A stretch of DNA of 64,000 bases from Verrucomicrobiota bacterium. Its GTDB lineage: Bacteria > Verrucomicrobiota > Verrucomicrobiia > Limisphaerales > Palsa-1400. Where the stretch lies: assembly GCA_049510745.1 (NCBI GenBank), contig JBEKYR010000001.1, forward strand, positions 224,001 through 288,000. The letters are read 5' to 3'. The notes below the pieces were generated by a model. That model was not told where the DNA came from. It made no database searches and saw nothing but the letters and a program-made list of their open reading frames with translations. Of the stretch, positions 1 to 64,000 are shown piece after piece. Both the position numbers and the translations under genes were made by a program. Numbering within the stretch: position 1 is the first letter of the stretch; every line of letters begins with the position of its first letter.

Positions 1-1251
1 GCGCTGGCGAACAACTCCGACGGGCAGGGCCATTCTTACGGCAGCCACCTGAATTTTCTGGTCACGCGCCGCGCTTGGAGCGATTTGTTCGAGCGGCGGT
101 TGCAACATCTGCTCTTTCTTGCCGCCTACCAGGCCTCCAGCATCGTGTTTACAGGGCAGGGGAAAATCGGCGCCGAAAACAACCGTCCGCCGGTGCAGTA
201 CCAGATTTCGCAGCGGGCGGATTTCTTCGAGGTGTTAATGGGGCCGCAGACGACGTGGAACCGCCCCCTGATAAACAGTCGCGATGAGGCTTTATGTGGT
301 CCGTGGTATGGAGCCAGCGCGAGTCCAGACTCGGTAGAAAAGGCACGGTTGCACGTCATTTTCTATGACCAAACTCTTTGCCACACCGCCAGCCTGCTCA
401 AGGTCGGGGTGATGCAGATTATTCTCGCTATGATCGAGGCCGGAAGCGTTCGCACCAGCATCGTGCTTGATGATCCAGTTGAAGCGGTTTGGCAGTGGAG
501 CCACGACCCGACACTGCATTGCCGCGTGCGGCTGGCGGACGGCCGCAACCTCACCGCCGTCGAGTTGCAGATGCTGTTTTGGGAGGAGGCGCAGCGTTTT
601 GTCGCCAGCGGCGGCTGCACCGACATCGTGCCGGACGCGCCACACATCCTCGAACTCTGGTCAGACACACTGGGCGAACTGCGCGCGCGCGACTATGCCG
701 CACTGGCGCGCCGGCTGGATTGGGTCCTCAAACTGCAGATCCTCCAGCGCGCGCGACAGCAACGGCCCAATCTCACCTGGGCCTCGGCGGAGCTCAAACA
801 TTTGGACTTCATGTACGGCAGCCTCGAAGACGGACTGTACTGGGACCTCGAAAAAAACGGCCTGGTTAACGCTCTTGTCACCAGCGAAGAGATCGAACAC
901 TTCCGCAATGAACCGCCGGAAAACACACGCGCGTGGACCCGCGCGAGGTTGCTGCGCCTGGCCGAACCGCAGCAGATCGAGCGTGTGGACTGGGACAGCA
1001 TCACCTTTTCGCTCAAGGGCGACCATTACTGGCCGCGCGAAAGCACGGTCAATCTGACCAATCCGCTTGGCTTTACGCGAACTGCCTGCCAACGGGTCTT
1101 TCAGCTTTCGACTACCCTGGAGGAGGCGTCGGCCATGTTAAGCGCCAATCAGGACGGAACGGCAGCCATTTCGCCAACAAACGCAGCCGTGCAGGAACCA
1201 ATCCAAATTGAAGGAGATCACCATGAATCAACGCGAACGCCCCCAGCATGA
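1..1251 (+). CDS. Dop/PafA-family (Pup deamidase/ligase-like) protein, 5' end outside window
   Basis: Frame is open from base 1. Motifs NNSDGQGHSYGSHLNF, QISQRADFFE, RPLINSRDE, RLHVIFYD and LDWVLK match Dop/PafA motifs; QRADFFE is Dop-like. Confidence 0.85.
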   Translation, partial: ALANNSDGQGHSYGSHLNFLVTRRAWSDLFERRLQHLLFLAAYQASSIVFTGQGKIGAENNRPPVQYQISQRADFFEVLMGPQTTWNRPLINSRDEALCGPWYGASASPDSVEKARLHVIFYDQTLCHTASLLKVGVMQIILAMIEAGSVRTSIVLDDPVEAVWQWSHDPTLHCRVRLADGRNLTAVELQMLFWEEAQRFVASGGCTDIVPDAPHILELWSDTLGELRARDYAALARRLDWVLKLQILQRARQQRPNLTWASAELKHLDFMYGSLEDGLYWDLEKNGLVNALVTSEEIEHFRNEPPENTRAWTRARLLRLAEPQQIERVDWDSITFSLKGDHYWPRESTVNLTNPLGFTRTACQRVFQLSTTLEEASAMLSANQDGTAAISPTNAAVQEPIQIEGDHHESTRTPPA

Positions 1252-1426
1252 AAATCCATTCTCCGCCGCCCCCGGACCAGCAGGCGGTCCGGATGGAGCC
1301 AACTTAAACGCCATTCGTCAAACTGCCGCCGGCATGCTGGCCGCCGCCGATGAAGCAATCAGCCGCGTGCTTTCTGGCGACAGCCAGGCTTTCAACGCCG
1401 CCGCGCGGCAGGAGGGCGGACAGTAA
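1223..1426 (+). CDS. Pup-like small protein modifier, 67 aa, C-terminal GGQ
   Basis: AAGGAG RBS at 1211-1216, ATG at 1223, Pro/Gly-rich N-terminus, helical-looking middle and C-terminus ...FNAAARQEGGQ. Lies between two Dop/PafA-family genes. Confidence 0.85.
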   Translation: MNQRERPQHENPFSAAPGPAGGPDGANLNAIRQTAAGMLAAADEAISRVLSGDSQAFNAAARQEGGQ

Positions 1427-1446
1427 TATCGCGAGGAGGCACGGGT

Positions 1447-3864
1447 ATGGCGCAACGATTGTTCGGCATGGAAATCGAGTACGGCTGCGCGGCGCGCAGC
1501 CGCGATGCCGCGCGGACAGTTCGCAACCGTGACTGGGTGGGCGAGTTCATGAGAATCGCCTGCGAACGCCTGCCGCACCTGCCTTCGATGGAAGGCGGGG
1601 GAATTTTCCTCGAGAATGGAGCGCGGTTTTACGTGGATTGCTCGCATCCTGAAATGACCACGCCCGAGTGTTCCAATCCCTGGGACGTGGTCCGCTACAT
1701 GCAGGCTGGCGAAAAGATGTTGACTGCCGTCGCCGAGGAAATGCAGCGGCGGCAGCCCTCATTGGCCGAAGTGATGATCTTTAAAACCAACGTGGATCAT
1801 AGCGGCAGCGGCGCGACCTGGGGTTGCCACACCTCCTTTATGCATCTCGGAAACCCGGAGAAGTTCCCAGATCAAATCATTCCACATTTGGTCAGCCGGA
1901 TTGTTTATTCCGGCGCTGGCGGATTGGAGTTGGTGGATGGGCGTTTTCGTTTCACGCTCTCGCCGCGCGTCAGGTTTCTCGAACGTGAAGTTTCGCACAA
2001 CAGCACCAGCGAGCGTGGCATTTTCCATACGAAGGACGAAACGCTGGCCAACGAGGGATGTCATCGCCTGCACATTATCTGCGGGGAGAGCCTCTGCTCG
2101 GAAACCGCGCTCTGGCTGAACATGGGAGCGACGGCCGTGATCGTGGCGCTCATCGAGGCGGGCTTGCGCCCTGGTCAAGCCGTGCGTTTGCAGGATCCTT
2201 TGGGTGCCATGCGGCGCTTCTCCCTTGACCCCACCTGCCGGGCCGTGGCGCAGACCCTTGGCGGAAAGAAATTGAGCGCCGTGCAGATTCAGCGCCACTA
2301 CTTGGAAATTGCCCAGACGCACCTCGGCGCTCCCTTCATGCCGCCCTGGACGGACCAGGTTTGCATCCAATGGCGCGCAATGCTGGATCGTCTGGAAAAC
2401 GGGGCTCCCGGCTCCGTGGCCGCAACGCTGGATTGGGCCATGAAGTTGGGCCTGTTCCTGGATCGCGCAGAGCGGAGGGGGCTAGGCCCCCAACACTGGC
2501 ATCCCATCGGTCCGGCAGTGCTACAGGAACTCGATGGCGATGAACCCGGCCTCTGCGATGAAGCGCCAGCCTCCAAGAAACCCGCTTCCGCTTCTGCGGC
2601 GGTCTGCAAGGTTCACCAGGAACTCTGCGAGATAGACACCCGGTTCGCCCAACTCGGGGACAACGGCATCTTCGCCGCTTTGAGCCGGGCGGGAGTGTTG
2701 GCCCATCACTTGGCCGGGGTGGACAACATTGAGCACGCCCTGGCCAATCCACCGGCCATCGGCCGCGCGCGGTTGCGGGGTCTGTGCGTGCAGCGGTTCA
2801 AGGGCCAGAACCACCGCTACTCCTGTAGCTGGCGCAACGTCGTGGACCGCGAGAAAAACCTGTTGCTCGACCTTTCCGAGCCGTTTATCTCCGAGGAAAA
2901 ATGGCTGCCTGTGCCCGCGAGTTTTCGAGACCCGGACACCTCCATCCAAGGCCACTTGCGCCGGATATTAAGCGAGGCTCGCATGCGCCACGACCGCGGC
3001 GACCATGAGTCCGCCGCGGCGATTCTGCGCCAGATGGAAGGTTTCCAATCCGCCCTCGAATTGGAAAATCACTCGGAATATCTGCGATTGCGAGCTTGGA
3101 TCCAGAGTCGCAGAGGCTTCCTCGACAGCATACCCGCTCTCGATGCTTTGGCGCAGTCGGAGTTGATGACTCTCTCCCTCGCCAACTCATACGTGTGCGC
3201 CTACCGCTACCAGGGACTGATGCCGCCGCCGGCGATTGAGGCCTGGATCCGGCGCGGACGCGAATTCCTTTCTCCAAGACCCGATCGTTCTGACGGGGCC
3301 GCGTTGCCCTTCCTTGGACATTGGGGCTACTTCCTGCTGCGCAGCGGGCAGCCCTATGACGCGCTCCGCACGTTACATGATGCGTGCCAGCCCATCCGGC
3401 GGGAAAGCGCCAATCCCGCCGCCATCTCCCGGGCACTGGCGGACTACGGCGACGCCTGTCGCGCGGTTGGGCAACACTTCGAAGCCAAAGCCTTGCTCGA
3501 CGAAGCCCAAGCCATGCAGACGGAGCATCAACTCGAAGGGGACTTGTCGGACTTTGCCCTGACTCATCGCGCCAAACTTGAGACCCATTCTGAGCGCGCG
3601 TTGGAACTGCTTGCCCAGGCCAGGACCATTCAAACGCGCCTGGGAAACGTCATGGGGGAAACACGAACGCTGCTGTTGGAAGCCCGGTTCCTGCGCCATC
3701 GCACACTCACCGTGCAACATAAAGCACGCCTCCATGAACTGCGCGGAATGCGCCCGGCGCTTTCCCAGTGCCGGCTCTTTGGTAAAATCCTCGACAAATG
3801 GGAAGCCTGGACCAGCGGCGGCGCTGACCCGGACGGTGGAGGGGATACATTCTGGTGGCTGTGA
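1447..3864 (+). CDS. PafA-family Pup ligase-like protein with ~300 aa C-terminal TPR-like extension
   Basis: RLFGMEIEYG, FLENGARFYVDCSHPEMTTPEC, FKTNVD, WGCH, RLHIICGE and LDWAMK motifs; GAGGAGG RBS; helical repeat patterns in the C-terminal third. Confidence 0.85.
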   Translation: MAQRLFGMEIEYGCAARSRDAARTVRNRDWVGEFMRIACERLPHLPSMEGGGIFLENGARFYVDCSHPEMTTPECSNPWDVVRYMQAGEKMLTAVAEEMQRRQPSLAEVMIFKTNVDHSGSGATWGCHTSFMHLGNPEKFPDQIIPHLVSRIVYSGAGGLELVDGRFRFTLSPRVRFLEREVSHNSTSERGIFHTKDETLANEGCHRLHIICGESLCSETALWLNMGATAVIVALIEAGLRPGQAVRLQDPLGAMRRFSLDPTCRAVAQTLGGKKLSAVQIQRHYLEIAQTHLGAPFMPPWTDQVCIQWRAMLDRLENGAPGSVAATLDWAMKLGLFLDRAERRGLGPQHWHPIGPAVLQELDGDEPGLCDEAPASKKPASASAAVCKVHQELCEIDTRFAQLGDNGIFAALSRAGVLAHHLAGVDNIEHALANPPAIGRARLRGLCVQRFKGQNHRYSCSWRNVVDREKNLLLDLSEPFISEEKWLPVPASFRDPDTSIQGHLRRILSEARMRHDRGDHESAAAILRQMEGFQSALELENHSEYLRLRAWIQSRRGFLDSIPALDALAQSELMTLSLANSYVCAYRYQGLMPPPAIEAWIRRGREFLSPRPDRSDGAALPFLGHWGYFLLRSGQPYDALRTLHDACQPIRRESANPAAISRALADYGDACRAVGQHFEAKALLDEAQAMQTEHQLEGDLSDFALTHRAKLETHSERALELLAQARTIQTRLGNVMGETRTLLLEARFLRHRTLTVQHKARLHELRGMRPALSQCRLFGKILDKWEAWTSGGADPDGGGDTFWWL

Positions 3865-4101
3865 AATTTCATTTTTCCCGTGACAAAAAGCGGCCTCTAT
3901 GGTAGTTATCCTTAAAGCTGATTTTGTTCACGAGGTTCGTGAGAGAAATCAAGCTGATGGTCTGGGTTCCTTTCTTCCTCCACCCGCTCCATTTGTAAAT
4001 GGGTTTGGCCATTTCCTCCATTGCCTGACTCCGGTTGCGCGCGCCCTGTTGGCGGCGCATAGTCAATACTATACTTTAAACGATGAACGCCTTGTTGTCT
4101 T

Positions 4102-7100
4102 ATGAAACGTCTTCTTGCCGCTGGCGCCGCCCTATTGCTGCTGGGCTGCGATCTCCATCATAATCGCTCTGAACACGTCGAACTGATTCTCAATCCTTCC
4201 CCGGCTGTTCCCGCCACAACATTTGAACTGCGGTTTGACCAACCGATGGTGGGACCGGACAGAATCGGCCGTCCGGCGGAACCGTCGCCTCTGGTCATCA
4301 AGCCGGCCCTGGGCGGCGTCTTCACCTGGCTCAGCACGCGGAGTGGCACTTTTGTGCCGTCCGATCCCCTAGCGCTGGACCACCGATACAAACTATCACT
4401 GCGGTCCGGCTTGATGGGCGCGGACGGACGCCCCTCTCCGGCCGTCTTGCACGACCGCGTGGAAACGCCGCGGTTCTCGATGGTCGATTCGGCTCCCCGG
4501 CGGAACCAGGCGGATTTGAATTCGGAACAAATCGTGACGCTCGTTTTCAACGCGCCCGTGCGCGCCGCAGATTTGGCGCCGTATCTCGAATTCCGCGACG
4601 CCGGGGGTCAGCACCGGGCGGCTGAAATCCGGCAGGGCACCAACGAAGATATGCCTTGGGACTATCGGCGTTTGGATTTGCCGGCCAATCTCGTTTCCAA
4701 CTTGGTCTTGGCCGCGCCGCAAAAACCATTGCCGGTTGGCCAAGATTGGCGGTTGGTCCTTCGACCCGGTCTCCCCGCCGTCGAGAAGGGATTGCGCTTG
4801 CGCGCCCGCGACGAAATCCAATTGGGCGACGTCCATCCGTTTGTTTTCAAGGAAGCCATCGCGCATCATTTTATCGAAGGCGGCGCTTCAATTGTTCTCC
4901 AGTTTTCAAAGCCGGTTGCGCTGTCCTTGGGCGACAAATGGAACCGTTGGATTCACCTGGAGCCGATCGCATCCAATATCACGGCGGAGGCGGACGGCAA
5001 ATGTCTGACTTTGCAGGGCGATTTTCGAGGTGGAACCTGCTACCAGCTTGCCGTGAAAACCGGATTGCCTGCCGAGGAATCCTTCATCTTGGACGATGCC
5101 GCGTTGACCAACATCATCATGCCCGGCATTCCGCCGCGGCTCTATTTTTCGGCCTTTTCCGCGGATCAACAGGCGGTGGGACGGCGCCAGTTCCCCCTGC
5201 TGGCCGTGAACGTGCCGACCATCCGTCTTCGTGCCAAATTGCTGGAACCTGACGCGGCCATTCACGCTTTGCGCGGCTACGGCAGCTACTTCCGCTCCTG
5301 GCCTGATTATGACACCCACGGCGAGCGTTACCAGCGTGTCGATTATAATTTAATCGCCGGTCGAACGATCTTCGATGAAGAATTGGCCGGCACGCCACAA
5401 TCGGACATGGCCACCAACGTGATGCTGGACTGGGATCGGGTTTTGGGCGGGCGCAAAACCGGGGTCATTTTTGTCGAGGCCGAGCGCGCGGGCGAGCGTT
5501 CTGAATCCAGCCCGCGCCTGGGCACGCAGGCCCTGATGCAATTAACCGATCTCGGCGTGGCCTGGAAATCCGCCGCCGGGGAGTTGGATGCCTTTGTCTT
5601 TTCGCAAAGCACCGGAGAGCCTGCCACCGGCGCGGCCGTCCGATTGTTCGACGACGAGAACCAAGTGCTGCAAGAAGCGCTCACCGACGATCGAGGACTG
5701 GCGCATCTGCAATGCCCGAGCAACGCTCAATGGCTGGGGGCTGCGCTCGGACAGGACTTCCACGCCTTGAAAATCGAGGACCACGGCATCCCGCTTTACG
5801 GGTTCGATCTTCCGCAGTCCTGGGGCGGTGGAACCGCGAGCGCCCGGCCTGTGTTGATTTTCAGTGACCGCCAGTTTTACCGTCCGAATGAAACGCTCCA
5901 TCTCAAGGCGCTGGCGCGAGAATGGACGCGTGATGGTCTGGCTATTCCGTCCGAACTGGCCGGAACGCTGGAATGTTGTGACGCGCGGGGAAAATCGTTC
6001 TTTTCGAACAATGTCCACTTCAGCGGACGCGGTGCCTGCTCGGTCGATGTGCCCCTGCCGGCGGGGCCGTGCGGCGATTATGTCGCGCGCTTGCATCTGG
6101 GAGATTCGGGCGATTCGGTTTACGAGCACGCCTTCCAAGTCCAGGAACTCAAGCCGAACCCATTTGAAGTGACCGTGCAAGCCAAGCCCGAGTATGCAGC
6201 TGGTGACAAAGTGGAGATTCCCATATCGGCCCGTTATTACTTTGGCCAGCCGTTGTCCGCGGCGCGGGTGAAATGGACGTTGGAAGTGGATGAGAGCGGT
6301 TTCAAGCCTGCGGGCTTCGACTCATTCAGTTTTCTTCGAGCTTCGCCTGGATCGCATCTGGCCTTTTCCGGCGAGACGCGCATGTCCAACTCTCCCGTCT
6401 GCGTGATAAAGCCGGTAATGCCGTCGAATAATGCAGCGCCCGGCCCGCGCCGGATGTCGCTTCTAGTCGAGACGACCGACCTTGACCAGCAAACCGTTTC
6501 CAGCAGTGCGGAGTTCACCTGTCACAGCTCGGACTTTTACCTGGGCTTGTGCCAGACTGACTCGGTTTGGACCGCCGGCCAGGAATCGCCTCTGCAAATC
6601 GTCGCCGTCGGGGCCGACGGTCAGCCGTGGCCGCAACCGGTGGCCGCGCACTTGCAACTCCAGCGCGTGGATTGGGAGCCGGTGCGCGTGCAAGGCGCCG
6701 GCAGCACCCTCCGCTATCTCCCTCAATCCGCTTCTTCCAACGTGCTCGATCGCGACATTGAAATCCACGGGCTGACCAACCAGCTCCTGGCCGCCGCCGA
6801 GCCGGGACAATACGCGCTGGAGATTTCTGCCACGGACACACATGGACGCGCGGTGGCCACATCCCTTGAATTCTCCGTCTCCGCGCCCGGCAGCCTGGCT
6901 TGGAATTACCGCGACGAAGTCCGCATGGAACTCCAACCCGACCGTTCCGAATACGCACCCGGAGAAACGGCGCGAGTGCTGGTCAAGGCGCCTTTCAGCG
7001 GCATGGCGTGGGTCACGGTCGAACGCGACAAAGTGCTCCGCTCCTTCTCCGCGCAGTTGGACGGCAACGCGCCCGCGATTGAAATCCCCATCGGGCGTGG

Positions 7101-9528
7101 CGATTTGCCCAATGTTTTTGTCTCGGTCCTTCTGGCGCGCGGTTCCGAAAACTGCCCGAGGGAAGTCAAGGAGCCGGAATACCGCATCGGTTACTGCCAA
7201 CTGCCTGTGCGCAACCCGGCCAGCCGGCTCGCCGTGTCGGTCGTTTGTGCGGCCACGAATTATCTCCCCGCCCAACCAGTGGAGATTACGGTTAATGTCA
7301 ATTATATTTCAAACGCTCCCGTGGCCGGCGCGGAAGTGACCCTGTACGCAGTGGACGAGGGCATCCTCAGCCTGGGCGACCCTGGACTGCCCGATCCGGG
7401 CGCGATCTTTTATGCATCGCGTCCCTTGGAGGTCAGTTCCGCCATTTCCCTGGCGAACCTGCTGCCGGAGGATCTCGAACCGCGCCGGTTGGCCAACAAA
7501 GGTTACTTGGGCGGCGGTGGCGGCCGTTGCAATGTGCGCAAGAACTTCCTCGCCTGCGCGTTTTGGAACGCGACTTTGGTCACCGGCCCGCAAGGGTCGG
7601 TCACCGCCAGATTTCTTGCGCCCGATAGTATGACTCGCTATCGGGTCATGGCGGTCGCGCATTTGGACGACCGTTTCGGCTCTGGACAATCGGCCTTTGA
7701 AGTCAGCAAGCCGTTGCTGATTGAACCGGCCCTGCCGCAGTTCGCCCATGTCGGTGATCAACTCATCGCGCGCGCCGTGATTCACAACCAAAGCCACCAC
7801 TCAGGCGACGTTGTTGTGAAATTGGAACTGGATGACAAGGCGCAGGCCAAGGGCACAGAGAAACAGATTCAAATTGCCGCCGACGGCTCGAAGGTGGCCG
7901 AATTTCCCGTCACCTTCGCCGCCGCCGGGCCGGCGAAATGGATTTGGCGCGCTTGGTTTGCCGATGCGCCGCGCGAATTCACCGACGCCACCGAATGTTC
8001 GCTGGAGGTCGGTTACGTTTCGCCACTCTTGCATGAAACGTTCTGCGATACGGTCGAGGGATTCTCGACCAACTTGTTGGCCAAGGTGAACCCGCAGTTT
8101 CTGGCCGGAACCGGCACCGTGACCATCCGCGTCTCCAACACGCGCCTGAGCGAATTGGGCGAGGCCGTCTCGCAATTGCTGCATTATCCCTACGGCTGCG
8201 TCGAACAAACCGGTTCCAGTATGCTGCCGTGGATTGTATTGAGCGACGCGCCCGCGCTGCGTTCCGTCATGGGATGCCGTTCCAACGAGATCGCGCGCGC
8301 GATCAATTACGGCATTGAGCGGCTCTTTACGATGCAAACGCCCGGCGGCGGCTTGGGATACTGGCCGCACGCGCGCGAACCGATGCTCTGGGCCAGCGCG
8401 TATGGGGCCATGGTGTTGTCACTGGCCCAACAGCGCGGCTGGACGCTGCCCGAACCGGAATTCGACAATCTGCTTTCTGGTCTGAGCGCGCAACTGCGTG
8501 AACCGGGCGGCGGCGCAAGTTCGCTTTCCGACACCTGCCTGGCCCTTTACGCCCTGGCCCTGGCCGGGCGGGCAGAACCGGGTTACCACGAGAAAATCTT
8601 CTCCCGGCGCGGCGAGCTTTCGGCCGAGGACCGGGCGCTGTTGGCGCTGGCCATTCTGCAAGCCAACGGCCCGCCGAAAATGGCCAGGGAATTATTGACA
8701 ACAAACCAAACTTCCCGCCGCGCGGAGCCAGACGACTTCGATTGCCTGTCGCGCGAACAGGCCATCCTCCTCCTGGCCTGGATTCGATTGCAACCCGAAA
8801 GCCGGGAAGTGACATCCGGATTCGACGCGCTCATGCGCGAACAGCGCGAAGCCCATTGGGGCACGACCCAGGGCGACGCCTGGGCGCTGCTGGCTTTGAC
8901 GGAATACTCGCGCCGCGTCGAGGGCTCTCCCCAGTCCGCCGCCGGAGAACTGCGCTGGCGCGGCAAGGCCATTCCCTTCCAGCTTGACGCACGGACGTCT
9001 ACATTCGACAAGACATTCGATTTGACAGGAAATGCGGATTCGTCTCCTGCCATCCTGAATTCCTCGTTGCACCGCCTCTACGCCTCCGCCGCCTTCGAAA
9101 TCCGTCCGCCCGGCCCCGTGCAACCCCGACAAGACGAAGGCTTCGGACTACAGCGGAGCTATCAGCGTTTGGATGGGTATAACCAGCCTTGCTCGGGCGC
9201 ACTGACCGTCGGCGACCGCGTTTTGGTCACGCTCGAATTGTCGGCGCGGGAGGCGGCCCGATACATTGTAGTTGATGATTCGTTGCCGGCTATTCTGGAA
9301 CCAATTGGGGTCGGCGAGGAGCGGAACCGGATGTGGAGTTTTCATGAATTCCGCAAAGATCGCGCCTTGTTCTTCGCCAACGATTTGCCTGCCGGAAACT
9401 ACACGGTGCGCTATTGCGCTCGCGTGCGCGCGGCGGGCCAGGTCGGCGCTCCTTCGGGCAAGGTGGAGGAAATGTATCATCCGCAACGTTTCGGATTGAC
9501 CGGGACGCAAACCCTCGAGGGAAAATGA
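4102..9528 (+). CDS. Bacterial alpha-2-macroglobulin family lipoprotein
   Basis: 1808 aa, lipobox LLLGC, thioester motif YPYGCVEQ, DRQFYRPNETL MG-domain motif, C-terminal EEMYHP; directly upstream of pbpC. Confidence 0.93.
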   Translation: MKRLLAAGAALLLLGCDLHHNRSEHVELILNPSPAVPATTFELRFDQPMVGPDRIGRPAEPSPLVIKPALGGVFTWLSTRSGTFVPSDPLALDHRYKLSLRSGLMGADGRPSPAVLHDRVETPRFSMVDSAPRRNQADLNSEQIVTLVFNAPVRAADLAPYLEFRDAGGQHRAAEIRQGTNEDMPWDYRRLDLPANLVSNLVLAAPQKPLPVGQDWRLVLRPGLPAVEKGLRLRARDEIQLGDVHPFVFKEAIAHHFIEGGASIVLQFSKPVALSLGDKWNRWIHLEPIASNITAEADGKCLTLQGDFRGGTCYQLAVKTGLPAEESFILDDAALTNIIMPGIPPRLYFSAFSADQQAVGRRQFPLLAVNVPTIRLRAKLLEPDAAIHALRGYGSYFRSWPDYDTHGERYQRVDYNLIAGRTIFDEELAGTPQSDMATNVMLDWDRVLGGRKTGVIFVEAERAGERSESSPRLGTQALMQLTDLGVAWKSAAGELDAFVFSQSTGEPATGAAVRLFDDENQVLQEALTDDRGLAHLQCPSNAQWLGAALGQDFHALKIEDHGIPLYGFDLPQSWGGGTASARPVLIFSDRQFYRPNETLHLKALAREWTRDGLAIPSELAGTLECCDARGKSFFSNNVHFSGRGACSVDVPLPAGPCGDYVARLHLGDSGDSVYEHAFQVQELKPNPFEVTVQAKPEYAAGDKVEIPISARYYFGQPLSAARVKWTLEVDESGFKPAGFDSFSFLRASPGSHLAFSGETRMSNSPVCVIKPVMPSNNAAPGPRRMSLLVETTDLDQQTVSSSAEFTCHSSDFYLGLCQTDSVWTAGQESPLQIVAVGADGQPWPQPVAAHLQLQRVDWEPVRVQGAGSTLRYLPQSASSNVLDRDIEIHGLTNQLLAAAEPGQYALEISATDTHGRAVATSLEFSVSAPGSLAWNYRDEVRMELQPDRSEYAPGETARVLVKAPFSGMAWVTVERDKVLRSFSAQLDGNAPAIEIPIGRGDLPNVFVSVLLARGSENCPREVKEPEYRIGYCQLPVRNPASRLAVSVVCAATNYLPAQPVEITVNVNYISNAPVAGAEVTLYAVDEGILSLGDPGLPDPGAIFYASRPLEVSSAISLANLLPEDLEPRRLANKGYLGGGGGRCNVRKNFLACAFWNATLVTGPQGSVTARFLAPDSMTRYRVMAVAHLDDRFGSGQSAFEVSKPLLIEPALPQFAHVGDQLIARAVIHNQSHHSGDVVVKLELDDKAQAKGTEKQIQIAADGSKVAEFPVTFAAAGPAKWIWRAWFADAPREFTDATECSLEVGYVSPLLHETFCDTVEGFSTNLLAKVNPQFLAGTGTVTIRVSNTRLSELGEAVSQLLHYPYGCVEQTGSSMLPWIVLSDAPALRSVMGCRSNEIARAINYGIERLFTMQTPGGGLGYWPHAREPMLWASAYGAMVLSLAQQRGWTLPEPEFDNLLSGLSAQLREPGGGASSLSDTCLALYALALAGRAEPGYHEKIFSRRGELSAEDRALLALAILQANGPPKMARELLTTNQTSRRAEPDDFDCLSREQAILLLAWIRLQPESREVTSGFDALMREQREAHWGTTQGDAWALLALTEYSRRVEGSPQSAAGELRWRGKAIPFQLDARTSTFDKTFDLTGNADSSPAILNSSLHRLYASAAFEIRPPGPVQPRQDEGFGLQRSYQRLDGYNQPCSGALTVGDRVLVTLELSAREAARYIVVDDSLPAILEPIGVGEERNRMWSFHEFRKDRALFFANDLPAGNYTVRYCARVRAAGQVGAPSGKVEEMYHPQRFGLTGTQTLEGK

Positions 9529-11765
9529 AAAGACGGCGATTCTTCGTTGGGCTGGGCGTGATGATATTGGTGATCCTGAGCGGGCCGATCCTGGTCTCCT
9601 TCGTGCCCTTACCGCCGGCCTTGTTCACCCCTCCCCGTCCAGCCGTCGAGTTGTTGGACCGGAACGGAGAGCCACTGCGCCTGACCCGCGACGGCGACCG
9701 CCCTTTTCAGCAATATGCTGGGCTGTCGGAAATGCCCCAGGCGCTGGTCAGTGCAACGCTGGCGGCCGAGGACAGCCGGTTTTGGAGTCATCATGGCGTG
9801 GATTGGCGGGCGGACTTGCGCGCCGGTTGGCAATTGATTTGGAACCGGCGCATCATCTCAGGAGCTTCGACCATCACGCAGCAGTTGATCAAGTTAAGCG
9901 CGCCGCGGCCGCGGACGTTCAAGGCCAAAATCATCGAGACAGCGCAGGCGTTGCGCCTGGAGCAAATCTGGGACAAGCAGCGGATTTTGACCGAGTACCT
10001 GAATCGGGTTGATTACGGCAACTACAACTGCGGCTGTGTGGCGGCGGCCCAATTCTACTTCGCCAAACCGCCGCGCGATTTGAGCACGGCCGAGTGCGCG
10101 TTGCTGGCCGGATTGCCGCAGTCCCCATCGCGATTGAATCCGCGCACGCATTTCGCCCGCGCCCTTCGCCGACAAGTTTGGATTCTGACGCGCATGAACA
10201 AGGAGGGTTGGCTGGCCGCTGATGAATTCCAACGGGCTTTGCAGGAGCCGCTACGCCTGGCTCATGGCGGCCGCGTCTTCGAGGCACCCCATTTTGTGGA
10301 TTTGCTGTTAGAACAGGGAGGCGTGGCGGCGGGCAATTCCAGCGTCCGCACCACGCTGGACCTGCGTCTCAATCGCTTCGCCGGGCAAATCCTGCGTCGG
10401 CAGCTTGGCGCGTTGCAGGCCGAACACGCCGGCGAGGGCGCCATTGTGGTCATCGAAAATCAAACCGGCAACCTGCTCGCCCTGGTTGGATCGCGCGATT
10501 ATTTTTCGGCGCAGTCCGGGCAAGTCGATGGCGCCTTGGCGCCACGCTCAACCGGATCGGCGTTGAAACCGTTCCTGTACTGGCTGGCGTTCGAACGGGG
10601 CGCGACGCCCGCCTCCATCGTGCCCGATGTTCCAACGGATTTTGCCACCAGCACCGGCTTGTTCTCGCCTGTCAACTATGATCGCCATTGTTACGGCCCC
10701 GTGCGCTATCGCGTGGCCCTGGCCAATTCGCTCAACATTTCGGCGGTGAAGATTCTTGATTCGTTGGGTGGAGCGGGGCCGCTGCTTGATTTGCTGCGGC
10801 GCTGCCGTCTCTCCACGCTGACCCGTGCGGACAACAACTATGGACTCGGTCTTGCCATCGGCAACGCGGAAGCGCGCCTGCTCGAACTGGCCAATGCCTA
10901 CGCCAGCCTGGCCCGTTTGGGCGTCTGTCGGCCGTACCGCCTACTGCCATCCGCAGACAGCCAGAACGCCGGCGAGCGCGTTGGCGACGCTGACGCCGCA
11001 TGGCTGATCGCCGACATTCTGAGTGACAATGACGCCCGTGCGGCCGCTTTCGGCCCGGAATCCTCATTGCGTTTTGATTTTCCAGTGGCCTGCAAAACGG
11101 GCACCAGTTCGAATTTCCGGGACAATTGGGCCTTTGGTTACACGCCGGAATTCACCGTGGGAATTTGGGTGGGGAATTTTGACGGCTCGCCCATGCGGCA
11201 CATCTCCGGCGTCACAGGCGCGGCGCCCATTCTGCACGATCTCTTCGATTATCTGCATTCCCAATACGGCACAACTTGGTATGCCCGCCCCGCAGACATC
11301 GTGGAACGTAGGATCGATCCTCTCAGAGGCAATCTCTCCTCCAAACAAGATGCTGTCAGCGAAAGATTCATGGCCACTGTCCTGCCACCTGCAAACAGGG
11401 CCGACGACTACGACGACGCTGGGTGTGTCCGCCTTGGCCCGGAATATCGGCAATGGCTGGCCAGCGCGGACAATTGGCTGGCTGGCCGGGCCGTCTTGCG
11501 CGAAACTGGGCAAGACCTGCGCGTCACATTCCCGTTGCCCGGCACCATTCTCTTTCTCGACCCTGACCTTCCGGACCACGGTCGCCGGCTCTATCTGACC
11601 AGCCAGGGGACGGACGAGGCCGAGTGGTCCAGCGATTCTCTGGAGTGCCTCCGGCAAGGCGATCGGAGTCTGGCCCTCCTGGCATTGGGCCAGCACGAAT
11701 TGACCGTGCGCGACCCGCGCACCGGCGCCACGCGGCAAACCTGGATCGAAGTCAAAGAACGGTGA
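9525..11765 (+). CDS. pbpC: Penicillin-binding protein 1C (transglycosylase/transpeptidase)
   Basis: ATGA overlap with the A2M stop; AEDSRFWSHHGVD, GASTITQQL, SALK, SLN and KTGTS motifs; canonical A2M-pbpC pairing. Confidence 0.92.
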   Translation: MKRRRFFVGLGVMILVILSGPILVSFVPLPPALFTPPRPAVELLDRNGEPLRLTRDGDRPFQQYAGLSEMPQALVSATLAAEDSRFWSHHGVDWRADLRAGWQLIWNRRIISGASTITQQLIKLSAPRPRTFKAKIIETAQALRLEQIWDKQRILTEYLNRVDYGNYNCGCVAAAQFYFAKPPRDLSTAECALLAGLPQSPSRLNPRTHFARALRRQVWILTRMNKEGWLAADEFQRALQEPLRLAHGGRVFEAPHFVDLLLEQGGVAAGNSSVRTTLDLRLNRFAGQILRRQLGALQAEHAGEGAIVVIENQTGNLLALVGSRDYFSAQSGQVDGALAPRSTGSALKPFLYWLAFERGATPASIVPDVPTDFATSTGLFSPVNYDRHCYGPVRYRVALANSLNISAVKILDSLGGAGPLLDLLRRCRLSTLTRADNNYGLGLAIGNAEARLLELANAYASLARLGVCRPYRLLPSADSQNAGERVGDADAAWLIADILSDNDARAAAFGPESSLRFDFPVACKTGTSSNFRDNWAFGYTPEFTVGIWVGNFDGSPMRHISGVTGAAPILHDLFDYLHSQYGTTWYARPADIVERRIDPLRGNLSSKQDAVSERFMATVLPPANRADDYDDAGCVRLGPEYRQWLASADNWLAGRAVLRETGQDLRVTFPLPGTILFLDPDLPDHGRRLYLTSQGTDEAEWSSDSLECLRQGDRSLALLALGQHELTVRDPRTGATRQTWIEVKER

Positions 11766-11901
11766 TGTCCGCCAACTCCGTGATTGGCACGGTAATTACG
11801 TCTAATGTCCCGATGGCCCATCGCTCGGAATCGCTTGGAGCAGCCCTCGACAGTTTTATCGCCTTCGATAGAACTCCTCAAATAGGCATTTGGCTTAATG
11901 T

Positions 11902-12675
11902 ATGACTCCTGAACAACACGCACGTCGCTTGGTCACTGAAAAGTGCCTCATTGCAACGGATGTCGACCAAACAATTTTGGCCCAGACGAAAGATCGCCTG
12001 GAAGAAAGGCTTACTTTCTTCAGACAGTTGGCGCCTCAACTTGTGGAAGCCGCCCGGCTCGGAGGACACGTTGGTTTTATCACCGGAAACAGCATGCATG
12101 AGTTGTGCTCGCGTTTTCTCGACTTATTGGTGGAGCCCCTTTGCTACACGGGGGATTTGAAGGTGATTTCTCGCTTCCATTTTTTCTGCAATTCCAGGGG
12201 AATCTATTTCCATTTTCCAAGCACAGTTGTTGACCAGGCAATCCAACGCACGGCTGAACACCCAGGACGGCTCCGAAACAATTTCTGGCACGCCATAACA
12301 ATTTCCAAAGGGAGTGAATTGCATGTCCATTCTCAGTTTGTTGACTCTGGCTATGTTACTCGATCGCTCATTCCCAGCAGTGATTCTACAATGATCGATT
12401 CTGTTTTGCGAAAAGTCGCTCAAAGCTACGTGCAAGATCTGAACTCTAGACGCCAGGACTATGAGCAGAAGTACGATCTCGCATGGGTGCTCGAGAAAAA
12501 CGGCAGCATAACGGAACCGAAGGTGGAATTGCGCTCCGCCACGTATCGATGCGCTTCATCAGAAGAGATTGCGACGGTTCAGATTACCGTGATGGTCGGG
12601 TGCGGTGCGGGCGCATCTCACTGTTTGGACTCGTGCCCTCGCGATGAGTGGCCAGCCTCCATCCGCCGAGGATAA
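11902..12675 (+). CDS. HAD-superfamily-like protein, probably truncated
   Basis: LIATDVDQT (DxDxT motif I) and ITGN (motif II); later HAD motifs not seen; visibly more AT-rich than flanks. Confidence 0.45.
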   Translation: MTPEQHARRLVTEKCLIATDVDQTILAQTKDRLEERLTFFRQLAPQLVEAARLGGHVGFITGNSMHELCSRFLDLLVEPLCYTGDLKVISRFHFFCNSRGIYFHFPSTVVDQAIQRTAEHPGRLRNNFWHAITISKGSELHVHSQFVDSGYVTRSLIPSSDSTMIDSVLRKVAQSYVQDLNSRRQDYEQKYDLAWVLEKNGSITEPKVELRSATYRCASSEEIATVQITVMVGCGAGASHCLDSCPRDEWPASIRRG

Positions 12676-12994
12676 ATGACGAATTTCAATGGCCTAATGA
12701 TAACTTGGTGTCCCAAGACGCGGTTGGCGTTGGAAACAATATCGCTGGCGGCGGAATCGAAGCCGAGGAGCGGCGTCTGATAACGATACCAATCGCCCAA
12801 TCAATTTACTGGAACCCGGCCTATCCCTCATATACGATGATCGTCATATTGCGGCGTCGGCCTCTAATCGTGAGACTTCACCCGGCAGTTGACGCCACAA
12901 TGCGCCTTCCGGCGGCCATGATCCACCGGCTCCGTACCGGCGGTCGGCGTTTTTTGTTGCGCGGCGCCGGTAACGGCACTTGTATCGTCTCGAA

Positions 12995-15340
12995 ATGAAA
13001 ATCTGCACCCACCGACTGGTTTGTTCTGTAATTCTCATGGTTTGCTCCGGTGTGGGGTCTGCCGCCGAGCCTCAATTCACCGGAAACGCAGCCGCGCCCC
13101 GCGAACCTCTGAGCCTGTGGTACCGCCAACCGGCGGCCAAATGGGTGGAGGCGCTTCCTCTCGGCAACGGACGAATCGGCGCGATGGTTTTTGGCGGAAT
13201 CACCCGCGAGCGGCTCCAGTTGAATGAGGACACACTCTGGGCCGGGGGACCTTACGACCCGGTCAACCCTGAAGCCAAGGCGGCCCTTCCCGAAGCGCGC
13301 CAGTTGGTGTTCGAAGGCAAATACCGTGAAGCCGCCAAGCTCATCAGCAGGCGGGTGATCTCCAAACCCGCAGGCCAGATGCCCTACGAACCGGTGGGCG
13401 ATTTGATTCTCACGTTTCCCGACACGCCCTCCGTCGAGAATTACCGGCGCGACCTCAACCTGGACACAGCCATGGCGACCGTTGAGTATATCGACCGGGG
13501 GACTCGATTCCTGCGGCAGGTCTTTGCCAGCCCAGCGGATCAGGTCATCGTTGTCCGTCTGACTGCCGACCAAAAGGGCGCGATCTCATTTACCGCCGAA
13601 TTGGAAACGCCCCAAAGAGCTGCGATTGAAACGGAATCGGGCAACACTCTGGTGATGCGTGGCGTCAATGGGGATTCGCAGGGAATTCGCGGCGCGCTCA
13701 AATTTCAGGCGCGCGTCCGGGTGCTGGTCGATGGCGGAACCATCAGTGCCGCTTCCAATGCGGTCGCTGTCGCCAAGGCGGATTCAGCCATCCTTCTTAT
13801 CGCGGCGGCAACGAGCTGCCGAAATTACCAGGACGTGAGCGGTGATCCGGAAGCCATTGTCAAAAGCCAAATCGCGGCTGCTGAATCCAGGCGCTTTGAT
13901 GCGTTGCTCGCGCGGCACATCCAGGAACATCAGCGGCTCTTTCACCGTGTGTCCCTCGATCTGGGCGCTACCGATGCCGTCAAGTTGCCGACCGATGAGC
14001 GCATCCGGAATTTCCGGAACGGCAACGATCCGCAGTTTGCGGCGCTGTACTTTCAGTTCGGGCGCTACTTGCTGATCAGCTCTTCGCGTCCCGGAGGTCA
14101 GGCGGCAAATCTGCAGGGCCTCTGGAATGAAAGCATGAATCCGCCGTGGCAAAGCAAATACACCATCAACATCAACACGGAGATGAACTATTGGCCGGCC
14201 GAGCCGTGCAACCTTGCCGAATGCACAGAGCCGCTCATTGCGATGGTGAAGGATCTTTCTCAGACCGGCGCGCGAACCGCCGGGGAGATGTATGGCGCGC
14301 GCGGCTGGGTTGCCCACCACAATACGGACCTCTGGCGGGCAACCGGCCCCATCGACGGCCCGGAGTGGGGCATGTGGCCGATGGGCGGCGCATGGCTTTG
14401 CGATCACCTCTGGGATCATTACGAATTCAGTGGTGACAAGGAATATCTCAAGGAGGTGTATCCCATTATGCGCGGCGCGGCGCAATTCTTCCTCGATACT
14501 CTTCTCGAGGAGCCCACACACAAATGGCTTGTCACCAATCCGTCCATTTCCCCGGAGAACCAGCATCCGTTTGGATCTGCCGTTTGCGCGGGGCCGGCCC
14601 TGGACTCCGAGATTCTCCGGGACTTGTTTTCGCATTGCATTGACGCGTCCAGAATTCTGGATACCGACGCGGAATTCAGGAAGCAGTTGGAGCAGACCCG
14701 GGCACGCCTTGCCCCGCTTCAAATCGGGAAGAAAGGGCAGTTGCAGGAGTGGCTTGAGGACTGGGATGCGCAGGCGCCGGAGCAACAACACCGCCATATT
14801 TCCCATCTGTATGCGCTCTATCCGGGCGCGCAGATTACGCCTCGTGGCACGCCGGAGCTGGCCGATGCTGCCAAAGTCACTCTCAACACGCGCGGCGACA
14901 TCACGACCGGCTGGGCAATCGCCTGGCGCATCAACTGTTGGACCCGACTCCATGATGGCGACCGCGCGTACAGCATTCTCAATCACCTGTTCGATCCGAC
15001 GCGGACGTATCCGAACCTGTTCGATGCGCACCCGCCGTTTCAGATTGACGGCAACTTTGGCGGCGCCTCCGCGATAGCCGAAATGCTGCTGCAGAGTCAC
15101 ACCGGCGAAATCGAACTGCTGCCCGCACTGCCCAGCGTCTGGGCCGCCGGCCGCGTCTCAGGCTTGCGCGCACGTGGCGGCTTCGAAATTGAAATTGCTT
15201 GGGACGGCGGCAAGCTGGCCAGTGTCAAAATCCGATCGGTGGGAGGACGCAACGCAGTCGTCCGATATGGCAGCCGCACGGCAAAAATCGAACTGAAAAA
15301 TGGCGAGGGAGTTCAACTCAACTCCGAACTTCGACCTTGA
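12995..15340 (+). CDS. GH95 glycoside hydrolase (alpha-L-fucosidase/alpha-L-galactosidase family), secreted
   Basis: ALPLGNGRIGAMVFG, FQFGRYLLISSSR, NINTEMNYW, HRHISHL and HPPFQIDGNFG motifs; signal peptide. Confidence 0.93.
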   Translation: MKICTHRLVCSVILMVCSGVGSAAEPQFTGNAAAPREPLSLWYRQPAAKWVEALPLGNGRIGAMVFGGITRERLQLNEDTLWAGGPYDPVNPEAKAALPEARQLVFEGKYREAAKLISRRVISKPAGQMPYEPVGDLILTFPDTPSVENYRRDLNLDTAMATVEYIDRGTRFLRQVFASPADQVIVVRLTADQKGAISFTAELETPQRAAIETESGNTLVMRGVNGDSQGIRGALKFQARVRVLVDGGTISAASNAVAVAKADSAILLIAAATSCRNYQDVSGDPEAIVKSQIAAAESRRFDALLARHIQEHQRLFHRVSLDLGATDAVKLPTDERIRNFRNGNDPQFAALYFQFGRYLLISSSRPGGQAANLQGLWNESMNPPWQSKYTININTEMNYWPAEPCNLAECTEPLIAMVKDLSQTGARTAGEMYGARGWVAHHNTDLWRATGPIDGPEWGMWPMGGAWLCDHLWDHYEFSGDKEYLKEVYPIMRGAAQFFLDTLLEEPTHKWLVTNPSISPENQHPFGSAVCAGPALDSEILRDLFSHCIDASRILDTDAEFRKQLEQTRARLAPLQIGKKGQLQEWLEDWDAQAPEQQHRHISHLYALYPGAQITPRGTPELADAAKVTLNTRGDITTGWAIAWRINCWTRLHDGDRAYSILNHLFDPTRTYPNLFDAHPPFQIDGNFGGASAIAEMLLQSHTGEIELLPALPSVWAAGRVSGLRARGGFEIEIAWDGGKLASVKIRSVGGRNAVVRYGSRTAKIELKNGEGVQLNSELRP

Positions 15341-15345
15341 AAACT

Positions 15346-15379
15346 TTCAAGCCTCCGGCTCTGCCGGAGGTCGCTGACT
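15346..15379 (+). repeat. Hairpin resembling an IS200/IS605-type end or terminator
   Basis: TTCAAG-CCTCCGGC-TCT-GCCGGAGG-TCGCTGACT: perfect 8-bp stem just after the GH95 stop. Confidence 0.45.
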
Positions 15380-15544
15380 CTTTCGCCGGAGTCGGCGGGA
15401 ATCTTCTGTCGGCGGGAATCTTCTTGCTTTGTGGCCGCCTGGTCCCCAACTTAACCGATGCGAAAACATATTGAACAATCCATTCAAATGAGAACGTTAT
15501 TCGCTGAGGCGAAGAAGGCAGCCTTTCCAAGTGACCGACTTGCC

Positions 15545-16603
15545 ATGAAACGCAGCATCTGTGCAGCTTTTGTCCCTGAATCACTCAACCTCCAACGCTT
15601 TTGCGCATTCGGCTTTGTTCCGCTCCTGATCGCGGCTGCGGCAACTGCCCAAGTGCCCGATGGCGCGAGAACCGATGGTGGGCCAGCAGCCAATCCGCCC
15701 GCAGCAACCAATGCCCCGGCGAATCCTGCTCGCCGGAACCTTGGAGGATTCGGCTTCGGTCGTCCTGCGCCGTTGCCTGCCGGTATTAAAGCCGAGCGAA
15801 ACATTCCCTACGTCGAGAACGGCCACCCCAATCAGGTCTTGGATCTTTTCCTGCCCGAGCAACCCTCCGATAAACCTTTGCCGCTGATGATCTGGATTCA
15901 CGGCGGCGCGTGGATGGGCGGCAGCCAGGCCAGTCCGCCCGTGCTGTATTTGGTGAGCAGGGGCTTTGCCGTGGCCAGCATCCAGCACCGGTTCTCTCAG
16001 GACGCCGTCTGGCCGGCGCAATCTTACGATTGCAAGGCGGCCATTCGCTTCCTCCGCGCCAACGCGGCCAAATACAACCTCGACGCCGATCACTTCGGTG
16101 TGGGCGGCGATTCCTCGGGCGGACATCTCGCCGCGTTTGTCGGCACCAGCGGCGATGTGAAAGAAATGGAAGGCGACCTGGGCAACACCAATGTCTCCAG
16201 CCGCGTGCAGGCCGTCGTGGATTGGTTCGGCCCCACCGACTTCACGCTCATGGCGCAGCAGTCAGGCCCCCACAGCATGATCCAGCACGAGACGCCCAAT
16301 TCGCCCGAAGCACGCCTTCTGGGCGGCCGGGTGCAAGAGAAGCCCGATTTGGCCAAGACGGCAAATCCGTTGACCTACATTGACAAGAACGATCCTCCTT
16401 TCTTGATCATGCATGGCGACAACGATCAATTGGTTCCGCTGGGACAGAGCGTTATCCTGGCCAAGGCGTTGATTGACGCCGGCGTCGAGGTGACCATGAA
16501 AACGATCGCCGGCGCCGGTCACGAAGGCCCGCAGTTCCGCAACGCGGAAAGCCGGCGGCTGATTGAGGAATTCCTTTCACGAAAGCTCAAGGTGGACAAG
16601 TGA
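15545..16603 (+). CDS. Alpha/beta-hydrolase carboxylesterase (BD-FAE-like)
   Basis: WIHGGAW oxyanion motif, GDSSGG nucleophile, HGDND and GAGH; start codon uncertain (15458/15488/15545). Confidence 0.85.
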   Translation: MKRSICAAFVPESLNLQRFCAFGFVPLLIAAAATAQVPDGARTDGGPAANPPAATNAPANPARRNLGGFGFGRPAPLPAGIKAERNIPYVENGHPNQVLDLFLPEQPSDKPLPLMIWIHGGAWMGGSQASPPVLYLVSRGFAVASIQHRFSQDAVWPAQSYDCKAAIRFLRANAAKYNLDADHFGVGGDSSGGHLAAFVGTSGDVKEMEGDLGNTNVSSRVQAVVDWFGPTDFTLMAQQSGPHSMIQHETPNSPEARLLGGRVQEKPDLAKTANPLTYIDKNDPPFLIMHGDNDQLVPLGQSVILAKALIDAGVEVTMKTIAGAGHEGPQFRNAESRRLIEEFLSRKLKVDK

Positions 16604-16677
16604 CCGACACCTTCGTTCGTCACCCATGTGTTATGGCAAGAGTCCCCCAATTTACTCAAACAAATTTTTTTGTTCAT

Positions 16678-19208
<2,531 letters not shown>

Positions 19209-19234
19209 AAACGTCGGCCTATCCTTGCAATCCT

Positions 19235-21310
19235 GTGAAACGTCTCCTGTTCAAAATAATCTTCCTCACCGCCGCCTGGGCAGCCCAGGCGCAGTCCACA
19301 ACTCCTGTTGCCAACATTGACGCTGCCAAGCCGGGCCCGCCGATTTCTCCTTACGTTTACGGCCAGTTCCTCGAACACATTGGCAGCCTCATTTACAGCA
19401 GCCTCTGGAGCGAGATGCTCGATGACCGCAAGTTCTATTACGACGTGATGCTCAAACCAGCGGAAGCTCCCAACGCCGGCCAGCGTGGCGGGCCCGGTGG
19501 TTTCGGTCCAGGCCGCCGCCGCAATGTCGGGCCGGGACGGTGGAATCCGATCGGCCCGGTTGATTCCGTCGTCATGGACGCCAGCAATCCTTTCGTCGGT
19601 GATCACACGCCGTGGATCAAACTCGCCGGCTCCGAGCCTCGCGGCATCCGTCAGACCGGCGTTAATTTCACCCAGGGCGTCACCTACAATGGCCGCTTCC
19701 AGTTGGCCGGTGATCCCGGCGCGAAAGTTTCCGTCAACCTCGTCTGGGGCACCAATGACGGCGCGGCGCGCCAGACTGTTTCACTGGGCGAATTAAGCCC
19801 GGACTACAAGAGTTTTACGTTCTCATTCACGGCCGAAAACTCCGGCGCGGCACAAGTCGAAATCAGCGGCGCCGGCGCCGGGTCGTTCCACATTGGCGCG
19901 GTTTCCCTCATGCCCGCCGACAACCTCGACGGCTTCCGCCCCGATGCCATCGCCGTCCTCAAGAGCCTCCGCTCCGGCGTTTACCGCTTCCCCGGCGGCA
20001 ACTTTGTCTCCGCCCACGAATGGCGCAATGCCATTGGCGATCCCGACAAACGTCCGCCTGTCTATGATCCTGTTTGGCGCGCACTTCAACCCAACGACAT
20101 CGGCACTGACGAGTTCATGACCCTGTGCAAACTCCTCGGCGTCGAGCCTTACATCACTCTCAACGCCGGCCTTGGCGACGAGTGGTCCGCCGCTCAATAT
20201 GTCGAATACGCCAACGGCTCCGTCTCCACACCGATGGGCAGGTTGCGCGCCGGCAACGGCCATCCCGAACCTTATCACGTGAAGTTCTGGGGTATCGGCA
20301 ACGAAGCCTGGGGTTTCAGTTACCAGTATGGCGCCATGAAGCTCAATCAGTTTGAGTTTAAGCACAACCAGTTTGCCAGGGCCATGAAGCAAGCGGACCC
20401 GGCCATCAAACTGATCGCCTGCGGCGCCATGCCGGACACGATGACCGGTTCCAAGGAATCGTTGAACTTGGGCACCAATCTGGTTCCACCTTACCTCTCA
20501 CCGGCGGACTGGACCGGCGGACTGCTTTCAAACTGTTTCAACAACATTGATCTCATCAGCGAACACTTTTACAACTATGGCAACACACACTTCAGCCTCG
20601 CCGAAGGCCGCCAGGTGCCGAATGATCCCAACGAACCCGTCACGGACTGGATGCGCCGCCCGGCCAACCATATCCGCATCAAATACGAGGAATACAAGGA
20701 TTACGAGAAAATCTTTCCGCAGCTCGTTACCCGTCCGAAGCCGCTGAACATTGATGAATGGGCTTACATGGGCGGCCGTCATCCGGTTTACCCATCCTAC
20801 GCCTGGGTCTTCCATGAAATGTTCCGCCACTCGGACATGTTTCAAATGGCGGCTTACACCTTTGCCACCTCGCTGCTGGCGCGGGATGGAACGAACGTCT
20901 CGCTCAATGCCAACGGCCTCGTTTTCAAAATCTACCGCGACCACTTTGGTTCGATCCCAGTCGATGTTTCCGGCAACTCGCCGCAACCCAAACCCACCGA
21001 TCCTCCGGGCGGCGAGCAACCCGTGGTTAACGCCGGCAGCGACACCTTTCCTGTCGATGTCGCCGCGGCTTGGACCGAAGATCATCGTGCTCTTACAGTG
21101 GCTGTCTTGAATCCCACCGATGTGGATCAACCGCTCAAGCTCAATGTCACCGGCGCCGCGCTTTCCGGCAAGGGCACCCTGTGGCGGCTTGCGTCCGCTG
21201 GCAACAGCGGCCAGAATCCCAGCATCAGCAATTCCCCGGTTGATGCCGTCCCCGATTCGCTCACCCTGCCGCCGTTCAGCGTGAATATCTACGAGCTCAC
21301 GGTGAGATAA
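19235..21310 (+). CDS. GH51 alpha-L-arabinofuranosidase
   Basis: YGQFLEH, RFPGGNF, GTDEF, WGIGNE and DEW motifs; GTG start giving a signal peptide. Confidence 0.9.
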   Translation: MKRLLFKIIFLTAAWAAQAQSTTPVANIDAAKPGPPISPYVYGQFLEHIGSLIYSSLWSEMLDDRKFYYDVMLKPAEAPNAGQRGGPGGFGPGRRRNVGPGRWNPIGPVDSVVMDASNPFVGDHTPWIKLAGSEPRGIRQTGVNFTQGVTYNGRFQLAGDPGAKVSVNLVWGTNDGAARQTVSLGELSPDYKSFTFSFTAENSGAAQVEISGAGAGSFHIGAVSLMPADNLDGFRPDAIAVLKSLRSGVYRFPGGNFVSAHEWRNAIGDPDKRPPVYDPVWRALQPNDIGTDEFMTLCKLLGVEPYITLNAGLGDEWSAAQYVEYANGSVSTPMGRLRAGNGHPEPYHVKFWGIGNEAWGFSYQYGAMKLNQFEFKHNQFARAMKQADPAIKLIACGAMPDTMTGSKESLNLGTNLVPPYLSPADWTGGLLSNCFNNIDLISEHFYNYGNTHFSLAEGRQVPNDPNEPVTDWMRRPANHIRIKYEEYKDYEKIFPQLVTRPKPLNIDEWAYMGGRHPVYPSYAWVFHEMFRHSDMFQMAAYTFATSLLARDGTNVSLNANGLVFKIYRDHFGSIPVDVSGNSPQPKPTDPPGGEQPVVNAGSDTFPVDVAAAWTEDHRALTVAVLNPTDVDQPLKLNVTGAALSGKGTLWRLASAGNSGQNPSISNSPVDAVPDSLTLPPFSVNIYELTVR

Positions 21311-21456
21311 TTAGCTCCACCATGGCGCCGGTTTTTCCAACGAGTCGCCGGTTGATTGCTCGCGAGCAAAGTCGCCGGCATGTTGTATCTGATTCGGGCG
21401 GTTTAACGCTGCCTCGTCGGATTCCCCATCCCCGCCTCACAACTATAGCAGATCGA

Positions 21457-23541
21457 ATGAACAAATCCCTCGTTTCAATTGCTGCCGTTTTACTGCTGAT
21501 TAACGGCGGCGCCATCTCCATCCTCGCCGCGTCGCCAAGCTCGGCCAAACTCCCCGCCGCCGCGATGCAACACTGGACTGCCGACAACGGCAACGGCACC
21601 TACTCCAACCCGCTGTTTTACGAGGAGTTCGAGGACCCGGACCCCATCCGCGTCGGCAACGACTATTATCTCGCCAGCACCACGATGCACATGAATCCGG
21701 CTGTCATCATCATGCATTCCAAGGACCTCGTGAACTGGGAACTTGCCGGCTACTGCATGGATCGGCTGGACTTGGGACCGGCCTTCCGTCTGGAGGGTGG
21801 AAACATCTATGGCAACGGCATCTGGGCGCCTTGCATCCGTTACCACGATGGGATGTTCTATGTCTTCTGCAACGTCAACCGGGCGGGCTTGCAGATTTTC
21901 CGCTCCAAGTCCGCCAGCGGCCCCTGGCAGCGCAACCAGATCCAGGGTTTCCATGACCTGTCGGTTCTTTTCGATGATGACGGCAAGATCTATCTCGTCT
22001 TCGGCAACAGGAATCCCTACACTATCCTGGAACTCAACAAGGACCTCACCGATGTGGTCCCCGGCGCCACCCACCAAATGAACGCCCCGGGCCTGGGCGA
22101 AGGCCACCACCTCTACAAGATTAACGGCAAATACTATGACATTTCCGCCATCCCTGGCGCCCAAACGGACCAGATGGTCGCCCGCGCGGATTCAATTGAC
22201 GGGCCTTGGCAGGTTGAGCGCATGGTCCAAGGCGAGTCGTTGGGCGTACCCTCCCAGCCCCCACTGCGCGGCAGCGGTCCCAGCCCGAAGGACCGCGGTT
22301 TGACCCTGCATCAGGGCGGCATGGTTGACACCCCCTCCGGCCAATGGTGGAGCATCATCATGCAAGATCATGGCAGCATTGGCCGCATGGTTGCGCTGGT
22401 TCCAATCACCTGGGACAACGGTTTCCCGATCATCGGCCTGCCGGGCAATCTCCGCAAAGCACCCAATACTTGGATCAAGCCCGACACCGGCTACACTCAG
22501 GATCCCAAGCCGGCCTTTGTCCACGAGGACAACTTTGACGGCGGCAAGCTCAACCCGCTCTGGCAGTGGAATCATGTCCCGGATGACAGCAAGTGGTCGG
22601 TCACGGAAAAGCCCGGCATGCTGCGTCTCCATTCCCTGCCCGCAAGCGACTTCTACACCGCCCGCAACAGCATCTGCCAGCGGCCGCCCGGACCCGAATC
22701 CATCATGACCGTCGAACTGGACGGCTCGGGCTTGGCTGCCGGAGACACGGCGGGTCTGGCACTGTTGAGTAATCCTTATGCGTGGATTGGCCTGGTGAAA
22801 TCCGCCGATGGCCTCACCCTGCGGATGTTTGATCAAACCACTCGCAAGACCAACGACGCCCCGGTTAACCCAACCCGCGTCTGGCTGCGCGTTGCCTGCA
22901 ACTTTGACACCGATTATGCCATTTTCAGTTGGAGCACTGACGGCAAGCAATTCACGCCGCTCGGTGACCCCTTCACCATGACCTTCCAGCTTAGGACCTT
23001 CCAGGGCGTTCGTCCCGCCCTGTTCAACTACAACACGTCCGGCCAGCCCGGCGGCTATGCCGACTTCGACAACTACACGGTCGAGGAACCGCGAGCACGG
23101 GGCATCGAACGCATGATTCCCTTGAGCAAGACCATTACGCTGACCGGCGGCGCCGACGGCAGTTTGCTGGCTGTTGACACCCAAAGCATGTCGTTGGCCA
23201 GTGTGCCAGCCGATTCGGCTAACGTGGTCGCGCAGAACGTTCAATTCCAAGTCGTAGATCTCGGCACGGGCCGTGTGGCGCTGAAGGCTTCCAACGGCCG
23301 GTTCGTTTCCGCCGCTGACAACGCTGTTGCGTTGAAGGACCTTGCCGGAAAAACGCCTGGCGATGCGGAATCCTTTCAATGGGTCAACTTAATGCGCGGC
23401 GACGCCATGCTCATGTCTCTGGTCAATCATCGCTATTTGGCCACCAAACCCAACGAGCCAGGACCGGTCACGGTTTCCGGCGCCGGTCCGCGACCCGACC
23501 GCAAAGACGGCGCGTGTTTCAAATGGAAAGCAGTCGAATGA
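21457..23541 (+). CDS. GH43 glycoside hydrolase with C-terminal beta-sandwich and beta-trefoil-like module
   Basis: NP..DPDPIRVG, HSKDLVNW, WAP, EGHH, HQGG and WQWNH motifs; ALKASNGRFVSA fascin-like tail. Confidence 0.88.
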   Translation: MNKSLVSIAAVLLLINGGAISILAASPSSAKLPAAAMQHWTADNGNGTYSNPLFYEEFEDPDPIRVGNDYYLASTTMHMNPAVIIMHSKDLVNWELAGYCMDRLDLGPAFRLEGGNIYGNGIWAPCIRYHDGMFYVFCNVNRAGLQIFRSKSASGPWQRNQIQGFHDLSVLFDDDGKIYLVFGNRNPYTILELNKDLTDVVPGATHQMNAPGLGEGHHLYKINGKYYDISAIPGAQTDQMVARADSIDGPWQVERMVQGESLGVPSQPPLRGSGPSPKDRGLTLHQGGMVDTPSGQWWSIIMQDHGSIGRMVALVPITWDNGFPIIGLPGNLRKAPNTWIKPDTGYTQDPKPAFVHEDNFDGGKLNPLWQWNHVPDDSKWSVTEKPGMLRLHSLPASDFYTARNSICQRPPGPESIMTVELDGSGLAAGDTAGLALLSNPYAWIGLVKSADGLTLRMFDQTTRKTNDAPVNPTRVWLRVACNFDTDYAIFSWSTDGKQFTPLGDPFTMTFQLRTFQGVRPALFNYNTSGQPGGYADFDNYTVEEPRARGIERMIPLSKTITLTGGADGSLLAVDTQSMSLASVPADSANVVAQNVQFQVVDLGTGRVALKASNGRFVSAADNAVALKDLAGKTPGDAESFQWVNLMRGDAMLMSLVNHRYLATKPNEPGPVTVSGAGPRPDRKDGACFKWKAVE

Positions 23542-23630
23542 AACGCGACGCCGTCAGTTCGATTTTACAAGTTGTTGGCGCTGTGCCACCATGAGATCGC
23601 ACCAAAAACGATGGCCTTTTTACTTGATAG

Positions 23631-25604
23631 ATGATCATCCAAAAATACAGACAAACGCTGGCCGTTCTTCTGGCATTCGGAACTTTGGCCGTCTCCGTCC
23701 AGGCCCAGGGCCATTACAGAAGCTTCATCGTCTCCACTTATGCGACGCAGGGAACGGTGCAACGCCTGATGGACGGCAATCTTGACCCTGCGGAGTCTTG
23801 GTCTAATCTCACGCGCAATCTCAAGATTGACAAAATCTATATCGAGGTCATGCGCAACCACACGCTCGTGGACGAGGCTGGCCTTGAGAAACTCAGAAAG
23901 TTCTACCAAGACCAAGGCGTGCAGGTTTGTGGCGGCTTGGCCTTTAGCGTTAGCGAAGCCAATGGCTACCAGGGTTTCGACTACGCCGATCCGGAAAACC
24001 GCGCCTTCGCAAAAAAAGCCGTGGAACTGGCCGCCCGCCATTTCGATGAAATCCTGCTCGACGATTACTTCTTCTTCGACCGCAAGACGGATTACGACAT
24101 CAAGGCCAAAGGCAACAAATCCTGGACACAATACCGCCTGAAAACCATGCGCGAAGTCGCGAATGACCTTGTCGTCAAACCGGCCAAAGCGGTCAATCCC
24201 AAGTGCAAGGTCATCATCAAGATGGCCAACTGGTATGACCAATACGCCGGCATGGGCAACGACACCGAAAAAGTCCCTCTCATTGCCGACGGCATGTTCT
24301 CCGGCACGGAATCCCGTCTCTGGGTCGGACAGGAGCAGCACCTTCAGCCCTACCTCAGCTACGACATCATGCGGTTCATGGACAACCTCAAGCCGGGCGT
24401 CAACAAAGGCGGCTGGGTTGACCAAGGCGGCTCCAATCCGATTGACCGGTATTCTGAAGAACTGTTGGATACGGTTTTTGCCCGCTGTCCCGAGATGTGT
24501 TGTTTCCACTATGGCGGCATGCTCATGCGCATCCGTCCGAATTCCATCAACAGCCGCACCTGGTCCAACCAACCAACCAGCCTGAATCTCGCTGAAGTGC
24601 AGAAAACCCTCGGCCCCGATGACACCCTTGCTTTCGCCGACATCGCCGCCTACACGCTGGGGAAGGTTGACCAGGTGTTGACCAATGTCGGCAAGCCGGT
24701 TGGCATCAAGACCTACACCCCCTCTCACGCCACGGGCGAAGAGTTCGTGCATGATTATTTGGGCATGATCGGCCTGCCGATGGACATCTTCCCGCAATTT
24801 CCAATAAATGCCGACATGGTTCTGCTGACCGAACAGGCCAAGTTTGATCCCGACATCATTCAAAAAATTAAAACCCAGCTCGAAGCTGGCAAATCGGTCT
24901 GCGTTACCTCGGGCTTTTTGCGTGCCATGAAGGGTAAAGGCATGGAAGACATCTGCGAAGTTGAAACCACCGGCGCCACCGTGCCCGTGCGGCGCTTCGC
25001 TTTCGCCGGCGGTCCAGGAGCGCCGTTTCCAGGCCGCGGCATGGCCCGACGCGACGGCGAGCCTGATCCGTTAGCGGCTGCGCGCGACATCCTCATTCCC
25101 GAAATCAAGTATGCCAACATCCTGACCCACGATGCGTGGGGCGACGCCTTGGGCATCTCCGCCGGTGGCACGACTTATCCGGTCGTCCTCTCTTGTGAGT
25201 ACTCCAAGGGCAAATTCTATGTCCTGACCATCCCCAACGATCCTGCGGACCTTTACGCTCTCCCGCCAGCCGTGCTTTCGGTGATCCGGGCCGCGCTGGG
25301 AAGGACTGAACCTGTTCGCATTGATAACGCGCCGGCGCAGGTCGCATTGTTTCGTTACGATAATAATACGTTCATCGTTCAAAATTACCTCTCCACCCAG
25401 GCCGAGGTCACGGTTTCCGTGGCTGGCACCGCAACGGAGATTCACGATTTATTGACGGGAAAAACTTTGTCTGCCGCGCCAGAACCCGACCGCGGCTTCG
25501 GGCGCGGCGGCTTTGGCGGACGTGGCCCGGCCGCTCCGCCGCGGCGCACGTCATTCACGTTCACCGTGCCGCCGCATTCCTATCTGCCTTTCGCCGCCAA
25601 ATGA
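23631..25604 (+). CDS. Uncharacterised secreted protein, candidate glycoside hydrolase
   Basis: 657 aa ORF with signal peptide inside the CAZyme run; FDEILLDDYFF motif; no family confidently recognised. Confidence 0.6.
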   Translation: MIIQKYRQTLAVLLAFGTLAVSVQAQGHYRSFIVSTYATQGTVQRLMDGNLDPAESWSNLTRNLKIDKIYIEVMRNHTLVDEAGLEKLRKFYQDQGVQVCGGLAFSVSEANGYQGFDYADPENRAFAKKAVELAARHFDEILLDDYFFFDRKTDYDIKAKGNKSWTQYRLKTMREVANDLVVKPAKAVNPKCKVIIKMANWYDQYAGMGNDTEKVPLIADGMFSGTESRLWVGQEQHLQPYLSYDIMRFMDNLKPGVNKGGWVDQGGSNPIDRYSEELLDTVFARCPEMCCFHYGGMLMRIRPNSINSRTWSNQPTSLNLAEVQKTLGPDDTLAFADIAAYTLGKVDQVLTNVGKPVGIKTYTPSHATGEEFVHDYLGMIGLPMDIFPQFPINADMVLLTEQAKFDPDIIQKIKTQLEAGKSVCVTSGFLRAMKGKGMEDICEVETTGATVPVRRFAFAGGPGAPFPGRGMARRDGEPDPLAAARDILIPEIKYANILTHDAWGDALGISAGGTTYPVVLSCEYSKGKFYVLTIPNDPADLYALPPAVLSVIRAALGRTEPVRIDNAPAQVALFRYDNNTFIVQNYLSTQAEVTVSVAGTATEIHDLLTGKTLSAAPEPDRGFGRGGFGGRGPAAPPRRTSFTFTVPPHSYLPFAAK

Positions 25605-25689
25605 GCGCCCTAACCCACCCTCTTGAATGGGGAACAGCCCTTGAACATACGACACTCGTCATATATTCCCGGGAGGTTCACCCAAGTAA

Positions 25690-28711
<3,022 letters not shown>

Positions 28712-28843
28712 GCCAACCGCGAAGCTCCGCTGTTTGGGAGAACAAACCGCTCACCCTCGGCGGCAACGCGAGATTTTCAATTGTGACTCCGATATGAGAC
28801 GAGCCTGGCGACGAAACCAATTCCCCTCCCAAACCTTACACTC

Positions 28844-30133
28844 ATGAAAACTCACATTCCAAACTTCAACTCACGATTCACTCTGCTGACTTCTGCGCTG
28901 CTGGCCATTGGTGCAACGGCACGGTCTGCCGGCATTTCCACCCTCAAGGACGCCTACAAAGATCAGTTCTATGTTGGCGTGGCCATCAACCGCACCATTG
29001 CGATGAGCACGGGGGTCCGCGCGGACAACGTCAACCGGACCCAGGAACAGGTCAACAAAGACATTGCTCTCGTCAAGGAACAGTTCAACCAGATTGCTCC
29101 GGAAAACGACCTGAAGTGGGCGCTCATCCATCCGCAGGAAGGCCCGGACGGCTATAATTTCGGCCCGTCTGACGCTTATGTGAACTTCGGCGTGAGCAAT
29201 AACATGTATATCGTGGGACACACACTCGTCTGGCACGCCCAGACGCCCAACTGGGTATTCGCCGGCACGAATCCGCCTCCGCGAGCCACCAACGCCTCAC
29301 CCGACGCCGTCACGACCACGAATGCGCCCGGGACAAACGCGCCGGAGCGGGGAAGTTTTGGCCGTGGTTTCGGCGGCGGTTTCGGTCGCGGCGGTTTCGG
29401 GTACAACGGACCGCGCGCGTCGCGCGAGGAGTTGCTCCAGCGGATGCGCGATCACATTCACACCGTCGTCGGCCGCTACAAGGGCAAGATCAAGGTCTGG
29501 GACGTCGTGAACGAGGCAATCGCCAACGGGGGCACCAACCTGCTGCGGAACTCGCTCTGGCTGCAAATCATCGGGCCGGACTTCATCGCCAAGGCCTTCG
29601 AATACGCCCACGAAGCCGATCCGGACGCGATCCTCCGCTACAACGACTATGGACTGGAGAATCCGGGAAAACGCCGCAAACTGATCACTCTGATCAAGTC
29701 CCTGCAGGAACAACACGTTCCGGTGATGGCCATTGGCTCGCAAACCCACGTCAGCGTTTCTTCGCCGAGCTTTGAGGCCGAAGATGCCGCTCTGACAGAA
29801 CTCGAACAGCTCGGGCTGCCCATTCACATCACCGAACTCGACGTCAACAGCGCGCAGGGCGGGCAGCGCGATACCGGGGCGGACATCGCCAACAACGCCG
29901 CGACCACCCAGGGCGGCCTCGTCGATAACGCCAATCAGCGACTCGCCAGTCAGTATGCCACGCTCTTCCGCGTGTTTCTAAAGCACCGCAATTCCGTGAA
30001 GGTGGTCACTTTCTGGGGCGTAAACGACGGCGTTTCCTGGCGCGCCGGTGGACGTCCGCTGCTGTTCGACGCCAAAGATCAACCCAAGCCGGCCTTGGAC
30101 GCGGTCATTGGCGCCGCAACACTTCAACATTAA
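28844..30133 (+). CDS. GH10 endo-1,4-beta-xylanase
   Basis: PENDLKW, GHTLVWH, WDVVNE, YNDY, ITELDV and TFWG motifs. Confidence 0.94.
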   Translation: MKTHIPNFNSRFTLLTSALLAIGATARSAGISTLKDAYKDQFYVGVAINRTIAMSTGVRADNVNRTQEQVNKDIALVKEQFNQIAPENDLKWALIHPQEGPDGYNFGPSDAYVNFGVSNNMYIVGHTLVWHAQTPNWVFAGTNPPPRATNASPDAVTTTNAPGTNAPERGSFGRGFGGGFGRGGFGYNGPRASREELLQRMRDHIHTVVGRYKGKIKVWDVVNEAIANGGTNLLRNSLWLQIIGPDFIAKAFEYAHEADPDAILRYNDYGLENPGKRRKLITLIKSLQEQHVPVMAIGSQTHVSVSSPSFEAEDAALTELEQLGLPIHITELDVNSAQGGQRDTGADIANNAATTQGGLVDNANQRLASQYATLFRVFLKHRNSVKVVTFWGVNDGVSWRAGGRPLLFDAKDQPKPALDAVIGAATLQH

Positions 30134-30144
30134 AACCAACTGTC

Positions 30145-30999
30145 ATGAAAATGAAACCGGGATTGTTCATGCTGGCGGGATTATTCTTTTTGAACGTGAA
30201 CGCTTTTTCTCAGGATACGAATCTTTTCGTTTTCCTGTGCTTTGGACAGTCAAACATGGAGGGCTTTCCAGGAATTGAACAACAAGACAAGACGCCAGTG
30301 GATGCTCGCTTTCAGGTCTTGGCCGCTGTTGATTTTCCAAACCTGGGCAGAAAAACGGGTAATTGGTATCCTGCTGTCCCTCCGCTGTGCCGAAGCTCTT
30401 CAGGTCTATGCCCGGCCGATTATTTTGGCAGAACGATGGTTTCCAATCTGCCGGCAAACATCAGGGTGGGTATTGTCAATGTTTCCGTCGCCGGCTGCAA
30501 AATTGAACTGTTCGACAAGACTAATTACCAGTCATACGCATCAACGGCGCCCCCGTGGATGACTAACATCATCAACGCCTACGGCGGAAATCCCTATGCG
30601 CACCTTGTCGAGATGGGAAAACTGGCCCAGAAAGACGGGGTCATTAAAGGGATTCTGTTGCATCAGGGAGAATCGAACACGAACGACAAGGAATGGCCGG
30701 ACAAAGTCAAAGGTATCTACGACAATCTGATCAAGGACTTGAATCTCAAGGCCGGAGAAGTGCCGCTGCTCGCGGGTGAACTCGTCGATGCTGATCAAAA
30801 AGGCGCTTGTGCGGGCATGAATACAATCATTGACGGGTTGCCTGGAACAATTCCCAATTCGTACGTCATTTCTTCGATGGGTTGCACCAGCCGTCCAGAC
30901 CATCTGCATTTCAATCCGGCAGGCTACAGAGAGTTGGGAAAGCGATACGCGGAGAAAATGCTTTCAATACTGGGTTATAAGATGACCGATCCCAAATGA
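30145..30999 (+). CDS. CE6/SASA-family acetylxylan esterase
   Basis: GQSNMEG, LHQGESN and DHLHF motifs. Confidence 0.88.
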   Translation: MKMKPGLFMLAGLFFLNVNAFSQDTNLFVFLCFGQSNMEGFPGIEQQDKTPVDARFQVLAAVDFPNLGRKTGNWYPAVPPLCRSSSGLCPADYFGRTMVSNLPANIRVGIVNVSVAGCKIELFDKTNYQSYASTAPPWMTNIINAYGGNPYAHLVEMGKLAQKDGVIKGILLHQGESNTNDKEWPDKVKGIYDNLIKDLNLKAGEVPLLAGELVDADQKGACAGMNTIIDGLPGTIPNSYVISSMGCTSRPDHLHFNPAGYRELGKRYAEKMLSILGYKMTDPK

Positions 31000-31034
31000 C
31001 CTGAAGCGGCTTCCAAATCCGGCGCCATCCCCCA

Positions 31035-33173
31035 TCAGCTCGAGCCCGGAACAGGTCTTTTGCTGAAGCGTCCGAAGTATTCCAAAATCTGGTCGCGCCA
31101 CTTCGCCGAGTCCGCGGCTTGAATAGCCAGGCGGTCGGCCACTTCCTTATGCCGGCGTGAATCAATTTTGCCGGCGAGTGATTGCCATGTTTTCTGCAAT
31201 GCCGCCGCCTGTTCCGCGCCGTCGTGATACTTGGCGCAAAGTTCGTCCCACAATGTCTTGCCCGACTTCATCCGATAGTCCCACGCACAACGATGAAACC
31301 AAAGGAGAAACTTCTCCGGGCAACTCGCGAGATCATCGAACAGGTCACAAACAGGCGGGAAGTATTGCTCAACCGCGTGGTCGCCCTGCTTCGTTCGATC
31401 GAATCCGATGGCTTTCTCCGAGGCTTGATGATAATAGACCGCCGTCCAGTCGGCTCTCGGTGCGCGATCGTTCCAAGGCATCGGCGCGTAATGCTCGCCG
31501 CCGATCAGATGATGCAGTCCGAGCGGCACGGTGTAATTCACGAAGGTTTCGCGCGAGGACATCATCATGTCGCGGATGACAGCCGCGGTTTTGCCGTCAG
31601 GGGTGAAAGTCAGGCGCGTCCACTCGTCCGCGATTCTTTCGGCGGACGACTCCGGGTTCCACGCCAGCCGTCCGAACGCATACCAATTCGACTGCGAGAA
31701 ATGATGCCCGCACCAGTTGGTGTCCAGTCCGGGATTCGTCACGGAGACCATTCCCGTGATGCAACTCGGATGAATTTTTCCCGCCAGCACTTTGGCGACG
31801 GTTGAGCCGCTGCCCTTCGCGCGCGTGTCCGAGTCCAGAAACTCCTTCCACATCGTGCCGAGATAAACCAGATGTTTGGCCTGGCCGAGATATTCCTGCG
31901 TGGCCTGAATTTCGGCGACGACCGGGGTCTGCTGCATCGCGCCAAACAGCGGATGAAACGGCTCGCGCGGCTGAAAATCAATCGGGCCGTTCTTGACCTG
32001 CACCGCGACATTTGGGCGAAATTGGCCGTCGAGCCGCATGAACTCGATGTAAGCGCGCTTGGCGCGGTCCGGATCAATCTCCTCGTCGTAAACAAACGCC
32101 CGCCAGAAGACGTTGCCTTTGTGCGGGGCGAGGGCGTCGGCCAGCACGTTTGCCCCGTCGGCGTGAGTGCGGCCGTAGGTTTTCGGTCCGGGCTGGCCTT
32201 CGGAATTGGCCTTGACCAGAAATCCGCCGAAGTCGGGAATAAGGCTGTAAATCTCGTCGGCCTTGGCCTTCCACCAATCTGAAACACCCTTGTCCAACGG
32301 ATCGGCGGTGACCAGCCCGCCCAGTCGCACCGGCGCGGCGAAGTTGGCGCACAAATACATTCGCACGCCGTAAGGCCGCCACACGTCCGCCAGCGCGGCG
32401 ACTTTGCGGAGATACTCCGGCGAGAGAATGCGCACGTCGGCATTGACGTTGTTGATCACCGCGCCGTTGATTCCGATGGAAGCATTGGCACGCGCGTAAT
32501 CGGCGTAGCGGGGGCTGAGTTGTCCCGGCAGCTCATTCCATTGCCACAACGAGCGTCCGGCATAACCGCGCTCAATCGTGCCGTTGAGATTGTCCCAGTG
32601 GTTCATCAACCGAAACTGAAGCGCAGGCCGCTCGGTGAGGTCGATCCGGTCAATCGGCTGGCCGGTTTGCATCAGGCGCAGGAAATGGAACGCACCATAC
32701 AGCGCGCCGATTTCGCCGTTCGAGGCGATCACAGTCACCGGATGTCTCGCGATGCGGACCGAGCGGAAGATGAAGCCTTCGTCACCGGCAGCGCGCAAGT
32801 CGGCGGTCCAATTCAAATCGCGGACCATCGCCGAGTTCTCCGGCGTGCCGACAACCACCGCGCGGGCCTGCAATCCGTTTTCGTTCAGAGGAACGGCGCC
32901 GCCCAACAGAGCCGTGGTGGCTGAACGCAATTCATCCCGGATGATTCCGCAGGTGGCTGAAGCGCCGTCCACGCGAATTTGCCGCACAATGCGGCGATAG
33001 CTTTTGGCGGCGTCCCCCGGCGGCGCGTATCGCAGCCAGAGTTTGCAGCCGTCTTCATCCGGCAACTGCGGTTGCGGTTCGGCTGCGTCAGTCCTGGTGG
33101 CGTCACCGCCGACACAGAGGCCCGCAGCACCTGCCAGCCCCACCGCCACAAATTCCCGCCGGGACAATTTCAT
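31035..33173 (-). CDS. aguA: GH67 alpha-glucuronidase with Tat signal
   Basis: SRREF twin-arginine signal; LWLRY, NHWDN, ERGYAG, VKANSEGQPGP, KNGPIDFQPREP. Confidence 0.93.
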   Translation of the reverse strand: MKLSRREFVAVGLAGAAGLCVGGDATRTDAAEPQPQLPDEDGCKLWLRYAPPGDAAKSYRRIVRQIRVDGASATCGIIRDELRSATTALLGGAVPLNENGLQARAVVVGTPENSAMVRDLNWTADLRAAGDEGFIFRSVRIARHPVTVIASNGEIGALYGAFHFLRLMQTGQPIDRIDLTERPALQFRLMNHWDNLNGTIERGYAGRSLWQWNELPGQLSPRYADYARANASIGINGAVINNVNADVRILSPEYLRKVAALADVWRPYGVRMYLCANFAAPVRLGGLVTADPLDKGVSDWWKAKADEIYSLIPDFGGFLVKANSEGQPGPKTYGRTHADGANVLADALAPHKGNVFWRAFVYDEEIDPDRAKRAYIEFMRLDGQFRPNVAVQVKNGPIDFQPREPFHPLFGAMQQTPVVAEIQATQEYLGQAKHLVYLGTMWKEFLDSDTRAKGSGSTVAKVLAGKIHPSCITGMVSVTNPGLDTNWCGHHFSQSNWYAFGRLAWNPESSAERIADEWTRLTFTPDGKTAAVIRDMMMSSRETFVNYTVPLGLHHLIGGEHYAPMPWNDRAPRADWTAVYYHQASEKAIGFDRTKQGDHAVEQYFPPVCDLFDDLASCPEKFLLWFHRCAWDYRMKSGKTLWDELCAKYHDGAEQAAALQKTWQSLAGKIDSRRHKEVADRLAIQAADSAKWRDQILEYFGRFSKRPVPGSS

Positions 33174-33353
33174 GAGTGAATTCTTGGCAGAAACGCCGGG
33201 TGGAAACAATCCCGAAGCGTTGGCAACATTCGCGGGCGATTTGTCCAATCGAGCGGAGACGTCGGAAGTGCCGGTGGACGTGCTCGAGGCAGCGCCGGCA
33301 GGTTGCGAAGAATCGTGTTGTCATAATGATGCCGGGCAGGGAAGATATGCGAT

Positions 33354-34400
33354 ATGGAAAAGAAACGAATTGTTGAAAAAGACCCGCCGTTGAAAAGGGA
33401 CGACCTCATCGTCATCACCGGCGCGGGCGGGTTCATTGCCGGCAACCTCGCGTTGTATTTCAAAAAGAAAGGTTTTGCCAACGTCCGCGCGGTGGACAAA
33501 AAGCCGCTGCACGAGTGGTATCTGCACGTGCCGGGCGTTCAGAACCTTTGCCGGGACGTCAGCAAGGAAGAGAACTGCAAACGCGTTTGTGAAGGCGCGG
33601 TGGAAGTTTACAACCTCGCCGCGGACATGGGCGGCATGGGTTTCATCGAACGCTTCCGCGTCGAATGCCTGCGCTCGATCCTGATCAACACGAACATGAT
33701 CGAGGCCGCCTGCAATGCCGGCGCGCGGCGCTACTTCTTCTCTTCGTCCGCTTGCGCTTACAACACCTTGCTGCAACAGGACCCGAACGTTCGCGCGCTG
33801 AAGGAGTCAGACGCCTATCCAGCAATGGCCGAACGCGGCTACGGCTGGGAAAAACTCATGTCCGAGATGTTTTGCCAGGAATACTGGCACGAGCGCGGCC
33901 TGAAGACATTCATGGCGCGCTTCCACAATGTTTATGGCCCGCACGGCACCTGGGACGGCGGCCGCGAGAAAGCTCCGGCCGCGCTGTGCCGCAAGGTCAT
34001 CGAGGCGATGGACACCGGCAGAAAGGAAATCACCATCTGGGGCGACGGCCATCAAACGCGCAGTTTCATGTACATTGATGATTGCGTCAAGGGCATTGAC
34101 ATGATCATGCATTGCGATGAGTTGATTGCGACGCCGATCAATCTCGGCTCGAGCGAATTGGTTTCGATTAACGAACTGCTGTCGAAGATCGAAAAAATTG
34201 CCGGCGTGAAAATGAACCGCGAATACGATCTCAATGCGCCGAAAGGCGTCGCCGGCCGCAATTCCGACAACACGTTCATCAAAAAAGTTCTTGGCTGGGA
34301 GCCGTCCACGCCGCTTGACAAGGGCCTGGCTGTGACGTTCAAGTGGATCAAGGAACAATACCGTGCCCGCAAAGCCGGCAAACGCGTCGGCATCGGTTGA
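33354..34400 (+). CDS. NAD-dependent epimerase, GDP-mannose 3,5-epimerase-like
   Basis: TGAGGFIA, NLAADMGGMGFI, YGWEK, GGREKAPAALCRK. Confidence 0.88.
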   Translation: MEKKRIVEKDPPLKRDDLIVITGAGGFIAGNLALYFKKKGFANVRAVDKKPLHEWYLHVPGVQNLCRDVSKEENCKRVCEGAVEVYNLAADMGGMGFIERFRVECLRSILINTNMIEAACNAGARRYFFSSSACAYNTLLQQDPNVRALKESDAYPAMAERGYGWEKLMSEMFCQEYWHERGLKTFMARFHNVYGPHGTWDGGREKAPAALCRKVIEAMDTGRKEITIWGDGHQTRSFMYIDDCVKGIDMIMHCDELIATPINLGSSELVSINELLSKIEKIAGVKMNREYDLNAPKGVAGRNSDNTFIKKVLGWEPSTPLDKGLAVTFKWIKEQYRARKAGKRVGIG

Positions 34401-34463
34401 AATTGCGGAACACCCTGCCCTGCCGCCGATGGCTTCGTCCGCGGGCGGCGGGGTTGACGTAAA

Positions 34464-36029
34464 ATGAAAAAATCGATTATGAAAACCAGACTGTTTCTCC
34501 CCGCCGTTTTATTCACCGTCCTCATCGGCCTTCAAGCGCAGACGACGAATGTCACATTGGATCTGCCCATCGCGCCCGGTCCCTTTGTCGGCACGATGGA
34601 TTCGCTCACCAACTATTCCTATCCGAAGTGGTTCCGGGACGCGAAGTTTGGGATCTGGGCGCATTGGGGCCCGCAGGCGGTGCCGATGGAAGGTGACTGG
34701 TACGCGCGCAAGATGTATCAGCAGGGCCAGCCCGACTACAACGATCACCTCCAACGCTGGGGACATCCGTCCACCAACGGCTGGAAGGACATCATCCCGC
34801 TCTGGAAAGCCGAGAATTGGGATCCGAAGAAATTGATGGAACTCTACAAAAAGGCCGGCGCGCGATATTTCGTCAGCATGGGTTCGCACCACGACAATTT
34901 CTTTTTGTGGAACTCGAAGCTGCACCGCTGGAATGCAGTACAGATGGGACCGCACCGCGATGTCGTCGGCGAATGGCAGAAGGCGGCGAAGAAAAATGGT
35001 TTGCCCTTCGGCGTGTCCGAACATTTGGGGGCGAGCTTCACCTGGTTTCAGGACGCGCACAGATCCGACAGGACCGGGCCGCTGGCCGGCGCGCCGTACG
35101 ACGGCGCCAGTTCAAATTATTGGGACCTTTATCATTTCCCCGCCGAACCGGGCGACCGCGGCTGGTACTCCAAAAATCCCCGCTGGCAGCAGCAGTGGTT
35201 CAATGAAATCGAGGAACTGGTGGACAATTACAAGCCCGACGTGCTTTACACCGACGGCCCCGTGCCGTTCGGCAACGAAGCCGGCTTGAGCCAGATCGCG
35301 AATTTTTACAACGTCAACGCCGCCGCCCACCGCGGCAAATCCCAAGCCGTTTACACCTGCAAGCAACCTTCCAACGGACGCTGGGTGCAGGACTATGAAC
35401 GCGGCGGGAACGCCGGCATCAGTCCCTATCCGTGGCAGACGGACACCTCCATCGGCGATTGGTTCTACAACCGGCACTGGAAGTATCGGCCCTTGAGTTG
35501 GACCGTCCACATGCTCGTGGATATCGTCAGCAAAAACGGGAATCTGCTGCTCAACGTCGTGCTGAAGCCCGACGGCACCCTGGATCCCGAGGTGGAAACG
35601 ATGCTGCATCAACTCGCCGACTGGAGGGCAGTGAACGGTGAGGCCATTTACGGCACGCGCCCGTGGCTGGTTTACGGCGAGGGCGAGGCGAGGGCCAGAG
35701 GCGGCGCGTTCAGGGAAGACACCCGTTACACGGCCAAGGACATTCGCTTCACGACCAAAGGCAAAACGCTCTACGCCATTGCGCTGGGCTGGCCCGACGG
35801 CGGCAAAATGGACATCAAATCGCTCGCCAAAACGGAGGATCCGACGCAGAACAAGATCAAAAAAGTCAAGTTGCTCGGCGGCGCCGGCAAGTTGAAATTC
35901 AGCCAGACGGCCGACGGCCTTGTCGTCGAATTGCCCGGTCAAAAATTGAGCGACCTCACCTGCGCGTTGCGCATCACCGGCAGCAATCTCAAGCCTGCCC
36001 CGTTGCCGGCGGCGCCTGCGACACAATAG
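34464..36029 (+). CDS. GH29 alpha-L-fucosidase
   Basis: WFRDAKFGIWAHWG, HHDNF, DIVSKNGNLLLN, NGEAIYGTRPW; alternative start 34479. Confidence 0.9.
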   Translation: MKKSIMKTRLFLPAVLFTVLIGLQAQTTNVTLDLPIAPGPFVGTMDSLTNYSYPKWFRDAKFGIWAHWGPQAVPMEGDWYARKMYQQGQPDYNDHLQRWGHPSTNGWKDIIPLWKAENWDPKKLMELYKKAGARYFVSMGSHHDNFFLWNSKLHRWNAVQMGPHRDVVGEWQKAAKKNGLPFGVSEHLGASFTWFQDAHRSDRTGPLAGAPYDGASSNYWDLYHFPAEPGDRGWYSKNPRWQQQWFNEIEELVDNYKPDVLYTDGPVPFGNEAGLSQIANFYNVNAAAHRGKSQAVYTCKQPSNGRWVQDYERGGNAGISPYPWQTDTSIGDWFYNRHWKYRPLSWTVHMLVDIVSKNGNLLLNVVLKPDGTLDPEVETMLHQLADWRAVNGEAIYGTRPWLVYGEGEARARGGAFREDTRYTAKDIRFTTKGKTLYAIALGWPDGGKMDIKSLAKTEDPTQNKIKKVKLLGGAGKLKFSQTADGLVVELPGQKLSDLTCALRITGSNLKPAPLPAAPATQ

Positions 36030-36064
36030 TTTCCCAACCAACCGATCACCGACACGATCTTCTT

Positions 36065-37447
36065 ATGCCATTACTAATCAAAAACGGCGAAATCGTCACG
36101 GCGGACCAGCGCTACGTCGCCGATATTTATTGCGACAACGAGACCATCACGCGCATCGACAAAAACATCCCGGCCCCGAAGGGCGCGGAAGTGATCGACG
36201 CCACGGGGAAATATGTGTTTCCGGGGTTCATCGATCCGCACGTCCACATTTACCTGCCGTTCATGGGCACCTTTGCCAAGGACACCCACGAGACGGCCAG
36301 TCAGGCGGCGCTGGTGGGCGGCACCACCACCTTCATCGAAATGATTTGCCCCGGACGCGCCGAAAAACCGCTGGAGGCCTTTGAGCTTTGGCTGGGCAAA
36401 GCCCAGGGCGCAAGCGCCTGCGATTTCACTTTTCACATGGGCGTCACCCGCTTCGACGCGGAGGCGGAGCGGGATTTCCGCGAAATTGTCAAACGCGGCG
36501 TCAGCAGCTTCAAGATATTCCTGGCTTACAAAGGCGCCCTGGGCGTGACCGACGAGGAATTGTTCCAAACCTTGCGCCTGGCGCGGGAACTGGGCGTCAT
36601 CACCACCGCCCATTGTGAAAACGCGGACCTGGTCCTCGAACTGCAAAAGAAGCTGCTGGCGGAGGGCAAAACCGGGCCGGAGTATCACTACTGGAGCCGC
36701 CCGCCGAGAGTTGAAGCCGAAGGGGTGCATCATCTGCTGACGTTTGCCGAGATTCTGGGCGCGCATGTTTATATTGTACACACCAGTTGCGGGGAAAGCC
36801 TGGGCGAAGCCGTGCGCGGCGCAGGCCGCGGCGCGCGGGTCTGGGTCGAGACCCTCATCCAATACCTGCTCTGCGACAAGACGGACGCCGAAAAACCGGA
36901 TTTTGAAGGGGCCAAATTCGTCATGTCGCCGCCCTTGCGCGAGAAGCACAACCAGGACGTCCTGTGGAACGGCTTGCGCCAGGGCTTCGTGGCCACGCTG
37001 GCCACCGACCACGCGCCGTTCGATTTCCAGACTCAAAAGCAGATGGGCCGGGGGGATTTCACCAAAATCCCCAACGGCATCCCGTCGCTGGAGGACCGAA
37101 TAAATTTATACTTTACTTATGGGGTCAAGCGCGGGCGGATCGACTTCCATCAATTCGTCAGCACCGCCAGCACCCACGCCGCCAAAATCTTCGGCCTCTT
37201 TCCGCGCAAAGGCGCCATCCAGCCCGGCTCGGACGCCGACCTGGTCGTGTACGATCCGGCTTACACGGGGAAAATCTCCGCCGCCACCCAGCGGATGAAC
37301 CTCGATTACAACGCCTTTGAAGGCATGGAAATCCAGGGCCGCCCGCACGTTGTGACTGTCCGCGGGAAGGTGGCGGCGCGCGACGGCAAGTTCGTCGGCG
37401 AAGCCGGCCGCGGCCAATTCCTGCGCCGCGAGCCGAACCATTTCTGA
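36065..37447 (+). CDS. hydA: Dihydropyrimidinase (D-hydantoinase)
   Basis: PGFIDPHVH, GGTTT, SFK, AHCEN, TDHAPF, IPNG, GSDADLV. Confidence 0.92.
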   Translation: MPLLIKNGEIVTADQRYVADIYCDNETITRIDKNIPAPKGAEVIDATGKYVFPGFIDPHVHIYLPFMGTFAKDTHETASQAALVGGTTTFIEMICPGRAEKPLEAFELWLGKAQGASACDFTFHMGVTRFDAEAERDFREIVKRGVSSFKIFLAYKGALGVTDEELFQTLRLARELGVITTAHCENADLVLELQKKLLAEGKTGPEYHYWSRPPRVEAEGVHHLLTFAEILGAHVYIVHTSCGESLGEAVRGAGRGARVWVETLIQYLLCDKTDAEKPDFEGAKFVMSPPLREKHNQDVLWNGLRQGFVATLATDHAPFDFQTQKQMGRGDFTKIPNGIPSLEDRINLYFTYGVKRGRIDFHQFVSTASTHAAKIFGLFPRKGAIQPGSDADLVVYDPAYTGKISAATQRMNLDYNAFEGMEIQGRPHVVTVRGKVAARDGKFVGEAGRGQFLRREPNHF

Positions 37448-37452
37448 CCCGT

Positions 37453-37713
37453 ATGATTCGAATCGTCGAAGCACGGCCCCTGGAAGGCCATCGGCTCAAC
37501 ATCCGGTTCAACGACGGGGTGGAGGGTGTCTATGCGGTCGATCCGGAACGTCGCGGCGGCGTCTTTTTAAGTCTGCGCGCCCCAGCGGTGTTCAATGCCG
37601 TCCGCGTCAATCCGGATTTCGGTTGTGCGGAATGGCCGGGCGGAGTGGACCTTTGCCCGACAGCAATGCATGAGGAAATGCTGGCGTCGGTGGAAAGCCC
37701 TGTCCTGCGGTAG
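37453..37713 (+). CDS. DUF2442-like small protein (putative antitoxin)
   Basis: 86 aa with L.IRFNDG...VF..L...F..V.....WPGGVDLCP pattern. Confidence 0.7.
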
Positions 37714-37807
37714 GGTGGATGTCACGTTTCCGAGCAGCGGCTGCAAAAGGTGGAAACCCCCAGTTTTCCCTTGTCGCTGCCTTGGCCCTTGCCCATCCTC
37801 AACGGCG

Positions 37808-38827
37808 ATGCCGGAGCGAGTGATCTCAGACGTGCTGGCCAAGCCGGACGCCGCGTTGGAAATGACGCTGCGGCCCTCGCTCTTTTCCGAGTTTGTCGGC
37901 CAGGCCAATGTGAAGGAACGCCTGGAAATCGCCGTACAAGCCGCCAAAAAACGCGGCGAAGCCCTGGACCATTTGCTCTTTAGCGGGCCGCCCGGCCTGG
38001 GCAAAACCACCCTTGCCCATATTATCGCCAAAAGCATGGGCGTGAGCATCAAATGCACCAGCGGCCCCACCATCGAGAAAGCCGGCGACCTGGCCGGTTT
38101 GCTCACCAATCTGGAGGAGGGGGAGGTTCTTTTTATCGACGAAATCCACCGCCTGCAAAAAACCATCGAGGAATATCTCTACCCGGCGATGGAGGACTTC
38201 AAACTGGACATCATCATCGACCAGGGGCCTAACGCGCGCAGCGTGCGCCTGACCCTGCCGCGCTTCACCCTCATCGGCGCCACCACCCGCAGCGGGCTGC
38301 TCACCGCGCCGTTGCTCACCCGCTTTCCCATTCGCGAGCGCCTGGATTATTACCAGGCCGGGCACCTCCAGCAAATCGTCGTTCGCTCGGCCAATTTGCT
38401 CGCCATCGCCATCGAGCCGCAAGGCGCCCACGAGATCGCCCGCCGCAGCCGCGGCACCCCGCGCATCGCCAACAACCTCCTCCGCCGCGTGCGCGATTAC
38501 GCCCAGGTCCGCGGCGACGGCCGCATCACCGTCCCGATGGCCGACCAAGCTCTGGCCATGCTCGCCATCGACCAAAATGGTTTGGATGAAATGGACAAGA
38601 GGATTCTGGAGACGATTGTCGTCAAATTCTCCGGCGGTCCCGTCGGCCTCAATTCCCTGGCGGTCGCCGTCGGCGAGGAGCCGGACACGCTGGAGGAGGT
38701 CTATGAGCCATTCCTCATCATGGAAGGCTTTCTCAACCGCACTGCCCAAGGCCGCGTCGCCACCGAGTTGACCTACAAGAAACTCGGACTCCAATCAGAC
38801 CCGGCAAAGCAGGCCAGATTGCTGTAG
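37808..38827 (+). CDS. ruvB: Holliday junction branch migration helicase RuvB
   Basis: [35 protein letters not shown]. Confidence 0.97.
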
Positions 38828-38843
38828 TTCCCTTCACCCTTGC

Positions 38844-40031
38844 ATGTTCCCGGCAAAGGCCGCATTGTTGCTTTTGCTTATGAAGACATCCTTGGCCGCA
38901 GCCTTCCTTTTTCTACTGGCGTTGAACATCTTTGCCGAGCCGTTTTCCGATCTGACTTTTGACGCGGCCTCGAAAAAGGCGGGTCAAACAGGCAAGATCG
39001 TTTTGGTGGATTTCTACACCACCTGGTGCGCTCCGTGCAAATTGCTCGAGAAAAACACCTTGACGGACGCCGAGGTCATCAAGGTGCTCGAACAAAAGAC
39101 CGTGGCGCTGCGCCTCGACGCGGAAAAGGAGACCAACCTTGCCAAACTCTACAAAATCGAAGCCTATCCCAGCGTCCTCCTCATCAAGCCCGATGGCACT
39201 GAACTGGACCGCCTGGTCGGCTACCGCGACGCCAAGACCTTCCTGGCCGATTTCAACGCCTCGCTCAGCGGAAGAGACTCACTCACGCGGGCGAAGGAGG
39301 AATTGACGGCCGCCGGAACCAACGATCCCATGGCCCGAATGAAGTACGGCCAGGCGCTGGCCCAAAAGGGCAGGGACGCCGAAGCGTTGGCGGAATACTT
39401 GTGGTGTTTCGACCACGGCGACGCCAGTCCGTCCTTTATCGGCGTGCGGCTGAGTTTCTTGTTGAATTACATCAAGAGCCTGGGGACTCGCTATCCCGCC
39501 GCGGAGAAGGCGCTGGAAAGCCGGCGCGACGAGCGCCAGGCCAAAGTGCTGGCCGGCTCCACGGACCTCCAGACCATCCTGGAGCTCATCTCGTTCAACA
39601 CCGCGCTGGACCAAAAGGAAAAGAACCTGGCCGTGTTCGACCAACTTCCTGCCGGCGGCCTGGCCCGGGACACGGTTTGCGGCCTGATCATCGATCAGCT
39701 TTTGGCGGCCAAACGCTACGCCGACATTCTGGGCGGCAAGGACGGGAGGTCCGCCTTTGGGTTGAAAGTCGATCAATTCAATCGGATGTTGGCGACCGTA
39801 GCCAAAGACAGCCCCACCAGAGCCCGAATGGAGGAAAATTTTCGCAAATACACGGTTGCCTCCGGTGCGCACTCCTTCGAAGCCCTGGCCGGCCTGAAAC
39901 GAAACGCCGAAGGCAGGGAACTGGCGCAGCAGATCCTCCAGTTCGATTCCTCGCCGGAGACTCGCACAACGCTGGCCGAAGCCGCCGACCGCGCCGGCAA
40001 CGCCGAGTTGGCCCAATTCGTGAAACAGTGA
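38844..40031 (+). CDS. Exported thioredoxin-domain protein with helical C-terminal region
   Basis: Signal peptide; VDFYTTWCAPC motif; alternative start 38880. Confidence 0.75.
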   Translation: MFPAKAALLLLLMKTSLAAAFLFLLALNIFAEPFSDLTFDAASKKAGQTGKIVLVDFYTTWCAPCKLLEKNTLTDAEVIKVLEQKTVALRLDAEKETNLAKLYKIEAYPSVLLIKPDGTELDRLVGYRDAKTFLADFNASLSGRDSLTRAKEELTAAGTNDPMARMKYGQALAQKGRDAEALAEYLWCFDHGDASPSFIGVRLSFLLNYIKSLGTRYPAAEKALESRRDERQAKVLAGSTDLQTILELISFNTALDQKEKNLAVFDQLPAGGLARDTVCGLIIDQLLAAKRYADILGGKDGRSAFGLKVDQFNRMLATVAKDSPTRARMEENFRKYTVASGAHSFEALAGLKRNAEGRELAQQILQFDSSPETRTTLAEAADRAGNAELAQFVKQ

Positions 40032-41122
40032 TGGGCCTGCTGGTTCTTGACAACGTTTCAAAATGCTTTGCCGGCCCCCGCCGCCAAATTGTCGGGGCCG
40101 TCCGCAATCTGAATCTATCGGCGGCCGATGGCGAGTTTCTGGTCATTGTCGGCCCTTCGGGCTGCGGCAAGACCACCACCTTGCGCTTGATCGCGGGGTT
40201 GGAGACGCCCGATGGCGGGAGCCTTTCGCTGGACGAAAAACCGCTGGCGGGCGTGCCGCCCAAGGACCGCGATGTGGCGATGGTGTTCCAAAACCACGCC
40301 CTGCTGCCGCACTTGACGGTCGTCGAGAACCTGGCCTTCGGACTGATGCTGCGCCGGATGCCCCGCGAACAGATCGCCCAACGGGTGCGTGCCGCGGCGG
40401 AGATGCTCGGCCTGACGCCGTTGCTGGAAAGAAAACCGCCGGCCCTTTCCGGCGGCGAATGCCAGCGCGTGGCGCTGGGCCGCGCCCTGGCGCGCCATCC
40501 CCGCGTTTTTCTATTTGACGAACCCCTTTCCAACCTGGACGCCCCCCTGCGCCTGCAATTGCGCGGCGAAATCGCCGCCCTGCGCCGCCGCGCGGGCGCG
40601 ACGATGGTCTATGTCACGCACGATCAGGCCGAGGCGATGGCCCTGGCCGACCGCGTGGCGGTGATGAAAGACGGCGCGTTGCAACAAGCCGCCCCGCCCC
40701 TGGAACTTTACCGCCGCCCGGCCAACCGCTTCGTCGCGGGCTTCATCGGCTCGCCGCCGATGAATTTTTTCCAGGGCCTCATTGACCGGCACAACGGCGC
40801 GGTCGTCTTCCGTGCCGACGCCGGGTTTGCGTTGCCGGTGGAGGCCGACGCGGCAAAATCGCTCGAAGCGCGCATCGGCCAGCCCGTCACGCTGGGCTTG
40901 CGCCCGGAGCACATCGCGGACGGCGCCGGCGTGGCGGCGCTGGTGGAGCGGGTGGAGGCGACCGGCGCGGAAAATTTTCTTTACTGCGCCAGCAACGGCG
41001 TCCGGTTCGTTTCGCGGATGCCGGCGGCCCGCGCCGCCCAAGCCGGAGAAAACCTGGCGCTACGCTTCGACATGGACCACGCCCATTTCTTTGACCCGTC
41101 CACCGGCCAGGCGCTCAGTTAG
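40031..41122 (+). CDS. Sugar ABC transporter ATP-binding protein (MalK/UgpC-like)
   Basis: GPSGCGKTT, MVFQN, LSGGE, DEPLSNLD, YVTHDQ, FIGSPPMN. Confidence 0.92.
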   Translation: MGLLVLDNVSKCFAGPRRQIVGAVRNLNLSAADGEFLVIVGPSGCGKTTTLRLIAGLETPDGGSLSLDEKPLAGVPPKDRDVAMVFQNHALLPHLTVVENLAFGLMLRRMPREQIAQRVRAAAEMLGLTPLLERKPPALSGGECQRVALGRALARHPRVFLFDEPLSNLDAPLRLQLRGEIAALRRRAGATMVYVTHDQAEAMALADRVAVMKDGALQQAAPPLELYRRPANRFVAGFIGSPPMNFFQGLIDRHNGAVVFRADAGFALPVEADAAKSLEARIGQPVTLGLRPEHIADGAGVAALVERVEATGAENFLYCASNGVRFVSRMPAARAAQAGENLALRFDMDHAHFFDPSTGQALS

Positions 41123-41245
41123 TTCTTCCTCATTCCCGCAAATCCTCCGCCGCTTTTCCTTGCGTTCGCCATGAAATTCCTCGAATATCGATGAATTAAA
41201 TGGGCGGAATTTCTAAAGAAGAATCGATCACGATAACACAGAATT

Positions 41246-42634
41246 ATGTCCTCCATTTTTAAACTTCTTTTTGCTGTTTTCATTTTGTTGTTGCTTCCAG
41301 CCAATCCAGGCTATGCGGCCGTCGTCACCAACGTGGCTGCCGGAGATTACTGGAGTTTCTTTTTAAAATCCGATGGCAGCCTTTGGGCTATGGGCGAAAA
41401 TTGGTTTGGCCAACTGGGCGATGGCACGGAGAACACCTCCATTACGCCTGAACAAATTAGAGCATCGGGCGTCACCGAGGTGTCCGGTGGGGGATCTCAG
41501 ACCCTTGTGCTTGAGTCTGACGGAAGTCTATGGGGGATGGGGGACAACTCGGGTGGCGAATTGGGCCTCGGTCCAAACATTTTCTGGGAACTCACTCCGA
41601 CTCTGGTCATACCGGGGAACGTCAACGGGATTTCCGCCGGAGAATATCACAGTCTTTTCTTCAAGACCGATGGAAGCCTGTGGGGCATGGGCGATAACGA
41701 CGACGGCTCGTTAGGCGATGGCACAACCAATACAAGCCCCAATCCTTTCGCCCCGCATGTCACAATTCCCGAGGAAATCGTTTCTAACAATGTCACAGCG
41801 GTTGCGTCTGGGTTCGACCACAGTCTTTTTCTAAAAGCAGACGGCAGCCTTTGGGCTATGGGCTACGATGAGTCAGGCGAGTTAGGCGACGGTCAAGCCG
41901 ATATCGGCACCAATACTCCCATTGAGATCGTTTCAAGCAATGTCACGGCGATTGCCGCTGGAAATAATCACAGCCTTTTTCTCAAATCGGACGGAAGCCT
42001 TTGGGCAATGGGCGATAACGAGTTCGGCCAGTTGGGCGACGGCACCCCTAATAGCGCTTGCACTATCCCGGAGAAGATTGTTTCCAGCAATGTGACGGCC
42101 ATCGTCGCAAAAGGTGACTTCAGCCTCTTTCTCAAATCCGACGGCAGTCTCTGGGGCATGGGCGACGATAGTCACGGCCAACTTGGAACTACAGGCCTGA
42201 TAAATCCGGTGTTTAATCCAACGCCGCAGGAAATCATAACTAACGGGGTAATTGCCGTTGCAGCCGGCCAGCAACACGTGATTTTCCTCAAGGTGGATCA
42301 CAGCGTTTGGACTATGGGCATGAATAATTACAGCCAGTTGGGTAACGGCACCAATACAGACAGTTACGTCCCAGTAGAGATCGTATCCGGGATTGCCATT
42401 CCTGCCATCTGTAGTATCAGTTTGTCTGGCCCGAATCTTGTGCTTAACGGCAGCAACGGGCAAGCCGGTGCGACATACTGCGTGTTGATGAGCAGCAACC
42501 TGACAAAGCCACTCAGGCAATGGACAGCAGTTTCCACCAATGCGCTGAGCGCGCCGGGAGATTTTTCGATCATTGCTACAAACGCGGTGAATCCCGGACG
42601 TCCACAACAATTCTACGTTCTTCAGATGCAGTAA
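41246..42634 (+). CDS. Secreted RCC1-repeat beta-propeller protein
   Basis: Seven FLKxDGSLWxMGxNxxGQLG-type repeats; signal peptide; short beta-rich C-terminal domain. Confidence 0.88.
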   Translation: MSSIFKLLFAVFILLLLPANPGYAAVVTNVAAGDYWSFFLKSDGSLWAMGENWFGQLGDGTENTSITPEQIRASGVTEVSGGGSQTLVLESDGSLWGMGDNSGGELGLGPNIFWELTPTLVIPGNVNGISAGEYHSLFFKTDGSLWGMGDNDDGSLGDGTTNTSPNPFAPHVTIPEEIVSNNVTAVASGFDHSLFLKADGSLWAMGYDESGELGDGQADIGTNTPIEIVSSNVTAIAAGNNHSLFLKSDGSLWAMGDNEFGQLGDGTPNSACTIPEKIVSSNVTAIVAKGDFSLFLKSDGSLWGMGDDSHGQLGTTGLINPVFNPTPQEIITNGVIAVAAGQQHVIFLKVDHSVWTMGMNNYSQLGNGTNTDSYVPVEIVSGIAIPAICSISLSGPNLVLNGSNGQAGATYCVLMSSNLTKPLRQWTAVSTNALSAPGDFSIIATNAVNPGRPQQFYVLQMQ

Positions 42635-42677
42635 GCGGTTCGTTTTCCGCCTGGGGACAGTCAGAATGCCATCAATT

Positions 42678-42735
42678 CAAAGGGGTTCACCCAAAGTATT
42701 TTCCAAATCGCGTTTGCCTCACAAACGCGAAAACG
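42678..42735 (+). repeat. Imperfect intergenic repeat, copy 1
   Basis: AAAGGGGTTCaCCCAaAGtAT..TCCAAATCGCGTTTGCCT matches 45241-45298; hairpin TCGCGTTTG/CAAACGCGA. Confidence 0.65.
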
Positions 42736-42944
42736 AAAACAGGTCAATCCCGCACAATCACATATCATCGTTTTCTTTCCGCTTCACACCCCAAGTTCGC
42801 CACGGAACCGGCGGCACCCATGTTTGATGGGAGACCTTAATTTGAAATTTGAGATTCATGTTCTGCGTGGTCTGCGTGATCTGCGGGCCTCAAAAACTCC
42901 TTAACTCCTTATCTTTGTGATCTTTGCGCTCTGTGCGGTAAAAT

Positions 42945-45185
42945 ATGTTACGGCCTTTCCCGCGCGGCCTTTTCCTGCTCGACAATGGCGGTTCCGCATG
43001 TTATGATTATTTTATGAGGAGTTTGAGCCCGAGCAACGCGTTTCATTTGCCATCCCTGCGATTTTACGATTTGATAAAATTGAGGTTCAAATTCCTAATC
43101 GCTTTTCTCTTCATGGCGTCGGCCTTCCTGGCTGGCGCGCAGACGTTGCAGACTTTGTTGTCTTTCAACTCCGCCGACGGGGCGAATTCAGTCGCGGCCC
43201 TGACGCTGGGCAACGACGGCAATTTCTATGGCACGACTTACAACGGCGGCAATCTCAGTTTAAATGCCGGCTCTGGCGATGGAACGGTTTTCAAGCTGAC
43301 GACCAACGGCGCGTTGACCACGCTGGTCTCTTTCAGCTCCACCAACGGGGCCAATCCGTATGCCGGGCTGACGCTGGGCAACGACGGCAATTTCTACGGC
43401 ACGACCTCGGAAACCCTTTTCAAACTGACGACCAACGGCACGCTGACCACGATGGTTTCATTCAACGTCAGCGGCGGAGCCTATCCGAATGCCCTGACGC
43501 TGGGCAACGACGGCGGTTTCTACGGGACCACGCAGGTGGGCGGCGGGGGTTTTGGAACGGTATTCAGATGGACGACCAACGGCACGCTAACCAACCTGCT
43601 TTCATTCAACACCAACAATGATCCGTATCCCAATGCCCTGACGCTGGGAAACGACGGAAATCTCTACGGCACGGCGGAGGAAACAATTTTCAAAGTCACG
43701 ACCAACGGCGCGCTGACCACGCTGGCTTCATTCTACTACACCAACGGGGCCAATCTTATTGCTCCGCTGACGCTGGGCAATGATGGCAGTTTTTACGGCA
43801 CGACAGAGGAAGGCGGTCGCAATAATTATGGCACGGTTTTCCAAGTCACGACCAATGGCGCGTTGACCGCGCTGGTTTCTTTCAGTTTCACCAACGGGGC
43901 CAATCCGTACGCCGGGCTGACGCTCGGCAACGATGGCAATTTCTACGGCACGACGGCAAATGGCGGCATCACTAATTCAGCATTTCCACAAGGCATGGGG
44001 ACACTGTTCCAAGTCACGACCAATGGCGCGTTGACTACGCTGGTTTGCTTCTCCGGCAGCAATGGAGCGGTGCCGGAATCGGCGCTGACGCTGGGCAATG
44101 ACGGCAATTTCTATGGCACCACCGCGTACGGCGGAACTGGTGGCTATGGAACGGCGTTCCGTTTGTTGCTCTTGCCAGTTATCGCCGTTCAGCCGCAATG
44201 CCAGACGAATTTTGTTGGCGCGACCGTGACGTTCTCCGTCAGCGCAACCTATCTTCCTCCTGCCGGTTATCAATGGCTGCGGAACGGCACAAATCTCGCC
44301 GATGGCGGAAACATTTCGGGCGCAACCAACAGCACGTTGACCCTCACCGGCATTTCAGACAGTGATGCGGCAACTTACAGTCTGGTCGTGAGTGACGCCT
44401 ACGGCAGCGTGACCACCTCCAACGCAGTGCTGACGGTTAATGATTCTCTGTTCATTGCTTCACAGCCGCAAAATCAGACTGTCGGCCTCGGCAGCAATGT
44501 CACGCTTAACGTCACCGTTTTTGGCGCGCCTCCGTTTGTTTTCCAGTGGTATTTCGACGAAACGCCCCTGGGTTCGCCCGGCGCTGGCACAAATGTTTCC
44601 TGCACATTGACCAATGTCGGAACCAACCAGGCGGGCACTTACAGTGTGCTGATCGTCAACGCCTGCGGCGATTTGATGAGTTCCAACGCGGTCCTGACGG
44701 TGAAGGTGTTTCCGCCGGCCATAGCTCTTCAACCGTCGAGTCAAAGAGTGATGATCGGGAGCAGCGTATCCTTCAGCGTATCCGTGAGCGGCACGCCTCC
44801 GTTCTATTACCAATGGCAATTCAACGGTACCAACCTGATAGACGCGCCCAATGCCTCTTACGCGATTCAGGCGGCTGCCACAAACGACACCGGAAACTAT
44901 TCCGTGATCGTCACCAACCTGGCTGGGAGTGTGACCAGTTCCAACGCATTACTGACGGTGATTATCCAGCCGACGTTGGCCTTGGAACTGTCGGCCGGTT
45001 ATGCCCTGCTCAATCTGAATGGCATGTTGAGCAACAGCTTTGTCGTGCAATACAGCACAAATTTGGAGGGGACAAACTGGATAAATCTGCTTTCCCTGCC
45101 TGATTTGCCATACAGCCCGTATCTGTTCCTGGACCCTTCCGGTGTCGGCCAGCCTGCGCGGTTCTATCGGGTCTTTATGCGCTGA
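42945..45185 (+). CDS. Surface protein with seven LTLGNDGNFYGT (GloVer-type) repeats and three Ig-like domains
   Basis: Seven repeats at about 43200-44160; QP...YQW...YS Ig motifs; true start probably downstream of 42945. Confidence 0.85.
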   Translation: MLRPFPRGLFLLDNGGSACYDYFMRSLSPSNAFHLPSLRFYDLIKLRFKFLIAFLFMASAFLAGAQTLQTLLSFNSADGANSVAALTLGNDGNFYGTTYNGGNLSLNAGSGDGTVFKLTTNGALTTLVSFSSTNGANPYAGLTLGNDGNFYGTTSETLFKLTTNGTLTTMVSFNVSGGAYPNALTLGNDGGFYGTTQVGGGGFGTVFRWTTNGTLTNLLSFNTNNDPYPNALTLGNDGNLYGTAEETIFKVTTNGALTTLASFYYTNGANLIAPLTLGNDGSFYGTTEEGGRNNYGTVFQVTTNGALTALVSFSFTNGANPYAGLTLGNDGNFYGTTANGGITNSAFPQGMGTLFQVTTNGALTTLVCFSGSNGAVPESALTLGNDGNFYGTTAYGGTGGYGTAFRLLLLPVIAVQPQCQTNFVGATVTFSVSATYLPPAGYQWLRNGTNLADGGNISGATNSTLTLTGISDSDAATYSLVVSDAYGSVTTSNAVLTVNDSLFIASQPQNQTVGLGSNVTLNVTVFGAPPFVFQWYFDETPLGSPGAGTNVSCTLTNVGTNQAGTYSVLIVNACGDLMSSNAVLTVKVFPPAIALQPSSQRVMIGSSVSFSVSVSGTPPFYYQWQFNGTNLIDAPNASYAIQAAATNDTGNYSVIVTNLAGSVTSSNALLTVIIQPTLALELSAGYALLNLNGMLSNSFVVQYSTNLEGTNWINLLSLPDLPYSPYLFLDPSGVGQPARFYRVFMR

Positions 45186-45240
45186 GCCACGGCTGGGTTC
45201 TGTCTTCTGCGTACCGTGCGGTTTGTTTTGGCCTGAAGTC

Positions 45241-45298
45241 AAAGGGGTTCGCCCATAGCATCGTCCAAATCGCGTTTGCCTTACAGGCAAAGGAAACG
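45241..45298 (+). repeat. Imperfect intergenic repeat, copy 2
   Basis: Similar to 42678-42735; hairpin TTTGCCT/AGGCAAA. Confidence 0.65.
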
Positions 45299-45433
45299 CA
45301 AGCCGTTATCTCTTGTCCGCCATCCTGACCGTCCCTTCAACCAAGACCAAGGACCGCGCGCCCCATTTATTTGAGCTTCTCCAGGGCCAGCAGAAAAACT
45401 TGCCAAAATCGCTAAAATGGGTATTTTGCAGCC

Positions 45434-45685
45434 ATGATTGTGACGGCGACAGAGCTGGCCAATGAAAGCAAAAGCATCCTGGACCGGGTGGTGCAGGGTG
45501 GCGAGATCGTGGAAGTTCAACGCCACGGCAAGACCGTTGCGGTTATTCAGCCGCGAGTGGGTGCGACGCGCTCCGAGCTTTTGCGCCTGCTGCGCGGCCG
45601 GGGTTTCAACGCCACCGATTCTGCGGAATTGAAGGCGGCGATGGAGCGTGCCTCGGAGGTGATTGGCTATGCCGGTCGCGGTTGA
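45434..45685 (+). CDS. Phd/YefM-family antitoxin
   Basis: MIVTATEL...ILDRV..GE.VEV.RHGK.VA pattern; overlaps the downstream PIN gene. Confidence 0.85.
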   Translation: MIVTATELANESKSILDRVVQGGEIVEVQRHGKTVAVIQPRVGATRSELLRLLRGRGFNATDSAELKAAMERASEVIGYAGRG

Positions 45686-46070
45686 TACCAGTGTTCTGAT
45701 CTCCGCGGAGAGGCAGGGTGATTTGGACGGACTGCTTCCTGAAAACGAAGACGGTCCTTATTACATCCCGGCGTTGGCAGCTTCGGAGTTTCTTGTCGGG
45801 ACACAGCCGCCCGTCAGGCTCGCTTTACGGCAACGGGCGTTTCAACTTTACCAAAATAGATTCCGGGCTTTGGTTTCAACTTTTACTGAGGCCGATGCCG
45901 TTCAGTTGTCCATGCTGATTGCCGAGCTGAAGGCCAAAGGACAACAGATGAAGTTTTTTGACGCGGCGATTGCCGCTACAGTGCTCGCGCGCGGCGATAA
46001 GCTCCTTGTGCTCGACACCGATTTCGACCGGCTGAAGGATCGGATTCAGTTGTTGCGGCCAAGATCATAA
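45669..46070 (+). CDS. vapC: VapC/PIN-domain toxin
   Basis: VDTSVLI, E, FDAAIAA and DTDF acidic PIN motifs intact. Confidence 0.85.
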   Translation: MPVAVDTSVLISAERQGDLDGLLPENEDGPYYIPALAASEFLVGTQPPVRLALRQRAFQLYQNRFRALVSTFTEADAVQLSMLIAELKAKGQQMKFFDAAIAATVLARGDKLLVLDTDFDRLKDRIQLLRPRS

Positions 46071-46123
46071 CCTCGACTCGCTGCCAATGGGGTCGCCAAA
46101 ATCCGGGATGCGCCCGCCGCCGC

Positions 46124-47536
46124 TCACTTCACCTTCGTCACCTTTTGGTCGATGCCGTTTTGATGCAGAATGAGGTGCGTCACCTTGCCGGCCGAGTCCT
46201 TTACAAAGGTCATTTGCGCATCGACCACCGTGCAAAAAACGTCCGTTTCCGATTCGGGAAAAAACTCGATCTTTTGCTGGCCGGTTATCTGGCCGAAAAG
46301 ACGGTTGCCCTCCCGCGTCATCGTCATCGTCACCGGCGCCGTTGAAAATTGGTATTGACCAACGAAATCGTCAAACACGCGCGGATCGACGTGCGCGACT
46401 TTCCGGGCCTTCGGCGCCTGGAAATCCTTCACGTCGGAGCGGTCGCCCAGGAGATACTGGCCGATGTCATCCATATCGTTGGCGGAATTGGCCAGGACAA
46501 CGACGCCGCGGCGTTTCTCCGCCTTGAAACCGATGTAAGACCGGTAGCCGCCGGTCCCGCCGTTGTGCCAGACGGTGTCATTGGCAGAGTCGATCTGCCA
46601 CATCAGGCCGATTTTTCGGAAAAGACCGCCGCTGTGGCGGGGTTGATGGGTTTGCCTCATGGCGTTGGACAGGCTGGAGTTGGTCAGGCCGATGTTGGCC
46701 GCGACGAACTTCAGCATGTCGTTGGCCGTGGAACGGAGCGCTCCCGCTCCGGCCAGCGTCGGAATATCCCAGTTCTTGACTGGCATCCCGGAAGAATTGT
46801 GGCCGGTGGCGAGGCGCGATTTCAGTTCCGGCGGGAGCGTGATGCGGGTGCTGCTCATGCCCAACGGATCGCAAATCCGCCGGACCACCAGCGTTTCGTA
46901 GTTTGTCCCCGCCCGCAGCGCCAGCACGTGCCCCAGCAACCCGCCGCCCAGGTTCGAGTACTCGTATTTCTCGCCAATGTCCCGCTTCAACTCGTAGCGC
47001 GACAGAAAATCATACAACTGCGCGACGGTGTAATCGGCGTAGGGATTGCCGTCGTCCTTGGGCGCGAAATTGTCCGGCATCCGCGGCAGGCCCGAGGTCT
47101 GCGTCGCCAGATCGAGCAGGGTGATTTGGCGGCCGTTGCGGGCCGGCGTTGTGACCGAGGCGGGCAGGAATTTGCCGATCGGGTCGTCGAGCTTCACTTC
47201 CCCGCTCTCCACCATTTCCTCCAGCAGCAACCCGGTGAAGACCTTGGTGATGGAACCAATCTCGAAAACTGTGTCCCCGTTGACTTCCCCGCCTGTGCCG
47301 TTTTCCGGCGATGTTTTGCAAAACAGCCTCGCGCCTTTGTCATCGATAATTCCCACGACAAGGCCGGGCGCGCGGCGTTGCTCGACGACGCATCGGTCAA
47401 GCATCGCGTTGATGTCGGCGTCGGTCCTGGGTTTTTCCTGCGCGCGCAACCGGACCGCCAGGGCGCCCAAAAAGACGGCCGCGGCGGCAAGGAGCAATGT
47501 CATCTGCATAATGGATTTAATGGGATTTGGTTTCAT
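46124..47536 (-). CDS. Serine hydrolase (beta-lactamase-related family) with DUF3471-like C-terminus
   Basis: FEIGSITK (SxxK), YEYSN, WHNGGTGG. Confidence 0.88.
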   Translation of the reverse strand: MKPNPIKSIMQMTLLLAAAAVFLGALAVRLRAQEKPRTDADINAMLDRCVVEQRRAPGLVVGIIDDKGARLFCKTSPENGTGGEVNGDTVFEIGSITKVFTGLLLEEMVESGEVKLDDPIGKFLPASVTTPARNGRQITLLDLATQTSGLPRMPDNFAPKDDGNPYADYTVAQLYDFLSRYELKRDIGEKYEYSNLGGGLLGHVLALRAGTNYETLVVRRICDPLGMSSTRITLPPELKSRLATGHNSSGMPVKNWDIPTLAGAGALRSTANDMLKFVAANIGLTNSSLSNAMRQTHQPRHSGGLFRKIGLMWQIDSANDTVWHNGGTGGYRSYIGFKAEKRRGVVVLANSANDMDDIGQYLLGDRSDVKDFQAPKARKVAHVDPRVFDDFVGQYQFSTAPVTMTMTREGNRLFGQITGQQKIEFFPESETDVFCTVVDAQMTFVKDSAGKVTHLILHQNGIDQKVTKVK

Positions 47537-47540
47537 AGTT

Positions 47541-48131
47541 TTACGGAGTTGGGGTGGACTTGCCAAGGAGCGATTCCAGTTCTTCTTTCAGCGGCATGAG
47601 GTATTTGCGGACGGCATACTGGTTCAGCCAGTTTATGGCCAGACCCATCAACACACCCACGCTCACGAAAACCGCCCGGTCCGCCGCATTTCGATTGACG
47701 CCGAAAAAGAACGTTTCGTAGCCGACTGTCAAGGGAAGGATGTACCACCACCAGACCGACCGCAACAGCCGGATTTGGTTTTCCACCTTGCTCAACTCCC
47801 CTTGCAGCGCCTCCATGACCGGCGCGTTCGGATTGTCCTTCCCCGCCCGCCGTTTGCTCGAAAGCAGCCGCCAGCCGATAAACACCGCGCTCAGAACAGT
47901 GATGACGCAGCCGGCCCGGGCCAGTGCCGTCGGACACATGAAAAAGAAGCAGCCAAACACCCCCGCCACAACCAGGCACGCGGCGACTTCCCGGAAGTCG
48001 CGCCACCAAATCGTCCGCTCGAACCGCCGCATTTTTTGGTTTATCGAGGCGATGGCTTGGGGGCCGGTCAGCGTGGGCGGCAAGGGCAGCGGCTGCTCCC
48101 GCCAAAGTTTCTTCAGGGCGTCGTCGTTCAT
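47541..48131 (-). CDS. Membrane protein, putative anti-sigma factor
   Basis: MNDDALKKLW start overlapping the sigma gene stop; about four hydrophobic segments. Confidence 0.7.
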   Translation of the reverse strand: MNDDALKKLWREQPLPLPPTLTGPQAIASINQKMRRFERTIWWRDFREVAACLVVAGVFGCFFFMCPTALARAGCVITVLSAVFIGWRLLSSKRRAGKDNPNAPVMEALQGELSKVENQIRLLRSVWWWYILPLTVGYETFFFGVNRNAADRAVFVSVGVLMGLAINWLNQYAVRKYLMPLKEELESLLGKSTPTP

Positions 48132-48652
48132 TGCGCTTTCTCCTTTATCATAGCGGACAGTTTTTTCTTGACACGATGCAGCAGCACGCCGACGTGACTG
48201 CTGTTGAGTCCCATGACTTGGGCGATTTGCTCGTAACTCAAATCCTCCAAAAACAAAGTGATGAGCGCCTTTTCCACCCCGTCCAGTTGGGCGATGGCCT
48301 CGTAGAGGGCGGCCAACTGCGCGTCCGGCTCCGGGCTGCCGCCGTCCTGGGTTTCGGCGAGTTGGCGCAAATGCCCGTCCTCGAAGGGCACGGTGCGGGC
48401 GTGGCGGGAGGCCCGTTTGCGCAGGAAACCGATGGCGGTGTTCAGGGCCGTGCGGTAGAGCCAGGTGTCGGCGTAGGAGTCGTCCCTGAGCTGGGGCAGG
48501 CCGCGCCAGATCTGAAAGAGGATTTCCTGGTGGAGATCCTCCTGGTCCTCGCGATTCCAGGCATAGACGCGGCAAATCTTGAGAATCTTCGGCCGGTTCC
48601 CGTTGACCAGATCGAGAAACTTTCCGTCCGCTGCCTGGAGTTCAGAGTTCAA
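48128..48652 (-). CDS. ECF RNA polymerase sigma factor
   Basis: EDLHQEI, TWLYRTALN, LSYEQIAQVMG region 2 and region 4 motifs. Confidence 0.92.
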   Translation of the reverse strand: MNSELQAADGKFLDLVNGNRPKILKICRVYAWNREDQEDLHQEILFQIWRGLPQLRDDSYADTWLYRTALNTAIGFLRKRASRHARTVPFEDGHLRQLAETQDGGSPEPDAQLAALYEAIAQLDGVEKALITLFLEDLSYEQIAQVMGLNSSHVGVLLHRVKKKLSAMIKEKAQ

Positions 48653-48774
48653 TTGTTTATCGTTTCATTATATTAGTCGCGCGAGGAACGGGAAATATTA
48701 CAGGATGGGACAAAAAGGGACGGCAGGGACGGACGCGATGCACGGGCTTCCCAAGCCCGGCGTTCGATCCGAGG

Positions 48775-49254
48775 CTACGGCTGTTTGCGGAAAATCTCGG
48801 AAACGTCCAGCACGTTCATCGACACCAGATCGACGCTTTGCTCCGGGGCGCGCTGTTGGGCGGCTTGCAGTTGCCGGCCAACCTCCCGGAGGGTCGCGGC
48901 GGCGTAATACTTGACGGCGCCGACGCTCAGTTCCGCCTTGAAAATGACGATCAGCAGCACGTTTTCGTCGATGTTGCAAAAGAGCAGGCTGTAGCGCTCG
49001 CCCTGCTGGTAAATGGAGGCGAAATCCGCCTCGCCCAACAGGCCGGCGATGGCCTGCGTGGCGCAAAACGACCCGGCGGCCAGGGCGGAAATGGTGGTGG
49101 TGTCAAATTGGTCCACCGCCCCGCGCTGGCCGATGAGCGGGCCGCCCTTGTCGATGATCAGGGCCGCGGTCGCCTCGCTCTTGCGCAGCAACTCGTCCAG
49201 CGCCCCGTCCAGCAATTGGACGTCTTCGGCTATCAGCGGCGGCAGCCCCGGCAT
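48775..49254 (-). CDS. mglB: Roadblock/LC7 protein, MglB-like
   Basis: ALIIDKGG, ISALAAGSF.AT..IA.LLGE..F; adjacent to mglA. Confidence 0.85.
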   Translation of the reverse strand: MPGLPPLIAEDVQLLDGALDELLRKSEATAALIIDKGGPLIGQRGAVDQFDTTTISALAAGSFCATQAIAGLLGEADFASIYQQGERYSLLFCNIDENVLLIVIFKAELSVGAVKYYAAATLREVGRQLQAAQQRAPEQSVDLVSMNVLDVSEIFRKQP

Positions 49255-49255
49255 A

Positions 49256-49867
49256 TCAGGTGGTCTTTCGGGCGGCTTCGTTGATGAATTTGTTGAGCAA
49301 CAGGCGCGTGATCATGTTCAGGGCCTCGAACACCCCCTCGCACCGGGAGGCGACCGACGGAAACGAGGGCGCCTGCACGTCCCGGTTGTTGAGCAGGAAC
49401 TCCATGTACTCGATCGGCGCCGCCGTCGGCAGGTCGCGCTTGTTGTACTGCAGCACGTAGGGAATCTCGGCGAAGTTCAGTCGCAGCGTCTTGAGGTTCT
49501 CCTCCAGGTTCTGGAAGCTCTCCACGTTTTCCGCCATTTTCTCGTATTGCGAGTCGGCCACAAAGACGATCCCGTCCACCCCGCGCAGGACCAGTTGGCG
49601 GGTCGTGTTGTAAATGACCTGACCGGGAACGGTGTAAAGTTGAAATTTCGTCTTGAACCCTTTGATGGCCATGGCTTCGATGGGCAGGAAATCAAAAAAC
49701 AGGGTGCGGTCCGAGCTGGTCGCCAGCGAAACCAGTTTGCCCTTCTCCTGCACGTTTTGCACGTTGGCGTGGACCTGTTCGAGATTGGTCGTCTTGCCGC
49801 CTTTGCCCGGCCCGTAATAGACGACTTTGACCTGCAGTTCCTTCGTTGCTTGATTGATGATTGCCAT
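49256..49867 (-). CDS. mglA: MglA-family small GTPase
   Basis: YYGPGKGGKTTNL, DRTLFFDFLP, YTVPGQV, FVADS, QYNKRDLP. Confidence 0.94.
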   Translation of the reverse strand: MAIINQATKELQVKVVYYGPGKGGKTTNLEQVHANVQNVQEKGKLVSLATSSDRTLFFDFLPIEAMAIKGFKTKFQLYTVPGQVIYNTTRQLVLRGVDGIVFVADSQYEKMAENVESFQNLEENLKTLRLNFAEIPYVLQYNKRDLPTAAPIEYMEFLLNNRDVQAPSFPSVASRCEGVFEALNMITRLLLNKFINEAARKTT

Positions 49868-49873
49868 AAATCA

Positions 49874-51613
49874 TTATTGCTTGCGCCGGGCCAGTTCGCC
49901 GGCTACCCGTTGCAGCGCCGCTTCCGGCAGGGCCTGGCCCGCCTTGCCCACCACCGCCAGATAGAGCGGCCCGGCTTTGAAAATGACGTGCGGCGCCCCG
50001 CCCACGGTCAGGGTCAGCGCCTCCAGTGTTCCCAGTCGGGCCTCACCCGCGTAATGGGCCACGCGCCCAAACATCTGCGGCAGGAACGCCGCCAGCGTAT
50101 CGACGTTCAGCGGCGCCTGCGCCTGCCCGGCCACGAGCAATCCGTCCGCTGTCGCCAGAAGGCTGCCGGCCACGCCCGGCATCGCGCTGATCCCTTGCGC
50201 GATTTCCTCGGGCGACCATTCCGTTTTCGACGGCTGCCCGAAAACTTCTCCCAACACATCCGCTTCCGCCGCCGGTTGCGGCGCGGCCACCGGGGCGGCT
50301 GCCGGCTCCGGCTGGGCTGAAGGCGCGGGCGTCGCGGCGGGCGCGGCCGCTCTGCCCAAGCCGCCAAAGAGGTCCGGAATGTTGTCCCCAATCGTGACCT
50401 TTTTTTGGGCCGCCGCGCGATGCTTCGCCATGAAGAGCGGGGCGATCACTCTGAGCGGCAATTCCACCTGCGTCTCGCCGTGTGGCGAGGGGGTGGCCGG
50501 CGGAGCACTGAGCCAGCCGCTCAATTCGCCCCACGTAAACACGACACGCCCCGCTTTCAGCGCCGCCTCGAGCCGGTTCAGCGGGATGGACACCGGCGCG
50601 TTCTTGAAGTTGTTTTTTTCGATCTCTTGCCGGATGGCCTGGGGCCACGCCTCGCAAAGGGCTCCGATTGTCGTCACCACCGGTTCACCGGCCACAACTG
50701 GCGCCGCCGCAGGCCTCGCGGGAGGAGCGGGCCGCGTTGTCGCGAAGGGCAAAGGCGATGCCGGCTTCGGTCCGGCAAAGGGCAGCGGGGCGGGCGCCGG
50801 TGGCCTTGGCGCCGCCGGTCCGGGCGTCATCGAGGGCGCCGGTCTCGACAGACCCGGCGACGGAATGACGGGCTTGGGCAAGGTCGGCAGCGATGGCGCC
50901 GACACGACGGGCCTTGGCAACGAAGGCTGCGGCGCGGCGGGCACGACGGGCTTTGGCAAACCAGGCAGCGGCGCGGTGGGAACAACGGGTTTGGGAGCGG
51001 GCGTCGGAGGCACGGGCGGCGGCGGCGCGGGCGCGGCGGGAAGCGGACTTGCGGGAGCAGCGGACTTTGGAGCCGCCGCCACCGCGGCGCGCCAGCCCGG
51101 CGTGATGCCCTTGGGGCCGAACACTCCGGTCACTTCATCCGGCACTTCGACGCGCCTTTGATCCGCCCGCCGCGCGAGCCGGCCGGGGCCAAGCGCGGCC
51201 AAGACCAGCGGCAAAGGCAGATCAATCAGCGAATCGTCCTGACTGGCATCGTCAGCAAAGGTGCCCGGGGGCGAGGCTTGCCGCAATTGGCCGAACGGGA
51301 CCCTCACCGCCCCAAACCGCAGTTGCTCGACCGCCTCGCTGGCAGAGACCGAGAACGTCCCACCGGGACGCGATCTCACCAACGGCGCCATGCTGTTCGG
51401 GAGCCTCGACAAAATTTCGTCCATCGGCAACAGAAGCGCATCGCCGACGGCCAAAGGCGCGGGCGGGACGCCCGGCGAAGGCGGCGCGGCGGCGGCGGGC
51501 GCGCGGACGGACGGTGGAGCGGGTGCGGACGGAGCCGCGGGAGCGGCCGCCGGGGCCGCGGCAGGCGGCGAACTCGCCGGCCTCGAAAATAATCTTTTGA
51601 GAGCGCCAAACAT
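49874..51613 (-). CDS. Proline-rich protein with two internal repeated domains and C-terminal roadblock/LC7 domain
   Basis: Long Pro/Ala linkers; C-terminal PGVAGSLLATADGLLVA roadblock motif; co-oriented with mglA/mglB. Confidence 0.75.
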   Translation of the reverse strand: MFGALKRLFSRPASSPPAAAPAAAPAAPSAPAPPSVRAPAAAAPPSPGVPPAPLAVGDALLLPMDEILSRLPNSMAPLVRSRPGGTFSVSASEAVEQLRFGAVRVPFGQLRQASPPGTFADDASQDDSLIDLPLPLVLAALGPGRLARRADQRRVEVPDEVTGVFGPKGITPGWRAAVAAAPKSAAPASPLPAAPAPPPPVPPTPAPKPVVPTAPLPGLPKPVVPAAPQPSLPRPVVSAPSLPTLPKPVIPSPGLSRPAPSMTPGPAAPRPPAPAPLPFAGPKPASPLPFATTRPAPPARPAAAPVVAGEPVVTTIGALCEAWPQAIRQEIEKNNFKNAPVSIPLNRLEAALKAGRVVFTWGELSGWLSAPPATPSPHGETQVELPLRVIAPLFMAKHRAAAQKKVTIGDNIPDLFGGLGRAAAPAATPAPSAQPEPAAAPVAAPQPAAEADVLGEVFGQPSKTEWSPEEIAQGISAMPGVAGSLLATADGLLVAGQAQAPLNVDTLAAFLPQMFGRVAHYAGEARLGTLEALTLTVGGAPHVIFKAGPLYLAVVGKAGQALPEAALQRVAGELARRKQ

Positions 51614-51710
51614 GGATCGAGCTGGCCCCATACTGCCAGAGTCCGGGCCGGTTCGTCGATAGCAAACTCGCATCGTGAAAAATCCTCCGAATCCTGGCGG
51701 CTTTCCGGGA

Positions 51711-51766
51711 GGAATCGAAGCCTTCCCCGTCGAGGTGGAGGTCAATTCCGGCTGGGGGGATACGGT
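51711..51766 (+). pseudogene. comM 5' fragment, copy A (GIEAFPVEVEVNSGWGDTV; no start)
   Basis: Near-identical to about 56884-56938 of intact comM. Confidence 0.9.
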
Positions 51767-51824
51767 AATGGCGTTATGAAAAGAACTGGTCTTGCGCGGG
51801 AAAGCGGATTACAGTTGTTTCGTT

Positions 51825-52040
51825 ATGCAGACAGTCGCCATTGAAATAGCGCAGGCCACACTCGCGGATCTGCTCAAACAGGTCGCGGACGGCGAGGAGT
51901 TCACCATCACACAGCATGGCCAGCCGAAGGCGAAGCTTTCGGCAGTCTCGTCGCGCAGGCGCCCGCAAGCGCGAGTGGGGAGTTTGCCGGGGGGAATATG
52001 GCTCTCGCCGGATTTTGACGGGCCGGTGGATGACTTATAG
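51825..52040 (+). CDS. Phd/YefM-type antitoxin (VapB-like)
   Basis: LADLLKQV..GEE..IT.HGQP.AKL and C-terminal DFDGP pattern. Confidence 0.8.
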   Translation: MQTVAIEIAQATLADLLKQVADGEEFTITQHGQPKAKLSAVSSRRRPQARVGSLPGGIWLSPDFDGPVDDL

Positions 52041-52212
52041 CTTTGAACTGCTGCCTGTTTCCTGTCTGCATTTGAATCAACTGGCGGCACTCCCGTTTCA
52101 TCACCGTGATCCATTTGACCGGTTGTTGATCGCCCAGGCACTTGCTGAAGACATGACCATTGTCAGGCGCGACACGGCATTTTCGCAATACCCGGCGAAA
52201 ATTATCTGGTAA
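52030..52212 (+). pseudogene. VapC/PIN toxin, N-terminal half missing
   Basis: Only LP...HHRDPFDRLLIAQA...D..F..Y C-terminal half present (60 aa); no N-terminal LDT motif. Confidence 0.8.
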
Positions 52213-52361
52213 TTGCGTTGGTTGTCGGGCCTTTCATGGTCAAGTGATCGGGGATGGGGGCGACTTCTTAAATTGATCAGGTTGTCTGAATCGCAGTCAG
52301 CCTGATTCGTGCGTTGACGCATACGCGATCTCTCGTTAGCCTTCGCTCGAACCATGTCGCA

Positions 52362-53921
52362 ATGAACACTCGGACCGCTCGCACCGGCTCAATCGCCGAT
52401 CTCGTCCGCCCGTTGCTGGCCTGCCTGCTGCTGATCGGGCCGGCGGCGCGGGCCGGAATCGTCATCACCAATTTCACCGGAACGAATGTGATCCGCATTC
52501 TGCCCGCCGGCGATTCGATCACCGATGACTGCGAGGTCGTGGGCGCGTGGCGGAAACCGCTCCAGCCGCTGCTCGACAGCAATCACATCCCCTTCATCTT
52601 CATCGGCCGCAACGTTTCCTCCCCGACCCTGCCCTATTTCACCAAGACCAAACACGAAGGCTACTGTGGCGCTGTCGTCGCTCCTCCGGGCGTGTTCGGG
52701 GCTTACTCTTACGCGCAAGCAAACAATTACACCGAGAAGACCCTTTCCGATGCCTTGAAGACCACGGTCGTCACCAACCCAAACATCGTCCTCGTGTTGA
52801 TCGGCGCCAACGACATCGGCCGCGGGCGCGATCCCTACCACACGGCCTACATCGACATGACCAACCTGCTCAACATCATCCTCACAAACGTCCCTGCCGC
52901 GAATGTCATTTTCACGAAGATTACCTCGCTCAGCAATGCCAGCCTCGGCTACGCCACGTATTCGACCAATGTCCCGATCTACAACAACGCCCTCGAACAG
53001 ATGGTCAACCAGAAGCGGGCCGAGGGCCTGAATGTCACCCTGGCTGACATGTTTTCGGTCAACCCCTATGGGACCGCTTTCTACCTGAGCGATCATCTCC
53101 ATGCCAACGCAGCGGGCTTGACCAATATCGCCAGGGAATGGTTCACGCGCATCCAAACCCTCATCACCGGCACCAACCAGATCACCGCCGCCCTCATCAG
53201 CGCAGGCGCGACCTGGTCGTATTCCGACACCGGGACCGATCTGGGCACCAACTGGACGCAACCTTTCTACGACGACAGCGCTTGGGCCAGCGCGCCGGCG
53301 CGATTCGGTTACGGCGAGCCGGTTCCCGAGACCCCGCTCAGCTTCGGGTCCAGCTCCACCAACGTCAACCCGACGACCTATTTCCGGACGAAGTTTGTCG
53401 TGCCGTGGAACGAAAATTTCACGAACCTCAATTTCCGCCTCTCGCAAACGGGCGGCGCGGTCGTCTGGCTCAACGGCGTCGAAGCCTACCGCACCAACCT
53501 CCCGGCCGGGCCAATCACCTATTCCACCCTCGCCACCGCGAACATCGGCAACGAAAACGAATACATCCTCTTCCCCACCAATCTGGCGCTGACGTTGCCG
53601 CCGGGAACCAACGTCATCGCGGTGGAAGTCCACCAAAGCGCTCTCACCAGACAGAACCTCGGCTTCGATTTCGAGTTGCTCGGGGGCGCCTTCGTGCTTC
53701 CCAACCCAACCCTCACGGCCTCCCTCGCCGGCAACAACATTTCCCTGACCTGGCCGCTGACCAACTGCAGCGCCTTCACTCTTTACTCTTCGGCCACGCT
53801 TGTTCCTCCAAACTGGCAGCCTTTCTCATCCAGTCTCTTCCAGACCAACAACGGCCAGATCACCGCCCCGATCACTCCCGGCCCCGGCTCCGCCTTCTTT
53901 CGACTCCAGCTTGGTCAATAA
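52362..53921 (+). CDS. Secreted SGNH/GDSL hydrolase with C-terminal beta domains
   Basis: GDSIT, IGAND and DHLH motifs; hydrophobic N-terminus. Confidence 0.85.
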   Translation: MNTRTARTGSIADLVRPLLACLLLIGPAARAGIVITNFTGTNVIRILPAGDSITDDCEVVGAWRKPLQPLLDSNHIPFIFIGRNVSSPTLPYFTKTKHEGYCGAVVAPPGVFGAYSYAQANNYTEKTLSDALKTTVVTNPNIVLVLIGANDIGRGRDPYHTAYIDMTNLLNIILTNVPAANVIFTKITSLSNASLGYATYSTNVPIYNNALEQMVNQKRAEGLNVTLADMFSVNPYGTAFYLSDHLHANAAGLTNIAREWFTRIQTLITGTNQITAALISAGATWSYSDTGTDLGTNWTQPFYDDSAWASAPARFGYGEPVPETPLSFGSSSTNVNPTTYFRTKFVVPWNENFTNLNFRLSQTGGAVVWLNGVEAYRTNLPAGPITYSTLATANIGNENEYILFPTNLALTLPPGTNVIAVEVHQSALTRQNLGFDFELLGGAFVLPNPTLTASLAGNNISLTWPLTNCSAFTLYSSATLVPPNWQPFSSSLFQTNNGQITAPITPGPGSAFFRLQLGQ

Positions 53922-54047
53922 TTGCACCCCTGCGCGGAAATGATTTTTGGCGACCGGCGGCAGGCGCCATCCGTGTCAGTCCTCACTATTTGCTCTGACC
54001 GGCCGCGTAATCGTCCTCACGGTTAATCCGCCTTCTCCAAAGGAGGG

Positions 54048-54203
54048 CAAAAACCGTATTGCCCTTGCGCCCCCGTTCGCCCAACACCCCCCCATGCTGG
54101 CGCGTGTCCTGTCCGCTGCGGTCAATGGCATCGAAGCCTTCCCCGTCGAGCTGGAGGTCAATTCCGGCTGGGGGATACGGTCATCGTGATTGTCGGCCTG
54201 CCC
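54048..54203 (+). pseudogene. comM upstream region + 5' fragment, copy B (frameshifted in G run)
   Basis: AAAAACCGTATTGCCCT...ATG at 54094 MLARVLSAAVNGIEAFPVELEVNSGW, continuing out of frame to VIVGLP. Confidence 0.9.
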
Positions 54204-54223
54204 GCGCTTTCACCAGCCTTCGT

Positions 54224-54541
54224 TCAAATCACGTCAATCAGATGAGTTGTCATATATATTTCTAGTTGATGGAAGCGAGACTTCAGGCCCTCTTTGAAGT
54301 CGCGGGAGAACTCCCGGTGTTCCACGAGGTCTTCGACATCAATAATGACACGCATTAAATCATCTGAATAGACGTCTTCCTCATGCCGCCAGCGCCCTCG
54401 AATGACCTGAGTTTCCCACGAAACCGCGCCGAAATGATTCTCCAATTCAAGAAGCGTGTCGGCAATCAGGGCGTCAGGCACCGCTTGGCCGTCATTGAAC
54501 CGCAGTGGCAGGAGTATCTCGTAACGACGTGAGGCGCTCAT
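54224..54541 (-). CDS. Small hypothetical protein (RRYEILLPLRFNDG...), downstream member of an overlapping gene pair
   Basis: 105 aa ORF overlapping the upstream small ORF; natural-looking composition. Confidence 0.65.
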   Translation of the reverse strand: MSASRRYEILLPLRFNDGQAVPDALIADTLLELENHFGAVSWETQVIRGRWRHEEDVYSDDLMRVIIDVEDLVEHREFSRDFKEGLKSRFHQLEIYMTTHLIDVI

Positions 54542-54713
54542 ACGTGGCAGGACCTTCGACGGTAAAATGGAAACTTTCCCCAGCAAGAGAGGCCAAAGCC
54601 GCTTCCGGCACCATCACCTCGCCCGTGGCCCAACTCTTGCCCGGGAAGCGTCTGGCGATGTAACCGAGCGCCCTTCGTTTGGATTCTTCATCGGCAAATC
54701 GTATGATGACCAT
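54492..54713 (-). CDS. Small hypothetical protein, upstream member of gene pair
   Basis: 73 aa ORF MVIIRFADEESKRRALG... Confidence 0.55.
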   Translation of the reverse strand: MVIIRFADEESKRRALGYIARRFPGKSWATGEVMVPEAALASLAGESFHFTVEGPATYERLTSLRDTPATAVQ

Positions 54714-54764
54714 GATTGGAGCATAATGGCCTTTGCGAACTTTGGCAAGCCTGCGTGAACAACC

Positions 54765-55016
54765 CAAAACCGCATTGCCCTTGCGCCCGCCCCACGCGCA
54801 AGCGTCATCTTGACAATTTGTTCACTTGTCGCCCAACATTCCGTCCATGCTGGCGCCTGTCCTGTCCGCTGCCTTGTCCGCCATAGCGCCGGGAAGCGCG
54901 ACGGCGGATGTCAACGGCATCGAAGCCTTCCCCCGTCGAGGTGGAGGCGAGGAAATTGACATGGCGAAGGCCAAGGGGCAGGAATCCGTCAAGCGGGAGT
55001 TGGAGATCGCGGCAGG
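54765..55016 (+). pseudogene. comM upstream region + 5' fragment, copy C, fused to an internal comM segment
   Basis: ATG at 54847; after ...GTGGAGG (54947) sequence switches to EEIDMAKAKGQESVKRELEIAA, matching comM about 57417-57485. Confidence 0.9.
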
Positions 55017-55038
55017 CACAAAAAATGGCTTCTTTTGG

Positions 55039-55064
55039 TTTGCCATTTGGCATGGCAAATGGCA
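55039..55064. promoter_or_regulatory. Overlapping inverted repeats, putative antitoxin operator
   Basis: TGCCATTTG-N6-CAAATGGCA and TTTGCCAT-N5-ATGGCAAA immediately upstream of the AbrB-like gene. Confidence 0.55.
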
Positions 55065-55076
55065 TGGTTATTGGAA

Positions 55077-55328
55077 ATGGAAGCCGTTATTACGATGGAT
55101 AAATTTGGACGCATGGTTCTTCCCAGGCCAATGCGGAAGGCGCTGCAGATATCCCGGCCCGCCGCATTCAAGGCGGAGGTCATGGGCAACAAAGTGGAGC
55201 TTACTTTGGTCGCCCCGGAGCGAAGCGCGGTATTGAAAAAGCGGCGCGGTCTTCTAGTTGTTTCAACCGGCGGGCGAAAGTTTAACGCGGCTGAGGCGGT
55301 AAGCGCCATGCGCGAGGAGCGCTTCTGA
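55077..55328 (+). CDS. AbrB/MazE/SpoVT-family antitoxin
   Basis: ITMDKFGRMVLPRPMRKAL swapped-hairpin motif. Confidence 0.85.
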   Translation: MEAVITMDKFGRMVLPRPMRKALQISRPAAFKAEVMGNKVELTLVAPERSAVLKKRRGLLVVSTGGRKFNAAEAVSAMREERF

Positions 55329-55445
55329 TTACTGTTGCATTTACAGGCTGCGCGCCGGGGAGCTGCGAAACGCATTTTCACCATTAACGTCCGGCACTTT
55401 CAAATTTTCGCCCCTGACCTGAGAAGCATCATCTCGCTACCGTAG
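55329..55445 (+). pseudogene. C-terminal remnant of a PIN-like toxin
   Basis: Read by hand: LLLHLQAARRGAAKRIFTINVRHFQIFAPDLRSIISLP*, directly after the antitoxin stop, no start codon. Confidence 0.6.
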
Positions 55446-55471
55446 GCTCGGAACATTTTTCCACGCCTTGC

Positions 55472-55765
55472 GCAAAAACCGCATTGCCCTTGCGCCCGCC
55501 CCACGCGCGAGCGTCATCTTGACAATTTGTTCACTTGTCGCCCAACATCCCCTCATGCTGGCGCGTGTTTTGTCCGCTGCCTTGTCTGCCATCTTGTCCG
55601 CCAAAGCTCCGCCGGAAGCGGCGGCGGAAGCGCCGGGAAGCGCGACGGCGGAGGCCAACGGCATCGAAGCCTTCCCCGTCGAGGTGGAGGTCAATTCCGG
55701 CTGGGGGATACGACCGTGGTCATCGTCGGCTTTGCCGGATACGGCGGTAAAGAAATCGCGCGACC
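55472..55765 (+). pseudogene. comM upstream region + 5' fragment, copy D (frameshifted)
   Basis: ATG at 55555; similarity extends to ...PDTAVKKSRD; 72-bp in-frame palindromic insert. Confidence 0.9.
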
Positions 55766-55785
55766 AGGGCTTGATACGAAACCCA

Positions 55786-56016
55786 TCACGCCGTTTTCGA
55801 TGAACGCCCCTTTGCCGGTTCCACGAGTTTGATTTGCTGCGCGTTGAGGATTTTGAAATGTCCTCCCTCGTCGTACAGCACGACCGTCTGGCGGTCGGGA
55901 CTGACCATCAAATAATCAGTGTGGGCGACAACGAAGGATTGTTGGTTGCCCAAGACAATCCGAACCGGCTTAAATGGGTCGGCCTGCATCAATCCTTTGA
56001 TCTCATCAGCAATCAT
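55786..56016 (-). CDS. Small hypothetical protein (PFKPVRIVL...)
   Basis: 76 aa ORF filling the gap between copies D and E. Confidence 0.6.
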   Translation of the reverse strand: MIADEIKGLMQADPFKPVRIVLGNQQSFVVAHTDYLMVSPDRQTVVLYDEGGHFKILNAQQIKLVEPAKGRSSKTA

Positions 56017-56091
56017 TGGCCGAACATAGTCGAGGATTGCGCGAAAGGCAATCTTCAAACCGCTGGATTTGCGCTGTTATGGGCATGGGCA

Positions 56092-56267
56092 CAAAAACCG
56101 CATTGCCCTTGCGCCCGCGTTGGCCCAACATCCCCCCATGCTGGCGCGTGTCCTGTCCGCTGCCTTGTCCGCCCTAGCGCCGAAAAGCGCGACGGCGGAG
56201 GTCAATGGAATCGAAGCCTTCCCCGTCGAGGTGGAGGTCAATACAGGCTGGGGTGACACAACCGTCG
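56092..56267 (+). pseudogene. comM upstream region + 5' fragment, copy E
   Basis: ATG at 56138; MLARVLSAA[LSALAPKSATAE]VNGIEAFPVEVEVNTGWGDTTV, then diverges. Confidence 0.9.
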
Positions 56268-56427
56268 CACTAATTACGTCGATTTCGCCTATTTCATGTC
56301 CGCCGTTTCTCGTTCCGGAAATTCCCCGGTGTTACCCAGTTCAAAGTGAGGACTCCTGCGGACAGAACTTACTAAAGCTAGGCACCCAAGTCCCCCTCTG
56401 ATATTTGAAAATACACAAGCCATCTTA

Positions 56428-56739
56428 ATGAGCCACATCGAACCAAAGCATATCCCGTTTGCTGTATCTCTGTTGCCATTCTTCGGCTTTGGTATTGCTC
56501 TCCCAGTCACGGTTCAAGATTGGTATCACGGTCGGTTGATGCACGGAGATGGGATGGCCTTTTTGGTTGGATTGGTAATCGTTGCTGCGTGGGAGTGGGC
56601 GATTCTTCTGAGCGTCAAATCGAAGAAAAGGCGAGGACAGGAGCGGCTCCTAGGACGAGAGCTTAGTTCATGGCATTGGGCGCCACCTGTTACTTTCGTG
56701 ACAGGAGTCGGATGTGGTCTGATGTTTTTAGTCAGATGA
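56428..56739 (+). CDS. Small membrane protein
   Basis: 103 aa with three hydrophobic segments; lower GC than flanks. Confidence 0.55.
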   Translation: MSHIEPKHIPFAVSLLPFFGFGIALPVTVQDWYHGRLMHGDGMAFLVGLVIVAAWEWAILLSVKSKKRRGQERLLGRELSSWHWAPPVTFVTGVGCGLMFLVR

Positions 56740-56850
56740 GTCAGGGGTCGCTCCTTTGTCTGAAAAGGGGTCACTTTCCGTTCGGCCTTCCCCAAACGGG
56801 AGAAAAAATCCGCATTGCCCTCGCGCCTTCATTCCCCCAACATCATGCCC

Positions 56851-58377
56851 ATGCTCGCGCGTGTTCTGTCCGCTGCGGTCAATGGGATTGAAGCCTTCCC
56901 CGTCGAGGTGGAGGTCAATTCCGGCTGGGGCGATACCACCGTCGTCATCGTCGGGTTGCCGGATACGGCGGTCAAGGAATCGCGCGACCGCGTCAGCACC
57001 GCCCTGACCAATTCCGGGTTCAAATTTCCCATGGGCCGGACCACCATCAACCTGGCCCCGGCGGATGTGCGCAAGGAGGGGCCGAGTTTCGATCTGCCCA
57101 TCGCCATCGGGATGCTCGCAGCCAGCGACCAACTCATGTCCGATCTCACGGACCATTTCGTCATGGTGGGCGAACTGGCGTTGACCGGGCAGGTGCGGCC
57201 CGTCAAAGGCGTCCTGCCCGTCGCCTGGCGGGCGCGCGCGGAGAAAATGACCGGCGTTATCGTGCCGGTGGAAAACGCGGCCGAGGCGGCGGTGGTGGAA
57301 GGGTTGCAGGTCATCCCGGTGGAGAATTTGCGCCAGGCGGCCGGTTTTCTCGAAGGGGAAATCAAAATCGCGCCCACGCAAGTCGATCTGACCAAAGTTT
57401 TTGACCAGGCCTACGACGAAGAGATCGACATGGCGGAGGTCAAGGGCCAGGAATCGGTCAAGCGCGCTTTGGAAATCGCGGCGGCGGGCGGGCACAATTT
57501 GCTGCTCATTGGCCCGCCCGGCACCGGCAAATCCATGCTGGCCAAACGGCTGACCACCATTCTGCCCCCGTTGACGCTGGAGGAGGCTCTGGAGACAACC
57601 AAGATTCACAGCATTGTGGGACTGCTCAAACCCGGACAGGCGCTGGTCACGCGCCGTCCCTTCCGCACCCCGCATCACACCGCCAGCGACGCCGGGTTGC
57701 TGGGCGGCAACGTCAACCCGACTCCCGGCGAAATTTCCCTGGCCCATCACGGCGTGTTGTTCCTGGATGAATTGCCCGAATTCAAACGCGGCGTCCTCGA
57801 GACAATGCGCCAGCCGATCGAGGAAGGCCGCGTGACCATCTCGCGCGCGGCGGGCACCATGACCTTCCCAGCACAATTCATGTTGGTGGCAGCCATGAAT
57901 CCAACGCCGGACGGAAAAATGCCGGGAGAGTCTCGCAGCTCTCCTCGCGAGATTCAGAATTACTTGGGACGCATTTCTGGCCCGTTGCTCGACCGTATTG
58001 ATTTGCATGTGGAAGTGCCGCAAGTGAAATTCCGCGAGATCAGCAGCGAACGGACGGGGGAAGATTCTGCCACCATCCGCGAGCGAGTGGTCGCGGCCCG
58101 AAGAAGGCAGCAGGCCCGTTTCGCCAACAAGCGTGCGGTGACCTGCAATGCCCGGATGGGACCGCGGGAATTGAAAAGCTATTGTGCGCTGGATGAGACG
58201 ACCAAAGAACTGCTCAAGTTTGCCATGGCCGATCTCAATTTGAGCGCCCGAGCGTACGACCGTATCCTGAAAGTCGCCCGCACTATCGCCGATCTGGCTG
58301 GCTCCGAGAACATTGTCGGCGATCACATTGCCGAAGCGATCCAATATCGGTCCCTTGATCGCCAGTTCTGGACGTGA
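56851..58377 (+). CDS. comM: ComM / YifB Mg-chelatase-like AAA+ ATPase
   Basis: VGLPDTAVKESRDRV, NLAPAD.RKEG..FDLPIA, GPPGTGKSMLA, PGEISLAHHGVLFLDE, ISGPLLDRID, ARTIADL. Confidence 0.96.
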   Translation: MLARVLSAAVNGIEAFPVEVEVNSGWGDTTVVIVGLPDTAVKESRDRVSTALTNSGFKFPMGRTTINLAPADVRKEGPSFDLPIAIGMLAASDQLMSDLTDHFVMVGELALTGQVRPVKGVLPVAWRARAEKMTGVIVPVENAAEAAVVEGLQVIPVENLRQAAGFLEGEIKIAPTQVDLTKVFDQAYDEEIDMAEVKGQESVKRALEIAAAGGHNLLLIGPPGTGKSMLAKRLTTILPPLTLEEALETTKIHSIVGLLKPGQALVTRRPFRTPHHTASDAGLLGGNVNPTPGEISLAHHGVLFLDELPEFKRGVLETMRQPIEEGRVTISRAAGTMTFPAQFMLVAAMNPTPDGKMPGESRSSPREIQNYLGRISGPLLDRIDLHVEVPQVKFREISSERTGEDSATIRERVVAARRRQQARFANKRAVTCNARMGPRELKSYCALDETTKELLKFAMADLNLSARAYDRILKVARTIADLAGSENIVGDHIAEAIQYRSLDRQFWT

Positions 58378-58393
58378 ACGACACCAGCCAGCG

Positions 58394-58933
58394 TCAGGCT
58401 GGGTTGACCGTGAAACTCTCCTGAGTCGGATCAAATCCAAGCAAAGCCACAACCCGCTCAAAGTGACTGGGATGTGGCTGGCACCGATTTGTCTCCCAGC
58501 CCCAAAGGGTTTTGACGCTCACCCCCAGTTCTTCGGCGCATTCCTTCCGGTTTTTCCTCAATTCCAGTCGCCGTTTCCTGATTCGTTGCCCCAGGGTGAG
58601 GGGAACTGCCGGTGCTAAAATGGCAATGAATGGGGGTTCGTTGCCTTTGGATGAAGACTAGGGAGTGTTGCCAGCGCGGCCAGAAGCGGAACAGGCTAAC
58701 CCAAAGCAGTCGGTCAGCGGAGTGGAGTTTGGGTTTGAACGTCTGCCGTTTGAGCACGGCGAGTTGATGTGGGAGCGCCAGATTTTGAAGCACGAGCCGG
58801 GATTGGGATTGGAGTCCGGAGAGCAGGGAGCGGAGAAGCGCGAAGAAAATATCAAGCATGACGAGGCCGACTTTGGCCGATCTTATTGAAGAACCAACGT
58901 TTTCGAAGGATTATGGAGTTTTCGCTACCCACA
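58394..58933 (-). mobile_element. Internally deleted IS-like remnant (transposase N-terminus + XRE-type HTH fragment)
   Basis: LQNLALPHQLAVLKR...DRLLW...WPRW N-terminus from 58859; in another frame LGQRIRKRRLEL...ECAEELGVSVKTLWGWE HTH ending 58394; TGTGGGTAGCGAAAACTC possible terminus at 58933; no catalytic core. Confidence 0.6.
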
Positions 58934-59070
58934 GCCTCAAAGGCTTGAGGGTCGAGACTCCCATGCGCGACGCCGACTTGGGAAGAATTTCAGGCGCTGT
59001 CCTAGCGTATCACGGCAGCGTCATCCACGAGGAGAATCCGGGGCGCTGCATGATTGGCGTCAGGATGGCG

Positions 59071-61200
59071 TTAGGACGCTGCATAAGCCCTAGTGCCCGG
59101 CGAGCGGCATTGGCAGGGCCCAACTTCCGGTGGAATTCCATCCTGCTCCGCCGGGGCATCGAGACATTCGCGTACGAATTGTGCCAGTTTGCCAATCGAG
59201 TAGGGCTTGGGCAGAAAGTTTCGTCGTTCCAGCAGTGAAGCATCCTTGCCCGCCATGCCGGGACTGTAACCGCTGGTGTAAATCACCTTGAGGCGGGGAC
59301 ATTGCCTCGAGAGGCGTTCTGCCAGTTCGGTGCCCATGATGCCTCCCGGCATCACCATGTCAGTCAGCAGCAGGTCAACCGGTCGGTTTGCTTGTTCCCA
59401 CACCTCGAGCGCATCACGACCGGACGCAGCCTCCAACACGGTATAACCCTGGAGCTTCAGAACCGAAACCACCATCTGGCGCAAGGCCTCCTCATCTTCA
59501 GCCACGAGCACCGTTTCGCGACCGCTACGCAGGGCGGTATCAACCACCGGCTCCGTCTTCTCGGCCGCTCGTCGGCTCGCCGGAAAATAGACGCGGAAGG
59601 TGGTGCCGTGGTTCGGTTTGCTCTCCACCTCCAGCCAGCCCTGGTGCTGCCGGACAATACCGAAAACCGTGGACAAGCCCAGGCCGGTGCCCTTCCCGAC
59701 AGGTTTGGTGGTGAAAAACGGCTCGAAAATCCGGGTGAGAATCTGCGTGTCCATCCCGACGCCGGTGTCGCTGAACGTCAGGCAAACATAGTCCCCGTCC
59801 CGCTGCTCAGGGTCCATCGGGGTGGGCGCGCGATGAATGGTCTCCAGCGAGGTGGTGATAGAAACCCATCCGCCATTGGGCATGGCATCCCGGGCGTTGA
59901 CCGCCAGGTTCATGGCGATTTGTTCCACCATGCTTCTGTCGGCGTGGATAGCGGGGATTTGGCTCCGGGGGCGAAAATCGATCTGCACGTGTTCGCCCAC
60001 CAGCCTTTCGAGCATCTTGATCGCGCTGCGCAAGATGTCGTTGAGGTCGAGATGCCGGAATTGCATCACCTGCTTGCGGCTGAACATCAGCAGTTGCCGG
60101 ATGAGTGTGGCGGCGCGGTCTGCCGCGCCGGTGATCTGTTCCAGCGATTTCTTTTGCGGACTGCCTGGGTCCAAGGTCTGCTGCATCAGGCCGGCGTGCC
60201 CTTGGATCACTGTGAGGACGTTGTTGAAATCGTGGGCGACGCCGGCAGCCAATTGACCGATGGCCTCCATCTTCTGGGCATGGCGAAGTTGGCGTTCCAA
60301 CAAAGCCCGCTCGGACACGTCCTGGGCCAGCAGCAGCACGTGAGGTCGTCCGCCCAGGGCGACCGGGGACAGGGATACCAGCATTTCGTGCAAGGCGCCT
60401 GCCCGGCTGCAGATGTTGGCCACCTGATCTCGCACCGACTCCTGCTGTAACAAACCTTCATACCACTGATCGACAACCGTGGGTCTTTCCCACAGGAACA
60501 ACTCAGCCGGGGTGCGGCCGATCATCTCCTCGCGTTTGTAGCCGCTGACCTCGGCGAGGCGTTGATTCACATCCACGAAGCGTTGATCGGGAAGGCGCTG
60601 GATGCCGCTGGGAAGGGGACTTTCGTGAAACGCCTTGGAGAAGCGCTCTTCGGACATGGCCAGCGATTCGTTGGCCTGCGCCAGTTCCGCTATCTGCAAA
60701 CCCGCTTGAAAACTGAGCAGCCATTTTTTGGTTAGGGCGTGGGCCAGTTGCTGCACTTCGATGTTGTCGAACGGCTTTTTGAGGACGAGCAGGTTGTCGG
60801 GTTGGCCGACTCTGGCCCGCATTTCCTCCCACGAATAATCAGCGTAGGCCGTGCAGACGACGATCTGAACTTCGGGATCCACTTCCCAGATGCGCGCAAT
60901 GGTTTCAATGCCATCCCAGCCGGGCGGCATCCGCACGTCCACGAAGGCCAGGGCATACGGCCGGTTGTCCGCCAGCGCCTGCTTCACCATCTCCAACGCC
61001 TCCTGGCCTTGGTAAGCGGAGTCCAACTCAAAACCCATCACATCGAGCTTGGCCTCATCGAAGAGGACCGCTTCCATTTTATTCGCCGCGGCCTCGTCGG
61101 AGTTGTCCGGACAGAGAATCTCCCGGAAGTCGTTGTGGATGCTCGTATTGTCGTCAACGATCAGGATGCGATGGTTTAGTTTCAGGTCTGAGCTTTTCAG
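59071..61200 (-). CDS. Hybrid histidine kinase (REC-PAS-HisKA-HATPase-REC)
   Basis: RILIVDDN, DVRMPPGWDG, GVAHDFNN, EPFFTTK..GKGTGLGL, TDMVMPG; frame open to CTG at 61200. Confidence 0.9.
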   Translation of the reverse strand: MKSSDLKLNHRILIVDDNTSIHNDFREILCPDNSDEAAANKMEAVLFDEAKLDVMGFELDSAYQGQEALEMVKQALADNRPYALAFVDVRMPPGWDGIETIARIWEVDPEVQIVVCTAYADYSWEEMRARVGQPDNLLVLKKPFDNIEVQQLAHALTKKWLLSFQAGLQIAELAQANESLAMSEERFSKAFHESPLPSGIQRLPDQRFVDVNQRLAEVSGYKREEMIGRTPAELFLWERPTVVDQWYEGLLQQESVRDQVANICSRAGALHEMLVSLSPVALGGRPHVLLLAQDVSERALLERQLRHAQKMEAIGQLAAGVAHDFNNVLTVIQGHAGLMQQTLDPGSPQKKSLEQITGAADRAATLIRQLLMFSRKQVMQFRHLDLNDILRSAIKMLERLVGEHVQIDFRPRSQIPAIHADRSMVEQIAMNLAVNARDAMPNGGWVSITTSLETIHRAPTPMDPEQRDGDYVCLTFSDTGVGMDTQILTRIFEPFFTTKPVGKGTGLGLSTVFGIVRQHQGWLEVESKPNHGTTFRVYFPASRRAAEKTEPVVDTALRSGRETVLVAEDEEALRQMVVSVLKLQGYTVLEAASGRDALEVWEQANRPVDLLLTDMVMPGGIMGTELAERLSRQCPRLKVIYTSGYSPGMAGKDASLLERRNFLPKPYSIGKLAQFVRECLDAPAEQDGIPPEVGPCQCRSPGTRAYAAS

Positions 61201-63182
61201 GCGATCCTTCCTGTTGCTGAATGTTCTTCTTGCCGGACGGATGCCGCGGCGGGTAATTCGAGAGTAAACTCGGCGCCTTTGCCGGGGCCGTCGCTACGGG
61301 CCGTGAGGGTGCCACCCATTTCTTTGGCGGCGTTGGCCCCACTATGGAGGCCGAAGCCGTGGCCGTCCTTCTTGGTCGTAAAACCGTGGTTGAAAATCCG
61401 GGTCAGGTGTTCCGGGGCAATCCCGACACCATTGTCCGCGATGGTGATTCTTACCCGGTCGGCAGACACCAGTCCCACCCGGACTACCAAACGCTTGGCA
61501 TGTCCGCTCTGCGCATCCATGGCATACTTCGCGTTGCGGAGCAGGTTGATGAGAATCTGCAACACCTTGTGCCGGTCCACGCGCACCAGCGGTATGTTCG
61601 CGGCAAACTCCCGAACCAGCTCGATGCCATGCCGGTCAAAGGCGGCAGCATTCATCCGCAAGGCATCTTCAACCAATGCCACCACCGCCAGATTTTCATA
61701 GAGGCCGGAGACTTTGGCGTAGGTCTGCTGCATCGCCACAATCTCTTTGATGTGCTCGATATGCTGGCCGACGGAGTCCATTTTCGCGATCAACTTGGTC
61801 TGCTCGCTGGCCAACTGGTCCGCCACCGTGGCAAGATATTCGGGAATCAGTTTGCCCTTCGGGTCGGTGGTCAGGAATTCGGCGAGATGGCCGTTTTGCT
61901 CGCGCAAGACGGCCGTGGCGCGGCGCAAATTCGCCAGCTTGGAGCGCCGCAGCCGCTCGACCACCACAGTGGCGGCCACGCTCACGCTGTTGAGCACATT
62001 GCCGACATTGTGCAGCACGCCCGTGGCCACCTCGGCCATGCCCGCAAGCCGGGAGGTGCCCATCAACTGCCGGTTGAGCTTGTCAAGTTGCTCGGCATCC
62101 TGTTTCTGCCGGGTGACGTCCAGGAAGATGCCGCGCACGGCCACAGGCTGGCCTTTCTCCACCAGCACCGTGCCGCTCTCACGGATCCAGACTATCCGCC
62201 CATCGGCGGCAATCATCCGGTACTCGTAGGTGTAGGGCTGAGCCTGGGCAGCCAGGTCGTGGCCGGCCCGGATGGCTTTGGCCGCATCCTGCGGGTGCAG
62301 TTTCTCCTCCCAAAAGTTTGGCTGGTCCAGCCACATCTGAGGCTGATAACCGAGAATCTCTTCACTCTGGCGGCTGATAAAGGTGAACCGGAATGTCTCC
62401 GGCGTGCGTTCCCAGACGATGCCATCGATCGAGTGAATCAACGCTTCCATCTTCTGCTGCGAGACGCTGAGCGCGGCATCCTGGCTCTGAATGCGGCTGA
62501 GCATCTCGTTGAACGACTCCGCGAGTCTGCCCAGTTCGTCGCCCCGGTTGCCCACCACCGCGCGTACCGAGTAGTCCTTTTTCTCGCCGACCGTTCGGGC
62601 GGTCTGCGCTAACTGCAGGATTGGATTGGTAATGGTGCGTCCCAACCGGCTCGAAAGAAACGCCGCCAGACAGATGGACACCCCTACGATGCCCACAACG
62701 ACCAACGCGTAGAAACCGAGCAGTTCCAGAAACGTTCGCCGATAGTCCGACCGAAGGTAAAGTGTGCCCACCTGCTCCCCCTTCAACTTGACCGGGCGGG
62801 TGACTAGCAGGTGTCCGCTGACGAAACGGTATTCTCCCGCAGGCGGAAACTGCAACCGCGCCTGTGCGTCCTCACCCTTCCCGAAATGGGCGAACAACGA
62901 GCCGTCAGGCAAAACCAGGCTGGCCGCCAGCACGCTGGGTTTGGCCTGGAGGGCACTCACCACCTCGGTCGCGGCTTGGTCATCTTTGAAGGCCATCGCC
63001 GCTGTGCTGTTGTTGGCGATAACAGCCGCCAGGGTGGCCGTGTCCCGCTGAAAATTGGAGCGGAAGTTCAGCACCTGGAAGGTGAACAGCGCGGCTATGG
63101 CGACGCAGAGGACCGCGCCGCAGATGAGCAGTGTCATCACCAGCATCTTCCGCTGAATGGGGAGATCTCGGAACAGTTTCAT
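61197..63182 (-). CDS. Membrane sensor histidine kinase (periplasmic sensor-HAMP-PAS-kinase)
   Basis: Two TM segments, DELGRLAESFNEM HAMP, VLHNVGN, NLLRNA, GFTTKKDGHGFGL. Confidence 0.92.
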   Translation of the reverse strand: MKLFRDLPIQRKMLVMTLLICGAVLCVAIAALFTFQVLNFRSNFQRDTATLAAVIANNSTAAMAFKDDQAATEVVSALQAKPSVLAASLVLPDGSLFAHFGKGEDAQARLQFPPAGEYRFVSGHLLVTRPVKLKGEQVGTLYLRSDYRRTFLELLGFYALVVVGIVGVSICLAAFLSSRLGRTITNPILQLAQTARTVGEKKDYSVRAVVGNRGDELGRLAESFNEMLSRIQSQDAALSVSQQKMEALIHSIDGIVWERTPETFRFTFISRQSEEILGYQPQMWLDQPNFWEEKLHPQDAAKAIRAGHDLAAQAQPYTYEYRMIAADGRIVWIRESGTVLVEKGQPVAVRGIFLDVTRQKQDAEQLDKLNRQLMGTSRLAGMAEVATGVLHNVGNVLNSVSVAATVVVERLRRSKLANLRRATAVLREQNGHLAEFLTTDPKGKLIPEYLATVADQLASEQTKLIAKMDSVGQHIEHIKEIVAMQQTYAKVSGLYENLAVVALVEDALRMNAAAFDRHGIELVREFAANIPLVRVDRHKVLQILINLLRNAKYAMDAQSGHAKRLVVRVGLVSADRVRITIADNGVGIAPEHLTRIFNHGFTTKKDGHGFGLHSGANAAKEMGGTLTARSDGPGKGAEFTLELPAAASVRQEEHSATGRIA

Positions 63183-63410
63183 CGTGTCTCCAGGCGCGCT
63201 ATCGCTCCCCAACCCATCTCGAGCAGTTTGACGGGTAATGCCGGGGCGACCCCGGGGCGGGCCGCCGACAACCCGTCCGGCACCCCCCCCCGGCGGAGAT
63301 GCCAATCCGCGCAACGGCGAGAATCAAGACAGCAGACTCTGCCGGAAAAGGGCAAGTTTTTCTCATTTTCTGCAAGTTTTATGCGAGCATCCACGCATTC
63401 CCAGCCAACA

Positions 63411-63427
63411 AGCAACTGACGTGCCAA
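63411..63427 (-). promoter_or_regulatory. Sigma-54 promoter motif
   Basis: Minus strand TTGGCACGTCAGTTGCT matches TGGCAC-N5-TTGC; intergenic, upstream of the kinase gene. Confidence 0.7.
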
Positions 63428-63492
63428 GTGCGCTGTGCGCGACTGCAATGGCCTATGTCGCGTCCCGGATTTCTATGAGAGAGATTCCGGCG

Positions 63493-64000
63493 TCAGTCTC
63501 CCGGACGCGAGGCGAGGCTCATCAGCTTGGAACTGATTTTCAACCCCGCGCTCGTGGCCGCGTCCTTGTTGATCTGGAAGCGGATTTTATTCCCTTTGAG
63601 GACGAAATTGATCATGCCGCCGGTTTCGGTGAAACGGTCCGTCTCCCCCACGGTCAGCACACTGGCCCCTTTGAGCCTCTCAAGGATCGCCGGCAGCCGC
63701 TCTTTTTCGGAGGCACTGATGAAAAGAATGTGGCAGTTGGTTGCTTCTGTCGGCGAACGAAGTTCCTTGATCACCAGGGGGTGGTCATCGACGGTCTTAT
63801 TCTGAATCATTCGCGCGAGATCGTCGTGGAACGGGTTTTCACCCAGAATGCCGATGACAATCGGTGATGCCTTCCCGGCAAAGGCCCTCGGCGGCCATTC
63901 AACGAATTTCGCGAAATTGAAAAGGAACGCGGCCTTGATCTGGTATTCCGTCGGCTGCGATTCTTGCGCGTGGCCATTGCCGCCGACCACCAGCAGCCAG
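63493..64000 (-). CDS. YfiR/DUF4154-family protein, 5' end outside window
   Basis: EYQIKAAFLFNFAKFVEWP, CHILF, GGMINF, GLKISSKL. Confidence 0.9.
   Translation of the reverse strand, partial: WLLVVGGNGHAQESQPTEYQIKAAFLFNFAKFVEWPPRAFAGKASPIVIGILGENPFHDDLARMIQNKTVDDHPLVIKELRSPTEATNCHILFISASEKERLPAILERLKGASVLTVGETDRFTETGGMINFVLKGNKIRFQINKDAATSAGLKISSKLMSLASRPGD

Follow-up and report, generated by a model that had tools for sequence, protein, structure and literature searches.

A divergent Pup arm lies at the 3' end of a ten-gene operon predicted to encode a ubiquitin-like cascade and an ARC-like motor in a Verrucomicrobiota bacterium

Introduction

Prokaryotic tri-ligase Ubl systems, reportedly described by Burroughs and colleagues in 2011, combine Prok-RING_1, E1, E2, JAB and Ubl proteins. 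UBact, a modifier of Gram-negative bacteria, is said to have been defined by Lehmann and colleagues in 2017 through its C-terminal R[ST]G[EQ]. The actinobacterial Pup-proteasome system comprises Mpa/ARC, Dop, Pup, PrcB, PrcA and PafA, and the C-terminal GQYL of Mpa/ARC is given as the proteasome-docking motif in PMC8223512. A proteasome-less form occurs in Corynebacterium glutamicum, where ferritin provides a precedent for non-degradative Pup/ARC action (PMC12288473). In Plesiocystis and Rhodopirellula, Pup ligases anchored in the membrane likewise occur without a proteasome; a membrane insert of four helices follows their strand 4, and a neighbouring gene encodes a membrane protein (Iyer et al., 2008; PMC2588565). 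Finally, the available text of Kaur et al. (2020, eLife; PMC7159879) devotes one sentence to the coupling of Pup conjugation with a bacterial Ubl/E1/E2/RING/JAB system, naming Thermofonsia and Planctomycetes only.

Here, we describe an operon in which a Ubl cascade and Pup are again combined, with planctomycete loci among its relatives; in that same text, the sentence of Kaur et al. is silent on gene order, on ARC and a YbjN protein, on how far the enzymes diverge and on any census of proteasomes. Our operon shares with the actinobacterial system the arc-dop-pup-pafA order, a Pup that is homologous in its C-terminal helix and tail, and a GS-fold active site, but it lacks prcBA, its enzymes fall in separate clades, its Pup is near neutral and often lysine-free, its candidate ligase is fused to a TPR-like region, its ARC is without GQYL, and a ubiquitin cascade accompanies it. 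Like UBact-proteasome systems, it places Dop, PafA and ARC homologues in a Gram-negative host, which has such a system on other contigs, whereas its modifier has neither the R[ST]G[QE] end nor an alignment to UBact, and trees place its two enzymes away from the Dop and PafA of the host's UBact system. With tri-ligase systems and Bil/Bub operons it has in common separate E1, E2, RING and JAB proteins and a single beta-grasp Ubl, all with catalytic residues intact; it differs in its FHA-like RING, its tandem YbjN protein and its linkage to ARC, Dop, Pup and PafA, and the Bil/Bub paper, in the sections available, mentions neither Pup nor AAA proteins nor the proteasome. As with the Plesiocystis and Rhodopirellula ligases, Pup and a ligase homologue occur without proteasome genes in non-actinobacteria, but the enzymes here align to Dop and PafA without the membrane insert, are paired, and come with an ARC.

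Results

The window, by which we mean the whole 64,000-nucleotide stretch of DNA that was analysed, belongs to contig C1 of the host genome, and a window position equals the C1 coordinate minus 224000. Its first three genes, all on the forward strand, belong to a larger operon, of which the window captures the 3' end only. Gene 1, which is Dop-like, is an open frame truncated by the window edge, with its last 416 codons at 1..1251; the whole gene (G000:C1:223497-225251; 584 aa, range 584-587 aa) starts about 503 bases upstream of the window. Within its 3' end lie the predicted ribosome-binding site and spacer (1209..1222, with GAAGGAG ahead of the ATG) of a 67-aa, lysine-free protein with a GGQ C-terminus (1223..1426), whose frame overlaps the end of gene 1. 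Gene 3 (1447-3864; 805 aa) begins 20 bases further on and consists of a PafA-like catalytic domain (1447..2916), a putative Pup ligase, and a TPR-like C-terminal extension (2917..3864, boundary approximate) that may bind substrates or a partner. Both enzymes match PF03136 (Pup_ligase; cut-off 25 bits), gene 1 at 313 bits and gene 3 at 288, bearing out the sequence-only reading of two Dop/PafA-family genes around a tightly coupled protein ending in RQEGGQ. The motifs that it quoted are present in the translation too: GSHLNF at 40-57, GCHTSF at 1822-1839 and HTKDETLA at 2026-2049. The small gene is more than a chance frame, because substitutions relative to three relatives favour third codon positions (15/22, 19/29 and 30/50) and a homologue follows the Dop-like gene in 125/127 loci with enough downstream DNA. 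Scans for promoters and terminators gave no excess over shuffles (1 vs 2.6; 13 vs 14.4). In one peat metatranscriptome, contigs of relatives (85-99% alike) cover parts of the E2 to PafA-like genes plus a neighbouring gene; as that neighbour is also covered, RING and E1 are uncovered and strand information is missing, we do not take them as evidence of expression.

The remaining operon genes lie immediately upstream, also on the forward strand of C1. They encode an FHA-like protein with Prok-RING_1 (217281-217817), an E1 (217819-219003), an E2-like protein (219000-219536), a tandem YbjN/type III chaperone-fold protein (219533-220414), a beta-grasp Ubl (220411-220707), a JAB protein (220729-221835) and an ARC/Mpa-like ATPase (221807-223483), whose gene ends 13 bases ahead of the gene 1 ATG. 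Support for the E2 is weak per match yet consistent. Ahead of the FHA-RING gene are a probable winged-helix regulator (216513-217115, forward strand) and a divergent gene of 363 aa with no assigned function (215144-216235, reverse strand). Judged by these homologies, the operon is a set of ten genes predicted to provide a full ubiquitin-like tagging cascade, an ARC-like unfolding motor and a divergent but seemingly intact Pup arm. Its neighbours in the host include alpha-2-macroglobulin, PbpC and glycan enzymes, with no defence island, and PADLOC (library from 2023) returned generic E1, JAB and AAA matches only, none for the Dop-like, Pup or PafA-like genes.

The best NCBIfam match of the ATPase is pup_AAA (TIGR03689; 246 against a cut-off of 505), and the protein has a PF16450 OB domain, an AAA module and, judged by eye from the alignment, a coiled-coil region. 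The earlier statement that no ARC/Mpa or 20S gene lies between or downstream of the three genes holds downstream in the window, and no 20S gene is found on the contig; the apparent absence of ARC, however, was an effect of the window edge, with the gene directly upstream. The GQYL end was not found in the ARC family (penultimate Tyr in 0/156), which is weak evidence because UBact-type ARCs are also seen without it. Only one arginine is present in the second region of homology of the host operon's ARC, and the same is true of at least 18 of 71 aligned members.

We collected relatives by an alignment-based scan of a genome collection; a scan with a single protein gave none. The ten-gene order is kept in 39/49 informative genome loci and in 18/21 metagenome loci with long enough flanks, with ARC directly upstream in 76/77 and 54/55. 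Most loci belong to Acidobacteriota, Verrucomicrobiota, Planctomycetota, Gemmatimonadota and Armatimonadota, and across the several phyla operon proteins have median identities of 32-53% to those of the host. Among 30 other genomes of the host family, none has the operon's Dop-like gene. This patchy spread suggests a role in stress or conflict. Flanks are non-syntenic in the five relatives compared, so that a clean insertion site cannot be defined. A search of viral contigs for gene-1-family Dop-like homologues gave 41 pattern matches, 0 of them confirmed, and the Pup alignment holds no stretch conserved enough for such a search.

It had been thought that the modifier bears little resemblance to Pup beyond GGQ, which proved wrong at the level of the family. 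The top six PDB matches of the family profile are all Pup (best E 6e-4), and hhalign against one actinobacterial Pup gives E 1.2e-5 over 32 ungapped columns. PF05639 matches 7/71 family members at E<=0.1, the window protein not being among them; at 67 aa with GGQ, that protein agrees with the size criterion for Pup (50-90 residues, C-terminal G[EQ]). On the strength of these profile matches, we conclude that the modifier is a remote true Pup. The family ends in G[QE] in 140/143 ORFs; 94 have Q and 49 have E, which means that deamidase-dependent and ligation-ready forms both occur. In one genome, an additional Pup-GGE sits beside a gene-3 homologue, and no Dop-like gene is found in the 16 kb read there. 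Identity with UBact is ruled out by the failure to align with the host's UBact (no match; hhalign probability 0.8%) and by R[ST]G[QE] ends in 0/143 ORFs. Charge is near neutral (family median -2, vs -13 in one actinobacterial Pup compared), and 39/71 members are lysine-free. Lysine depletion is not a property of the whole operon: the nine other host operon proteins have 1.7-3.8% Lys vs about 3.2% in long host ORFs, and only the Pup gene stands out (0/67). Nor did we see a reversal of charge from Pup to the coiled coil of ARC, both being near neutral.

Gene 1 scores 272 with the Dop model (TIGR03688; equivalog cut-off 492, not reached) vs 217 with the PafA model (TIGR03686), and shares 33% identity with the Dop and 36% with the PafA of the host. 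The Dop-loop spacer of its family spans 46-127 residues (median 79; 76-82 in reference Dops), and the alpha-loop residues of the family are of Dop type. In gene 1 itself, the insert is of Dop-loop length (85) with a sequence unlike Dop's, and the alpha-loop is of the F/E/G/T Dop type. When checked against the Mg ligands of Dop named in PMC8599861, the ligands are invariant across the family (136/136), with Asp instead of Glu at position 8 (136/136), and the catalytic Asp is likewise kept in 136/136. Dop His95 is lost and the nucleotide-binding Arg90 is replaced by Cys in 128/136; both residues are lost in gene 1, where position 452 is of PafA type, as it is (Asp) in 116/136 of the family. Cys is found at position 101 in 123/136, and Cys270 is also invariant. 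The loop features suggest that gene 1 encodes a Dop, a putative deamidase and depupylase.

Gene 3 scores 208 with TIGR03686 (equivalog cut-off 551, not reached) and slightly higher with the Dop model. The spacer at its Dop-loop site is 45 residues long, with no Dop-loop, within a family range of 38-48 (38-52 in reference PafAs). PafA-type alpha-loop residues are found in most of the family (His in 80/102, Ser in 93/102); the window protein, with Phe in place of this His, carries Dop-type Phe208 and Ser452. Metal ligands are invariant (102/102) and the catalytic Asp is kept in 101/102, with Arg227 replaced by Lys in 93/102, Asn157 by Ser in 94/102 and Asn225 by His in 96/102. The [HQ]x[NH] motif (Iyer et al., 2008; PMC2588565) reads HxS. 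Here, too, loop features suggest an assignment, that of a ligase. The deviations at conserved motifs reported before for both enzymes are real, but they spare the metal ligands and the catalytic Asp, and the T of GCHTSF is peculiar to the branch of the window gene, with E at that site in 93/102 family members. The C-terminal extension matches TPR_12 under cut-off (E 0.006), is TPR-like by language-model features (0.92), is homologous in 22/34 other long PafA-like ORFs and terminates in a conserved D-x-[FY]-W-[GW]-[LV] tail.

In trees with one actinobacterial Dop and one actinobacterial PafA as references, the gene-1 and gene-3 families form separate long-stemmed branches (support 100) outside the Dop and PafA groups of the host phylum, and neither enzyme nests inside a canonical Dop or PafA clade. 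Sister relations to Dop and PafA have support of 78 in one tree and <=61 in another, and duplication of the two enzymes within the operon is compatible with the data (p-AU 0.37). With deep branching so weakly supported, phylogeny failed as a means of telling Dop from ligase. The idea of a non-canonical Pup-type system, for which a phylogeny had been proposed as a check, is upheld by the separate clades; scores lie far under the equivalog cut-offs. Of a canonical arrangement, in which both enzymes nest in canonical clades with arc/prcAB directly upstream, only the upstream arc is found.

In searches of 50 other operon-bearing genomes (MAGs of unreported completeness), prcB was found in 1/50 and prcA in 1/50; the weak prcB matches of four genomes (<=36 bits) are left out of this tally. 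As a positive control, the same prcB search was successful in 26/30 genomes of the host family. Given 20S genes in 1/50 operon genomes against this control, the operon system is probably proteasome-independent. The proposal of such independence is likely for the system but does not carry over to the host genome, which encodes a 20S proteasome and a separate UBact system: intact prcB and prcA lie beside UBact and pafA, apart from the operon, and PF00227 (20S) matches fall on contigs C5, C12 and C24 only. A check for prcA, prcB and arc, upstream and genome-wide, thus finds arc next to gene 1 and the other two only elsewhere.

Discussion

We think it fairly probable that, within an accessory operon with two unrelated tagging chemistries, the three genes form the Pup arm, and that ARC releases targets with no degradation by 20S. 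Gene 1 would deamidate Pup-GGQ to GGE and remove the tag from targets, while gene 3 would use ATP to join the terminal glutamate of Pup to lysines of the target. The hexamer formed by the neighbouring ARC-like protein would then bind the tag, unfold the target and release it, with the outcome that complexes would be disassembled or inactivated. In the ubiquitin-like arm, JAB would trim the Ubl, E1 would activate it, and E2 and RING would conjugate it. This arm appears co-inherited and probably serves the same process as the Pup arm, and the FHA-RING and tandem YbjN proteins may choose substrates for both.

If the tag were instead a degradation signal, the ARC-like motor would feed the host 20S or some other protease elsewhere. 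Such a role would fit the intact prcB and prcA of the host and the Tyr/Phe-hydrophobic pair that most ARC family members have a few residues from the C-terminus, and the available text of Kaur et al. (2020; PMC7159879) sees in the coupling of Ubl and Pup an argument for the degradation of targets. In 47 loci, a ClpB/ClpC-D1-like gene is also found close to the Pup arm, but it has a single ATPase domain with a degraded Walker B; besides JAB, no peptidase family recurs widely around the operon (M50 peptidases in 5 loci), and with 20S genes in 1/50 operon genomes we regard degradation as improbable. The enzyme roles might also depart from the textbook, with both enzymes ligating, the two forming a heterodimer, or gene 1 using its cysteines for new chemistry, for example on Ubl from E2. 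The changes at Glu8 and Arg90, together with Cys101 and Cys270, in the gene-1 family, those at Arg227, Asn157 and Asn225 in the gene-3 family, and the poorly supported deep branching all leave room for this. However, the 94/143 modifiers that end in Gln call for a deamidase, the two families differ in loop length and alpha-loop along the lines of Dop versus PafA, and gene-1 homologues of operons without E1, E2 and Ubl nest within the same family; we give altered roles little credence.

We consider it unlikely, too, that the two arms are independent modules under a shared promoter, neither needing the other. Three planctomycete operons have the Pup arm without E1, E2, Ubl or JAB, and no family E2 or Ubl was found anywhere in those genomes; one locus consists of Dop-Pup-PafA alone, another (L239) has a related Ubl-E1-JAB-RING-E2 cluster with no Pup genes within the 20 kb read, and in one genome RING and E1 lie about 40 kb away. 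Against independence stands the identical ten-gene order, preserved over several phyla despite the low identities given above. Moreover, the reduced planctomycete operons, two of which are sisters and which may reflect a single loss, still keep the RING (with all Zn ligands) and YbjN with the Pup arm, although these genes are located among the ubiquitin genes, hinting that the two arms share a substrate selector.

Dual-tag extraction by Cdc48/p97 offers an analogy for a further reading, of one pathway, which we put forward tentatively and hold to be doubtful as it stands. A shared FHA-RING and tandem-YbjN adaptor would pick a target, to which Ubl and Pup would be added either next to each other or one upon the other. 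With no proteasome involved, the ARC-like motor would then extract the doubly marked protein from an assembly, for instance a complex of phage origin or one induced by stress. If this were true, the operon would be a bacterial counterpart of Cdc48/p97 extraction, built from two independently evolved modifier systems.

Novelty is tempered by the one sentence on the pairing in the available text of PMC7159879, by the precedent for proteasome-less pupylation, and by the fact that functions here are predicted from sequence; Burroughs et al. 2011 and 2015 may also bear on it. We found no experimental test of the Ubl and Pup pairing in the literature. Pupylation and ubiquitin-type conjugation evolved separately and have been studied separately, and this operon holds both in a fixed order over several phyla, in hosts that for the most part lack a proteasome. 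Together with its ligase, a divergent Pup that has no lysine could make an orthogonal proximity-labelling pair. The host has an ordinary UBact-proteasome system as well, and so offers a single genome in which to test for cross-talk of two Pup-ligase systems. The operon likewise makes testable what follows from Ubl conjugation in bacteria and how far the non-degradative action of Pup and ARC extends.

A divergent Pup system closes a ten-gene operon

The window edge cuts into the Dop-like gene (gene 1), and the frame at window positions 1-1251 holds its last 416 codons; the whole product is 584-587 aa, with a start ~503 bases upstream of the window on host contig C1. The gene for the 67-aa modifier, which ends in RQEGGQ, overlaps the end of gene 1 (1223-1426) and is followed by the PafA-like gene 3 (1447-3864, 805 aa). 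Both large proteins match PF03136 (313 bits for gene 1, 288 bits for gene 3) and score 208-272 against the Dop and PafA models, short of the cut-offs of 492 and 551. Verrucomicrobia supply the nearest named relatives of gene 1, at 71% identity. An earlier, sequence-only reading quoted motifs of both enzymes correctly and saw no ARC gene between or downstream of them; an ARC/Mpa-like ATPase gene sits upstream of the window, ending 13 bases before the gene 1 ATG.

This ATPase gene is the last of seven further same-strand genes, tightly spaced at C1 217281-223483. In order, their products are a protein with FHA-like and RING parts, an E1 of the ThiF type, a protein resembling E2, proteins of 293 and 98 aa (the latter the Ubl), a JAB peptidase, and the ATPase. 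Prok-RING_1 matches 54 of 60 members of the RING family, in which the metal-binding Cys are kept in 59-60 of 60 and the His in 52; the FHA-like assignment of the N-terminal part is a lead. Catalytic and metal-binding residues are kept in 76-79 of 80 E1 and 104-105 of 105 JAB sequences. Against the PDB, the E2-like profile found 14 E2s among 15 sequences at E<=1, each a weak match (best E 0.025), with an invariant Cys105 in register with the PDB E2s. The 98-aa protein has a predicted beta-grasp fold like SUMO, ISG15 and ubiquitin (pLDDT 88). An [IV]xAG motif is present in 103/104 Ubl ORFs, terminal in 40 and followed in the rest by a tail, mostly short, as would be expected if JAB trims it (the totals of 104 Ubl, 143 modifier and 156 ARC-like ORFs each count the host's own copy). 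In its model, the 293-aa protein consists of two domains with the YbjN/type III chaperone fold (pLDDT 91.5; best Z 9.4, rmsd 2.9, 127 aligned), the second with stronger fold support than the first. Against TIGR03689, the ATPase reaches 246 bits (cut-off 505); it contains the proteasomal OB domain and retains Walker A/B and an aromatic pore loop.

Several neighboring features were also recorded. Before the operon lie a divergent 363-aa gene without a Pfam match (L001:6144-7235, minus strand; 7 ORF matches in 161 loci) and the gene of a probable winged-helix regulator (L001:7513-8115, plus strand; PF00486, E 3.5e-4; 54 ORF matches). Beyond it are an alpha-2-macroglobulin and PbpC-type pair (window 4102-11765) and a long glycoside hydrolase/esterase cluster (12980-36029) with GH95, GH43, GH10, GH67 and fucosidase genes, without relation to the operon.

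The modifier is Pup-like and the enzymes form their own families

Sequence comparisons identify the modifier as a divergent Pup: the top six PDB matches to its family profile are all Pup (best E 6e-4), it aligns with an actinobacterial Pup over 32 ungapped columns (E 1.2e-5), and alignment to the host UBact gave no match. Of 143 ORFs, 140 end in G[QE] and 122 in GG[QE]; R[ST]G[QE], the UBact C-terminal motif, was found in 0/143. Pfam Pup weakly matches 7 of 71 members and misses the window protein. The modifier is near neutral in charge, and 39/71 members are without lysine.

In quick trees (53 and 28 rows, drawn as subsamples of the 136 gene-1 and 102 gene-3 family sequences), each family forms its own branch (support 100 each) apart from the host-phylum Dop/PafA and the one actinobacterial pair used; the trees give no firm deep branching order. 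Residues were compared using lists from PMC8599861 and PMC7947786, with Nonomuraea Dop standing in for Acidothermus numbering. By these lists, neither family varies at the six Mg ligands, apart from Glu8, which is Asp in 136/136 gene-1 homologues; the catalytic Asp is retained in 136/136 gene-1 and 101/102 gene-3 homologues. Gene 1 carries a Dop-loop-length insert and an alpha-loop of Dop type; counter to a simple Dop reading, it has Cys at Arg90 and a PafA-type Asp452. Gene 3 lacks the insert, and its alpha-loop is mostly of PafA type; counter to a simple PafA reading, its family has Lys at Arg227 and Ser at Asn157, and the window's copy has a Dop-type Phe208 and Ser452. Labels 156, 157, 205, 221, 225, 227, 239, 433 and 453 follow a presumed numbering. 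In genome G408, a second Pup ending in GGE adjoins a long gene-3 homologue (L243:7535-10051), and the 16 kb read there show no Dop-like gene. This arrangement fits a ligase role for gene 3, though the genome has a Dop-like gene elsewhere.

Other enzyme features were seen alongside these. Gene 1 has a CxCxxC stretch, a possible metal site, in its Dop-loop-position insert (C1 about 223690-223710), shared with the alignment A1 consensus. A conserved D-x-[FY]-W-[GW]-[LV] tail (window 3847-3864), possibly a docking motif, closes the TPR extension of gene 3. At L145:9111-16354, one Pup precedes three long PafA-like genes in tandem (776-819 aa), which suggests ligase diversification.

The operon is conserved, and a few loci lack E1, E2, Ubl and JAB

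A search with an alignment of 51 gene-1 sequences (the host's and 50 hand-picked from 120 listed) yielded 229 stretches from genomes and 396 from metagenomes; we kept the best 80 of either kind. Gene order was counted where a locus extended 8 kb or more upstream and 2 kb or more downstream, 31 genome and 59 metagenome loci being too short. The exact order RING-E1-E2-YbjN-Ubl-JAB-ARC-Dop-Pup-PafA occurs in 39/49 genome loci (from the best 80 of 229) and 18/21 metagenome loci (from the best 80 of 396), counts in which some metagenome loci duplicate genome loci and related genomes are not independent. Among the 49, one has the full order plus an extra PafA-like gene, five are without a same-strand PafA-like gene in the locus (inverted in three), two are without E1/E2/Ubl/JAB, one is without RING/E1, and one is Dop-Pup-PafA alone. 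By record title, the loci come from Acidobacteriota, Verrucomicrobiota, Planctomycetota, Gemmatimonadota, Armatimonadota, Binatia, Eisenbacteria and other groups. One locus (L033, G402), from an unpublished genome, is a row in several counts without bearing on any claim. Gene 3 belongs to a large subfamily, with the best 150 clusters (50% identity) all at E<1e-101. The operon's Dop-like gene was found in 0/30 genomes of the host family and 0/400 sampled genomes of the phylum. The three genes and the operon are real and conserved, and apparently intact.

Flanks of loci L031-L190 recurrently hold WD40-repeat proteins (18 loci), SorC-type sugar-binding regulators (16 and 11) and sigma-54 activators (14). 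A close operon homologue on a 6-kb contig labelled Bifidobacteriaceae (L032) groups with the host sequence in the tree and is possibly mis-binned.

Three planctomycete loci (L042, L050, L063) read RING-YbjN-ARC-Dop-Pup-PafA, with RING ligands intact; E2 and Ubl of the operon family were found nowhere in their genomes, and a control genome scored. As RING and YbjN are kept here, they would have a job independent of E2/Ubl, which suggests that they also serve the Pup arm, although a single loss event may account for the reduced loci. Four Acidobacteriota loci are without RING (two with 10 kb upstream, two on short contigs); the RING gene is elsewhere in those genomes, in one case together with E1 ~40 kb away. 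Separately, planctomycete G445 has related Ubl-E1-JAB-RING-E2 type clusters (L239:7750-13042, L240:203-2479, L230), Dop-Pup-PafA without the ubiquitin arm, and a further, distant Pup-ligase homologue (L242:4357-6147).

PafA-like proteins occur in two lengths: a short form (<580 aa) and a long form with an extension at the C-terminus, which in the window's copy is TPR-like. A gene resembling ClpB-D1, its Walker B degraded, accompanies 29/51 loci with the short form, 0/21 with the long form next to Pup, and four of five of intermediate length, excluding loci with <1.3 kb downstream or a displaced or inverted PafA-like gene; several of the displaced or inverted group (L084, L089, L093 and L149) combine a longer ORF with a ClpB-like gene. 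This eleventh gene (L097:13348-14589 and 46 other loci) encodes ~130 aa of unknown N-terminal domain and one ClpB/ClpC-D1-like module. The host has the long PafA-like form and no orthologue of the ClpB-like gene (best matches 24-27%). Since long forms cluster by lineage, we treat the association as a lead and not a test.

Proteasome genes in the host belong to a separate system

The host does carry 20S genes, yet in a separate UBact-type system: a 56-aa tag ending in RTGQ, then prcB, prcA and pafA (G000:C5:125312-128460, minus strand), with arc-dop at G000:C30:31206-34746 (plus strand; loci L002, L006 and L007 cover both parts). The host family often has such systems, with Dop or PafA in 27/30 genomes and prcB in 26/30. 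Among 50 of 80 operon-bearing genomes, all MAGs of unreported completeness, one had a real prcB match (130 bits) and four more scored <= 36 bits; prcA was found in the same single genome, in a set differing by one genome, with canonical Dop and PafA also there. Proteasome independence, which the sequence-only reading raised as a possibility on seeing no 20S or ARC gene between or downstream of the enzyme genes, probably holds for the family, but not for that reason. A penultimate Tyr was found in 0/156 ARC-like ORFs, a weak point, as UBact-type ARCs were also seen without it. Two lone genes with a proteasome fold (PF00227), encoding 330 and 286 aa, lie outside the prcBA locus (G000:C24:32979-33971, G000:C12:88506-89366), the former adjoining, by eye, a transposase-like gene.

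Discussion

In the most likely mechanism, gene 1 would convert Pup-GGQ to Pup-GGE and recycle Pup, gene 3 would ligate Pup to lysines, and the ARC-like motor would unfold tagged proteins or take them apart without a 20S particle. C. glutamicum bacterioferritin is a precedent for ARC-type disassembly without 20S (PMC12288473). The same process probably also involves the ubiquitin arm.

The accessible text of Iyer et al. 2008 (PMC2588565) reports Pup outside actinobacteria and membrane-type proteasome-less cases and does not describe the operon; that of Kaur et al. 2020 (PMC7159879) gives one sentence to a coupling of Ubl conjugation to Pup conjugation in certain Thermofonsia and Planctomycetes. 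No such operon appears in the available parts of PMC11601603, PMC8223512, PMC11354881 and PMC8195603, and we found no dedicated description in a full-text search made largely outside subscription journals. Within that literature, this Pup-type tagging variant inside a dual-tag operon is mentioned once and otherwise not dissected. The patchy spread of the operon suggests that it may serve an accessory stress or conflict function, but no defence island was seen in the genes flanking the host operon, and PADLOC gave generic matches only on the operon.

Follow-up and report, generated by a model that had tools for sequence, protein, structure and literature searches.

Five truncated copies of the comM 5' end, alternating with cargo genes, lie upstream of an intact comM gene in the window that we analyzed, a 64,000-nucleotide stretch of a Verrucomicrobiota genome. 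We lean toward the view that this array built up as scars from repeated rounds of comM breakage and repair, and that the scars have become portable cassettes. The likely cause, absent from the initial annotation of this DNA, is that comM is split site specifically by islands with large serine recombinases; the earlier interpretation as a whole is partly supported. The features concerned are listed below (nt, nucleotide position in comM).

51711 to 51769, + strand: copy A, only nt ~34 to 92; promoter and start codon lost; ends by the nt-94 site with no recognizable arm
51825 to 52040, + strand: intact Phd/YefM antitoxin, 71 aa (PF02604, E = 2e-7)
52019 to 52212, + strand: VapC/PIN toxin remnant (PF01850, E = 1e-5 on frame 51916 to 52209), internally deleted relative to locus L220
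52362 to 53921, + strand: GDSL/SGNH hydrolase, 519 aa (profile match)
53973 to 53991, - strand: one half of a REP-like palindrome, a sequence found repeatedly near comM pieces; only match in this genome
54049 to 54202, + strand: copy B, promoter and nt -46 to 110; ATG at 54094; frameshifted
54224 to 54731, - strand: cargo B, two overlapping small ORFs of 105 aa and 73 to 79 aa; no Pfam family
54766 to 55020, + strand: copy C, promoter with an inserted dispersed repeat (54791); ATG at 54847; palindrome (54873)
55021 to 55470, + strand: cargo C, AbrB/MazE-like antitoxin (55077 to 55328; AbrB/MazE at E = 0.02 only) and the 3' tail of a PIN toxin
55474 to 55765, + strand: copy D, promoter with the same inserted repeat as C (55500); ATG at 55555; 72-nt palindrome (55581)
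55786 to 56016, - strand: cargo D, 76-aa hypothetical protein (ORF)
56093 to 56268, + strand: copy E, promoter; ATG at 56138; palindrome (56164); comM up to the nt-94/95 core (56267 to 56268)
56269 to 56353, + strand: attL-like arm, type t1 (~25 nt), followed by a weakly conserved element end of ~60 nt; t1 matches nowhere else in this genome
56428 to 56739, + strand: cargo E, 103-aa ORF with hydrophobic stretches
56805 to 56850, + strand: putative comM promoter region, by consensus match only (A-tract, -35-like hexamer, 17-nt spacer, -10-like hexamer, ATG a few nt on)
56851 to 58377, + strand: intact comM (YifB family), 508 codons (PF01078, E = 6e-90; PF13541; PF13335)
58394 to 58650, - strand: helix-turn-helix remnant; matches the nt-1054 recombinase island in its right-end region (L221, 86% DNA identity)

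The five same-strand copies first reported were recovered by BLASTN against the 5.6-Mb genome (E = 6e-41 to 3e-6); they are 82 to 94% identical and their ends vary. Their description as comM starts needs correction for A, which lacks promoter and start codon, and for C, in which an internal deletion joins nt ~64 to 567. Copy C ends at nt ~647, adjoining the ~651 recombinase site without that site's arm; copy D ends at nt 139, and the junction of copy B near nt 110 is the one found in other loci with cargo B. An in-frame palindrome of 36 or 72 nt follows nt 25 in C, D, and E. The initial annotation had also argued against recent tandem duplication. Among 43 matches compared, the resident comM ranked only 24th, 7th, 30th, and 26th for E, D, C, and B, so these copies are not local duplicates of it; C and D, however, share an 80-nt leader at 96% identity with the same dispersed repeat inserted within, and are thus closely related. 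Such fragments are not confined to comM: three further comM pieces lie downstream on the same contig and three on other contigs of the genome.

The array exists as such, and its assembly is correct. Two further metagenome contigs match positions 54162 to 56168 (100%) and 54884 to 56925 (99.95%), and contigs from four runs in four studies cover the cargos, the long pieces listed showing no mismatch and none spanning the whole stretch. Many relatives with 80 to 95% similar comM starts occur in the same samples, which is the setting in which an assembler might string strain variants together. However, independent contigs reproduce order and junctions, and arrays also occur in genomes of 1, 5, 6, and 20 contigs (G076, G012, G016, and G014). 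We therefore give an assembly artifact next to no weight.

The cargo is as described in the initial annotation, and cargos A to D recur in other genomes, some with fixed junctions. The Phd/YefM antitoxin is 78 to 83% identical in DNA to cargo behind comM pieces in L155, L132, and L220, and the hydrolase has ~90% identical copies beside comM pieces in L113 and L153. Cargo B is common to many arrays (77 to 94% identity). Cargo C lacks ~310 nt present in the whole antitoxin-toxin pair of L040/L151. The cargo D unit (323 to 342 nt) has both ends conserved in five arrays, and two of its seven family matches have no adjoining comM piece. Cargo E was seen only in near-identical contigs among the loci compared. 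Both toxins of the window are broken, with the antitoxin kept in each pair. An atlas lookup placed the cargo B and D proteins in unnamed protein clusters, and PADLOC gave no real hit for six window proteins. That the array has no integrase agrees with profile searches: neither PF00589 (tyrosine) nor PF07508 (serine) recombinases matched on the window's contig, all 14 PF00589 matches of the genome lying elsewhere. Among 95 cargo proteins of related arrays there was no whole recombinase, only one 66-aa PF00589 fragment.

Comparison across the family supports comM being singled out relative to recA and dprA. Of 31 family genomes, 29 contained matches to the comM 5' end, 113 in all, compared with 31 matches for recA and 28 for dprA; 12 of the 31 had at most one comM match. 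Extra 5' pieces of recA or dprA were absent from the 31 genomes, as were rows of 5' pieces among 3,396 other genes of the window's genome. Unit content and number vary among relatives, as the initial annotation had anticipated. Many pieces are attL-like scars of comM-breaking elements, which would explain why comM is affected and recA and dprA are not. The window's genome encodes ComEC, DprA, RecA, and ComM in open frames, and no competence-regulon motif common to the comM, dprA, recA, and comEC promoters was seen. A search of a viral collection gave no match to the promoter pattern, the t1 arm, or the middle part of comM; thus, no phage carrying a comM piece was found there. Missing synteny around comM was discarded as evidence because the adjoining mglA/mglB operon is equally nonsyntenic in 5 of 5 relatives.

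Relatives show comM being split at fixed sites. At nt 1054/55 the gene is split in G012, L132, L134, G076, and G068, with a 500-aa Resolvase+Recombinase protein adjoining attL, and at nt ~651 it is split in G007, with inverted arms and a 638-aa recombinase. Near nt 94/95, 66 pieces end no later than nt 106, and 41 of them run into one of four arms (0.015 in shuffles; 1 of 118 read-through copies); the other 25, like window copies A to D, have none. The core is GT in 24 of 36 cases and GC in copy E, which is a hybrid, attL-like site: a target half, a 2-nt core, and a foreign arm at a fixed position. The arms have a further ~60 nt in common, and in front of two pieces starting at nt 94 lies arm t2 in reverse complement. 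Because the loci used to define the arm motifs were also those in which they were counted, a whole-genome search of the 31 family genomes is the only outside test. In it, arm t1 gave 21 matches (control, 2), of which 11 adjoined comM 5' sequence by strict criteria, another 6 did so on visual inspection, and none was in an attR; arm t2 gave 12 (control, 0), 10 attL-like and 2 attR (G000 C6 and G045 C3). Among 301 genomes of the order, t1 matched eight times in seven genomes, of which only the family ones were followed further.

Searches of the 31 genomes by tblastn with two island recombinases and by PF07508 (48 matches, 30 of them fetched as loci) found neither an nt-94 recombinase beside a t1 or t2 arm nor a whole island at the nt-94 site. 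Since a recombinase was found for nt ~651 and 1054/55 only, we infer the island origin of the nt-94 arms. An attL with recombinase remnant of the 1054 island was not seen upstream of any intact comM. In G008 (L240), a recombinase and a comM piece that stops at nt 48 are separated by 440 nt. Two candidate readings of arm sequence were rejected. The t1 arm is not the tail of a reverse-strand recombinase, as frames are not kept and L317 has the end of an MT-A70 methyltransferase there; and a 19-nt motif that follows the arm by ~80 nt, considered as a dedicated second site, is one half of a REP-like palindrome that can lie to either side of comM pieces.

The initial annotation had proposed aligning the junctions to look for a shared crossover site; there is no single one. 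Right ends of 159 comM pieces range from nt ~1 to ~657, plus 1055, with the largest cluster at nt 82 to 105; they are cassette specific or fall on attachment sites, with no common core at nt 26, 110, 139, 173, 232, 394, and 650. The cassette-specific junctions 139/140, 173, 232, and 110 recur across different genera, and some of these cassettes come after a piece starting at nt ~94. The pieces share a left edge at -46/-47, just where a sigma-70-like promoter has its upstream end, and a weak conserved tail lies farther up. This edge is best read as a limit of selection rather than a recombination site; the loci were collected via the promoter pattern, which biases left-edge counts. A promoter scan at a 9-of-12 threshold did not call the comM promoter, and a looser pattern matched 23 of 34 comM starts. 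With array rank, identity to the best intact gene was flat (0.91, 0.90, 0.88, and 0.88), and the promoter was kept in 13 of 17, 9 of 10, 2 of 7, and 2 of 2 pieces. The resident comM was the best match for 8 of 36 pieces and among the top three for 18; thus, local duplication contributes.

Several loci appear to catch comM before or after a cut. L174 and L062 are 98.9% identical over 5.6 kb, yet one has comM cut at nt ~657 and its counterpart has the gene whole. In L115, a 5' half of comM, an intact copy, and a 3' half follow one another. In the window's genome and G017, an intact comM is followed by an orphan attR and a 3' piece, so that the shorter piece is stranded at both ends of the gene. 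The layout fits long homology on one side and a nonhomologous join on the other, with microhomology in one join only (8 nt, comM nt ~139 to a cargo gene, in L211). Such one-sided joins are a described mechanism in the accessible text of PMC9711863.

The break-and-repair model that we propose would run as follows. Serine-recombinase islands insert into comM and split it, as seen at nt ~651 and 1054/55 and as is probable at nt 94/95. DNA of a relative, most likely arriving by transformation (conjugation or gene transfer agents could also serve), would then pair with the longer surviving part of comM, while its other side would be joined by illegitimate recombination or via a short piece of comM. 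The gene would be restored only if the entire 46-nt promoter came along. The donor's upstream neighbor would be imported, and the shorter old piece, with promoter, 5' end, and often an attL arm, would be stranded upstream. The earlier proposal that incoming DNA supplies a new promoter and N terminus and leaves the old 5' end behind is supported. Units of comM piece, cargo, promoter, and comM start follow a pattern that suggests movement by homologous recombination through flanking comM; such a unit could enter any relative's comM regardless of flanking genes and could in doing so repair a broken one. As the last step, deletions, frameshifts, and palindrome insertions degrade the stranded pieces and the toxins. 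Loss of comM is reported to hinder removal of heterologous DNA (available passages of PMC6158740 and PMC11441513).

A different origin is that the units are nonautonomous mini-elements whose att site carries a replacement promoter and comM 5' end, and which a recombinase acting in trans at nt 94/95 integrates and excises, comparable to tandem islands at tRNA genes or to an integron with a remote integrase. Arm t1 occurs solely as attL, the biggest right-end cluster lies at nt 82 to 105, the arms have ~60 nt more in common, each unit ends in promoter and comM start so that the target gene is left intact, and the window unit from copy E to comM fits the layout, with one core at 56267 and a second in the intact gene. 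However, the related arm t2 has inverted attR copies as in gene-breaking elements, right ends at nt 26, 110, 139, 173, 232, 394, and 650 have no common core, and no whole recombinase was found among the 95 cargo proteins or on the window's contig. Instead of an own integrase and fixed, near-identical direct repeats, we found 82 to 94% identical repeats with variable ends. Among the joints listed from assembled contigs, which were the data covered for excised units and for circular cassette intermediates, no excision of a unit was well supported; these joints have short sides and may come from other organisms, and contigs drop rare forms. A hybrid site is not usually a partner for attB in serine-integrase reactions, which also counts against these elements. 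We regard them as unlikely. If a serine recombinase did move nt-94 units in trans, the locus would be an integron-like platform built on a serine integrase and a protein-coding gene.

Less likely still is that one-sided, homology-facilitated illegitimate recombination added cargo at the 5' end of comM with no prior breakage. Cassette-specific, motif-free junctions, the microhomology join in L211, and the armless window copies A to D would fit, but this leaves unexplained why recA, dprA, and the 3,396 other genes have no rows, and it is weakened by arms fixed at nt 94/95, ~655, and 1054/55, for which it does not account. We also asked whether selection keeps the array, spare comM starts serving as decoy attachment sites for islands or lending a promoter to cargo. 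Most pieces keep the promoter, attL arms also occur on mid-array pieces, and L307 has an in-frame fusion of a comM piece with an esterase-like ORF. Nevertheless, this seems improbable: frameshifts, deletions, and palindromes are present in the pieces, neither window toxin is intact, no more than one match was seen in 12 of the 31 family genomes, and comM of G012 and G076 is split at 1054/55 despite upstream pieces, which lack that site.

The window array resembles integrons and tandem islands at tRNA genes in being a row of same-orientation units whose small cargo is rich in toxin-antitoxin genes and occurs in several genomes. It has no integrase, attC, or single crossover point; an integron has a single attI insertion point, whereas here the right ends of 159 pieces are spread. 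A simple attC pattern (consensus R''/R' boxes) gave 0 matches on both strands of 51701 to 56900, and there was no Rfam match. With the integrase and attC tests both failing, the integron-like platform of the initial annotation was not upheld.

The Mg-chelatase-like gene (comM/yifB) is the target of 12.4% of predicted site-specific integrases in the part of PMC10083194 available. Our loci resemble those large-serine-recombinase elements in target gene, a Resolvase+Recombinase protein beside split comM, and a 2-nt core with inverted arms, at three positions; the window differs in having no recombinase or whole island, a comM that is whole again, and old starts that pile up with cargo. Repair of the target gene is not treated in that part. 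Passages of PMC11441513, PMC12378983, and PMC11014353 report that comM is inactivated by AbaR/Tn6022 and other elements, which blocks genome curing and apparently serves to avoid it. Those cases likewise show recurrent comM targeting, and comM loss would hinder clean island removal. They concern Tn7-like elements, the parasite's side, and clean deletion, whereas here the islands carry serine recombinases and comM is apparently restored beside the damage, repeatedly and with gene gain. Type VI secretion (T6SS) effector-immunity arrays, as far as described in the text of PMC9711863 covered, likewise have a conserved anchor gene on one side, modules entering beside it, and remnants in a row. Here, in contrast, a stand-alone transformation helicase serves as the anchor and leaves its own promoter and 5' end stranded, many right ends coincide with attachment sites, and cargo is mixed (toxin-antitoxin pairs, hydrolases, and regulators). 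The window's pairs resemble the chromosomal toxin-antitoxin erosion in the covered part of PMC13617665, with antitoxin kept and toxin deleted, except that the entry route here is tied to comM. Our literature search, which covered sources other than subscription journals and supplements, found no account of comM 5' pieces arranged in rows, and the passages covered do not describe a host response after comM knockout.

A bolder extension of the break-and-repair model, which we offer tentatively, is that these are self-propagating cassettes that need no integrase. The comM promoter and 5' end would be a universal recombination arm, genes between two comM starts would form a repair kit for island-broken comM in other genera and be rewarded by the restored gene, and spare starts may soak up islands. 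The arrays look like a countable record of a host counter-move in uncultured Verrucomicrobia-type bacteria of peat and soil, one that gives how many scars each genome has and in what order, covers three target sites, and includes snapshots from either side of a cut. They show a route of gene gain that needs neither an integrase nor conserved flanking genes, and they offer candidate attachment sites for an undescribed recombinase. The model would thus supply the host side of a known conflict between gene and parasite, in which small passenger genes are swapped between genera.

The source genome (5.6 Mb, 60% G+C, 85 contigs) carries five same-strand pieces of the start of comM, the YifB-family gene for the transformation helicase ComM, upstream of an intact copy. 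We refer to the pieces as copies A to E and to the DNA behind each as its cargo (comM nt 1 is the A of the ATG):

Copy A, comM nt 34-92; cargo A, a Phd-VapC pair whose toxin is partly deleted, plus an SGNH hydrolase
Copy B, comM nt -46 to 110; cargo B, two small ORFs
Copy C, comM nt -46 to 64 joined to nt 567 to ~647; cargo C, an AbrB-like gene and a PIN toxin tail
Copy D, comM nt -46 to 139; cargo D, a 76-aa ORF
Copy E, comM nt -46 to 95; cargo E, a 103-aa ORF
56851-58377, intact comM (PF01078, E = 6e-90)

Every open frame from copies B to E terminates early, and the small cargos have 51 to 56% G+C versus 61% for comM. An mglA/mglB-like operon that includes a long Pro/Ala-rich Roadblock-domain protein (48775-51613) stays together in all 5 relatives compared, each time with other neighbors.

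We then compared comM with other genes. Among 3,397 genes of at least 150 aa in the source genome, called with our own simple gene caller, comM was the only one whose 5' end is copied more than twice close by, upstream and on the same strand, barring two ORFs on contig C23 that overlap a repeat present in both orientations. A 356-nt comM 5' query of 31 family genomes gave 113 matches in 29 genomes, with at least two in 19; with queries of equal size, recA matched 31 times in 29 genomes, the two surplus matches lying at contig ends, and dprA 28 times in 28 genomes. Only one of 59 genomes from other families of the order (G076, single contig) had extra 5' pieces, in a comparison whose protein query detects short decayed pieces less sensitively. 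Because of these counts, we conclude that the extra pieces are particular to comM and found mainly in one family, with a single case elsewhere. The array is real, and such arrays are widespread in that family. Since the genomes are related and some metagenome contigs nearly identical, the data are not independent, and all such counts measure spread, not event numbers.

The right edges of the pieces often appear from their sequence to be attachment sites. At nt 94/95, 41 of the 66 pieces whose end lies no further than nt 106 run on into one of four foreign arms (t1, 28; t2, 8; t3, 3; t4, 2; none, 25); shuffles gave 0.015, and among 118 read-through copies there was 1. The 2-nt core is GT in 24 of 36 t1/t2 cases. 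The arm motifs were derived from the loci counted; searches of 31 whole genomes are the outside test. The t1 arm had 21 matches in 15 genomes (control, 2), with comM 5' sequence behind the core in 11 strictly and 6 more by eye, a few bases only in 2, and unrelated sequence in 2; none of the 21 was a right hybrid site (attR). The t2 arm matched 12 times, in 8 genomes (control, 0): left hybrid sites (attL) in 5 strictly and 5 by eye, and 2 attR at which comM resumes at nt 94, one of them in the source genome (C6:156781). Within the array, copy E is an attL of type t1, and copy A ends a few nt from this site without an arm. No recombinase for the site was found by tblastn with two island recombinases plus PF07508 matches in the 31 genomes. 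At locus L317:213-1503, a t1 arm marks the exact end of genes for a BglII-like endonuclease and an MT-A70 methyltransferase; this may be what the left end of the nt-94 island originally looked like.

At two other sites, comM is split site-specifically by islands with recombinases. In genome G012, 59 kb with inverted ends split comM at nt 1054/55, and the left end carries the gene for a 500-aa Resolvase+Recombinase protein; this type of left end also occurs in L132, L134, G076, and G068. An orphan right end with a comM 3' piece lies 31 kb past intact comM in the source genome and 4.5 kb past it in G017, and also occurs in G002; window positions 58491-58650 match the right-end region at 86%. Thus, the shorter comM piece is stranded, on either side. 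The 31 kb between comM and the orphan right end in the source genome may be island remains. The recombinase gene (L208:12576-14078, L352:5382-6884, L356:8853-10355) reads toward attL, with its final codons running into comM sequence. In G076, the two parts of comM on either side of the nt 1054/55 cut (C1:1611855 and 44442) are 1.57 Mb from each other and in opposite orientation, which suggests inversion through the island. At nt ~651-657, comM of G007 is split, with exact inverted arms and a 638-aa recombinase at attR. A different arm follows comM pieces in L174, L177, L183, and L118, and copy C ends a few nt from this site without an arm.

The window is C1:224001-288000 of the source genome. 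Past its right end, C1 has three further comM pieces, and other contigs hold three more. We observed a copy with nt ~28-1038 deleted (C1:293100-293637), an internal piece ending at nt ~1059 (C1:296439-296522), the nt-1054 attR with a shortened comM 3' end (C1:313583-313690), an attL-like t4 piece among toxin-antitoxin-like genes (C5:4319), and a t2 attR with comM nt 94-173 and a small gene pair (C6:156781-157384) that also precedes intact comM in G014. In G014, five comM starts in a row (C4:793269-796830, opposite strand) face intact comM (805630-808058) 9 kb off, across genes that look like ATP synthase and ABC transporter genes.

For the left edges, we used 228 loci (genome regions, 57 genome-collection matches, and 100 metagenome matches) holding 241 distinct comM units: 45 intact, 159 5' pieces, 13 internal or 3' pieces, and the remainder cut by contig ends. 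The start fell at -48 to -42 in 108 of 157 pieces, a biased count, as most loci were found via a promoter pattern. Conservation drops from about 0.9 to 0.6 at the A-tract, and a weak motif lies further upstream in 33 of 154 units versus 7 in control windows. Across the order, the 46 conserved nt fit, as a pattern match only, a -35 hexamer, 17-nt spacer, -10 hexamer, few nt, and ATG in 23 of 34 starts. The left edge is probably the limit of this predicted promoter. In copies C and D, an inserted dispersed repeat (54791-54830 and 55500-55539) separates the -35 from the -10 region and supplies a perfect -35 hexamer; it occurs at more than 10 other places in the genome, with 24-nt tandem arrays on C42 and C62. 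At L307:7701-8831, a 376-aa ORF of esterase-like appearance continues in frame from a stranded comM promoter and start.

The cassettes are common to several genomes with fixed junctions, and stranded material decays. We found 93 distinct spacers between successive comM units (median, 771 nt; 65 clusters). Junction position depends on the cargo: nt 139/140 for cargo D, 173 and 232 for two gene pairs, and ~110 for cargo B. Cargo D is a 323- to 342-nt unit whose two ends are conserved in five arrays, although its neighbors there differ; 6 other family genomes have 7 matches, 5 adjoining comM pieces and 2 not. Cargos A to D recur elsewhere at 77 to 94% identity, and cargo E recurs in near-identical contigs only. 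Several cassettes (ends 140, 173, 187, and 232) also follow comM pieces starting at nt ~84-94, the pattern that recombination of a cassette-bearing donor with the right half of an nt-94-cut comM should leave. When possible matches to copies E, D, C, and B are ranked, the resident comM takes places 24, 7, 30, and 26 out of 43; over 36 pieces it comes first for 8 and among the first three for 18. Thus, near relatives or local duplication feed arrays too. A Pfam scan of 95 cargo proteins (from 97 clusters, excluding two with source-genome names only) matched 45, of which 17 were toxin-antitoxin type, counting DUF433/DUF5615 and DUF2442/DUF4160, which we take to be of that type; hydrolases, ECF sigma factors, and regulators are among the rest. 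The scan found no whole recombinase among the 95. REP-like palindromes follow comM nt 25 in 13 stranded copies (in the window, 54873-54908, 55581-55652, and 56164-56199); they vary in inner sequence and are often in frame. Insertions at this point occur in 14 of 138 copies, one of another kind; no full-length comM of the set has the palindrome, and similar ones are scattered in the source genome. At L169:4007-4800, three perfect REP-like hairpins lie directly downstream of intact comM, and half-sites of their motif lie beside many comM pieces.

Several loci resemble snapshots of these events. L174 and L062 match at 98.9% identity along 5.6 kb and have three upstream pieces in common; comM is whole in L062 and in L174 ends at nt ~657 in an arm. 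L115 reads 5' half (-46 to 653), 344 nt, intact comM, 1,507 nt, and 3' half from nt 658, the halves being 82 to 84% identical to the intact copy. In L211, a matching t2 attL and attR lie 2.1 kb apart with another comM start in between, and there is an 8-nt microhomology join.

On balance, we favor the explanation that the array consists of scars left when comM was broken by islands and repaired, which have since become exchangeable cassettes. DNA from relatives would repair the cut gene, anchored in its longer half and restoring the promoter and 5' end, while the old start would stay upstream with imported cargo. Entry would be by transformation; ComEC, DprA, and RecA are present in the source genome. 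Units may then spread via double crossover within comM. The genes flanking comM are not common to these genomes (the same holds for a control operon), so comM itself is the sole homology. This, together with the poor removal of heterologous stretches without ComM described in PMC6158740 and PMC11441513, makes one-sided repair plausible. Trans-acting mini-elements are an unlikely source of the units, and accretion without islands is less likely still, beside two sites at which islands split comM and arm-bearing hybrids at a third. We consider it quite improbable that selection kept the pieces for a decoy or promoter function. An artefact is scarcely credible: the initial annotation's array upstream of intact comM is real, with 54162-56925 reproduced at 99.95 to 100% by two other metagenome contigs. 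Contigs from four studies cover the window cargos with zero mismatches among the long pieces listed, none spanning the whole array. DNA near-identical to the window is present in peat metagenomes, and named records with the promoter motif and comM together are Verrucomicrobiae/Limisphaerales genomes.

The array had also been called integron-like. It resembles an integron in outcome only; tests for a tyrosine recombinase next to the array (PF00589, no match on this contig), for attC sites (simple pattern, 51701-56900, both strands), and for a single fixed insertion point came out negative. Serine recombinases targeting comM are well known (PMC10083194), as are comM inactivation by mobile DNA (PMC12378983, PMC11014353) and arrays built by one-sided recombination at T6SS loci (PMC9711863), and the toxin erosion in the window cargo agrees with PMC13617665. 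We found no published account of rows of comM starts within a limited coverage of the literature.
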